From positions 1 to 64,000 of the forward strand of contig LSRY02000004.1 of the NCBI GenBank assembly GCA_001643675.2: DNA of 64,000 nt, read 5' to 3'. Origin of the DNA: Monocercomonoides exilis PA203 (Eukaryota; Protista; Preaxostyla). The position numbers and the translations under genes are program-made. Positions 1 to 64,000 of this stretch are shown here, in pieces. Positions within the stretch are counted from its first letter, which is position 1, and every line of letters begins with the position of its first letter. The notes below the pieces were generated by a model that made no database searches, was not told the DNA's origin, and worked only from the letters and a program-made list of their open reading frames with translations.

Positions 1-8831: not shown

Positions 8832-11780
8832 TCCTGTCACACCAAAGTTACAAAGGGGATAACTTCTTATATACAACTCTTGGGGTAGTTGTTGTATTAT
8901 ACGGATAATTTTCTATTAACAACACATTTGGTAGACTAGAAGGGATGCATAGATAGAATTGTTGTCTGACCTCTCTTTGGAAAGAAAAACATAATTTATA
9001 TTTTGACTGTAAAATGACTGAAAAAACATTGAAAAATTCATATCTCCACAAATACTGCAGATATTAACCTGACATTATTTCTATAAACATATCTCTTCTT
9101 TACTAACATATTGCGTATTTTTATTTGAAATGAAAATTCTGAGTTAAATTTATAAAAATTAATTATATCTCATTTTCTATGATAACCTGAGTGAAGAATA
9201 GTCAATTAATGTGAATATTTTGTAATTTTTCATATTTTTTCTGTGTTTTGGAATATCACCGATAATTCATAACTAAAATGTGGGTGAAAGGATTTGGCTC
9301 AATTCCCCTTCTCCATCGAGATACACAATTTTTTGTGTTTCGAAATTCTGACAGATCCTTTAACAAAAAATATTCGTTAAAAAAAAACCAAAAGTCCAAA
9401 TAGATCGAGTTTAAGTTAAATAGTGATATATCATTCATGTGATTATCAATTTCACGTAAAAAAAAAACAGGTCAAAAATGAAAATAAGTGAAAAAATTGA
9501 TAATTCAAAGCGAACAGAAATGATCAGATAAAAAATGATTCATCTTTTCTCCAGAAACAAACTTATAATTTTTATAATAACCATCAATATATCCTGTGAA
9601 ATCAATGTGATATAATTGTGTTATCTTTCAATTTTCCAAAAAAAGATTTTTTTTGGGAAAAATTTCTCTTTGTTTGGTATGTTTTGTCAATGTTTGAATA
9701 AATCCAATTTATCTTTACAACGCTTCCATTATTTCTTGATCTAACGTTGCTCATTGAAATCTATTTGACAGTTCTTGGTCTATAATTTATCAAAGTCATT
9801 TTTTTCCTTCAATATTCTAGAATTAAAATCGTCAATAAGAAGAATAGCAAATTTTTTTGATGTTTTTCTTTTCAACATGTAACAAATGGTCAAAAAGCCA
9901 TACAATATCATCTTCCACATTTTATAAAGAGTTAAATCCATGAAAACAAAATGTTTTGGTCATATATTTTTTTCTTGAAAAATGTGATCAAGTTACATAC
10001 TAAATTTAATCATTAAGTGAAAACAACTTCTCTGTTAATGAGACGATAACGTTTTGCTAATTTGTTGAATATCGGAGTAGTCAAATGCATGTTATTTACA
10101 ACTACATTGAATACAGCCAGTTTGAGTTCTTTTATTTGTGACTTTTTCTTATCATTCATTATTAGCCGATTTTGTTTGAATAATAGACATTTTTATTCCT
10201 CCTCAAATTTCAATCTGGAATATCTGGGTCATGTGAGACAATTATTCAACGCTAAAAATCATGGACATTTCGTTATAACTGCGTGAGAATTTTTTTGATC
10301 AGGAATGTTTGCGTGATGCAAAAATTTCACTGTTGGACAATGAAAATGCGTATTTTGAATATACAATGTATGGTTATTTTTTCATGATTTTTTGGAGGTC
10401 GAACTTTACCTATTCTGGAAAATATTGTATTTAGATAATTTTTATCATATAATGACGCGCAGACCGATTACTACCAGAATTCTCGGGAAATTTCATGAAT
10501 ATTATTGCTCAGGACAACTTAATTGTGCTTTATTTGCTATAAAAAACGGAAAGCAATTTCAACTATTCAAATTTGCTTATGAATGAAATTTTGATCAACT
10601 CGGAAAATAACTTTGACGCTGGTGCTCGGCCATTTCCCAGCCACTTGCTGTCATGCAGACTTTTCTGGATTCGATTAACGTATATACAAATAAAGTGTTC
10701 TTTATTTGGATTGAGGCTGCTGATTGTATAGTTATCTTTCGAAAAATGATGCAAAGTGTACTCTTCTGGAGGCGCGTAGACATCTAAGCTGAATGACATA
10801 TGAACAAAGAAAACTGCTAAAAAAGAAGTCTTTTGTATGTACAATCGTTTCTTCGTAAATTCTTCACAAATTTAGCCTCTTCCTGTTATCAATCGACATA
10901 TCTGTACATTCATACTCATCTAAAATTATCTTCTTAATTCCAATACATTTGCAACCTGCAATGAGAATTATTCTTCATTCTCCCGGGGAATTTTAAATCT
11001 GAAATGGAAGTGTTGCAAAAAAAAAACGAAGGAAAATGAAGAGAAATGAAAACGAAGAATTAAAAACGAAGATATTTGAGGAATTGCAACTTTTTTGCAC
11101 AAGAAGCTTTCATATGTTCTGCAATTTCTGAACTTGAATAAAGGAAGAAAAAAGGAAATGGACAGAAAGTACTACAAGCGCAACTTTAAAGAAGTTCGAC
11201 AATTCATTCAACTACAGCATTGGTAGAAAGGCCTGTTGCTGTTTGACGGAGAAAATGAGTCATCGGCAATTTTTACGTTCATAAGAAAGCTTTTTCATGA
11301 ATGTTAGACAGCTTTGAAAAAAGAAGTGAATAGTTTCTCATATGAAACTTCTCCAGGCTTGTGCGTTTTGATATTTGCTTGTGAATAATCATTTTATACA
11401 GCTGTCACTTTAAGATGTTTTGAATTTTCACGCTACACATGTTTTTGATAACAAAAAATTTCATTTTTTTAATTATGGAGTAAAAATAATCATTTTTATC
11501 AGAATTTCTTTAATACATTGATTTTGTTTTCACATAAAATGAGTCGCTATTGAAAATACACTTTTTTTTGAAGAAAATTTCAACGTAATTTCCAACAATC
11601 TTCAAAAGAATTATTGAATTTACGTCAAGCTTTTTACAATATTTGATCAAATTTAAAAAGAAAATCGACATGTTTTCGCAAATGACGCATAATCATATCA
11701 ATCAGATAATTTGACAGCACATCTTTCGATATGTTTTGCTCAAAATTGAAATTTTATTCACTTTTCAAACATTAAGTCAA

Positions 11781-14700
11781 TTAATCCTTTGTATCCAAAA
11801 CGAACCGAACAGTTCCCTGTTTTTTTTGTGATTTACTTTGATTTGTCGTATCGAAGGATTGCTGCATGAAATTAGATTGCAAAGAAGATGTTGTTTGATC
11901 CAATGATAACGATGCATCTCCACTTTTCAAATCTTCGGAATGGTCATATTCTTTGTTATGTTTTTGACTCGAAGTTTTTAAGGGAATCGCCTGGTCATCT
12001 TGTTGGTCCTCACAAAATGAAGCATATTCTTTGTTCCACTCAGCTTCATCAATACCAGACACCGCTAATAAATGCATTTTCTCATCCATTCTGAACTTCA
12101 AATCCATTTCAAGCATGTCAATGCGTTTCCTCATTCTGCTTCTTTTTCTATTGATTCCTTGTTCAGTCTCTGTAATTTTGTTAAAAGTTCTTTTTTTTCT
12201 TTCTCCAGATGCGCAATAGACACATGCAAATCTTCAATAAGCCTATTTGACTCAGCACCAAAAGTTTCGTTTCTGAACTTTTGTTTCTCGCTATGCTCAA
12301 GTTCCCATGCTCGTTCTCCTCTTTCTTCTTTCTTCTTTGTCCATTCATCCAATTCTGTGATTTCTGCACTCAATTCGCTCATCATTTTTCTCAGTTCATT
12401 GTTCTCTTTTTCCATTTGTTCTGCTCTTAATTCGCATTCTTTCTTTTCTGAAAGTGCTGATTCAAACTGCTCCAAAACACTGTCCAGCTGATTTTCAAGT
12501 TTGTTTATTGAAAGCAATTTTTTTTCCATATCATCCTTAAGTGAAGCTATTTCGTTTTTGAATTGCTTTTCTCTTTCTAAATAATCCTTTTGCTTTGCAT
12601 TCCATTTCAATCGTTCGTGTTCTGCTTTTTGTTCCTTATCTTTGCATAATGCTAATTTCTTCTTGTTATTATCAATTTCTGCCCAAAGATGAGCTTCCCG
12701 ATTTAAATATCCTGATTCATTCTCTTTTGCCATATCTAATGAACTCTGCATCTCCACAATCAAAAGGCAATATTGGTCTATTTCATCTTTCAACTGTTTG
12801 TGTTGCATCTTCAACTTCTCATAGTCCTTCAAAAGTGCTGCGTGGCGTTGATCAGAGAAACTCTGTGTTCTTTCCTCTGCATTGACTTCTTGAGGCAACA
12901 TATTATTTTTAAACTCTGCCTGGGCACAATCACTTTCTTGAACTTTTGATGTTCGAAAAGATGGTAAAGGAGATGGTGAAGGCGTTGACAGAAAAGAAGA
13001 TGATGTGCTTTTATTGTGTTGTTGATGTGCTTGCAATGAGTTAGAAGGAGAATGAAATGGTTGGCTAACTGGCAAGTGATGAAGAGAAGATAATCCGTCA
13101 GGAGTTAAAAGTTGCTGAGCAGAAGAAAGAAAAAGAGGATGGAAGTGTTGGTGTCACTTCAGCAATTGTAATGCCAGGTGATTGTGCGCCTAAAGGCGAC
13201 ATTGAATGAAGGGGTGTGGTTGGCGTGTGTGGCGATGTAGATGGCTTCCCGGAAGTTGAAAGATGACCTGATGAAGGAGTTTGAGAATCGAAATGGAAGT
13301 TCGTTGAAAAAGAAGTCTGAGAAGAAGAAAGAGGTTGAGGCTTCATTAACGATGATGCATTTGATGGAGTATTTAAACACGAATGAGGCGAAACAGAAGT
13401 TAAAGGAATTGAATTAGCTGAATCTCTGATTGAAGATGGTGAACAAGAGTTGGCATTGAATTTTTCAATCAAAAACTCGACAACATCAGGTAATGAAGCA
13501 TTTTCGCGAGAAATGCCAATTTGTGCAATTTTGGACCAGGCTGTTTCAACTTCATGAAGAGCGCTTTCTTCTTTCGTAATTTTGTGAGAAGCTTTTTCGC
13601 ATTTGTTTGTAATCTGCTTTTCTTTGCATTCATGTTCATCTATTGCATTGCCATTTGTTCCTTTTAATCCCTGTTTCAATTCAAACATTTCTTTTTCAAT
13701 TGCTTCTCTGCGTTCGACTTCCCTTTCCAATTCGTCTTCAACGGATCTTAATTGCTCTGTGCTTTCTGATAAAGCCGAATTACAGAGTGTAACAAGTTCC
13801 GTTAAAGCGTCGTTATCAAACTGCAGTGTTGCTATGCGCGAGATAATATCTTCACGTTCTAAATTCTGAATAAAATTGGCTGTGTGAGATTCAAATGCGT
13901 CAGAGTTAAAATGAAAATTTGATAAAAGTGGTGAAACTTCTTCGTTTTGATGATGTAACTTTTTGGTATTTTCAGAATCAGTAGCGGCTTGATCTAATGC
14001 TAAAGACAAAGGAAAAGATTCTTGTAATTTCATATGGTCTGTTGATGTTGCAGGGGTGACGAAAATTTCTCCTTTTCCTATATCTTTATCAGTTATATTC
14101 GTATTCCAAATAATGGTAGAGTTATTTTGTCGATATTTTGATTGATTGTTATTCTGATTTAATTCTTCCTTTGAAAAACTCAACCCCTTTTCCATCTGAT
14201 GATTTTTAAATACATCTGAATTGCTCAAATTCTTGTTAAAAATACTGTCATTCATTTGCATGAACTTGGCATATTTATCTCTTTCTAAAATGCATTGTTG
14301 CAGTCTTTGCTCAGCATTTTCCAATTCGCTTCGCATTTGAATTGTCACTCCAACAATGTCATTTATTGCAGCCTCTTTCTCATCGTTCTTTTCTTGCTTC
14401 CATCGAAAAATTGCTTCATACAAATTCGGGATGGTCGTTTCATCGCGAGAATCATTACATTCGCAATCAAAAAGAAGATTTTTAATGAGCATTTCTTCTT
14501 TTAAACGAGTTTCTTTCTCCTTTTCAAGAGTTTGGATTTTCATTTCTTTTTCTTCAAGTTCTTGCAAATGTCTATTACAAGTGAAATTCAATTTTCTTTC
14601 ACTTTCAGCTTTTGACACTTCAAGTTCATGGAGAGTGTTGTTCAATTTTTGAGACAATTCATTTGTCTGAGTTCGAAGGGAAACTTTTTCTTGTTCATCT

Positions 14701-15032
14701 TCATTTTTCTCTTGTTCAAAAAGCTTTAATGAACTCTTCAAGCTTTCGTTTTCTTCCTGGAGCATTTGGATTGCATTTAGCATTTGTTTCTCATTAGTAT
14801 TCATTTCAAAAATAATACTTTCTTTTTCACGATTAAGTTTTTCTAATGCGTGCTGAAGTGTTTCAATGGTACCGCCATCACTATTTTTGCGTTCTTTTTG
14901 AACCTTTGAAAGCTTATTTGAAAGTGCAATAGATAATTTTTCATAATACACTTTTTCTGAAGTCATATCTCTCAAATCCTCCTGAAGCAGTTCAATTTGT
15001 TGATGAACATATAATTCACTATTTTCCATCAA
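11781..15032 (-). CDS. Long coiled-coil hypothetical protein, split into three ORFs by two apparent frameshifts (~13130 and ~12133)
   Basis: ORFs 13098-15032, 12131-13075 and 11781-12134 have continuous E/K/Q-rich heptad character and no intron-like gap. Adding one A to GCAGAATGAGG restores EKEAE-MRKRIDML. Confidence 0.7.
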
Positions 15033-15262
15033 TCCAAACTTCGATTTAAATCGAAATCCAACAAAAACGCACAGAAAAAAGAAATAATTTTTTAAACATT
15101 GATCTTCCCACTCTAAAAATGAAATATATCCACAAAAATTTATGTGAAAATTAAAAGTAGAATATGTAGATTATAAAATAAGAAAATAATGAGAAATTAA
15201 AATTCAGCCAAATGTTAAATGAAATACACAATTCCCTTCGAATAATCCACCTTTTGAAAAAA

Positions 15263-16971
15263 CTAATTTAAAATTCCAAAACGATTAATTTGAATAATAC
15301 GATAAGCTTCCATTTGTTCTTCAATCTCAGATGGCAAAACAACGTATCTGCATCCTTTCTCATCGGAGGATATCTTGAATACCTTTTGACCATTTTTATC
15401 TGTTCCTTGTTCGGTTGCTTTCCAACCTTCTGGGCATTCGATTTTGTATTTTTTCTTTCCATTATCGATTCTCATCACAACTGTAATTACTCCATTTACA
15501 TTTTTTGAACCATCATTAAAAGTGAATTTATGCTTGTATTCAATTTCTTTATTTAACGGCGAATCATCGATATTCATAAAGGGAAAAAGTGGAGTATGCA
15601 TTAACGATGAAGATAATTCTCCAATAAGTGGATCGTCAACAGGCATTGATGAATCCGCCATCATATCATTCTGAAAAAAAGATGAAGTTAACAATGAAAA
15701 AATTGATTCCTCAGGAGCAGCTATAGAAGATAAAGGATGATGGAATCGTTGAGAACGCTGTGCTAATAACGATTGAAATATATCTGTTAAATCATTAGCA
15801 GACGAAGAAGAAGAAAGCAAAGGATTATATAACGATGAAGACAAAAATGAAGAGGAAGAAAATTGTGAATGATCATCATTTATGCCTAATTCAGATGATC
15901 TGCTTAACGTTTCAGATAATGAAACATATTTGTGTGTTCGTGCATCAGGGTCGATTGAAAGCTCAAGTTGAGCAAGTTTGCTGGCAAGAATCCCATACTC
16001 CTCATCGTAATAATTATCCTCACTTTCCAATTCATATTGTCTAACTTTTTGATAAACTTGCTCGATTCCTTCTTTTGCTTTTTTTGAATAATTTTGAACA
16101 CTGCCCTGACAATGTTCACTAGAATTACATGAAGCCACTGATCCAAAGACTTGAGTCTCTTGTGAAGTTGGTTCTCCATTCAATCTTTGATCTATTTTTT
16201 CATCAAATTTATCTAATATTGAATTGCCAGAATCGTTAAAATCAGATGAAAAATGTGAACATAAACCTGAAACAGATTCTGATAGTAATCCGCTTTTTGA
16301 TCCCTTTTCAACGCAAATATTCTGAGATAATATGTTCTTATTGCTATTTGATTGATTATTGAATGAAGAATTAAAAATTTCATCAATGTTATGCTGAGAA
16401 TTTGAAATCAGCGAATTAATTTCTTTATTAAACTCTTTGTTCCTTTTAGATAATTCTGTTGAAATCCATTTATCGCTGCATTTTTCAAATATCACTTTTG
16501 TATTCAATTCATCCATCAATTGAAGAACTCCATCGTATCCAATCTTATTATAAATTCTCTGCTCAATTGTTGATGTTTCCTCACCATTTGAATATGATCT
16601 GTAGTATTTTTCATCGTCATTAGGCTCATCAAGCTCTTGAATACTTAAAAAAGAACGTCGTAACTCAGCTGCTTCGAATGGATGTAATTTAGATAACACT
16701 GTTTCTTGTTCCTGGATAAATGCTTCATCACTATCATTTTTCGTTTGTTCTTTTACCAATTTATTGGATTCGGATGAAAATGCTGTATTTGCCTTATCGC
16801 TTATCTCCTTTTTTTCATCATCATTTCCGATTTTCTCTCTTGAAATCAAATATAAAACGAAAAACATTTTAATTCATTATTAATTTATTTTTATTCAAAA
16901 TTAAAAATATCAACAATTATTTTTTATCAAACTGTTCGAGCATTTCTGGAATCCACAAAAAAATAATGCAT
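15263..16971 (-). CDS. Hypothetical Ser/Asn/acidic-rich protein (probable short first exon, intron ~16839-16932)
   Basis: 534-codon ORF whose first codons are T-rich and intron-like, ending in ttcaag. A GTTTGA donor lies near 16932. No family recognised; start uncertain. Confidence 0.6.
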
Positions 16972-18120
16972 AAGGATCAAATGATTATATCAATTTTTAT
17001 CCTTCCTCAGAAAAATGGACTGACACATCAATCTTCACAAAACGCAAAACGAATACGAATTCATTTCATAAACATTAATTGTATTTCAGAAATTACAATT
17101 TATAAAGCAAGATCAAAAATGAATTTTTCATGATGATGTTTAAATTCCGTCATTTAATGTTACATGACTGTGAATTTTACATAAAAGTTGGATTTGTAAG
17201 TCACTTGATTGTCATTAATGAGAGATCATATTATAAGTGTGTTTATAATTTGAATATTAAACCAGAAACAGTCGACTTTTTGAAAGTCTTCAAAATCTTT
17301 CTTGAAGCGTTCCTAAATCTGGTAATATTAATATATGTGATTGGGCACGGATTGAACTGAAAGTTATTCAAATCTGAATCTATTCAATTACTCACATTAT
17401 TTTCAATTTTTTTTAAATTAGTTATTCAAAGATTATTTGATTAATGTGTTTTTAAATTCTGTTTTATAATTAATGTTTTCAGAAGCTGAATTTTTGAAAA
17501 CAAAAATTTCAGTTTTGTCAAATCTGAAATTACCGAAATGTTATTGTTTTGATTATTGTTATCGTTCATATTTTTCTTTTTGGTTTTATCATCATTATTC
17601 AACCACATTCTGTATTTTTTTTTAATATTTTTTAAAATAAATTGTTTGAGATATGGAAAATTAATTGTTTTTAATTGAAACGAAAATTAAATATTTTCAA
17701 GAATTTGGAAAGAATCAACAAAAAGTGTAATATTTTCTAAAAAGTATTTGAAATTCTCTTTCGTTTGAAATGGATTAAAAGTATTTTACATGAAGGAGTG
17801 TTTTGAAAATGGATTATATTCAATTATCAAGGTAAAACATATTGTATTTATCGCTATGACATATTCTTGGAAGCCAATTAAAAATTTTAATTTATTTTGA
17901 TTTTAATTCCTTTTTTGTCGATTTAAGTTTTGATAAGCAACATAAATTTGAAATGACCTGAGGAAAGACTCAAAAAACAGTCTTCATTTATGATTTCATT
18001 AAGTTAATTTCATCTGCATAATTACAAATTTGATATTTTTCAAAGAATAGCAAATAATAGCTTTTGAGCAATTTTATATAATCAAAAAATAAGAGTTTAG
18101 ATCAAATCGCAAATCATAAG

Positions 18121-18906
18121 ATGGCATCACTCGTTACACAGACGGCAAAAGAGGGAGATTGGTAGGGTTTCATCATATGATAAATATTGTTGTTGTATAT
18201 TTGCATTTTTCTTTTTTGGAAGGGTCTGCTCGAGATGTTCTGCAATTAATTATTCAACAAGGTTAGAAGTAAATTATACAGTTGGTCGTAAGATCTATTA
18301 AATTTTTAATTAACACAGAGTTGTATGTTATAAATGCTATACTCCAAGATTGATAAAGCCTGTTTTATCGTTTGGTCATCAAGGTTTTTGTTTTTTGTAT
18401 ATTTCTTTCTAAAGTTGTTTGAATATTTTCATTTCATTTTTAAATATAAACGCGGATTATTAGATTGGACATGTCCAGGTATGAGTCTCCAATTTTTCCG
18501 ATTCTTGCTTTGTTAAAAACATGTAAAACGTTAATATTTTGAAATCACAAAATAATTGTTGATAGTTTGCAAATATTTAAATTATGCTACAAGAACGGTC
18601 TGTAAGCAATGTCAAACCTTAAGAAGAGAAAATTTTGATACATTCGCAACACCCCAATTCGGAGGATTTATGAGAGGAGTCAGAGGAGGATTTAGGGGAC
18701 GATTAAGAGGCGATTTCAGAGGAGGAGTAAATAGTGGATATGTTAGAGGGGGATTTACGACTAGAGGAGGTAGAGGCGGTTTTTCCAGTGGGACAGCAAC
18801 ATTTTTTAATGAAATGAGAGAAGGTGACTGGATTTGTCCAATTTGCAAAGGACACAATTATAATAAAAGATCAGATTGCTTCAGATGTCATACCGCAAAA
18901 CCTTAA
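18121..18906 (+). CDS. RanBP2-type zinc-finger (x3) RGG-box RNA-binding protein, 5 exons
   Basis: Exons 18121-18161, 18223-18261, 18319-18383, 18464-18478 and 18566-18906, all with GT-AG introns, give EGDWVCSRCSAINYSTRVVCYKC, DWTCPVCKYLNYATRTVCKQC, RGG repeats and EGDWICPICKGHNYNKRSDCFRC (W-x-C-x2-C-x3-N-x6-C-x2-C). Confidence 0.9.
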
Positions 18907-19187
18907 AATTAAATTTATCTCATTTAAGTGATTTTATGGATTATTGAAATATCATTTATTTCTATTTATTTATTCCTTTTCACTTTTAAGGGAAAAAATT
19001 TCATGAAACGAACAATTATCTGAATCAAAAATCAAGCTTTTCATTTTTACTTGATTTAAAGAAACCTTAATTCTATTCCAATGAAAAGCAAAGGTTAATA
19101 TTTTGATTTGAAGTTGACATTGTATTTGAAAAGAAATTTTTGGATACCCATTATAAATTTTATTATATAAAGTGTTGCTGGTTAATT

Positions 19188-22100
19188 ATGAATTTTATTT
19201 TAAAACAAGTTATCTTCGTAGTTTTATTCTTTGGCATATGCTTTAAAAGTGAAAATATATGCAGGAAAAACGAATATGTTAATCAAGAATCTTCTTCAAA
19301 CATTTTTCATTCCAGTTTAAATAATTTTCCACAAACGTGCTTTAAGCCGATAAGTTTTGCTTCACATTATTTGCAAAATTATATCTATAAGACAGAGCTC
19401 CATAGCGCTTCAGTTTTTGTTTGCAATGCGTCATTAATCTTGGTTTCGATGAAATTAGTCTATCTTTCCGAGCAAACTTCGCTGAATGTTGATTTAAGAT
19501 CACATCTGAAAATTATACATTGTCATATGCATTTCGGTACAAAACAGTTTAGCATAGATTTACGCGATGGATTTTTATATTGCAATAATATTTCTGTATC
19601 ATGTTATTCATCAAGTAAATTCATGTTTCCGATTGTTTCCAGTCCAGAAGTCATTTCTCCAACTCAACCAACTTGCTCAATTACTCTTTGTTCGTCAATG
19701 TTTTCCTCTTTAATTTTGAAAGGAGGTCCATTACTTTCGTCTTCAACTGTTTCATCTGTAGAATTATTTCAAACAATCTTCATCAATTTTACAAATACAA
19801 ATTTTCGTTCAGAAAAGCAACCACTTTGTTTTTGCAATTCTTTGATTTCGAGTTGTTCTTTTGTTTCCACTCAAAACGTTTTCTATGGCGGAATTGTTCG
19901 ATCAATTAATAATGATTTGTCTTCATTAATTTCTTTCAACAATTCATATTCCAATTGCAGTAGGACTTTGCAGCTCGATCAAAATTTGATGACTCGAAAA
20001 ATTAATCCGACTTCTCAAACTTTTGATCACGATTTGTGGAACGAGACGTTTGCAGAAGGACAACAATCGAATTGGAGCACTGTTGATTCCAATGGAGGAG
20101 CAATTTCGCTTTACGCTCAAAAGAATACAGAAATTACTGTAACAAACTGCAATTTTTTGAAATGTGGAGCAAAATCAAGCGGAGGTGCGCTGTTTTGTTC
20201 TGATGGGAAACAATTTATCGTTGAAAATTCAACATTTGACAGTTGCTTTGCTCAAACAGTGTATGGAGGTGCAGTTTTTATGCATACTTTTAATCATTGC
20301 GCAAGAGTAAGTGGTTGTTCTTTTAGAAATTGCAGTTCTTATGGATACGGTGGTTCACTGTATTTGTATTTATCTGATCTTGCAATGCTTGAATGTATTC
20401 CATTTATTTTTGAAGATAAAAAATCAAATGTGTATGATTGTACATTCCATCGCAGTTCTGTATCTACTACACATGGTGGTGCACTTTGTATTCCATGTGG
20501 AGTTCATCTTTGCTTAATTTGCAGCATCCGGTTTACTAATTGCTCCGCCAACTCTCATGGGGGTGGATTAAGGTATCGATACGATCAAAATAGTGGCAAC
20601 AATGTTAAAGTTGGATTTTTTCTTTTTTTTCACAATTGTCAATGCTTAACGTCAAATGTTGATTCAGGAGGACACGATGTATGGTTTGATTGCCAATTTC
20701 AAAAGCAAAGTGAATCTCCTCTTGTTTCATCTTTTTCTACAAATGTCAATAATCAAAGAATCTGCTATGGAGATCCAGTTTTATCTTTTCCAATGGATTG
20801 GGTAAATAATGGAACTGTTGCAAGGTTTATTTCTCACGACGGAACGAATGAACCATTGAATTGTGGATTAACAAAGGAAAGGCCATGCTTAACTATTGAG
20901 TATGCACTTTTATCATTAAGTGACGATATTTCTTGGAAGATCGTTCTCACTTCTGATATATCTCCATTGTCGCAAATATTTATTGGAAATAGAAATATTA
21001 TTGTTGATCAAGAACCTGGCAATTCCTTTTCGATTAACTCTGCATCGCTTTCTTCACAAATTTCTTTATTTGACATTTTTTCTGGTTCTTTGACAATTCT
21101 ATCACTTTTCATTATTCATGATAATTTGGAAACTCCGTCTCCTTCTTTATTTACGATGAATTCGTTTGATTCAAATCTTTGTTTGGAAGGTGTAACAATA
21201 ATGACTGAGAATAATTCTCATTCTTCTTTTTCCTCGCCTTTGTTTAATATCTTCTTGAGTAAAGTTTCCTTTATATCAGTAACAATTAAACACTTCACCC
21301 TTTCATGCAGTTTATTCAACGAAATGCAATCTTCTCAAGTTATTGCTCAGACAGTTAGCAACATTACTTTTCAAAATATCACTTGCAAAAATGGAAATGG
21401 TTGCTTATATTCAAAAAATGTGATATCTCGAGAACATCTTGAAGTTTTAAATATAACTGCTGAAGAATGCAGTTGCTTAGATGGAGATGGAGGTTGCTTT
21501 TTCTTGTTAATTTCAGAAAATGGAAGACTAACAATTGGGTCAGCGCTGTGCTTATTTAATTCTTGCACAGTTTCTACTGATGATGAGAAGATGAGGAAAG
21601 GTGGTGCTATCTATCTTCGTCTGAGAGAAGGAGCTAGAGACTTCCAGCTCAAATCAGTTCAGTTTTCTGAGTGCAACGGCTGGAAAGGGAAGAATGTTTT
21701 TATTGAAAGTGCAGAACTGCTCAGAACAGCAAACACAAACACAATTGGTTTTCATCCAGTGATTGGGATTGGCATCACAGATTTTGATGAGCTGAGCGGG
21801 GTGGAAAATGGGGATCAATCATTTATTTTCCCGCTTGCTCTGTTTCTGAGGAACTTCACTTCTCCCGCTTATGTGTCTGGACAGAGCACTGATAACGACT
21901 ATCGTCTTTGCGGATACAGCGACTATCCGTGTCAGAGTGTAGAAGGCGCTTCAGCTGCGCGATTTGCAAACACAAAGAGAAATATTCGCTTTCTGCCTTC
22001 CTTCTCCTTCCGAACAGAAACACTCCTCAACAGTCAATCGTATGGATTTGATGCTGAAGAAGACAGCATGTCCATCAATGTTGGCTCCTCGCAAGCGAAA

Positions 22101-25100
22101 GTGAGTGAGGGGCTTCTGATCAATTCTGTGGAGACAAGTTTCTCCAGAATCAAGTTTGTACTCGAAGCATCTTTGAATGGGAGGAGCGCCTTTATCCTCT
22201 CGAATGCTAATGTGCTGTCGATGACTGACTGCGCGGTTGTGCCAGCTGCTTCGGGTGCTTCTGTTTCGTATTGCCTTGCGAAGATCACAAGTGGAAAATT
22301 GTTAATAACCCGCTTTGCTGCTCCTCTTGTACAGAAGCTGAGTTTCGGCAATGCACCTTTTGTTGCCATCAGCGGAAGCGCCTCTGCAGATTTCGACACT
22401 TTGGATGTGAATGGAATGACGACTACTAGCAGCGATGGGCTGATATCTGTTGACTCGACAGGCACCACAACCATCAATAACAGCACATTCCACGGCTCAA
22501 ATCTCATCAGCTCTGCATTTGTCTCCAGCTCCTCAGGAACATATTCGATAACTATAAAGAACACCACTTTTGAAGAGATAAAAAGAACAGCAGGAGATGG
22601 TTCATGTGTGTTTCTGAACACCAGAAGTGGCTTTGCGAGCTCGTTCACAGCAAGCAACTGCACATTCACAAAATGCACAGCGACTGAAAATGGCAAAGGA
22701 GGTGGAGCCATTGCGCTTCACATCAACAGTCAATCGGTACTCACACTCGAGTCATCTGCATTCACGTCGTGTCAGGCACCTAAGCCAAGTGCAGGCTCAA
22801 AAGGGAAGGGAGGCGCCATTCTCATCGATTTCTCTGAAGTCAACACCAGATATCTTCTCACAAATACCCTGAGCTTTGCCTCAAACACAGCTGAGCATGG
22901 CAATGATTTGTTTGTGTCCTCTGTCGATCTGGCATCCAGCATCACCACAGCTGCCTTCCAGTTCTTCCGTCAAGATGCGCCATTTGCTCCTGAAAGCTGT
23001 GCTGGAACCGATTCCAAATGGCCGAGTGTTGTTATCCCTCTTGTGTTTTATCTGCTGCCTCGTGAGTCAGCGGTGCATGTGCTTTCAGAAGGAAACGATG
23101 TGTCTGCATGCGGATTCGCAGGTTATGGGTGTCAGACGATTACCTTTGCACTGACGCAGCGAACAGACAAGTTAGAAGAACTGATTGTGCATCCAGTCTA
23201 TGCACTCAGCGAGACAATCACCCCCTCAGGTACCAGCGAGATCACCTTTGAAGGAACAGTGGCAGAAACAAAGATGAGGATGATTGGCACCCAGACAGGA
23301 GCATCAGAAGCGATGATAAGAATGGAGCAAGCATCAGCATGGAAACATCTCGCCTTTTGCCTGCAGCCAACCATCCCCAGCCCTCAATCATCGGTGTTTC
23401 TTGTGTGCAGTGCAAATGCGATGCTCAATCTGGAGGACTGCTCAATACTAGCTGAACGAGGTGAAGAAAAATGCGCTTTTGGGTTTTTGAGTGTTGCTGA
23501 AGGCTCGTTTGCGATGACTCGATTCACAGTGAATTCAATCGGGTTCCAGTCAGCCGAGATGGTGAAAGTGTGCAGCAAAGGGAGTGGATCAATTGACTCA
23601 TGCACATGGATAAATATCACATCTGCTGTTGAAACAGGAATCATCGCATACTCATCAGCAGGCACATTGAGCATGCACAACACATCAATCAGCCAGTCTG
23701 CCTCTTCATGCTGCTCATTTCTGGAAGACAAGCACGGCAAAAGTCTGGTTGCTGAAAACAACACTTTTTCAGGGATCACGAAAAACGAAGGGAACGGAAG
23801 CGTGATCAAGACAGACATTGGAGAAAACGAGTCGCTGGAGCTGAACGACATCTCAGTTGATAGCTGTTCTTCGGTGAGGGGATGCGGTGGAGGGGTATAC
23901 ATCAGCACAAGCTCCTCTGCCAAAATTCGGATTGGCAAAGAAGGCACAGCCACAAGATTTACCAGGTGCAGCGCAAAGGGAACATTGCCAAAATGCGGAT
24001 TTGGAGGAGGAATATTTCTGAAGTGTGCAGACTGGCTGGCTGATCTTGTCCTCACAGCTGTTTCCTATGGAACAGATGGAGACAGTACAAGCAATGAAGC
24101 AGAGGGAGAAGGAAGCAATGTGTTTGTTGAAGGATACAGCCTGGACAAAATCGTCACCAATCAGTCATTCAAGTTCGATATCGACAAAGAGTCAACAGCT
24201 GAGTTTGGGAAGCTGTGTGGGTTTGAAGATGGGAATGTTTCGTATGCTATTCCTTTGGTTGTGTTTCTGCTGATGTTTGAGCCTCCTGCAATTGTAGGAG
24301 GAAACACTGGATTTGACTATCGGATGTGCGGTGTTTCGATATACCCCTGTGCAACAATCCCCTTTGCGATCTCCAAGCGCTTTCCAGCATCCAATTCATC
24401 TGGCGCATCCATCAGGCTGACAGCAGACTTTTCCTTCAAGGATGCCATATCTTTTGACACACAGCCAACAGAAGTGAGTGCTGAGCAGATTGGAGGCGTG
24501 ATTGATGTGAGGAGTGATGGAATGGGAGAAGGTACTGGATTGTTGTGCTCTTCGGTGAATGTGAAGTTCAGTGAAATTGTGTTTGGACTGCCAGGCTCAT
24601 TCGACGAGACCTCACGCACTTCTCTGTTTCTGTGCTCATCAGCCACTCTTACCATTCACAGATGCGAGTTTCAAAACAGCAGCAGCTTAGTTGTTGAGTA
24701 CAGGATCATATACGTAACAAGTGGGAAAGTGGAATTGAATGGATGTAAAATGAAGGACTTTGCAATGGGAAATGCTGAGATTATTGCACTTGATGGAAAC
24801 AATGCTGAATGTTCGATTGAAGGAATGGAAGCATCAAAGTTGAGCAGAGAAGAAGATGGAGCACTGATTTTGATTTCAAGTGGAAAAAAATTGACGATTG
24901 AGAACAGCAACATCGAAAATTCTACGATGGCTAACAACAACCACATCACAATTAATTCACTGGCAAATGGTCTTCTGAAGAATGTGACATTTTCGAATCT
25001 GAGCAGAACAAATGGGGACGGAGGAGTGATTGCGGGTGAATTGGGTGCTGGCGAGGTGTTGGGTGTGGAGAACTGCTCATTTATACGCTGTATTTGCTAT

Positions 25101-28100
25101 TCTGGGAGAACGATCGGAGGGTGTATGCTGATGGATGTGGAAGAAGGGGGCACATTCCGATTCGAGAGAAACAAAGTGGAGTTCTGCATTGTGTCCAGCG
25201 GAGATGGGTATGGGGGAGGGTTGTTCCTCACGTTTGGCTCTTCCCATCTCGATTACTCGATGAGGAACAACACGTTCGAGAACAACGGAGCATTGCGCGG
25301 GAAGGATGCGTATGTTGTCTGCGAAGAGCCAGGGGCAGCAATCCTTCTGATGTATTGGAATGGGTCAGCTTCTGAAGGCACTGCCCCTGACCGCCTGTGG
25401 GTGCGCCGTCTGTCTGAACCAGCAGACGGAGGTGCAACAATGATCGATTATCTGTTCCCTCCACCGACTTCGTTTGTGTTTGTGGATGGCAGTGCCTCGG
25501 CTGTTGAGAACTGTGGATCGAAGCGAAGCCCATGCACCTCAGTGGAGCTTGGCTTTCAGAAAATGGACTCCTCCCACACAATCATCCAGCTCGAAGGAAA
25601 CACCCCCATCGATGCTGTTGTGAACAGGCACGGAGTCTCACTCACCATCCAAAGCAATTCCACAACAAAAGCAATGATATTTGGAAGAAATGGAAAGTTC
25701 GAGCTGCTTGAAGGAAGTCGCTCAACCACTCTCACCTTTTCCAGGCTGGGCTTTGCGCTTCCATCGTCTCCCAATCCTTCGCAAGAAATAGGTTCACTTG
25801 TGGAAGTTAGCATTGGTCAATGCTCATTCTTAGATTGCACATTTGAGCAAGGAAGCAGCAGCAATTCCAACCCTTCGAAATGGATTGTTTCAGGAGGTGG
25901 CGGAGTTGTGCACTTTGACTCATGCACTTTCGGCAATATTCCATTTCAGACAGCTGGAGTTATTTTGATTGACGGAACATCGCTTTTGTTGGAGGCCTGC
26001 AGCTTTTCTTCTATCTCTTCTGATGCACGAAAGGGTTTGATAACTGGAAGCGGGAATTGCGATATAACGCTGAAGGATACAGGATTTGCGAATTGCGAGA
26101 CGACAAATGGACACATGTTAGAGATGACTCAACCGAAGTCTGTTGAAATCTCAGGGGCATGCACATTCGAAGGATGCACTTCGACAGAAGGGGATGGAGA
26201 GGCTCTTTATTGTGTTCTGGAGGGAGAAGGATCTTTGGTGATGAACAAAACATCAATTGTGTCTTGTGGGGTGAATGCTGTTAATGGGAGAGGAGGCGGA
26301 ATCTATCTCGATTTGAAGGAGAATGTCAATGCCTATTTGTTTTCTGATTTAACATTCAGCGGAAATGAGGCGTTTGAAGGGAAAGACATGTTTGTGAGAA
26401 GCGCTGATTTGAACGCGTCAATCATTCCATCTCTGTTTGATTTCGAGTATTTTGGAGCAGACGGAGAGATTAAAATCGATATGAAAGGAAGAGACGAAAC
26501 GCATTTTGTGAGCGTTTCAGCAGATCTGCTGTATTTTTTGGTGAAATATTCTTCGTCGACAATAAGCGTTGGATTGGCTGGAATCGACTTTATTGGGTGT
26601 GGAAAGGCAGAAATTCCATGTCGAACATTGCAGTGGGGTATGAATAATCTGCAGACATCAGAAGATTTGCGGTTGTGTTTTGTTGAAATTCTGGATGAAG
26701 TGGCAATATGCGAGTGCTATGAATTTGGCCTTTCTCAGCTCAGCATTGGATTGTCGTCTGCAGTTGATTCGCATGCATTTGCCAAACTGTCAATTTCTCA
26801 AACAGCAAGCGGATCGAGCCAATCAATTTTCAACTTGAACAATTCCCTTTCGTTTTCTTCTGTGCAGTTCCATCTGCCTGCGTTCTTCTCAAATGGACAG
26901 TCTTCCGTTGTTTCATCATCTGACGGATATCTCACCTTTAACTCAACCTCATTCCATTCAAATGCCACTTCTGCGCTGGAATATGTTCTTGTGCTGAGCA
27001 AAAGAGGAACAGTGGAGCTGTTGAATGTATCTGCTTCTTCGTTGGTGTTTGCATACAGCCCCTTCAGGCTTTCATCTTATGCCACACTTGAAAGGTGCAA
27101 TTTCTGCAACATAAATGCGCCTTCGAACATTGAAGGCGGCGCAATGTCTGTCTGTCTGGAGCGATCAGACCTGCTGCGTGTAAAGAGCTGCCAAGCAGAG
27201 CTGTGCAAATGCTCCACAGAAAGAGGCAGAGGAGGGTTTTTGCATATCGACTGCTCGAAGTCTGCAGCAGCAAAACCCTTCCGATTCGAAGGCAGCATGG
27301 TGTTTGAAGCAAACGATGCTCACCAAGGCAGAAACATCTTTGTTGTTTCTGAGAACTTAAACTCGTCAGTCTCTTTGGCAACATTTGCCTTCTCATTCGA
27401 GGAGATGAAGAGCGACAGCAACGCATTTGTGGGGAAAGAGGGAGAAGATGAATTGTGGGATTTGTTCCGATATTTGGTTCCTTATTCAGCTTCCGCAATC
27501 CATCTATCAGATGCTGGGGCAGATGTGATGAGATGTGGAAGCGCAGATGATCCGTGCTGCTCGTTCTGGAAAGGGATGCAGCAGATCAGCAACGAGGCCT
27601 CGCCAAAGCTCATCTCCATCTCCAAATCCACTGAAGTTACCAACACCTTCACTCTCTCCAACTTCACCATCCAATCAAGCTCGTTGGAGGAAGAAGAAAA
27701 ACAGGAGTCGATGCTTCTGTTTAGGGAAAAGGCAGGAGAAGTATCAGAGCCGTTTTTGCGATGCACAGCGGAACTGTCCCTAAAGTATATTTCATTGATC
27801 ATTGCATCGAGCTTCGACAATTCTGCTTCGGAAGTGATTTTGAGTGAAAGTGGGATGGTGTCTTTGGGGCAGTGCTCGCTGGGAGCAGAAGTTATGTTGG
27901 GAGGGATACAAATTAGCAGGTGTAGCTTTATTGTCTGCGTTAGAGGGCAGCTTTCACTTGTTGATGTGGCGATGAAATCAGCGAGCATTGGAAAAAGCGC
28001 AATTATTATGGGCACTGGTGTTTGTGAGATCAAGAACTTCACGTGCTCGTTTGTGAACATTTCAGATGGGAGCATCTTTGAGACTATGGAAGTGGCAGGC

Positions 28101-31100
28101 TCAGCAAAGGGGGTGAATGCGAATGAAAAAAGCGAATTGAGGCTGAACTCGTCAACAATATCATCAGTAAGCAGAACAGACAACGGGGCATCAGTTATCG
28201 ATAGCAAAAGAGAAAGAGATTTTTGGATTGAGATGGATGGGACTTCAGTGAGCGATTGCAAGGCGGGGCAAAGCCAAAAAGGAGGAGCTGTGTTTGTGAA
28301 ATTGGGTGAGGGCGGAAGATTTTCTGTAATGAGATCTACGATGATGCGGTGCTGCTGCTCAGACGAAGGGAAAGGAGGCGTGTTTTACATCGAGGCAATG
28401 AGAAGCGGGGTGCTGGACTTTGTGTTCCAGAGCGTGTCGTTTGCAGGGAACACTGCAAAGGTGGGGAACGATATTTATGTGTCGTGCCAGAACATAACAG
28501 CACAGATCAATGAGACACAGTTCAGGTTTGATCTGCGAGAAGGGGTGTATGTGAGGCAGAATGCGATCTATGGAATCGATGCAACAGATCACATAGCAGA
28601 TACAAATCTCATGGACTTTATCACAATCTACCAGTCAGACACGATTGTAGTGTCGTCTCTGAGCGAATATGGAGGGGAAAACGAGAGACAGTGCGGCACA
28701 TATGTTCTGCCTTGCTTGTCGCTGGGTTATGCCATTTCGCATGTGACTTCAGATTTTGATTCACGTCTGATTGTCGACGGAGGGACCTTCATTGAAGAAG
28801 ATCTCACGCTGGATAGGCTTCTTCTTGCTTCGCGATCGAAGTCTCAGAGCAACGTAACAATAAATTCCATCGCATCATCAGCGAATGAAGCTGTGATTGC
28901 AACTTTGGAAGCTGTTTCGATTGCGAATCTTTGGTTTATTTTTGAGCAAGATTTTGTATGTTCACATTCGTCTTTCATCTCTCCTCGTTGTGGAGTGGTT
29001 GAGCTGGCAAACTGCTCGTTTTCATCTGAATCGAGCCTTCCGCTGTTTTCTCTTTTAGACTTCAGCGAGGGGAATGGAACAATAACCTCCTGCTTATTTT
29101 CGTCGCTCACTCTTCTGTCTTGTGTTATCCATGTTTCTTCTTCGTGCTTTGTTTCTGTAGCCTCTTCCGAGTTCTGCTTGATGAGTTCAGCTGCCGGAGC
29201 AATAGTTTGTGAGAACAGCAAAGAAATCAGTGTTGCTCACACGAAGTTTGCAAACAACTCGATTGCCTCATCTTTTGCCTCTTCAACAGCAAATCCCTTG
29301 ACATGTATATCTGCATCTTCAGTTGCGGATATCATACTTTCAAATTGCTCTTTCTGGGGATTACCACACACGATGGACAGAGGAATTCTGGTAAAAATTT
29401 GTGTGTGTCCGAAAGTTCTGTTTGATCTTTGTGAATTGGAAGGAAATAAGAATTCAGAAGTTATGGACAACAGCATCTGCAATACAAATGAGCTGTGTTC
29501 GTGGAATGGCTCACTTGCAGATGTGCAAAACAGCACCTCTACGATGAAAGATACCACGATTGCAAACAGCTCGATAGGAGGAATGAGCGTGTTTGGAGGG
29601 AGCATGATGATTGAAGATGGAAAATTCATGAACAACAACCCGAAGATAGAAAATTATCAATCAGTTCGGAGAAATATCGTTTGCTCAGGCTCAGGGTTGT
29701 TGAAGGTGGCAAGTGTGAAAGGAGGAGACGGAGTGAAGGAGGGGTCGTCGTTGTGGGTGCTGAACGAAGGGTGCACACTGGGCGGGATAGCAGAAGAAAG
29801 AGAATCAGTGTTTTTCATTCCGGAACTGGAAAATGTGGAGGCGGAGGAGGATGGGAGTGTGACGAGGCTGAAGTTCGTTGGGCTGCTTCTTGTGCCGTGC
29901 AATCTGTCGTTTCGGGTGGTGAAGAGGGTTGGGTCGGAGGAGTTGGTGGAGAGATACTCGTTTGAAGAGGGAGGGTTTGTATCGGAGGCAGAAGTGTTGG
30001 GGGCAGTGCCTTCAAAGACGATTTATGAGGCAGGAGAGGAGACAGAAGTGTCGGTGTGCATTCTGTTTGGAAATGCAGAGACACCTTCTTCAACAAAAGC
30101 ATTTGTTTTGAAGAACGGAAGCGATCCGAAAGCAAGTGGTGATGGAAAGCTTGCTGAAGGAGGAAAAGATGGAAAATTATCATGGGCATTGATTGTGATT
30201 GTGATGTTTGCTGTATTGTTTTTGATTGCTTTTGTTGGATTTATTTTGTTTGTTGTTCGGTGGAGAAAGCAGAAGAGAAGGACAAAAGAGCTGGAGGTGA
30301 TTGTGGAAGACACAGTGAGGAAGGATCCGAAGACGTTTGAGATGGTGACGATGGAGATGTCGCCTGAGGAGCAGTGGCGAAGAGCAGAGAGGGAGGCAGA
30401 GAAGAAGAATGAAGAGAGGATAAAGAAAAGAATAAATGACAAAATAGAACACTCTGAGTCATCGGAGCATCTTTTAAGTGAGAATGGATCGACTGAATAT
30501 ATCCTTGGGAGAGACTCAGACAAGATTCCTCAATGGGCGCTGGAGAAAATGGAAGATGAAGATAAGGATGAGGAAGATACAAGAAAGAGAACACCCTCAC
30601 CTTCCATTTCATCCACTTCGACCACAGACACTTTAGACACAGACTCTTCTTTTATTCGCGGGGAGGAACTGTGTCCAACCACCTCGTCGATGTCGAATCT
30701 GGTGGATGCGATGGCCTGCTCATCTCCTCATGAGAAACTGATTGTGGATCTGAGGGATTCCCTGTTCATGCTTCTTCACGGAAGGAACAAGACAAAGGAG
30801 ATGCCGATCGGGTCGCTGGAGGAGAGAGAAGTGACAGCTGCGCAGATCCTGTTCTGGGTGGCGAATGGGGCGCTTCACTCCTTTGAGAATGATAAATTTG
30901 ATCTTCCATCCTTAATAAATCTAAGCCCTCACATTGTTTTGTTTTCAGAGCACATGATAATTGCCATTGTGCTTCGCTCGGGCTGCTCTTCTTCTGATGA
31001 GTCTGATTCATCTTCAGTCTCGTCATCCTCGATTGCAACATCTTCGTCTGATATTTCGTTGAAGAGCGAGAGGTTCACCGACTCGCCACCACCGTCGTCA

Positions 31101-31496
31101 GCGTTTGAGGATGATGAAGATTATTGGAAGGAGTGTTTACGGTGGAAGGCGCCGGAGCTACTTTCAAACAAAAAATTGGGAGCAGAAAGGAAAACTGTTG
31201 CATTTTCGATTGGAATGATGCTGTGGGAATGTCTGAGCTTGAAGATTCCGTTTGGAGAGTTTGAAGCAAAAACAGCTGGGCAAAAGATTATGAATGGAGA
31301 AAGGCCTCCATTTGTTAGTATTAATAATTCATCGTTGATAAAAATTGTGGACGAATGCCTATCGTTTGAACCTCTGAAAAGACCAACTCTTATCAATCTC
31401 AAAAGAGAGTTCATTCAGATGTTTCCTGATGGATCTGCAATGCTTACTGTTTCTGATGCAATAGATATTTGTATTCAGTCAGATGTTGAACAATAA
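19188..31496 (+). CDS. Giant (~4100 aa) single-pass surface protein: beta-helix/GGA(I/L)-type repeats, CG-x4-PC modules, TM helix, C-terminal kinase-like (pseudokinase) domain
   Basis: Intronless 12.3-kb ORF. Signal-like N-terminus MNFILKQVIFVVLFFGIC. Repeated GGAI/GGGIY..F..N.A..G.D and CG...PC motifs. TM WALIVIVMFAVLFLIAFVGFILFVV followed by RWRKQKRR. Kinase C-lobe motifs RWKAPE, FSIGMMLWE, IPF and RPTL, without recognisable HRD/DFG. Confidence 0.9.
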   Translation: MNFILKQVIFVVLFFGICFKSENICRKNEYVNQESSSNIFHSSLNNFPQTCFKPISFASHYLQNYIYKTELHSASVFVCNASLILVSMKLVYLSEQTSLNVDLRSHLKIIHCHMHFGTKQFSIDLRDGFLYCNNISVSCYSSSKFMFPIVSSPEVISPTQPTCSITLCSSMFSSLILKGGPLLSSSTVSSVELFQTIFINFTNTNFRSEKQPLCFCNSLISSCSFVSTQNVFYGGIVRSINNDLSSLISFNNSYSNCSRTLQLDQNLMTRKINPTSQTFDHDLWNETFAEGQQSNWSTVDSNGGAISLYAQKNTEITVTNCNFLKCGAKSSGGALFCSDGKQFIVENSTFDSCFAQTVYGGAVFMHTFNHCARVSGCSFRNCSSYGYGGSLYLYLSDLAMLECIPFIFEDKKSNVYDCTFHRSSVSTTHGGALCIPCGVHLCLICSIRFTNCSANSHGGGLRYRYDQNSGNNVKVGFFLFFHNCQCLTSNVDSGGHDVWFDCQFQKQSESPLVSSFSTNVNNQRICYGDPVLSFPMDWVNNGTVARFISHDGTNEPLNCGLTKERPCLTIEYALLSLSDDISWKIVLTSDISPLSQIFIGNRNIIVDQEPGNSFSINSASLSSQISLFDIFSGSLTILSLFIIHDNLETPSPSLFTMNSFDSNLCLEGVTIMTENNSHSSFSSPLFNIFLSKVSFISVTIKHFTLSCSLFNEMQSSQVIAQTVSNITFQNITCKNGNGCLYSKNVISREHLEVLNITAEECSCLDGDGGCFFLLISENGRLTIGSALCLFNSCTVSTDDEKMRKGGAIYLRLREGARDFQLKSVQFSECNGWKGKNVFIESAELLRTANTNTIGFHPVIGIGITDFDELSGVENGDQSFIFPLALFLRNFTSPAYVSGQSTDNDYRLCGYSDYPCQSVEGASAARFANTKRNIRFLPSFSFRTETLLNSQSYGFDAEEDSMSINVGSSQAKVSEGLLINSVETSFSRIKFVLEASLNGRSAFILSNANVLSMTDCAVVPAASGASVSYCLAKITSGKLLITRFAAPLVQKLSFGNAPFVAISGSASADFDTLDVNGMTTTSSDGLISVDSTGTTTINNSTFHGSNLISSAFVSSSSGTYSITIKNTTFEEIKRTAGDGSCVFLNTRSGFASSFTASNCTFTKCTATENGKGGGAIALHINSQSVLTLESSAFTSCQAPKPSAGSKGKGGAILIDFSEVNTRYLLTNTLSFASNTAEHGNDLFVSSVDLASSITTAAFQFFRQDAPFAPESCAGTDSKWPSVVIPLVFYLLPRESAVHVLSEGNDVSACGFAGYGCQTITFALTQRTDKLEELIVHPVYALSETITPSGTSEITFEGTVAETKMRMIGTQTGASEAMIRMEQASAWKHLAFCLQPTIPSPQSSVFLVCSANAMLNLEDCSILAERGEEKCAFGFLSVAEGSFAMTRFTVNSIGFQSAEMVKVCSKGSGSIDSCTWINITSAVETGIIAYSSAGTLSMHNTSISQSASSCCSFLEDKHGKSLVAENNTFSGITKNEGNGSVIKTDIGENESLELNDISVDSCSSVRGCGGGVYISTSSSAKIRIGKEGTATRFTRCSAKGTLPKCGFGGGIFLKCADWLADLVLTAVSYGTDGDSTSNEAEGEGSNVFVEGYSLDKIVTNQSFKFDIDKESTAEFGKLCGFEDGNVSYAIPLVVFLLMFEPPAIVGGNTGFDYRMCGVSIYPCATIPFAISKRFPASNSSGASIRLTADFSFKDAISFDTQPTEVSAEQIGGVIDVRSDGMGEGTGLLCSSVNVKFSEIVFGLPGSFDETSRTSLFLCSSATLTIHRCEFQNSSSLVVEYRIIYVTSGKVELNGCKMKDFAMGNAEIIALDGNNAECSIEGMEASKLSREEDGALILISSGKKLTIENSNIENSTMANNNHITINSLANGLLKNVTFSNLSRTNGDGGVIAGELGAGEVLGVENCSFIRCICYSGRTIGGCMLMDVEEGGTFRFERNKVEFCIVSSGDGYGGGLFLTFGSSHLDYSMRNNTFENNGALRGKDAYVVCEEPGAAILLMYWNGSASEGTAPDRLWVRRLSEPADGGATMIDYLFPPPTSFVFVDGSASAVENCGSKRSPCTSVELGFQKMDSSHTIIQLEGNTPIDAVVNRHGVSLTIQSNSTTKAMIFGRNGKFELLEGSRSTTLTFSRLGFALPSSPNPSQEIGSLVEVSIGQCSFLDCTFEQGSSSNSNPSKWIVSGGGGVVHFDSCTFGNIPFQTAGVILIDGTSLLLEACSFSSISSDARKGLITGSGNCDITLKDTGFANCETTNGHMLEMTQPKSVEISGACTFEGCTSTEGDGEALYCVLEGEGSLVMNKTSIVSCGVNAVNGRGGGIYLDLKENVNAYLFSDLTFSGNEAFEGKDMFVRSADLNASIIPSLFDFEYFGADGEIKIDMKGRDETHFVSVSADLLYFLVKYSSSTISVGLAGIDFIGCGKAEIPCRTLQWGMNNLQTSEDLRLCFVEILDEVAICECYEFGLSQLSIGLSSAVDSHAFAKLSISQTASGSSQSIFNLNNSLSFSSVQFHLPAFFSNGQSSVVSSSDGYLTFNSTSFHSNATSALEYVLVLSKRGTVELLNVSASSLVFAYSPFRLSSYATLERCNFCNINAPSNIEGGAMSVCLERSDLLRVKSCQAELCKCSTERGRGGFLHIDCSKSAAAKPFRFEGSMVFEANDAHQGRNIFVVSENLNSSVSLATFAFSFEEMKSDSNAFVGKEGEDELWDLFRYLVPYSASAIHLSDAGADVMRCGSADDPCCSFWKGMQQISNEASPKLISISKSTEVTNTFTLSNFTIQSSSLEEEEKQESMLLFREKAGEVSEPFLRCTAELSLKYISLIIASSFDNSASEVILSESGMVSLGQCSLGAEVMLGGIQISRCSFIVCVRGQLSLVDVAMKSASIGKSAIIMGTGVCEIKNFTCSFVNISDGSIFETMEVAGSAKGVNANEKSELRLNSSTISSVSRTDNGASVIDSKRERDFWIEMDGTSVSDCKAGQSQKGGAVFVKLGEGGRFSVMRSTMMRCCCSDEGKGGVFYIEAMRSGVLDFVFQSVSFAGNTAKVGNDIYVSCQNITAQINETQFRFDLREGVYVRQNAIYGIDATDHIADTNLMDFITIYQSDTIVVSSLSEYGGENERQCGTYVLPCLSLGYAISHVTSDFDSRLIVDGGTFIEEDLTLDRLLLASRSKSQSNVTINSIASSANEAVIATLEAVSIANLWFIFEQDFVCSHSSFISPRCGVVELANCSFSSESSLPLFSLLDFSEGNGTITSCLFSSLTLLSCVIHVSSSCFVSVASSEFCLMSSAAGAIVCENSKEISVAHTKFANNSIASSFASSTANPLTCISASSVADIILSNCSFWGLPHTMDRGILVKICVCPKVLFDLCELEGNKNSEVMDNSICNTNELCSWNGSLADVQNSTSTMKDTTIANSSIGGMSVFGGSMMIEDGKFMNNNPKIENYQSVRRNIVCSGSGLLKVASVKGGDGVKEGSSLWVLNEGCTLGGIAEERESVFFIPELENVEAEEDGSVTRLKFVGLLLVPCNLSFRVVKRVGSEELVERYSFEEGGFVSEAEVLGAVPSKTIYEAGEETEVSVCILFGNAETPSSTKAFVLKNGSDPKASGDGKLAEGGKDGKLSWALIVIVMFAVLFLIAFVGFILFVVRWRKQKRRTKELEVIVEDTVRKDPKTFEMVTMEMSPEEQWRRAEREAEKKNEERIKKRINDKIEHSESSEHLLSENGSTEYILGRDSDKIPQWALEKMEDEDKDEEDTRKRTPSPSISSTSTTDTLDTDSSFIRGEELCPTTSSMSNLVDAMACSSPHEKLIVDLRDSLFMLLHGRNKTKEMPIGSLEEREVTAAQILFWVANGALHSFENDKFDLPSLINLSPHIVLFSEHMIIAIVLRSGCSSSDESDSSSVSSSSIATSSSDISLKSERFTDSPPPSSAFEDDEDYWKECLRWKAPELLSNKKLGAERKTVAFSIGMMLWECLSLKIPFGEFEAKTAGQKIMNGERPPFVSINNSSLIKIVDECLSFEPLKRPTLINLKREFIQMFPDGSAMLTVSDAIDICIQSDVEQ

Positions 31497-31835
31497 GAAA
31501 TTTCATCCAGAAATTTAATCTGTGATTAATAGAAAGATTTTAAACCAAAATTATGATATATATGTATTTAAAGAATTATATTTATTATTATTATTATTAT
31601 TATTATTTTCTATATGTAATAGTTTGTAGATTTATTTTTATTTGAATGAAAATCAATTATGTAGTATTTATGTAAATTATTTGGATTATTAATATGTTAA
31701 ATTTAATTCTTTGAATTCTTTATTCTAATTGGATCGTTAGTTATGATCCTTTAAAATTATATATTTATAGCGCACAATTCACAAAAATCAAAATTGATCT
31801 TAATTATTTTCCCATTTTAATATTTATTCAATTTA

Positions 31836-32874
31836 ATGAGCAGCGATACTCTTAATTCGCTTTTTAAATCTCTAAAAAATGAAGATGGATTTTCAGAACT
31901 CAACAAAAAGTTTGAATATTTAGAGAAAAAGGTTTGCTTTTCATGTCACATATTATTATAATTTGGAATTATTGTTCATATGTGTAATATTATTTAGAAA
32001 GAGCAACAAGAAGTCGAGCTTGAAGCTCATGAAGTTGATAAAATAAACCGTCAGCAGGCATACTCTTCAACAAAACGTTCAATGAGAAATTGGCAAGGAT
32101 TTGTGATGGATCAACGAAGGGTTTTTTATCGATTTTTTGAAGTTTTGAATAAGAAACTAATAAATATACTATGTTTTTTGTAATTCAGAAAGAATCTGTA
32201 TCATTTCCTTTGAATTTCCAGACCAGAAATACGCCAAATCTTGCTGGATTTTCAACATCAAAATCAATACCTTCATTAAAAACAAAGCTGGAACTTGATC
32301 TCGAGCAAGCTCTTCCGCATGAAGAAAAACGAGGGAAAAAATCTAAATTAATTAAGAAAATGCAGCATGGAGATCCTCTTCCAAAAATTCAAATTACACC
32401 TGAAGAATTCAAGGAGAAACAAAGGCATTTGGCAAAACTTCGAGCTTTGCTATCATATCAAGCTGTAAAAGGAAAAAGACAAAACAAAATTAAAAGTAAA
32501 AATTATCGAAAAATGAAGCGAAGAGCAGAAGAAGATAAACTTAAGAAACAATTGGAAGGATCAGAAGCAGTGAAAGGAGGGACTTTTACAGGTAATTTAT
32601 CTTTAAAAGAATTGAAAAAAATAGGAGCTGGAGGTGATCTTAAAGTGGCAATAGAGCGAGCGAAGCTTGACAGAGCAAAAGAGCGAGCAACGCTTAAACA
32701 TAAAAATACATCACGATGGATTCAAAGACAACTCAGACTAATGAAAAAAGGAGGAGGAGGGAATAAAATGATTGGAGGTGGAAGAGAAGCTGTTCTAGAG
32801 CAATTAAGGAAAGGTGAAGAGCTGCGAAGAAAAATTGGCTTGGAAGAGGAGGAAGATGAAGAAGATGAAGATGA

Positions 32875-32905
<31 letters not shown>

Positions 32906-34949
32906 ATAAGCGGAGAGCATCCAGAAGGTATTGAGAAAGGAGACGAGGAAATGCAAAAAATGCTAAAGCTTGGAAAAGCGTTTACTGCACCTTCTCAGCT
33001 TGTGCGAGATGATTACGATGAATTGAATGGAAATGGTTCGAAAAAGATTTTGAAGAAAAATGGAGAAGAAGGCGAAAGAGGGGATTATGAAGACGATGAG
33101 AGGATGCAAAGAAAAAGAGAAGCGTTTTTATCAGGTGCAGCAGAAGTTCTTCGGCAGAAACAAGGCTTATTTGCTATGACGTTTATGCAGCGTGCAATTA
33201 AAGAGCAAATAGAGGAGGAAGGCGCAACAGATGAAGTTCAGAAAAAAGTGAAAGAAATGGAAGAGGAGGAGCAAGAAGAGATGGAATCTCAATTACTCAA
33301 ACAAAAGATGAGAAAAATGAGAAATGTTCGTGACAGTTACGGCGATCAAGAAATGAGTGAAGATGATGGAGCAGATGAAGAGGAAGAACGTTGGGTTGCT
33401 GATCTTCCCAATTCTTCGCAATCTGCTCGGAAAGTCAAAGCACCCATTGACATCAGCCAGACAGACATTCAACGCAAACACGGTGGAAGCGATATCGATG
33501 ATCTTGCAAAAGAAAAAGAAACAGCCGAAGAGCAATCTCGCATCGCAACAAATCCCTGGCTGCAAAAGACGACGGCACCGTTGCAGGATGAAAAGAGAAA
33601 GAAATCGAGTATTCCTGCTTCGTCTTCTATCGCATCAACACTCAGCGCTTTGTCTTTATCTTCAAATGCTCTTTCTCTTCATACTTTGAAGCAATCAGAA
33701 GATGAGAAAAAGGAAGATGAAGAGGATGAAAGTGAAGATGGAGGCATCATTGACAGTGAAGTTAATGAGGAAGCAGATGATCTTGAGAGTGATGATGATG
33801 ATGGTATGCTTTCCGCGTCGAGGCTTCGAACGAGAGATGATCGCGCAGCAGAGAATGGGCACGTGCCAGCTGTGAAAAACGAGATATTCAGAGATGAAAA
33901 AGCTCAGAGGAGAACAGATGAAAGAGTGTTTGGAGCTTCAAAACGAATGAAATTAGAAGTTGGCAGTGGTGAAGTTGGCGAGGCCAATGGAGAAAGCGAT
34001 CAGATTAGCAAAAAAGATAAGAAGAAAACGAAAAAAGGGAGAAAAGAAAATGAAGACGAAGACAGTGAGATTGAAAAGCAGCTAAAAGAGGAAAGACAAA
34101 TCATGGGTTCGTCTGGAACACACGTTTCTGGTGGAGAAGCTGCTGAATTTGAAGAGATGAAAAAAAGAGAGGAAGAAGAGCGCCATCCAAAGGAAAAGCA
34201 AATTATTTTGCCAGGATATGTTTGCGATATTTTTTTTTAATTTGTTTCTGTTTTGTAAAAAATATTATTTACTTTTCTTTAACCAAATTATAATCATCAT
34301 AATTATTATTATTAATTATCTTTTCTGATTTTCTAATATTTTTCCAAATTAATTGTTTGATTTCTGATTATAAATTATTAACAGGGATTTTGGATTGGGG
34401 AAGGATGTGTTGCACCGAAGCACATTCCGAAGGCAGCAATTGTCAAATCAAGTGATGGGCGTGGAACGATCAGCAGAACGCGCGATGCTTCTCCAAACAT
34501 TCCGCCACGTTCTGCTCCGCCGTCAGCACCACCAACTGCTGCTATCACGCCAAACACTTCACTCCCGCGGGTCATCATAAGTGAGCGGAAAGACAAACAT
34601 TTCATCAACTCACTCACAGTTCCGAAACTTCCCTTTGGATATACAACAAAGGAAGCTTTTGATTATGCTATGTCAAAACCTGAAGGAACAGAATGGACAA
34701 AAGCTTCAACGCACAAGAAGTTCATTCAGCCAAAGGTCTGTATTGATAATTCTTATTTCTCCTTTTCGCAATTATTCTTATTGTGCGCGATCTGTTGCTC
34801 AGGTTGAAACGCATTCTGGAGTTATTATTGATCCATTGACATGGAATAAGAAAGTTGAAAATGCTGGGCCAAAGAGAAAAGAGATGAAGATGCGAAAAAA
34901 GGAGCATAACAAACAAATTCAAGAACTGAAAAGGAGTAAACATCATTGA
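31836..34949 (+). CDS. UTP14: U3 snoRNA-associated protein 14 (SSU processome), 5 exons
   Basis: Motifs KRQNKIKSKNYRK and RAKERATLKHKNTSRW, spliced LPGY|GFWIGEG, and C-terminal VIISERK..LPFGY..PEGTEW..PK|VETHSGVIIDPL. Exons 31836-31931, 31998-32120, 32189-34219, 34385-34735, 34803-34949. Confidence 0.9.
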
Positions 34950-36559
34950 AAAGTGTTGTTATTTGAATTATAAACAATTAAACGATTTTCATTTGTTATG
35001 AATTCATTTCAACCATTTCATTTTCAAATAAAATAATGAAAATTAATTTATTGTAAATGTTTGATGAAAAGATACACCAAAAATAATTCATGTGACTATT
35101 CCTTTTTGAAAACATACTTTCATTCTTATTTCGTTCAGGCATTTTTTATCTATGGAAATAAGTGGAATTCAAATGTTTTCTGTTTTCTGTTTCAAATATA
35201 TGGGTGATTATTTTTGAAATCATATTTTTTCTGTAAAAATATTTGGATTGAATGTCTGTTTTGCATATCTGTCAGTGAACATTGAAAAGTGATAACACTG
35301 TCCGCAAAATAATGTCATTAATGTAGCTCAAATGTGTGCATATGAAATAATTGCAATTTATTAAATACTCGAACGATAATCTTCTAACAATTATCAAAAG
35401 AAAATAAAATAATCGAAACTCTGAAAAAAGTTATGCTTACAAAAATAATCACCCATATTATCATTAACTTTTCACCATTTTTGTCCAAATATCAAATTGT
35501 TTATAAATTCTGAATAACTTCCGATTATTGCATAAAAATTTAACCAAACCATAAAAAATGTTGTTAACAAATAATTTTCTTATAATATCGATGAGCTGTT
35601 ATATGAAAAAATACGTTCAAACAAATAAAAATCTATAAAACAATTTCATGTCTGATTCTTCCCGATTGGATGCTTTTTCTTCATCGTCTTTATTTTTTTC
35701 TCAGTCGAATAAATTGAAGTATCAGTAACTTCTGTTTCTGCAGATGAGAGGCTGCTCCTTGCTGTTTCTGTTTCATCTTCACTTATTTCGTGAATCACAT
35801 CAACCTTTTTTGGCGAGATATAATCTAGTTGACAGACGAGTTGAGCAAAAATTCAAATAGTAAATGAAAAGCTCACTATTACTAATTATTTTACAATTAT
35901 TCTTATTTGGCGAAACTTCGTCTGTCATGTTCAGTTTTAAAAATGTTAAAAATAAAAAAATAATGGGTGAGATCATTGATTTCATCTGCGTTTTTCTGTT
36001 TCTCCACATATGGCTAAATTTTTTTGAAAAGTGACATCAGATCAAAAACATGACCCATGGCAGTTAATATATAATCATTCCGTTTCCATTATTTTTATGA
36101 AAAGATTAAAATTATAACGAAAATGCTTATCTGTTAATTGCAATCTTCTTCATGAAAAGAAAATGTTTAAAGCAAAAAATTATATATTTGATTTGTTGAT
36201 CAAAATAAAAAAATATAAAATTCTCAATGAAAAAGAGTTATATTTGCTTTAACTATCATTCAATTACTGACCAGTGAATTGTTAATGGTTTATTTTATTC
36301 TTTTAAAGAATAAACAAAAACAGCGATTATCATTGAAGTTTTTTATTAATAGGAATTTTATGTGGCTCAAAATGAATAATAACATTTCATGGAAGTAAAT
36401 ACAGCTTGTACAAGTGGGATTGAACAAAAATTCTATCAAACATTGATGGTTTACAATTTGTTTTTCTTTATATTTTAATAATTTTACACCTTTTTTTGTG
36501 TCTCAAATTTGTCGCAGATTTCTGAAAGCCTTTGAGAAAGAACTTGCAATATGCAAATT

Positions 36560-37020
36560 TACAACAGATTCATAAGAAGATGAAGAAGATTTCTGCTGAC
36601 GGTTGTGAAATGAAAGAGTGAGATGATATTTGTGTCTTCTATTACAAGAAATCACGAGAATAGCAAGCAATGTGGAGAGTTCAGTATGCCATGCCACTCA
36701 TTGAGCTTTGGAGTGCAACACATCATTCCATCTCTGTACTCGCAGCTGTTGGCCTCGGGGCAAACAGAAATTGTTGGGGAATGCGAAGCAAAGGATGTTA
36801 GCATCCACTCACTGAAACCTCCCTTCGCTACTTTTGTATATCTGAACTCAACAATTTCTGACAATGAAGGAATTCTCATCTCAACCTCAGAGACTGTTCG
36901 GATTGAAAGATTGAAATTCAACTTTTGGCAGTTATTTTCATATTCAGGCAGTTCTATTATTCATGAAGCATATGGACAGCTTCCTCTTTCAGTTGTTGAT
37001 TTTTCTTCTTCAAAGTCTTC
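36560..37020 (+). pseudogene. Fragment of the giant surface-protein family
   Basis: IFVSSITRNHENSKQCGEFSMPCHSLSFGVQHIIPSLYSQL aligns by eye with IVVSSLSEYGGENERQCGTYVLPCLSLGYAISHVTSDFDSRL of the 19188-31496 protein. Upstream stops; no signal peptide or TM. Confidence 0.75.
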
Positions 37021-37048
37021 TTTGTTATCATATATTTCTTTTTTTATT

Positions 37049-37606
37049 TCTTCTTCGTCTTCTTCGTCTTCTTCGTCTTCTTCGTCTTCTTCGTCTTCTT
37101 CGTCTTCTTCGTCTTCTTCGTCTTCTTCGTCTTCTTCGTTTTCTTCGTCTTCTTCGTCTTCTTCGTCTTCTTCGTCTTCTTCGTCTTCTTCGTCTTCTTC
37201 GTCTTCTTCGTCTTCTTCGTCTTCTTCGTCTTCTTCGTCTTCTTCGTCTTCTTCGTCTTCTTCGTCTTCTTCGTCTTCTTCGTCTTCTTCGTTTTCTTCG
37301 TCTTCTTCGTCTTCTTCGTCTTCTTCGTCTTCTTCGTCTTCTTCGTCTTCTTCGTCTTCTTCGTCTTCTTCGTCTTCTTCGTCTTCTTCGTCTTCTTCGT
37401 CTTCTTCGTCTTCTTCGTTTTCTTCGTCTTCTTCGTCTTCTTCGTCTTCTTCGTCTTCTTCGTCTTCTTCGTCTTCTTCGTTTTCTTCGTTTTCTTCGTC
37501 TTCTTCGTTTTCTTCGTCTTCTTCGTCTTCTTCGTCTTCTTCGTCTTCTTCGTCTTCTTCGTTTTCTTCGTCTTCTTCGTCTTCTTCGTCTTCTTCGTCT
37601 TCTTCG
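37049..37606. repeat. 9-bp tandem repeat (TCTTCTTCG)x62 with occasional TTTTCTTCG variants
   Basis: 558 bp of in-register 9-mers, followed by a short (CCTTCA)n-like run at ~37637-37690. Confidence 0.97.
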
Positions 37607-37949
37607 TATTCTTTAATTTCATCATCTTCTTCTTCTCCTTCTTCTCCTTCACCTTCTCCTTCACCTTCACCTTCACCTTCGCCTACACCTTCTTCAACTT
37701 CTTCTCTTCAAACGTTATGTTCAGAAATATATTGAAGGAAGACTGTTGTATTCTCAGTGTTAACTGCATATCTGTTTCTTTCAAAAGCTTTTTGAAAGAA
37801 AATGAATTCGACAAGAAACAGGAGATAGAAAAGGATGAAAAAGGAAAAGAAGATGATAACTCTGATGAACATGTCATAAGAAAAATCAAAGCGTCGATCG
37901 CATCTTATACGCATTCAAAGAACAGCAGCATGTTGTTTATTGCAATCTC

Positions 37950-40900
37950 TTTCTCACTCAAACCCTTCTCGAGCTATTATGTAAAAGTTAAAAAAGAAGA
38001 TAATAATGAAGCATGAAAAGGCATTGGCTCCTTCTCCCTTCCAGTGCCATGTCATTGTGTCGTGAGACATAACAACTCGCTGCCAGTCCCACAGTGGCAG
38101 CTTAAAGAAGATCTCCCCTTCCACCTCTTTCTTCCAATTTGCAGTCCCACCAGCTCCACCAGCAGCCGCACCATCCGGAACAGCGCCTGCCGCCCTTCTT
38201 TCTTCCCCTGCCGACACACCTACCAACACCCCCGCAAATTCCCTTGAAGGCGCGCACGCTCAGTCGTGAAGAACCTGCTTCAGCAGCGCCAGTTGCTGGC
38301 TCACCATCTTTATATCCCCTCTGTTCTCATTCATCGAAAGAGGCACCCACCATTCTGCTGTGTCGCACACATCCGGCAGTTTCAAGCAGCGCATCATGAA
38401 GTAATTGTGCTGGTATACCTCCAGCACCGATGAAAATGACAACAGACAGCAGCCCGACAGCCGGGACTCATCCCGGAAGATCCGCATCGACAGCGCCTTT
38501 GGAGTCTGCGGATAGCACACACAGAAGAGACTCAGCCTGTAAGAACGTTATCCCTCTGCAGGCTTCGTTCAGCGAAAATGAAGATGGAGTTGATGGTTCG
38601 CCTCTGCGTATGGAATCATACAGCGCCCTCATTGCCTCCTTCCACTTCACTGCCTCTGCCAGGTGATAGTTCAGCAGAAACCCCAGAAACACTGACGCGT
38701 CCGCCTCCCCCTTCTCCGACTGCAGCCCCTCAAACTCCTCCCAAAACATCTTGATCTTCTTTTCAGAAGCCCCTTCAAACAGCGTGTTGGAGCAATTCCG
38801 GAACATTCGGAACGATATTGTAAGGAAGTCCTCTTTCTCATTCATCGGCTGCTTATGCTGCTTGCCTTCAAACTGCATCGTGCTGCAATAAAGGAAGAAA
38901 GACAGCTCATCTCCCGTAAAATCCTCCGGCATGTACTTCCCAACTGCTGCACATGTGAAAATTCCTTTCGGAACAACATCACATTGCAGATCATTGCCAT
39001 CAGCACTGCCTCTTTCTTTTAATTCTCCTAGAACTTCTCCCCCAGCCGCAAACACACAAAATCTTCAAAACATCTGCCTTGGAAGTTCCACATCTTCACA
39101 GTCGGAGCTGCCATCACTCAAATCAACCAATATCTTGTCTCTGTATATTCCCTTGATCGTCGGCTGCATCCACGCCAGCTTCCGTCGCTGTCCTGTCTTC
39201 AGCCACTGCTGTCTCGACTGAATCGACATTGATAACTTATATATGTGCGACATCAGAAGCATATGCACAATTTCGAACACCACCTGCTCCAGCAAAAAAG
39301 ACACTGAGCTCGTCGGGCGCTCCATCGTCTTTTCAAACGACAACTTCACTTTCTTCTGCTCCTGCTTTTTGAAAACATAAGAATAATTTGCTGCTTCTCA
39401 ATCACCTCCATAAACAGCGCCATCTACTCGCTTGTTGTCTATTCGTATCCTTTCAGCAGCTCCATCAACATTTTTGTTTCCTTTTCCATCTGGTTCATCT
39501 TCTGCTTTACAGTTGTATCCACTCATCCTCCATCACCATCACAAGCATTCTCTGCTCCATCGTCATTTACTTCTCCTGCAATATTCACTCCTCTGCTCGC
39601 TTTCACAACAACAACCTTCTCGCTCGGGTCTGATACAACCATCACACTGCAGCCATCCCCGATGCTCGGTGCAAATTTTCTTAGTCCTTTTCAAACAACT
39701 CCGATGGCTGAATCATCGAAACCGAAGATTGAACCAGCATGCCCCTTCACAGGGCTCAAAAAAAAGCCGGCGTAAATAACACCCTTGGCGCATCTATCGA
39801 AACATTGCTTTCTCCACTTTCCACTTCGCACTTCTTTATCTTGATTTTCAACTCCTTCTCTATCCCCACATAAATAAATTCGACTTTCTCCTTCATGGCC
39901 GCAAGCTGCTCCTAAAGCTCCTTCACCTATGCATTGTGCTTCTCGTTCAGCTCCTGAATCTTCCTCTCCCGCCGTAGGATAATCTTGTTCTTCTCCTGCA
40001 GCTTCTTAACCAGCCCACTCATCCGCAACGATTTCCGCTCGTCGTCCCGGATCTTCTGCAAAAGTATATTGAACTCCGTAGACATCTTTACCATCTCATG
40101 TTTCTCCTCCTCTTGCTGCTCCTTCAGCTCCCGGATTTGTCTGCTCATCCCTTCATTCTCCCCTGCAATCTCGGATTTCTGCGCCTCGCACTTCACACAC
40201 ATCTCACACAGTATATTCACCGCATTCACCATTTTCCTCTTCAGATCTTCCTCCATATTCTTCAGCTCTTCGCCACTTCGCGCACTGTGGGCAAGTGTCA
40301 TATCGCTTCCTTATCCAGCTTCACCACCAAACGCACCGACTGCGGTGATCGCAAATCCAGCTGCAATGTTATAAACAGATTGCATTCACATCTGCCGCTT
40401 CAAAGATTCGCTTGCTCCCCGACTTCGTGCACATAGACGCTGCAAGCGACTGAAGCTGTGCCACGAACTGAACCTTAAGCATCGCAGAAAGCTCCTCATC
40501 GCACGCTCATACAACACCCCCATACAGCACCGCCAGTCGCGCCACAACATATCCATGCAGCGTCCGTTGCTCCCTCAGTTACGAAATCTTTTGATTTTCA
40601 TACACCCCAGCCACCTCTCGAAGTCGTCCATCGCTCCTGCCGACGTGTATGGTGCTGCCACCGCAGATGCATCCGAAGGGTCAATCGCAGGTGCTGAAGA
40701 AGAAGAAGAAGATAGCTTATCATCTCCTGCTGCCTTCTTCTCGTTGCTTTTCCGCCTCAGGAATGGCGAAGCTGATCGGCGTGCTGCTCCAGTTGAAGAA
40801 GACGAAGGCGCTGAGTGAAGAAACGACTGTTACGCTGCTCCCGCCACAAGAAGCTTTTTCAGATACCGCACTACGTCTTCAGGCTGCCCTAATGGTGACA
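37950..40900 (-). pseudogene. Disabled GC-richer coiled-coil-containing gene (multiple nonsense codons and frameshifts)
   Basis: Chain of minus-strand ORF pieces (39927-40301, 39065-39349, 38468-39055, 37954-38229) with coding-like composition. In-frame stops such as KHNA*VKEL*EQLAAMKEK. Family not recognised. Confidence 0.6.
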
Positions 40901-41904
40901 CAAACACAACATTTTCATTTGTATCAGAATGGTTGACCAGCCGAAAAAATCTGCTTTTTTCATGCTATTTGAAAGGATAATTGTAGGATATTTTTCCATA
41001 ATGTGTCAATATTAAAAGGAAGGGAAAAGGGAAAGGCACATCCTGAGATGAAAGAAACTTGATAATATAGATTGATTAAATCAAAAAAAAAGAAAAGTTT
41101 GTTTTTTTTTTTTTTTTTTTTCATTTGTAATAAATGGTGATTTATTTTGATAAACAACATTAATAATTAAATAAATGTCAACTGCTTTTTGAATATTTTT
41201 CGATAACAACGAGCAAAGTTTTGATGAATTTTTCCTGTTTGATTAATTCTTATGAAAAATTCTTGAATTAAAGCAAATCAATTTTATTCGTTTAACAACA
41301 AAAGAAAATTATAAAAAATTGTATGACATCCATGAATTTTTAATGAATATTCGAATTGATGAAATGAAAATGCAGAAATAAGAACATGCAATTCATTTAA
41401 TTCAAATAGCTCGAAAGCAGTAGCTAAAAAAAGCATTTGCTAATAAATTATTAACGTTCTGTCTGTTATCATCGGATCTTTGAAATGCTTTTAAATAATA
41501 AGCTCAGAAAACAACAATAAAAAATTAGCATAAATCTTATATGGGAACGGAATGATCAACTTTTTTGATCATTTGTGATCTTTTGTGGGACAAAATTAAA
41601 GTGATGGAACTTTACAAAAAAATTTTGCCATATAGCTTTCAAATATTGATAAATTCTGCTGCTTGTGTGTTTGTTTATGTAGTTTATTTGTTTTTATCAA
41701 TCTTTATTAAAAATATTTTATTTTTTGTTGCTTAATTTCGATTGTTCACTTAATCACTTTCACTTTTGCTCGAAACAAAAAGGTGAAGAAATTGGCATCA
41801 CGGAAGTGTGATAACTTATTAAATATTATTAACTTTTATTCATTTTGAAATTTAAATACTCGATATTATGTTTTTTTATTTAAAATTCAATATTTTTAAC
41901 TTTA

Positions 41905-42719
41905 GTGTTGCGCCGTATCTAAGATGATGCGAAAATTTGAACAAACGAAAGAATTAATCAAAGAAATGAATAAAAAAGAATTCAAATCTTTTTTTTCATT
42001 TGAACTGTTCGGCAAAATGCACAAAATGTTTGACGAAAGAAAATTAGGTTGGAGAAAGTTGCTGCTTGCTGAAGGACATGGGATATTACAAAGTGCTGAA
42101 AATGACTTTATTATATTCTTTTGATGAATCTTTTTTGAGAGATCGATTTCAGAAAATGATCATTGAAGAAGAAGAGAGAAAAAAAGAAGAAAAGAATGAA
42201 AATCTTCTTGTTGGACTTTGTGAATGATTTCTTTTGCTTCATGAGAATATTTCAAGAGAATTTGCTTCAATATGTGTCCGTTGCCTTCTGAAAGTTGCAG
42301 CGAAGAAAGAGGAAAGCGAGGAAACACAAAAAGAAGTGGAAATGGCATTGCTGACTTTGATCAATACTTTCTGTTACGTTTGAAATTTTCTATTTTCTTT
42401 TGATTTTTTTAATTTTTATTTTATTTTTTTATCAGCCAATCAAAAAGGAACTGTATTTGAGTGAAATTATAGAAATTATAAAGCGTCATCAAGAATTTAA
42501 CAATCTGACACGACTTGCTTGTCGCTCTGCTTGGGTATTTTTAATAAACCGAGTTTACAGTGACAAAAGTTTGGAAAAAGTGATTGTGGATAAGCTGCAT
42601 TTTGTGAGAGATGCGACAAGAAAATTAAAAGAGCTGATAAAATGCATAAATTGGTAGTAATAAGATGAAGAGGAAATAGGAAGAAAAGAAGGAAGCAGCA
42701 GAAGTGGCTGAGAAGAAGA
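41905..42719 (+). pseudogene. Captured, frameshifted fragment of a host helical-protein gene family (left TIR copy), retains an intron
   Basis: Frames give RFQKMIIEEE, ICVRCLLKVAAKKEESEETQKEVEMALLTL and ELYLSEIIEIIKRHQEFNNLTRLACRSAWVFLINR. GT-AG intron at 42378-42435. Resemblance to an expanded Monocercomonoides hypothetical family is from recall and needs BLAST. Confidence 0.7.
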
Positions 42720-43155
42720 GTACTACTAAGTAATTAAAATGATATAAGTTGGAAATTGAAACTTATATTTTAATTTGATTTATTATTGTATTTGTTCCTA
42801 CAAACATTTTTTTAATATATCGTTAAAAATAAATTGAAATTATATGATTGTTATTTATGATATTTTTAATTGATAAATCCAATTGTTGTTTTGTTTTCAA
42901 TTGTTTGTGTTTGATGAAGACTTAATAAATAAATGAAAATGAACTTCTTTGTTGTCATATCTCAATATATTTTTTTATCAGTGGAATGAAGAATATTTGA
43001 AAATATAATTGAGACAAAATATTCATTCTTTGATAATCAAAATTTACAAAAATGTGGAAAAACTCAATGAATGAGTTACAAGGGCTTCTTTTAAATGTGA
43101 AAACATTTAAATAATCTTACATATATTTTTGTCTTTCTCCGTATGGAGGAAGATA

Positions 43156-43917
43156 TTATCTGAGAAGGTTCCAAGTGCTTTCGATTCTTTGTGTGTGAGC
43201 CTTTGAAATAGGATCCTCAAATCTTTTTTTGTGATTGACAGTAAAATGCGTGTATCCAGCTCCATTTAAATTGTTATATCCCCTCCAACAATCCGTGTAT
43301 ATTTTTGTTTTTTCCTTCACATAACTTTTGATTGTTTGATGCAGTATTTCTCTTGATCTTTTCAAAACAGGAATTAAAAACAGATTGGATTTTTGACCCT
43401 TTTTTTTCGGACGTTCGATTCCTCCAATGATCCAATTTTGTCTTTTTGTTCTACCTCTATTGTATTTTCTTTTAGGAAATATTGCTTCATCAATTTCCAC
43501 TTCAGTTCCTTTTCCTCCAATAATTCGCGGATTTTCCATGTAAAATTTTGATAAACATTTACGAAAAGAATCATAAGCATGCATCACAGAAATATTTGAT
43601 TTTCCACAAATGAAGCTACAATGTGTCTGAGAAATGCCGAACCAAAAACATAAAGCCATCAAACAGATATTACATATTTTGAATCTGAATTTTTCAAAAT
43701 TTGTATTTTTCGAAATTTTGATTTGTTTATGTTTGCAACGAAAGCGACTTGTTTCATTTTCATAAACGTAGATTTTCATATTCTTTTGGCACTTCCAGCA
43801 ATAGCCGTCTTTTTCCAAGATCTTATGATCCAAAAGCCAATCAATTGTTTCTTTTTCTGATCTGAATATATGAAACAATTTTTTAAACTGCTTTTGATTA
43901 TCTGCTTTGGTTGGCAT
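43156..43917 (-). CDS. ISXO2/IS1595-like (Merlin) DDE transposase, C-terminally truncated by nonsense codons
   Basis: N-terminal CxxC...C (CWKC, FRC), then GGKGTEVEIDE, KRKYNRGR, WIIGGIER, IYTDCWRGY and HFTVNH..F....AHTQRIESTW. Homology appears to continue past the stop: LLR*YLPPYGERQKYM*DYLNVFTFKR. Confidence 0.93.
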   Translation of the reverse strand: MPTKADNQKQFKKLFHIFRSEKETIDWLLDHKILEKDGYCWKCQKNMKIYVYENETSRFRCKHKQIKISKNTNFEKFRFKICNICLMALCFWFGISQTHCSFICGKSNISVMHAYDSFRKCLSKFYMENPRIIGGKGTEVEIDEAIFPKRKYNRGRTKRQNWIIGGIERPKKKGQKSNLFLIPVLKRSREILHQTIKSYVKEKTKIYTDCWRGYNNLNGAGYTHFTVNHKKRFEDPISKAHTQRIESTWNLLR

Positions 43918-44348
43918 AATATTTCAAATAGAGTGTTAAAAAAAAAGATTTATAGAATTATTCAAGTTTTGATCTTCATATGTGAAAAAATAGAAAAAAA
44001 AAGACAGATTAGTGAAGTGAAATCAACAAATAAGATGCCAAAGGCACTTCGAAATAAAATTTTGAAATAAAACGAAAAATTTAAAATCTCAAGATCAAAT
44101 AAAGATTCAAAAATAATCTGGAATCAAATTACAAAAATAAATAATAAAATTATGTTCTACTAAGAATAATAGACAATTTACACAATATTTAACATGAAAA
44201 GTTCAAATTCAGTTCAACAACAATGATATAATCGAAATATAAAAAAATATATGACACTCAATACAATTAAAAAATAAATTCGTAGAAACCATTATTTCTG
44301 TCATTATCGAAGCTATATCCACTTATCATTCTTATTCTTTTGCTTCCT

Positions 44349-45163
44349 TCTTCTTCTCAGCCACTTCTGCTGCTTCCTTCTTTTCTTCCTATTTCCTCTT
44401 CATCTTATTACTACAAATTTATGCATTTTATCAGCTCTTTTAATTTTCTTGTCGCATCTCTCACAAAATGCAGCTTATCCACAATCACTTTTTCCAAACT
44501 TTTGTCACTGTAAACTCGGTTTATTAAAAATACCCAAGCAGAGCGACAAGCAAGTCGTGTCAGATTGTTAAATTCTTGATGACGCTTTATAATTTCTATA
44601 ATTTCACTCAAATACAGTTCCTTTTTGATTGGCTGATAAAAAAATAAAATAAAAATTAAAAAAATCAAAAGAAAATAGAAAATTTCAAACGTAACAGAAA
44701 GTATTGATCAAAGTCAGCAATGCCATTTCCACTTCTTTTTGTGTTTCCTCGCTTTCCTCTTTCTTCGCTGCAACTTTCAGAAGGCAACGGACACATATTG
44801 AAGCAAATTCTCTTGAAATATTCTCATGAAGCAAAAGAAATCATTCACAAAGTCCAACAAGAAGATTTTCATTCTTTTCTTCTTTTTTTCTCTCTTCTTC
44901 TTCAATGATCATTTTCTGAAATCGATCTCTCAAAAAAGATTCATCAAAAGAATATAATAAAGTCATTTTCAGCACTTTGTAATATCCCATGTCCTTCAGC
45001 AAGCAGCAACTTTCTCCAACCTAATTTTCTTTCGTCAAACATTTTGTGCATTTTGCCGAACAGTTCAAATGAAAAAAAAGATTTGAATTCTTTTTTATTC
45101 ATTTCTTTGATTAATTCTTTCGTTTGTTCAAATTTTCGCATCATCTTAGATACGGCGCAACAC
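44349..45163 (-). pseudogene. Captured host-family fragment (right TIR copy)
   Basis: Reverse-complement duplicate of 41905-42719. The ORF translations are identical except the terminal CINW/CINL. Confidence 0.7.
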
Positions 45164-46882
45164 TAAAGTTAAAAATATTGAATTTTAAATAAAAAAACAT
45201 AATATCGAGTATTTAAATTTCAAAATGAATAAAAGTTAATAATATTTAATAAGTTATCACACTTCCGTGATGCCAATTTCTTCACCTTTTTGTTTCGAGC
45301 AAAAGTGAAAGTGATTAAGTGAACAATCGAAATTAAGCAACAAAAAATAAAATATTTTTAATAAAGATTGATAAAAACAAATAAACTACATAAACAAACA
45401 CACAAGCAGCAGAATTTATCAATATTTGAAAGCTATATGTGGAGAAACAGAAAAACGCAGATGAAATCAATGATCTCACCCATTATTTTTTTATTTTTAA
45501 CATTTTTAAAACTGAACATGACAGACGAAGTTTCGCCAAATAAGAATAATTGTAAAATAATTAGTAATAGTGAGCTTTTCATTTACTATTTGAATTTTTG
45601 CTCAACTCGTCTGTCAACTAGATTATATCTCGCCCCTTTTTTTTTTTGTTTCATGGATTGCATTCAGAAACAATATCTATTATATTTTGTTTTGTTATTT
45701 TCTCCATTTTCAATAGATTAAGAATAATAATAAATTCTTCTTAATGACTTGTTCTTTTTGGGAAGAAGCAAATTTAAAAATTACAAACGAAAAAAATTTT
45801 TTGTATTTTTTGGAAAATGTTTGTTCACATCCACGAAACATTTAAAAAACGGATGATGCGAATTGAGAATGCTACCATTTTAATTCTGATGGAGTTTCGT
45901 GAGTGGAAACAGTAATTTAATCAAGATTTGCTTTTTTTTATTTCATTTGAATATTTCACATTTGCGTCTTTTCAAAATGAATAACATATTTGATTCATGC
46001 TTGTTCCGTTTTATGACAAATACATTTTTAACCCGATCCACGCAGTTTCAATTTTATTTGTGAGGCAGTCTGTTATTTCAATTTTAATTTCTTTGCTTTT
46101 GTCAAGTGTTTCGTGATCAAATTTAAGCATTAGCAACTTTTAGTGTGATTTCCAACTGGCTGATTGAATGATTGCGTTCAGTTTTTTGGTTTTCGATAAA
46201 TAATTCCATACAGTTTTTGAATCTCTTTTTCAAACAGGTATTATGAAGGATTTGTTTTCCAACAATTTTTTCTCTTTTATGTCCAAACTTTATTCACAAT
46301 AACTTCTGTTTCCTTTTCAAATGAAAATCAATATTTTATATTAACAAATAATTTGTATTCCAATTCACCAAATTTCTTTTACGTAGACTGATAATATTGT
46401 CAACCATTTCCATCCATTCGAGAAAAGTTTATTGAGCGGGAATAGGAAATTTATCAAAATAAAAATCATTTATTTAATTTGAATTTGACAAAAGAGAATT
46501 GTCAAAAAAAAAAAAAAAAATGGATATTTCCATATATAAATAATTGATGTTATTCAGATTTCTGATTGATTGATCAAACAAAAAATTTTTTTACTGCGTT
46601 TTCTGGTCGAAAATTAAAAGAGGAACCTTTGCTTTGACAATTGAAAAATGTTAAAACTGTAAAAAACAAATATCCAATTTGAAAAGACATATTTTTTAGA
46701 AAAATAAAAGAAAACAAAGTTCTTTTTTATTGTTAGTCAAATAGAAAAAATATTCGATGTGAATAATTTGTGTTTGAATTTCATTCGAAACATTTTTATT
46801 GCCATAATAATTAAGTTTTGCTTCCTTTTTATTAAAATAAGTTTTTAGTTTTATTTTATTGAAATTATACATTAACATAAGA

Positions 46883-48628
46883 ATGATGCAAAGCAATGAA
46901 CCGAATATCGAAGATTCGACATGTCAAATTTCTACATTAAGTTGTCTATCTGACGATAAATACATTATGACATTTACTCGAAGATGGTACATTCTAATCA
47001 TATATTCTCTGAATGCTTTTATGTCTTCAGCAGAATTTTCTTTCTACAGTGCAGTTCCGCAATCTATTCAAGACTATTACTCTGAGGCTGGAATCACAAT
47101 GAATCACATAAACATGTGCCTTTCATTATGTTTGATCTTATTTATTTTGCAATGAAAAATTTAACGAACCTAAATTTTCTTGTGTTTATTTTTTATTTCT
47201 TTTGCTTCTTTCACATCTATTTTGATAGCGGGGTTTTTTGCGATCGCATTTTTAATTATCACGCAATACTTAGATTATAAATTCTCAAATTTGCGCGCAT
47301 TAACTCTACTTTCATCGTGGTGCCTTATTATATCATGCATCATACGACTTCTTCCCAGCTGGATTCCTGGATTGATGCCAAATGCGTTTGCATTTATGGC
47401 AATTGGATTGGCGATCAACCAAATAGGTTCATCATTTTCATTTCCAACATCATCACTTTTAAGTGCCACATGGTTCGGATCTTCTGAACGTTTGTTTACG
47501 ACCACTTTTGCTGCAGGTGCAAGTCAGATTGGTTTTGCACTTGGTTTTCTTCTCTTTCCGTTTATTGTCAATGCTCCTCACGTTGTTGGAGTTGTTCTTC
47601 ATTTCCTTTTAGCGATGCAAGGCTGCTGTACAATTGCACTAACAATATATTTTCCGTCGAGACCTCCTCAACCTCCATCTATTTCTGAAATGCTCAAACT
47701 AGAACAAAGAAAAACGAAGAATGACAAAAAGCAAAGTGAAAGTGTTTTAAAGAGAACAAATTGCCGAACTGAACTAAATTTTGAAACACTAATTTCAGAA
47801 TCAAATGACAGATCATGCTCTTCATCATCAAATGAAAGAATTAATGGTGATTATCAAAGTGCAAACACTCCGCCACCTTCCAAGAAAAAGTGTTGTTCAG
47901 ATAAAGCATTGAAAACAATACAATCACTTTGTCAACCGTCGTTCATCTTTCTATGTGCGGCCTATGCATTTGAGAGCGCATCTTCACAAGCGTTTGCTGG
48001 GAACATCACATATTTTTACACAGTTATGGGATACAAAGAATCTGTTGGTGGAATATTTGCATTTGCCAATTCTGTGGCAATGGTCGCTGGATCTTTTATT
48101 TTGTCGACAGTTGCTGGAAAATGCATTCGATCCAAAGAGAAACTTCTTTTATGCGTTACATTTGTAGCAACAGCATTAATTGCGCTCTTTTTTGTCTTTG
48201 TACTCCCAATTCAGCCTTCAGCGCATTCTGGAAGTGACCCAATGACAGATATCGGTCCTCCTCTGCTCCATGTTCCTTTGTGGATTCTTTCGTTGTGTTT
48301 TGTGGTGATTGGGATTGTTGGTGGATCTCCGGTTGGATTGTGCTTAGAAATAGGAGCTGAATTGACCTTCCCATCGTCAGAAGCAGCTTCTGCATGCATC
48401 ATGACAATAGCAAACAATGCTATTTACACAATAATAATGTTCATTTTCAGCAAGGCAGGTACAAACTGGATGACAACTGTGGCGCTATGTGGATGTGTCT
48501 GTGGATTATTGTGCTTACTGTTAACTCGAATAACAAGAAAGAGACAAAATGCAGAATCATTGTCTCAAAATGATTCTTTACATGAGAAACATGATACAAA
48601 CAAATACCAAGTTGAAATTTCAGCTTGA
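46883..48628 (+). CDS. MFS transporter, FLVCR/SLC49-like, one intron (47130-47228)
   Basis: RRWYILIIYSL start of TM1, LSATWFGSSERLFTT, FPSRPPQPPS, EIGAELTFP and about 12 hydrophobic segments. Confidence 0.85.
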
Positions 48629-49247
48629 ATATTATGTTTAGATGCTCCTATTTGGAGTTATGTTGAATATGCATTAGCAACAATCTGTAGAATGAATTTG
48701 AAGAGTGATTTTTTGTTTTTCTTTGCATAAAAAATTTGAGTATTCAGTTTATTTTCTATTGTTAGTTCTATATTTAAATTATTCAATGTTATGTGTAATT
48801 TCAAATGAAGAAAATAAATTATTTTTATTTCACAACAATGCAATAATACTTATAAATATTTAATGGGCAATGAAACGTATTAGTATGATTGCTAATAAGC
48901 AAAGTCCAAAACATCATATTAATCAAGACAAATGCAAAAAGCGACACCGGAAAATATAAATTTAATTCATAGTTCTTCCACAATACGGAACAGATAAAAA
49001 ATCAAGAAATAAATAAATGCAATCTGATTACAACAAAATTGATATGTATCAGAATCAATAAATGGAAAACGAATTATTTTGAATTATCGTGATATTACTT
49101 AAAAGATCTTCTTTTTTTATCCAAACATTCAATCAAATAGCTGCAGTTCGACGGGAAAAACATCTAAATCAATTGATGTTAATTGCTCTAAACCTTCACA
49201 TTTTACAATGAATGAATGATTTTTGCTGATATTGCAACTCAATCAAT

Positions 49248-51329
49248 TCATTCAAGAACAAAAGCATATTGCATTCCATACGATACAAAATCCCTCACGA
49301 TTTTGTGTTCAATCTGATGTTTAATAACATCATCTTCTGAATCATCAGATATAATTTCTATAACAAATTTCTTCTCTGTCGAATCAAAAGCCTCATCCAT
49401 ATTATCATTCACTTCTTGCATTGTTTGCTTTTCATAATTCACGCACATCAGCCGGCCATCCGCTAATAGAATGTTAATTGTGGACACTTTGGGAAGAATA
49501 AGTCTTTTGATATCTTTTGCACATATTGCATATTCTTGCTCTTCTGTTATTTCGTCCGTATAAGGCTGCTGTACTCCGATTTGTGACTCAACAGTTTGAG
49601 AAGAAGCAGTCCGAGTTGACAATTGTTGCAAATGGTGAGATGATCCTGATGAAGAACGCGTGCAATGCATTTTGCTGACAGTTCCAGAGATATTCGTGAC
49701 ATCCCCATGCGATATGCTTTCTCGTGAAACAAGTGACACTTGCCGCAGGCAGAAGTCAGCAACTGGCATGCAAAGCACCTTCTCAATTGTGGGAAGACCT
49801 CTTATGCCTCGCACAATAACGATTCTTCCTCGATCAGTTAGAAAAGCGTCTAAAACATGATGCGCCATCATCACAACGGATTCTCCGTGGAAGAATCGTC
49901 CACGATCGAGTGGTGTGTAAAAGATGTTAGGAGTCTTTGAATCTTCTTCAAAACACTTCACAATTGGTACTCCATCGCTCGTTAAGAACGCATCCATCCG
50001 AGAAATATATTGCGCAGGCTTGTGAGTTCCAAATATTCCATACTGGCCATAACGCCCACAAGGAATGATAGGAATTACCATTGAACTGTAAGATGTGCTA
50101 GAAGAACCAAAGGAAAGTTGCATTTGAGGAGAACTTGATTCAAAAGTCGTCGCCCCATCTAAGGCCATTCTTTTATTAAACTTTGCCTCTTCTTCTTTTT
50201 CCATTGCGCGCTTCCTGTATTCATCTTCTTCACCAAGAAGCTCCTTCACAAATCTCGGGCCAAATAATCGACTATTTGTAATTTCTATTAGACCATTTGT
50301 GCTTAATTTCTTTGATTTTGAAGTTGTAACAGTGCTATTGTCTTCTACGCCTTGCAAAGGGTCAGTGAAAGGTCCTGCTGAACCTTGATACGGAATAAAC
50401 TCAGTTAGTGATCCAAATACAAATACTGCTCCATTTTCAAGAATGATAAATGAACGATTTGCTTCAATGAAAAAATCTTTTATCCTACTTTTCCCCAATG
50501 AACTATTAATCATTCCATGTTCATCAGCTTCCCAACATTGATGCCTCACAAAACGATCATCATCAATGACTCCACCTTTCTCAGTTATTCCTCTTGTCCA
50601 AAGATCGCCTTGTCGAGATAAAGCAAACATAAGGCAACCGTAAGACTTCACTTTTATAAAACGTTCTTCGGCTGGTGGAAGTGTCAAATGCTTGTAATAT
50701 GCTTGTAAAGCATCCACTTCTTGCTCAAGTCTCGGCTTGTGGAATGAAAAAGGAACTTTGTGCATAAAGCCAAGTCCATCAACATACACAAAGCAAATAC
50801 CAAAACAACAGCTTTCAGATCCTGTGACAACATTCTTTAAAGCCATTGCCGTACTGATTACAGTTTTTGCAAGAGGATTCGTTTCAGAAAAATTTCTTTT
50901 GATATCAAAAAGAAAGCAGTTATAATAAACATGATTCTCCTGCACAGGTGGTTGTAATACAGAAGCCACATAAGGAAGTCGTTCAAAAACTAAAATTTGT
51001 GATCCAAGCGATGAACTAAGCGCTTTAAAACAAGAAACATTTTTTTAAAATTTTGGAAAAATAATGTTCAAAATAAAATCAATAATGTAATAAACCTGTT
51101 GAAACTGCCCACTCAAAATGCTTGTGCTTAATAATACTTTTTGTGCGTCTATTCAAAGCGAGAAACTACAAAACACAAATTTTTTGTTGAACATCAAAAG
51201 TCAGCAAACATTTTGAATATCCTTCAATGTTGGTAAATTAGAGATGATTTCCAAAAGAAGATCGATTTCAAGTGTAGTCAAATCAACATGTAACTGCGCG
51301 GTACTGCAGTGTGAAGTCATTTTTTGCAT
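49248..51329 (-). CDS. Putative F-box-like + RCC1/beta-propeller-like protein, spliced
   Basis: 573-codon main ORF with RCC1-like strands (FALSRQGDLWTRG, FIILENGAVFVFG, AFLTDRGRIV). Upstream exon from ATG 51329 encodes LTTLEIDLLLEIISNLPTLKDIQN before a GTTTGC donor. Domain calls are by eye. Confidence 0.6.
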
Positions 51330-51567
51330 CTTTAAATAAAAAAAATATCAAAGAAATGGATTTGATCAGAAAATTACTTAAAAAAAGATTTTTTTCAAAT
51401 TTCGCAAAGAAATAAATTGTTGCAGTATGCATCAGCATTCCATTTACAATTTCATAATGATTATGAGGCTTTCAAAATGATAACATGATGGATGAATTCT
51501 GTTGTGTTTTCGAAAAAATTGGATACCCAACATAAAATTTGCATTAGAATGTTTTTATAAAATAATT

Positions 51568-54500
51568 ATGAATAACAATATATCTGGTAAATTGATACAG
51601 AAGGTTAAATATCCCTTTAATGCGCAATATTTTCATTTAATTTTCATGATTGAAGATTGTCCATGGATTCCAGGATAGAATAGCAAATCTAGAAACGCAA
51701 GTTTTATTATATCAGGCGCAAATAGATGCTCTTTCCACAAAAAACAAAGAAGCAGATGAAAAAGTGTCACAGCTTGAAATTCTCAATAAGTATGTACTCT
51801 TTTAAACTCTTTTTATTTTTTCAATATACATTTTAAATTTTCAATAAGAGCTTTGAAAGAACATCTTGCTCAATTTGAAGTTAATGATTCCATAAAACAT
51901 AAAATACACGAGGCGCATTCACTGCTTCGAGAGGACTTGGATGTTAATTTTGATCAGATAAACGAAAAGACTTCTGCAATGCCATCGCAATTGAATGCCG
52001 AGCAAGAATTTTCTTCAAAAAGCAAACATCCTGTAATGAGTCGTTTAACAAGCATTCAGCCACCAATGTCTCTCTTCGCAAGCGTTGTTATCCCTAGAGT
52101 GTGGAAGCATTCACAAATACAAATAAGATCTGAAGTGTATTTGATGCTAGAAGTTTCAAATTTCCTGATTTCACTTGATTCAAATTTTGAACCTTCCATA
52201 AAAAGGTTTAGAAGTTATAAAAAATCAAAATTATGTAAAACTGATGCATGCCTTGATGATAGTTTACACAGTTTGAATTACAGTTGGAATAAGCAGCTTG
52301 AAAAGTTATGCAATCAAGCGATTTCAGAAAGTAAGGAAAAATTGTCTATGGCAAATGAGGACATCGAATCAAAAATACGTGATAAACAAGAGCAAAGAAA
52401 AAGAAAAAAAGCAGAAAGAGAGTCAAACTTTAGTATTTTTAGTGATCTTGAAGAAATGGACTTTGAAGAACTTGCAGAGGTATTTGAACTGCCTGCTTCA
52501 GAACATCAGAATGAAGATTTCCAGTCGGCCGCTTCAAATTCATTGAATGCAAAAACATTGCGACAGTGTTCAACACATCTGCTTCCTTCTGATCAGATGG
52601 CATTGGCCGAATTGCCATTTCATTCTTCAATGATGGTACATTTGTCAGATTATCTGCCTTCAATATTCCCGAAATCTGCTTTCGAAGATCGCGATTTTTT
52701 CTTCGTATTTTATTTGTCTTTGTTTGCTGCGCTTTCAGTTGGAGTAGCTGCGAAACTGGCAAGCATCATTTCGCCATTTCTGTTGCATCAGCCTGAAGAG
52801 ATTTCAGAAGAAGCAGAAAATGATTGCCCAAATGAGAAAACAAAAAGGAGATGTTTTTATGAAGAATCTTTCAGCAACACTGAAAGCTTGGATGAGGAAA
52901 ACAAAGAAGATGAAATAGACGAGGATGTCAAAAGTGACAGCGATGAAGATGATCTTGAAGGAGACGACAGATTGAAAGATGCACAGGAAAATTTCTCACG
53001 AAAGTTCCTGAAGCTTTGCTCCATCCAACAACAAAAGCATCAAAATAGCACTTTATTAAAGACAGATGTTCTTTTAAACAGCAACGAACAGCTGTTTCTT
53101 TCAAAGATGCCATCGATTCCTCGTTCATTGAGTGAGTTTTTTGCGAAGTTCCCTTTTTCTGCATATGTTGAATCACAATTGCTTTCTAGCTGTGGTGTGT
53201 ATTTTTCTTTATCTGTTAATTTTATATTCGTTTCACATTTGACTTATATTCTTTGGATTTTTTTTTTTTTTTGACTTTTTTTTATAAGAAAAACCAAAAA
53301 GTTGCGATGCTTCTGTGACTGATCAAACGAATTGTGCTTCCGTAAGATTCACTTCGCCTCTGCTCTTCTTCTCATTTCTTGTTTCGTCTCTTCGTTTTCC
53401 TTTTGTCATTGATTCTCTCACTCGCCACTCTGCCACGTACATCAAGCGCATCGCAGAGATGTTGGGAATAGATTCAGTTTCTGTGCAACTCATGTCAGAT
53501 GTCCATTCTGACACGTCTATTTCTTCTTCTCTTAATGGAGCATTGTCTTCTTCTTCTGCAATTTCTGCTGACTGCTCCTCTTCAAACAGATTTACTTCGT
53601 CTTCTAAGTCAACATCTTCCGATGGTAACCTTTGCAATTGGTGTGTTGTTGTGGAATCTCCGCTTTCTTCCACTTCTTTCGATTTTTTACCTTCAAAATT
53701 GAAAGAAAGTCAGTTTTTTTGTTCTTATTCAGATTACTCCACAGTTAACACTCAACCAAACATTTCTCCATCCATTCAAGTTGAATCATCAGAAGACAAA
53801 TATTCTTTTTCATCTTCATCTTTTCCATTGACTTCTTCTCATCCTTCAAATCTTTCAAATCTTTCTAATTCTCAATCACATTATGAAAAGCACAAGTTTC
53901 TTGAGCAATGCATCGGCTGGCTGAGTTCAATGACTTTCCGGTCATCTCAGAACACATTCACCAATCTCATAAACAGAGACACCGCTCCTCTGTCTGCTAT
54001 GCTTCTCTTCCGCAGCACTTGCACCAAACTTCTATTTGACATTCACAGTGACGACATCTGGATGCATTCTCTCAGAAAAGAAGAGAGAGAAGCGAAGAGG
54101 AAACAAAGGCAAGCAGAACTGGAAAACGAGTCAATGGATCAATCTCTTCCTTCTGCTGCATCTGCTGACACATCCACTTCAATTGGCATTTCACACCAAC
54201 AAAGTCAAAACGAAGACGAGATCATTCTCTTCAGAGAGTCAACTTGCCCTTTAATTACATCAAAACTTTCCTCGCCATCTCATCATGCATCGGAACCACA
54301 TCATCATTTACCTCCTCCTCCATCTCTTCCTTTCCACCTTCTTCCTCCACCACCTCCTTCTTCCACCATTTCACATCAAAAGCATCTTATACAACCACCA
54401 CCACCACCTCCTCCTCCTCCTCCTCTTCCTAATCAACCTCCTTGTCCAAAATTCGAGTCTTCACATAATATAAACGAAAAGACAAACGCAGTTCAAATCA

Positions 54501-56185
54501 TACCTCGAAAATCTGTACTTTCTTCTCCATTTTCTACGGAAATATTAGAAGATTCTTTGTCAAACACATCATGTTTGCCTCCTGTTTTCACGAATGAAAC
54601 GTTGCCAGCAATTTCTCATCCTCTCGCTAAATCTGAAGAATTGCCTGATTTTTTGCCCATTCCGTCTGTCAAACAGCTGAGCACTGCCAATTCTTTGTTG
54701 CAGCAGAGATATCTCGAGCACAGACAAGATCTCGAGCTGCATCCTCCCTTCTTTCCTGTTCAGTTGGCGCGCCGTCTGACAAATCTGTCTTTTGTTGAGT
54801 GGAATTCGATGCGCGAAAAGGAACGGCTCCTTTTGCTGAACACGCGCAGACTCTGCCATCTCATTTCACCCCTCACAAAAGCAGACGACAGAACATTGAA
54901 AGAAAAATCATTGGACATTTCAGCAGATGCACCACAGAATGTTTCTGAGGGCAGCTCCATCTGTTCAGACTGCCTTTGCTCTCCTGCAGAGATCAGACGC
55001 AACAAACAATCGCTTTTTTATCCGATTTCGTGCGAATCGCATCTTCGCCCGATTGATGTCACTGCAGCAGACACGGCTGCGATGCAGCATATTCTGAAGA
55101 GCAGGAAAGATGCCTCCAAAACAAAAGGACATTCTGTGATGGAATTGAATGAGATTGATGTTGATAATGAAGATGGCTTGCGGCACATGCATCAAGGAGA
55201 GGAAGGGAAAGAAGTTCAACAAATTTCTGCTTTTGATGCTTTGGATCTGTCTGATGATGACAAACAAATCCAAATAAAGCGGAAATTATCAACATCTGAT
55301 TGCAGAAATCAATCGAGCGAATACGGAAAGGAAATGAACTTGCATCAAAATGAATTCTTTGATCAAAATATGACTGCAATTGATGGAGAGACAGAAAAAA
55401 CATCTGAGCCTGCTCCTGATTACATACCTATTGATTGCAGTGAAAGTGCTATTGACAGTGTAGTTATTGAAGGAGAAGATGTTGCTGAAGATAAACCGAA
55501 GATTGTTGAAGAAGAACTGGACCCAGCAACAGCAACACTCTGTCAAAAGATGGCTCAGGCTGAATGTGGACTTAGAGCAACGACTTTTTCTGAAAGAGAG
55601 CTGTTGCCTGCCTCCTCTACGTCACACAACCAGAGTTGTTCTTCTTCATCACTTCAGCTGGAATCCACGAGCACAATTGCCAATCCGTTTCCGCTTCTTT
55701 CTCTTTCTCTTTCTTTCTATCTTTCTCTGTTTTCAATCGCAGAATCACTTCTTTCATTTCGAGACACGATTATTGCACAGCTTCTGGAAGAAGCAACACA
55801 ACAAAGAGATGAGCTGGCATCGGAAATTGTGTCAAATCATGCTGGCACGCGCACAGTCGACAAGACAAACAGCAGCAGAAGAGAAGTCGAAGGGAAAGGT
55901 GTGTTTGGCGAATGGGAATCTGAAAAGCCTCAACCAACAAGGGCACAGGCAAAAGAGGAGTGGGGCATTTTCGGAAATAGTAAGAGTGAAAGCGAGCACA
56001 CTGCAAGTGAAGATGAAGAAGATGAAGAAGATGAAAATGAAGGCAATTACGATGGGGCCAATGAAGATCTCGTTGAAACCGATGAAGATGTTATATTAAT
56101 TGATAAAAAATGTGAAGAAGAAGAAGATGATGATATAATTTTATTAAAGCCTTATTTTTCTGAAAAAGATCCATATTGGGGATAA
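51568..56185 (+). CDS. Large multi-exon hypothetical protein (N-terminal coiled coil, Ser-rich, poly-Pro, acidic tail)
   Basis: Small exons from ATG 51568, then ORFs 51853-53274 and 53315-56185 separated by a T-rich GT-AG intron (~53195-53288). No family recognised. Confidence 0.7.
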
Positions 56186-56750
56186 TCTTTTTCTTTAAAT
56201 CCATTAAATAGAGTATTTATATTTTTGTATCATTTCCCCCCTGTTTTTTGTTGAATCTTAGGCAGAAAGAATAATTCTTGTTTTTTAAAATTTCGAATGC
56301 ATAAAACTAAATGCCGATGAAGACCAAAAAAGGAAACATACTACTTTTTTTTATTCGAGAAAAACACTGTGCATCATTTGATTCAACCTTTATTTTGAAA
56401 ATTTGTCAATTGTTTTCGATTTTCATTGGAAATAACAATTCGGATAATTAATTTGATATTTGTTTTCAAGGGTTCTTGGCTCAATTTCTTTTCAAATCCA
56501 TCATTCCGAGCTTCATGTTTGATGATCCTTTTGGTTTTTGAAGAGTATCGAATTGTTGAAACCCAGTTTTTCCAACGATCAAGATTTCCATTATGTAATA
56601 CTTCAGTTTTTGTTCTTTTATTTTTTGTGAGACATCAATGGAGTTTAAGAGTCCAAAACAAAAAGTCTGAACCTAACTTCGTTATATTTTCTGCAATTTC
56701 TTTTATTGATCTATGTTTGCTTCATTTCTAGACAAGGTTTTTAATTATTA

Positions 56751-58255
56751 GGGCAGATTTCCTTGTTTCAATGAGCGAAGAGGATGGATCCGAAGAGAGA
56801 ATCGAAGATGGTTATGTGCTTGGAGAATGTTCAACCATCAAAGAGTGTGGACACTTCACTCCTGAAATTGGAGAAAGGATTTTAAAAGAATGTGGAGATG
56901 ATCTTACTATAATAGGAAAAGATGATACAAAATCTTCGAGGTTGACAATTCCAAAATTGAAGGCCGTAATTTTGCCAGGATTTGTGAAAGCCCATGGCCA
57001 CGATCATGAGTCTTCAATTATTGGCATCTGCAAGGATATGCCTTTGGTTGATTGGCTTGATGGGGCAATAAATCCTTTTACGAGATTTTTATCAGAAAGG
57101 CAAGAAGAATTAAAGGAAAGACTGATACGAACGCCTAATTTGATTGCATATAGAAAAGCGAGAGCGGATGACGTTTATTATGGAATAACCACTGCATTGA
57201 CTCATCACTGTAATTTCAATAAATACTACGTTCATGAACTTGTTGATGCAAACATTGAAGCAGGAACAAAAATGATTGTTGCAGTTGGTTCTCAAGATAG
57301 AAATTATGATCCTCGAGTTTTAGATCAACCCGTTGAATTGGCGACGCAAAGATTAGATAAGTATTATGAACAATTCAAAGATGCACCGCGCACTTGGATA
57401 ATACCAGGACCAGATCAAGTGTTTTCTAATGGACCAGAAATATTAAAACAACAGAAGGAATGGGCCAATAAACATGGCACGCTCATCCATATCCACTCTG
57501 CCGAAGAATACGGAACAACACAATGGTTCAGAGAGAAGTATAAGATGACAGAAGTTGAATATCTGGAATCGATTGGCTTTCTCAGCCCTGAGACAATGCT
57601 GGCGCATCAGGTTCATTCAACAGAGCACGATTTGGAACTAATTGCAAAGTACAAAGTGAAAGTTGTCCACAACCCATTGGCAAACACTATTTTGGGATCT
57701 GGAATGCCAGATATCGTGAAAATGAGGGCGATGGGTATTGACGTTGCGATTTCAACAGACGGAAGCGGTTCTGCAGACAATCAGAATATTTTAGCAGCAG
57801 CAAGACTGGCATCACAATACCAGAGAGGACTTCACCACGATGCGAAGCGTGTGCCTGCTATTGATGCGCTGAAGATGATAACTTCAATCCCAGGGAAAAT
57901 ACTTCGGCTGAAAGTCGGTCAGGTGCGACCAGGTTATGACATGGATCTTGCTGTGGTTGACTTGACGCGTCCGAATCTGATTCCTTCGTCGAAGAGGAAT
58001 GTTGTGGAGAATCTGATTTGGGCATCAGATGGCTCAGAAGTTGGATGGGTGGTTGCCAATGGTGTGGTGCTGAAAGAGAACCACAAGCTGACACAAGTGA
58101 ACATTGGGGAGATTTGCTCAGACATCTCGCAGCTGCAGGAGATGTTCTTGGAATTTTTGGCAACAGCTAAAATTATGAAAGCGACTGGAGAGCGAGTTGA
58201 TGCAAATGACGATGAAGACGAAAAGCCTTCTGAAAGCTCAACAAAAACTGATTAA
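56751..58255 (+). CDS. Metal-dependent amidohydrolase (MTA/SAH deaminase / guanine deaminase-like); 5' exon(s) probably upstream
   Basis: ILPGFVKAHGH (HxH), IHIHSAE, LAHQVH, VVHNPLAN, ISTDGSGS and GQVRPGYDMDL. An acceptor ttattag precedes in-frame ADFLVSMSEE. Confidence 0.88.
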
Positions 58256-59056
58256 TTTCACGAGCATGTTGTTCGCTCCTGTCTGAGCATTTAGCTTGCG
58301 ACGCGTTGAAAATTTTGTAATAGAATAGCCTTTAATGACGGCTATTGAATAAAACTTGAAAATGTTGCAAAGATACAAACAAATCTTTGGTTTTTTTTTT
58401 CATATCTTAATTTTAACACATTCATGAATATTCAATTATTCTTTCTGAGTGTCAATTTTCTTATTATTTATTTTTACAATCTACATTCAGCGCTTCTATC
58501 GCTTCCATATTTTTAAAACAACAGGATTTCGCGCTCTTTTAATGTTTATTCGTGTATTTATTTCCTTTTCTTTTGTAGCATTTCATTTGAAATATGATGT
58601 GGGACTTTAACCACAATTTTTTTTGACCGTAACATTTTCGCGAATGAACAAGTGAAAGATGCCACTTTGCTTTTAAAAAGAACAATAACATTCGACTTAA
58701 AACTGCAAAAATTACAGAGATGTGCCAAGAAAACTGAGAAACATAAAATGATACAAAACATATTTAATTCTCATCCTGAAAGAAACCTATCACAGAAAAT
58801 AACGTGACAACTGAATCAAAGAGTTGCATGAAAAGTGTAAAAACATATCATATCTGATAACACAGATGCCATTTGCCATATCTTCAAAGGCAGTAACATC
58901 TGCCGCAACAACTTCTTCACTTTTCAGTTAAAACAGATTGTAAAAAGAAAGCACTGTTCAAATAATTAACGTTATAACAGTAAACTTCTGATGATTGAAA
59001 AGTGGTTGCAATGCAATTGTAATTCTTTGCTTCAATAGACAAAATTGTCGTTTCAT

Positions 59057-62000
59057 TTAGAAAAGCTGGATGTAATTTGCAGGGACATAGCCGCTTTCTC
59101 CTGTTGAGCGTGTGCAGAACACCCAATCTTCAGTTCTGCCTCCGCTGACTGTGACATACTCGTTTGCAGTCACAGACACCTCTGACTCAGACTCAGCTGT
59201 GTATTCATACAACACCTGTTTGTTGCAAAGCAGTATTTAATAATTAAACAATTAATGAATAATGAAAAAGGAGATGAAACAATTCAAACAAAAATATTAG
59301 AAACCTTTCCGATTTGCCCTTCTTCTTCTCCGTCAGTCGAAGAAATCATCTGATCGCTTCCGTCGACTGCAGAATCAACCTGCTCCTGCTGCCCTTGTGC
59401 AGCCAGCTGTGCTGCTTCTGGTTGCTGTTGCTGTTGCTGGACAGCCTGTGCTGTTGTATTAGAAGGCGCTAAAGAATTTGCTGGCTGTGTTGTTTGCTCA
59501 GAGACAATATTGACGCACGCAGAGTGCACTGCTGAGGATGTTTCATTCTGCTTTTTCAGTTCTTCACGTGCTTGCTCTACTGTCTCCAAATAGCTGATAG
59601 GCACAAATCCCACTTTGCCTTGCTGGTTCTTGCATGATGCCCATCCAGAGTCCTGGTCTTCCAGCAGCACTTCCACTGGCTCAAGGTATTTAACAGCCAG
59701 GTGTGTGTCCTCTTCCGCTTCAAAGTCATACAGTGCACGGCGATAGAGAGGTGTCTGCTCAGAAGGTGCAGAAGAAGAAGGAGCTGCAGCAGCAGTATTT
59801 GCGGCTGGTGTTGAAGCAGTTGACTGAACTGTAAGAGAAGATTGAGGCTGTGAAGGTGACGAAATGGCAGATGAAGAAGGAGATGGTGAAGAAGATATGA
59901 CTGCCACCGCTGTTGCAGGTGGGCTGAGAGAAGACGCCGAACTGGTTGCTGTCTGTGTCTTCTGCGGAGCCTGTACAGTTTTTGCTTTTTGCTCCTGCTG
60001 TCGCTCCTGAAGTGCTTGCAGCGCCTGCTCCTTCGTCTCCAAATAGTTCATTGGAACAAATCCTTCACTGCCTTGCTTGTTTCTGCAAGAAGACCAACCA
60101 GAAGCCTCGTCTTCCATCAGCACTTCAACCTCTTCGAGATATGCCACACTCAACTGAGTCGAGTCTTCTGCATCGAATTGATACAATGCCCTTCTATAAA
60201 GCACTGTTGGCTCCTCAACAGCTGTCGCTGGTGCAGTTGTTACCTGCGCATTTGGAGAAGCAGCAGCACTTGAAGGAAGAGCAGATGCAGAAGCAGCAGA
60301 AGGAGAAGGTGAGCCTTGTTGGAAGGCTGATGACTGAGAAGGTGTAATCGATGGTGGCCTCGATGCATTTGAATTCTGCTGCAGCTCAGCCAGTTTGCGT
60401 GCTTGTTCTGCTTTTGCCTGCTCAACTGTCTCGAGGTAGTTCGAAGGCACATAGCCTTCCTGCCCCTGTTTGTTGCGGCAGGACGCCCAGCCTGATTCAG
60501 CGTCTTCCAACAGAACTTCTACCTCTTCGAGATACGCCACACTCAGTTGAGATGCATCTGTCCCTGTAAACTCATACAACGCTCGACGATACAGAATTTG
60601 CGGCTGTTCGACTTGCGGCTGTGCACTTTGAGTCGGAATAGCCTGAGTCTGAAGGCGAGGCTGCTGAGAAGCTTGGTTCATGATCTGCTGTGTCTGCAAC
60701 TGTGCAGCCTTTGCCTTTGCAGCTGCCTCCTGCTTCAGCCTAATGAGCGCCTGGTCAGGTGACTCGAAGTACGTGCCAGGCACAAATCCTTCTTTTCCTG
60801 TGGCCAGATCACGCGACTGGACCCATCCGCTTTCCTTGTCGTCTATAAGCACCTCTACATCCTGATTTGCTGCGACAGTCAGCTCATTCTCGTTCGTTGC
60901 CACAAATTCATAAAGCACTCGGCGAATCGGATTTCCGCCTGCAGACAGCGGCAGCACGATTGCTGGCGATGGCGATGATCTCACCGCTGCAATGTTAGCT
61001 CCAGCTGCAAATCCAGACGGAGACGCAGACGAAGATCCAGACGGACTTCCTGCGACATCCTTCCCAAAAGCACGAGTGCAAAAGACAACTGCCTGGTGTG
61101 GCACAGGCTTCAGACCTGTTGCAGCTGCTCCAGCAAATGCACGCATGTCCTTTTCGACGTCCATGTGATTCCATATGTTTTGTGCTTGACTAACACTTTT
61201 ACGGCAGTTTTCCAAATACTAAGGAATGTTTTAAAGTGGAATTCATCAACAGAAAATTGTGATCGGATAAAAAAAAAGAAAAAGACGATTAATTTAAAAA
61301 CAATTTCATTTAAAAAAAATCTTGTCATGCAAACCTGATCCCAGTGTGAAAAGAAATCCTGCATTCTTTGTTTCATCGTAGTCAAACGTTCAAACTCTAA
61401 TTGCTCAAACTTCGCTAAAAGTTCAGTCATCTTTTTTTCGAACTCTTCCTCAATTCCATTGCATACTCTAACGGAGTCGACATAACTTGCTTCACATGCA
61501 CTCTTCTGTGAAAGTTGACTATTTTGTGCTTTCGAAAGCTTACAGAATTAATATCAAATTAAGCATTTTTGAAATTATATAATTTCTTGTGAACGAAAAA
61601 CAAACCTTTGCCAAAATTGGAGGTGGTGTGTTTGGATCAGCTTGTGCTTTACTGTAAGCAGCATCAGATTTATCCCATTCTGTAAATGCGCTTACATATT
61701 TCTCTCGTTTCTGTTAATTTGATTCAATAAGAGAAAAAAAATATTTTCATAAAAGAAGTGCAAACTCTTGTAACGTCATCGAGTGCAGATTGACGCTTTT
61801 TCTTAATAAAGTTATATTGATCTTCAATCCATTTAACTGTTTTTTCGTAGTCTAGAAGCTCGGCTTTTGTTTGGTCCATCATGCTTTTATCGTTTTTTGA
61901 AATATCAAGAGCGCCTCTTTCAATTTGTGCAACTGCTTCTTTACTTCCATTCCATGCGATGCTAATAGTACTGTTATTGAATAGGAAGAAAAACAATTGA

Positions 62001-62321
62001 AAAAAATAATTGGTTTTGCAATCAAATTTGATGTTAAACCCTTCTTCTGGCAGAACAAGAAATTTTCGTGATTTAATTTCCTCAAAAAATTTTGTTTGCG
62101 CCATGTAATTTTTAGTGAATCTCACTATCAGCTGTTCATAAGTCCTTTGTCAAATAACAATTATTATCGATGAAAATCTAAAATTATTAAATAATTATTA
62201 AAAACTTTATTGTATCTTTACTTCGCTGGATCACTGATGGAATGCCATCCCAAAGGGTTGTTGTAAAATCGATAGATGGATCATTTGCATATGGATGAGG
62301 AAAAGAAGCCTGTTGAGCCAT
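59057..62321 (-). CDS. F-BAR (FCH) domain protein with five SH3 domains, multi-exon
   Basis: N-terminus DFTTTLWDG, helical F-BAR end FEQLEFERLTTMKQ, four SH3 in ORF 59284-61215 (ALY.F...L.V...GW...G.VP..Y) and a fifth in the last exon (VLYEYTAESESEVSV...DW...GYVPANYIQLF*). Confidence 0.88.
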
Positions 62322-62946
62322 GGTTAAAGTTTATAATCTTAATTAATATGGGTGAATTTTCAATAATTGAAAGCGAATGTCCAGTTCAAATAATATATTT
62401 GTGAAATAAGAGAGAAAATTCACCATTTCAAGGCACTTATGTCAGAAACAAGAAATTTTTTTTATATCAAAACCAAAAAAAATTAATTAACAAAACGCAT
62501 AAGACTTCTATAAATAAATAAACATTAAATTCATTTGCTTTTCAAAAAATTAAAACTTGAATAATAACAAAAATAGTTATCAATTGTCCACATCTTTCCT
62601 CAGGAAGAAACTAATTGAATATTCTAGTAATAATCCATTGTTTCTTTTTATTTTGTCTTAACATTCACATGAAAAAAATTTTTTTTATTTTCAAAAATTT
62701 CTTCCAGTATAAATAATATTATCTATCAAAGTTCGGTTCATTATTATATACAGTCAACACTGTCGTGATGTACTCAGCAGACGCCAAAATATTTTCAAAA
62801 TAAAAGACAAATATAAAATTAATGATGCAAAATATTCAAAAATCCAAAAATCAAAAAATCCAAAAATAATATAAATTTTCAAACAAAATAAGGTCAATCA
62901 CAATAAATTTTCTTCTTCTAAGCAATGCACAAATCATAATCTTCAT

Positions 62947-63657
62947 TTACTGAAATTTAAATATGCAGCATCTCCCAGACGTCAATAACAACTCGTTGAT
63001 AGCAGAATCGCTTTCTTGACAAACTTCTTTCCGAACTGCCTCTTCTGCACAGCCTGCTTCAATGGACAGCCAATACGCTCTTCTGTTAATTCTGTTTCTT
63101 TCTTGGAGTTCTTGTTTCAGTTGAGCAATCGGGTCATTTGTGTTCAAAGAAGAATTTCCATCTGATTTGAGTTCTGAAGAAGAAGATTCAATTGGAGCTA
63201 TGCTTTTTTCATGTTCATCCTCTTCTTCTTCGCGGGCAGCACCACTTTGAGACAAAATGCTTTCTTTTGCTTCTTTGCCTTCAGACTCATCTTCTGTTGC
63301 ATCTTCTCCATCACTTTCTTCTCCTTCTCCTTCTTCTCCTTCTTCTTCTCCTTCTTCTTCTTCGCTGTCATCCATCATTTTCATGAAAGAGGTGTCGAGT
63401 GCATCTGAATCTGCCTCCTCTTCGCGAGACATTCCAACCAGCTGATGCATCAGCTCATCAAACTGCGCAGGCTCCAGCGCCATTTCTGGCTCTGCACTGC
63501 CACAGCTATTCTGGTGGAACTCCAATGGATTGGATAACGCTGCAAAAAGAAGATCTTCTTTGAGGAACTCCAATTTACCCAGTAACATCGGAGAAGCAAC
63601 TGTTTGTTGAGTGCTTGAAGAAGAGGAAGGCTGAGGCTGCTCTTCAACTTTTGATGG

Positions 63658-63689
<32 letters not shown>

Positions 63690-64000
63690 ATGATTGAGTA
63701 GCACTTTCATCTGCTATCTGCTCATCCAAAGAATGATCTTCTGAAACATCAACCCAGCTGCTGCGTGCTTCCCTCTCTGCTGCTCCGTCTTGGCTTTCCT
63801 GTCTGATGTCATCGTCTGTTTGGGCTGCTGAGGAAGTGCAGTTCAGCTTGAGAAGCATACACTTCACTTCTTCTGAAGCATTTTTCTGTGTGAGATTTTT
63901 CATTTTCATTGCTACATCGCTCAGATTGTCTTCGCCACGGCATTCCATTTCAAATGGCACACCAAAAAGAGCAAAACGTGGATTGTACAGCACAGAATAC
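62947..64000 (-). CDS. Partial hypothetical acidic/Ser-rich protein (5' part outside the window; 3' end uncertain)
   Basis: Open frame of at least 348 codons running off the window edge. A possible further small exon lies near 62720-62785. Confidence 0.65.

Follow-up and report, generated by a model that had tools for sequence, protein, structure and literature searches.

Near the middle of a 64,000-nucleotide stretch of the Monocercomonoides exilis PA203 genome (the window), a DNA transposon is bounded by inverted arms of more than 1 kb that are almost letter-perfect copies of each other, and the locus raises the question of whether such arms reflect a young insertion or a process that keeps them alike. 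The first-pass annotation described a recently inserted, unusually long-armed Merlin family in a metamonad-like genome; the host is indeed a metamonad. We consider it probable that this is a non-autonomous cut-and-paste copy of the Merlin superfamily, belonging to a clade with long terminal inverted repeats (TIRs) whose arms are homogenised by intra-element gene conversion.

Boundaries and make-up of the window copy

The features of the locus are as follows, in window coordinates.

35804-35811, no strand: left 8-bp target site duplication (TSD), CCTTTTTT, by sequence comparison
35812-36011, plus strand: left arm, outer 200 bp, first letters GGCGAGATATAATC
35831-35839, plus strand: GACAGACGA motif, 20-28 nt from the end, candidate transposase-binding site
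35918-35926 (inverted), 45520-45528 and 45607-45615 (mirrored): further GACAGACGA motifs, candidate transposase-binding sites
36012-41629, plus strand: nested 5,618-bp element with imperfect 28-bp TIRs (GGCTAAATTTTTTTG...)
41634-42719, plus strand: left arm, inner 1,086 bp, by gapless comparison
41900-42695, plus strand: pseudogene fragment of an uncharacterised MONOS gene family, left arm (arm positions about 467-1262)
42720-44348, no strand: unique central region, 1,629 bp
43033-43155, minus strand: rest of the transposase frame past the first premature TAA, holding a second TAA
43156-43917, minus strand: truncated transposase ORF, 253 aa, with D143, D209 and E246 and a PF12762 match
44349-45634, minus strand: right arm, 1,286 bp without interruption, by gapless comparison
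44373-45168, minus strand: the same MONOS gene-family fragment, right arm
45635-45642, no strand: right 8-bp TSD, CCTTTTTT

Elements of the Merlin superfamily and IS1595 begin with 5'-GG and make TSDs of 8 or 9 bp. Both termini of the window copy open with GGCGAG, a start also found on other copies with preserved ends, and the flanking TSDs are exact. When the nested insert was taken out, gapless comparison gave two arms of 1,286 bp whose sole mismatch is a G at 42653 opposite an A at 44415, and whose identity breaks down at 42720/44348; the arms account for 2,572 bp (61%) of the 4,201-bp core. The annotated GGCGA termini, TSD, arm lengths, single substitution and core size (about 4.2 kb, some 60% TIR) were therefore all borne out, and with GG ends, 8-bp TSDs and a DDE triad all present, so was the assignment to Merlin/IS1595. 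All four GACAGACGA matches in the window lie inside the arms (chance expectation, 0.24), with the end motifs confined to the outermost 115 nt of each. Searching the 82.3-Mb Nanopore assembly of M. exilis PA203 (101 contigs) with the 24-nt end sequence returned 58 matches at up to three mismatches; the reversed control returned 0. In short Logan contigs, all from one sample, the empty site caaCCTTTTTTtttttg did not appear, nor was a paralogous empty site found within the genome, where other small repeats make up the flanks and end before the insertion point.

The nested element is flanked by a 4-bp ATAT duplication (36008-36011 and 41630-41633), and its empty site is preserved in the right arm. 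A second copy of this element, 99% identical, occupies C39:615196-620840. No transposase can be recognised in the nested element, whose ORFs have no Pfam match above gathering thresholds.

Each arm begins with about 470 bp of Merlin end sequence, followed by a pseudogene fragment of about 790 bp and a 30-bp repeat unit. The unit occurs in about 1 to 13.7 copies, and in elements other than the window copy it forms an array of 2.5-14. The fragment is a frameshifted, internal part of a host gene family with more than 300 members, whose matches are MONOS_ proteins of M. exilis and which has no Pfam match above gathering thresholds. It is present at the DNA level, with an intron-like gap retained between its two reading frames. 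Only about 165 bp of arm sequence, in the outer part with the GG end and a pair of GACAGACGA motifs, is common to the subfamilies; the arm beyond this conserved part is passenger DNA. The breakpoints of the gene fragment are identical in six subfamilies, which disfavours separate captures in each and favours a single capture as the probable history; the star-like tree is indecisive.

We also considered a composite transposon, in which the transposase gene would lie between two copies of a smaller mobile unit in opposite orientations, as with IS10 in Tn10. The length of the arms and the presence of several unpaired ends in the genome fit this model, and composite-like eukaryotic elements such as KolobokP are on record (PMC9587614). 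Against it, the Merlin end motif occurs at the outer arm end only, with GACAGACGA and GGCGAG missing at the inner boundary, so that neither arm has terminal repeats of its own; the inner boundary consists of the gene fragment and a 30-bp repeat of variable copy number, and TSDs bound the whole unit. We regard a composite origin as very improbable.

Transposase and the wider family

The central gene, annotated as an ISXO2-type transposase, matches PF12762 (DDE_Tnp_IS1595) at 7.5e-15 over profile positions 6-126 of 153. Two TAA substitutions, at 43156-43158 and 43117-43119, cut it to 253 of 295 aa, and both are backed by short-read contigs (43089-43247 and 43105-43228). An alternative genetic code for these in-frame codons was ruled out, since other copies have AAA and CAA there. 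Lacking a full-length open transposase gene, the window copy is non-autonomous, and could move only with transposase supplied by the intact copies on contigs C35 and C32. The intact ORFs match PF12762 over positions 6-151 of 153 (C35, 2.1e-19; C32, 9e-18) and NF033547 at 92 bits (cut-off, 75). Aligned with 12 homologues, the transposase shows no variation at D143 and D209 and almost none at E246; the best transposase matches are 30-40% identical, and the named minority among them are insect and EukProt proteins. Omega between subfamilies is 0.07-0.11, which indicates a long history as an active element, and synonymous divergence across subfamilies reaches about 1.2.

We compared the window copy with eight others (C35, C17, C23, C8, C32, C1, C7 and C6), a partial census of a genome with about 16 further pairs of ends, which bound elements of 2.0, 2.7-2.9, 5-10 and 25-34 kb. 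Those with individual measurements are listed here by contig.

C35: arms about 1,334 bp, 99.9% identical, no TSD
C17: arms 1,302 bp, 92% identical, TSD AAAAAAAC
C23: arms 1,425 bp, 99.6% identical, without clear TSD
C8: arms 1,237 bp, 99.9% identical, TSD GGAGATCA
C32: arms about 1,733 bp, 99.7% identical, TSD CAAGTTTG
C1: arms 1,100 bp, 99.5% identical, without clear TSD
C7: arms 1,944 bp, 99.85% identical, TSD at 7 of 8 positions

Short TIRs in other copies would have made the long arms a one-off; instead, at least eight other copies carry arms of 1.1-1.9 kb, and the two arms are 99.5-100% identical in seven of the eight. Long arms are a family-wide trait, with TIRs of 1.1-1.9 kb in every full-length copy of the clade examined. 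Perfect 8-bp TSDs flank the window copy, C17, C8 and C32, and none flank C35, C23, C1 and C6. Kilobase-scale, near-identical TIRs with a variable internal tandem repeat give these elements a foldback-like or Galileo-like architecture.

The inverted arrangement, above all a 2.4-kb palindrome that reaches into the flanks of C35, rests on the published Nanopore assembly, and chimeric fold-back reads can yield palindromes in such assemblies. An artefact of this kind, or a one-off local inverted duplication, nevertheless has a minimal probability in our judgement. The same architecture occurs at nine loci on nine contigs, the 8-bp TSD is perfect in several further copies, and both arm/centre junctions of the window copy are bridged without differences by short-read contigs (four runs, dated 2016 and 2022, from one sample, which is the assembly's own). 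A short-read contig of another copy parts from the window copy exactly at 45634, and a 2021 study recovered the same transposase from an older 454 assembly (Lopes et al. 2021, PMC8101967). Polishing with short reads could slightly raise arm identity; however, a 7.7% arm difference survives in C17, as does the one mismatch in the window copy.

The arms of each copy evolve in concert

Arm identity is 92-100% within a copy and 60-92% between copies, and arms cluster by element rather than by side: in the arm tree, each left/right pair is sister with a support of 97-100 or has identical sequences. The C1 copy has 7.3% private substitutions and six transposase stops, there are several differing positions in its outermost 20 bp and its left end has decayed to TGTGAG, yet its arms are only 0.5% apart. 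The window copy likewise shows 1.13% private substitutions in its centre versus one arm difference in 1,286 bp. In C35, which has no TSD, inverted identity runs on for 1,098 bp into the flanks; because the right side passes uninterrupted into a resident repeat, it is the left copy that is secondary. Grouping by element and the arms of C1 and C35 suggest, as the probable route, that one arm is repaired from its partner. For a divergent 400-bp patch between the C17 arms, a host paralogue was considered as the donor in a recent ectopic conversion, but no extant donor exceeds 76% identity.

Cut-and-paste transposition carries the arms along and does not renew them. Arm identity therefore does not date an insertion, and that of the window copy is no sign of a recent one. 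The notion that this copy, like the others, was inserted so recently that homogenising is unnecessary draws on its perfect 8-bp TSD, its single arm mismatch and the 99% relative of its nested element, which indicates recent mobile-element activity at the locus. However, as both arms travel unchanged, each lineage must still maintain their identity; the closest sister copy is only about 92% identical in the arms, decayed C1, C7 and C23 have arms that are 99.5-100% identical, and C35 combines the lack of a TSD with mirror identity reaching into its flank. We therefore find this explanation quite unlikely. The annotated recent insertion was not supported: dead copies too have near-identical arms, and in the window copy the transposase is interrupted by two nonsense mutations and the left arm by a nested 5.6-kb insert.

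As family knowledge suggests, a 295-aa transposase with a Cys-rich N terminus and a DDE_Tnp_IS1595 core would bind the outer parts of the arms, excise the element and insert it by an 8-bp staggered cut. Breaks in one arm would be repaired on the template of the other, which we propose as the source of the near-identity of arms within an element, and repair running past the arm boundary would lengthen the repeat, as may have happened on C35. Lying within inverted arms, the gene fragment is present twice in mirror orientation. The giant arms might then be an adaptation, serving as mutual repair templates that long preserve the transposase-binding ends, and read-through transcription might produce hairpin RNA from the mirrored fragment, which would link silencing of the element to the family of more than 300 members, or to sequence exchange with that family; we hold this combined idea to be rather doubtful.

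Comparison with known systems

The elements share with the Merlin superfamily (Feschotte 2004), and with M.sp_G1, a transposase of the DDE_Tnp_IS1595 type and its D-D-E triad. Lopes et al. (2021, PMC8101967) placed this lineage of Monocercomonoides sp. PA203 within Merlin as M.sp_G1, the G label marking groups without TIRs and TSDs, and gave TIRs of 23-29 bp for the seven other families in the same species. The start of the C35 transposase is identical to their printed LSRY01001805.1 sequence at every residue given there. Whereas M.sp_G1 was filed as lacking TIRs and TSDs, here it has TIRs of 1.1-1.9 kb and clear TSDs; the 2021 element sequence starts at the arm boundary and stops at a contig end, the old assembly having broken at the arms. 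These results correct the record for one Merlin lineage of an amitochondriate model protist. They also mean that dating long-TIR DNA transposons by arm identity, a shortcut borrowed from LTR elements, must be avoided. The nine copies across subfamilies form a clean natural data set on the homogenisation and lengthening of inverted repeats: one of them is decayed while its arms are identical, and another has been caught growing into its flank. The general phenomenon is known from Galileo, and the gain is thus incremental.

Long arms hold across the family, but the annotated unusual arm length was an overstatement, as kilobase-scale TIRs have precedents in Merlin: Merlin-1_DR and Merlin-N5_DR of zebrafish in Repbase have TIRs of about 1,000 bp with tandem repeats inside (Lopes et al. 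2021 Table S1, PMC8101967). Compared by description only, these differ in their vertebrate host and in that a host-gene fragment in the arms is unreported. Pack-MULE-type capture likewise places a DNA-level host gene fragment inside a DNA transposon; here, unlike in that type, the carrier is a Merlin element with a transposase, and the fragment sits in its inverted arms. Galileo, of the P superfamily in Drosophila, has TIRs of up to 1.25 kb; within a copy these match at 98-100%, and internal tandem repeats make their length variable, with extension ascribed to break repair on the other TIR (Marzo et al. 2013, PMC3573991). The superfamilies are unrelated, Galileo having a THAP/P transposase and a 7-bp TSD versus IS1595/Merlin and 8 bp here, and in the Merlin elements, unlike in Galileo, arm extension also runs outward into the flank, as seen in C35.

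The window copy and its transposase

The features needed here are as follows.

1-122: irregular CCCTAA/CCTAA telomere repeats at the window start
35804-45642: Merlin/IS1595-type transposon including TSDs (window copy)
36012-41629: nested element, 5.6 kb, imperfect 28-bp terminal inverted repeats (TIRs), 4-bp ATAT duplication
43156-43917, minus strand: transposase ORF, 253 aa, PF12762 match over profile positions 6-126 of 153

We rebuilt the left arm (TIR) by joining 35812-36011 to 41634-42719 and compared it gaplessly with the reverse complement of 44349-45634. A single mismatch (42653 versus 44415) was present among 1,286 aligned positions, identity was lost just past the last of these, and a repeat search returned two inverted pairs corresponding to one arm interrupted by the insert. 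The termini are GGCGAGATATAATC, CCTTTTTT adjoins both element ends on the outside, and the core (element minus nested insert) is 4,201 bp, 61% of it arms. The gapless comparison, ends, TSD and core length confirm every figure given for this copy in the first-pass annotation.

Alignment of the transposase with 12 homologues of 285-330 aa showed D143 and D209 to be invariant and E246 nearly so, with the window ORF ending ∼45 residues early. Its frame runs on past two TAA codons. We rejected a variant genetic code because other genomic copies carry AAA and CAA at these positions, and the two codons are therefore nonsense substitutions. Over 43089-43247 and 43105-43228, short-read contigs (Logan, four runs from one sample) match the assembly. 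A six-frame search of the genome gave 133 Merlin-type matches, including seven loci at 79-100% identity to the C35 protein (copies are named by their M. exilis contig) and eleven further matches at 57-66%. Five near-full-length matches from these two groups (C35, C8, C32, C9, and C28) have no internal stop; that of C8 stops at residue 286, its frame shifted by a 1-nt deletion. C35 and C32 have uninterrupted 295-aa ORFs, which cover the whole domain and score above the NCBIfam IS1595 cut-off. The dN/dS ratio was 0.07-0.11 between subfamilies versus 0.45 against the window copy. We conclude that the window copy belongs to a long-TIR Merlin clade and is itself defective.

The nested element has a shared subterminal motif (ATCATTCCGTT), a 9-bp array of 67 copies of TCTTCTTCG (37049-37650), a GC-rich middle, and no Pfam match. 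Its empty site is preserved in the uninterrupted right arm. A full-length copy, 99% identical, lies at C39:615196-620840, and others are 90%, 82%, and 69% identical. Because ATAT also adjoins the nested-element end in a contig from another copy, a preference for an ATAT target is suggested. The Merlin element's flanks (35198-35458 and 45752-45993) are small dispersed repeats of ∼200-280 bp, each with dozens of genomic copies at 70-94% identity, one with 33-nt inverted ends. A partial LSU rRNA match lies elsewhere in the window (8274-8851, minus strand); it is broken or carries deletions, since model positions 2391-3399 fit into only 578 nt.

Long arms across the genome and a captured host gene

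We searched the M. exilis PA203 Nanopore assembly (N50 1,379,369 bp; PMC8767320), comprising 82,301,135 bases in 101 contigs. The 24-nt Merlin end occurred 58 times at ≤3 mismatches (control, 0), forming ∼25 pairs spaced 1.0-34 kb apart. Arm measurements cover part of these, with ∼16 pairs outside the census.

Merlin copies measured elsewhere in the assembly (copy: element; arms; arm identity; TSD)
C35: 4,325 bp; ∼1,334 bp; 99.9%; none
C17: 4,327 bp; 1,302 bp; 92%; AAAAAAAC
C23: 4,598 bp; 1,425 bp; 99.6%; no clear TSD
C8: 4,167 bp; 1,237 bp; 99.9%; GGAGATCA
C32: 5,354 bp; ∼1,733 bp; 99.7%; CAAGTTTG
C1: ∼5.15 kb; 1,100 bp; 99.5%; none
C7: 4,930 bp; 1,944 bp; 99.85%; 7/8 positions
C19: 10.8 kb; ≥1,126 bp; 99.6%

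With arms of 1,100-1,944 bp in other copies, the long arms are a family feature, as had been proposed, rather than a one-off with short TIRs elsewhere; the window copy is a real element, typical of its family. Conservation common to all is limited to the outer ∼165 bp (83-97%). The same end also occurs in pairs ∼2.0 kb apart with identical end variants (C18, C21, and C91) and in pairs 2.7-2.9 kb apart (C12, C19, C6, C23, C30, C15, and C48), which look like transposase-less derivative families. One of these, L036 (C6:758873-761574), has 461-bp TIRs that are 98% identical, without a TSD.

Arm positions 1 to ∼470 are Merlin-specific, with GACAGACGA at positions 20-28 and inverted at 107-115; its four matches in the whole window all come from the arms (0.24 expected by chance). 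At positions ∼467-1262 each arm carries an internal segment of a host gene, made up of residues 34-179 of its first reading frame, an intron-like gap, and residues 1-70 of its second. This piece shows 54-57% identity in protein sequence, contains a stop and frameshifts, and is 79% identical in DNA to its closest complete paralogue. The host family, in which we found no Pfam domain, numbers at least 315 proteins in M. exilis, each ∼440 aa long; all of the matches listed bear MONOS-type names. Its genes have two reading frames separated by ∼55 nt (genomic stretches L019, L022, and L014); L022 and L026 are near-identical paralogues. The breakpoints are the same in six subfamilies, favoring one old capture of the fragment; the DNA tree of the fragment is star-like and does not settle single versus independent capture. 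The inner arm edge is a 30-bp unit, present about once in the window copy and 2.5 to 13.7 times in others, and unit number explains a large part of the differences in arm length.

Arm identity and insertion age

A DDE cut-and-paste transposase moves both ends unchanged, and transposition renews nothing in the arms. Each copy's left and right arms are nevertheless sisters on the arm tree, with 8-40% difference between copies. Over 888 central columns, 10 substitutions are private to the window copy, a rate at which arms decaying independently would differ at ∼29 positions; one difference is seen. Short-read polishing might slightly inflate arm identity. Private substitutions reach 7.3% in C1, which also carries six stops, yet its arms differ by 0.5%; its outermost 20 bp, adjoining non-homologous flank, have diverged. 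In C17 (stretch L032, C17:162020-166346), the 7.7% arm difference is confined to one ∼400-bp patch (arm positions ∼600-1000; 54-84% identity per 100-bp block versus 97-100% in the rest), and the genome search found no donor above 76% identity for either version. Arms of different copies are mosaics in which near-identical blocks are mixed with strongly divergent ones.

The C35 copy, with its intact transposase, lies as assembled in a palindrome with 2.4-kb arms (C35:18152-24673; stretches L038/L039), mirror identity extending 1,098 bp past both element ends without a TSD. Apart from a resident short repeat, this flank is found at these two places only. A resident repeat crosses the right outer boundary unbroken but not the left, which makes the left flank copy the secondary one and places a new joint at C35:18151/18152. 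The tree pattern, C1, C17, the mosaics, and the C35 flank fit a mechanism in which a break in one arm would be repaired with the other arm as template, at times overrunning the arm boundary.

With arms evolving in concert, their identity carries no age signal, and the earlier proposal of a recent insertion was not borne out: insertion age cannot be read from arm identity. From the intact TSD and the nested insert, which is still unconverted, it follows only that there has been little change since the last homogenization.

Comparison with described elements

Lopes et al. 2021 quote a Merlin TIR range of 24-462 bp and report TIRs of 23-29 bp in seven M. exilis families (PMC8101967). Their supplement includes this same transposase (LSRY01001805.1) as a member of group G1. 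In that study a G label denotes groups with no TIRs and TSDs, whereas the lineage described here has kilobase TIRs and, in several copies, 8-bp TSDs; their entry begins at the arm boundary and runs to a contig end. Kilobase arms are not new to the superfamily, because Repbase Merlin-1_DR and Merlin-N5_DR have TIRs of ∼1,000 bp (Lopes et al. 2021 Table S1, PMC8101967). We found no account resolving the arm structure of this lineage in the literature searched, but elements of this kind are already known. For Galileo, Marzo et al. proposed that TIRs are extended by break repair templated on the other TIR (PMC3573991), and repair with the other arm as template is the explanation offered both there and for the long-armed Merlins here.
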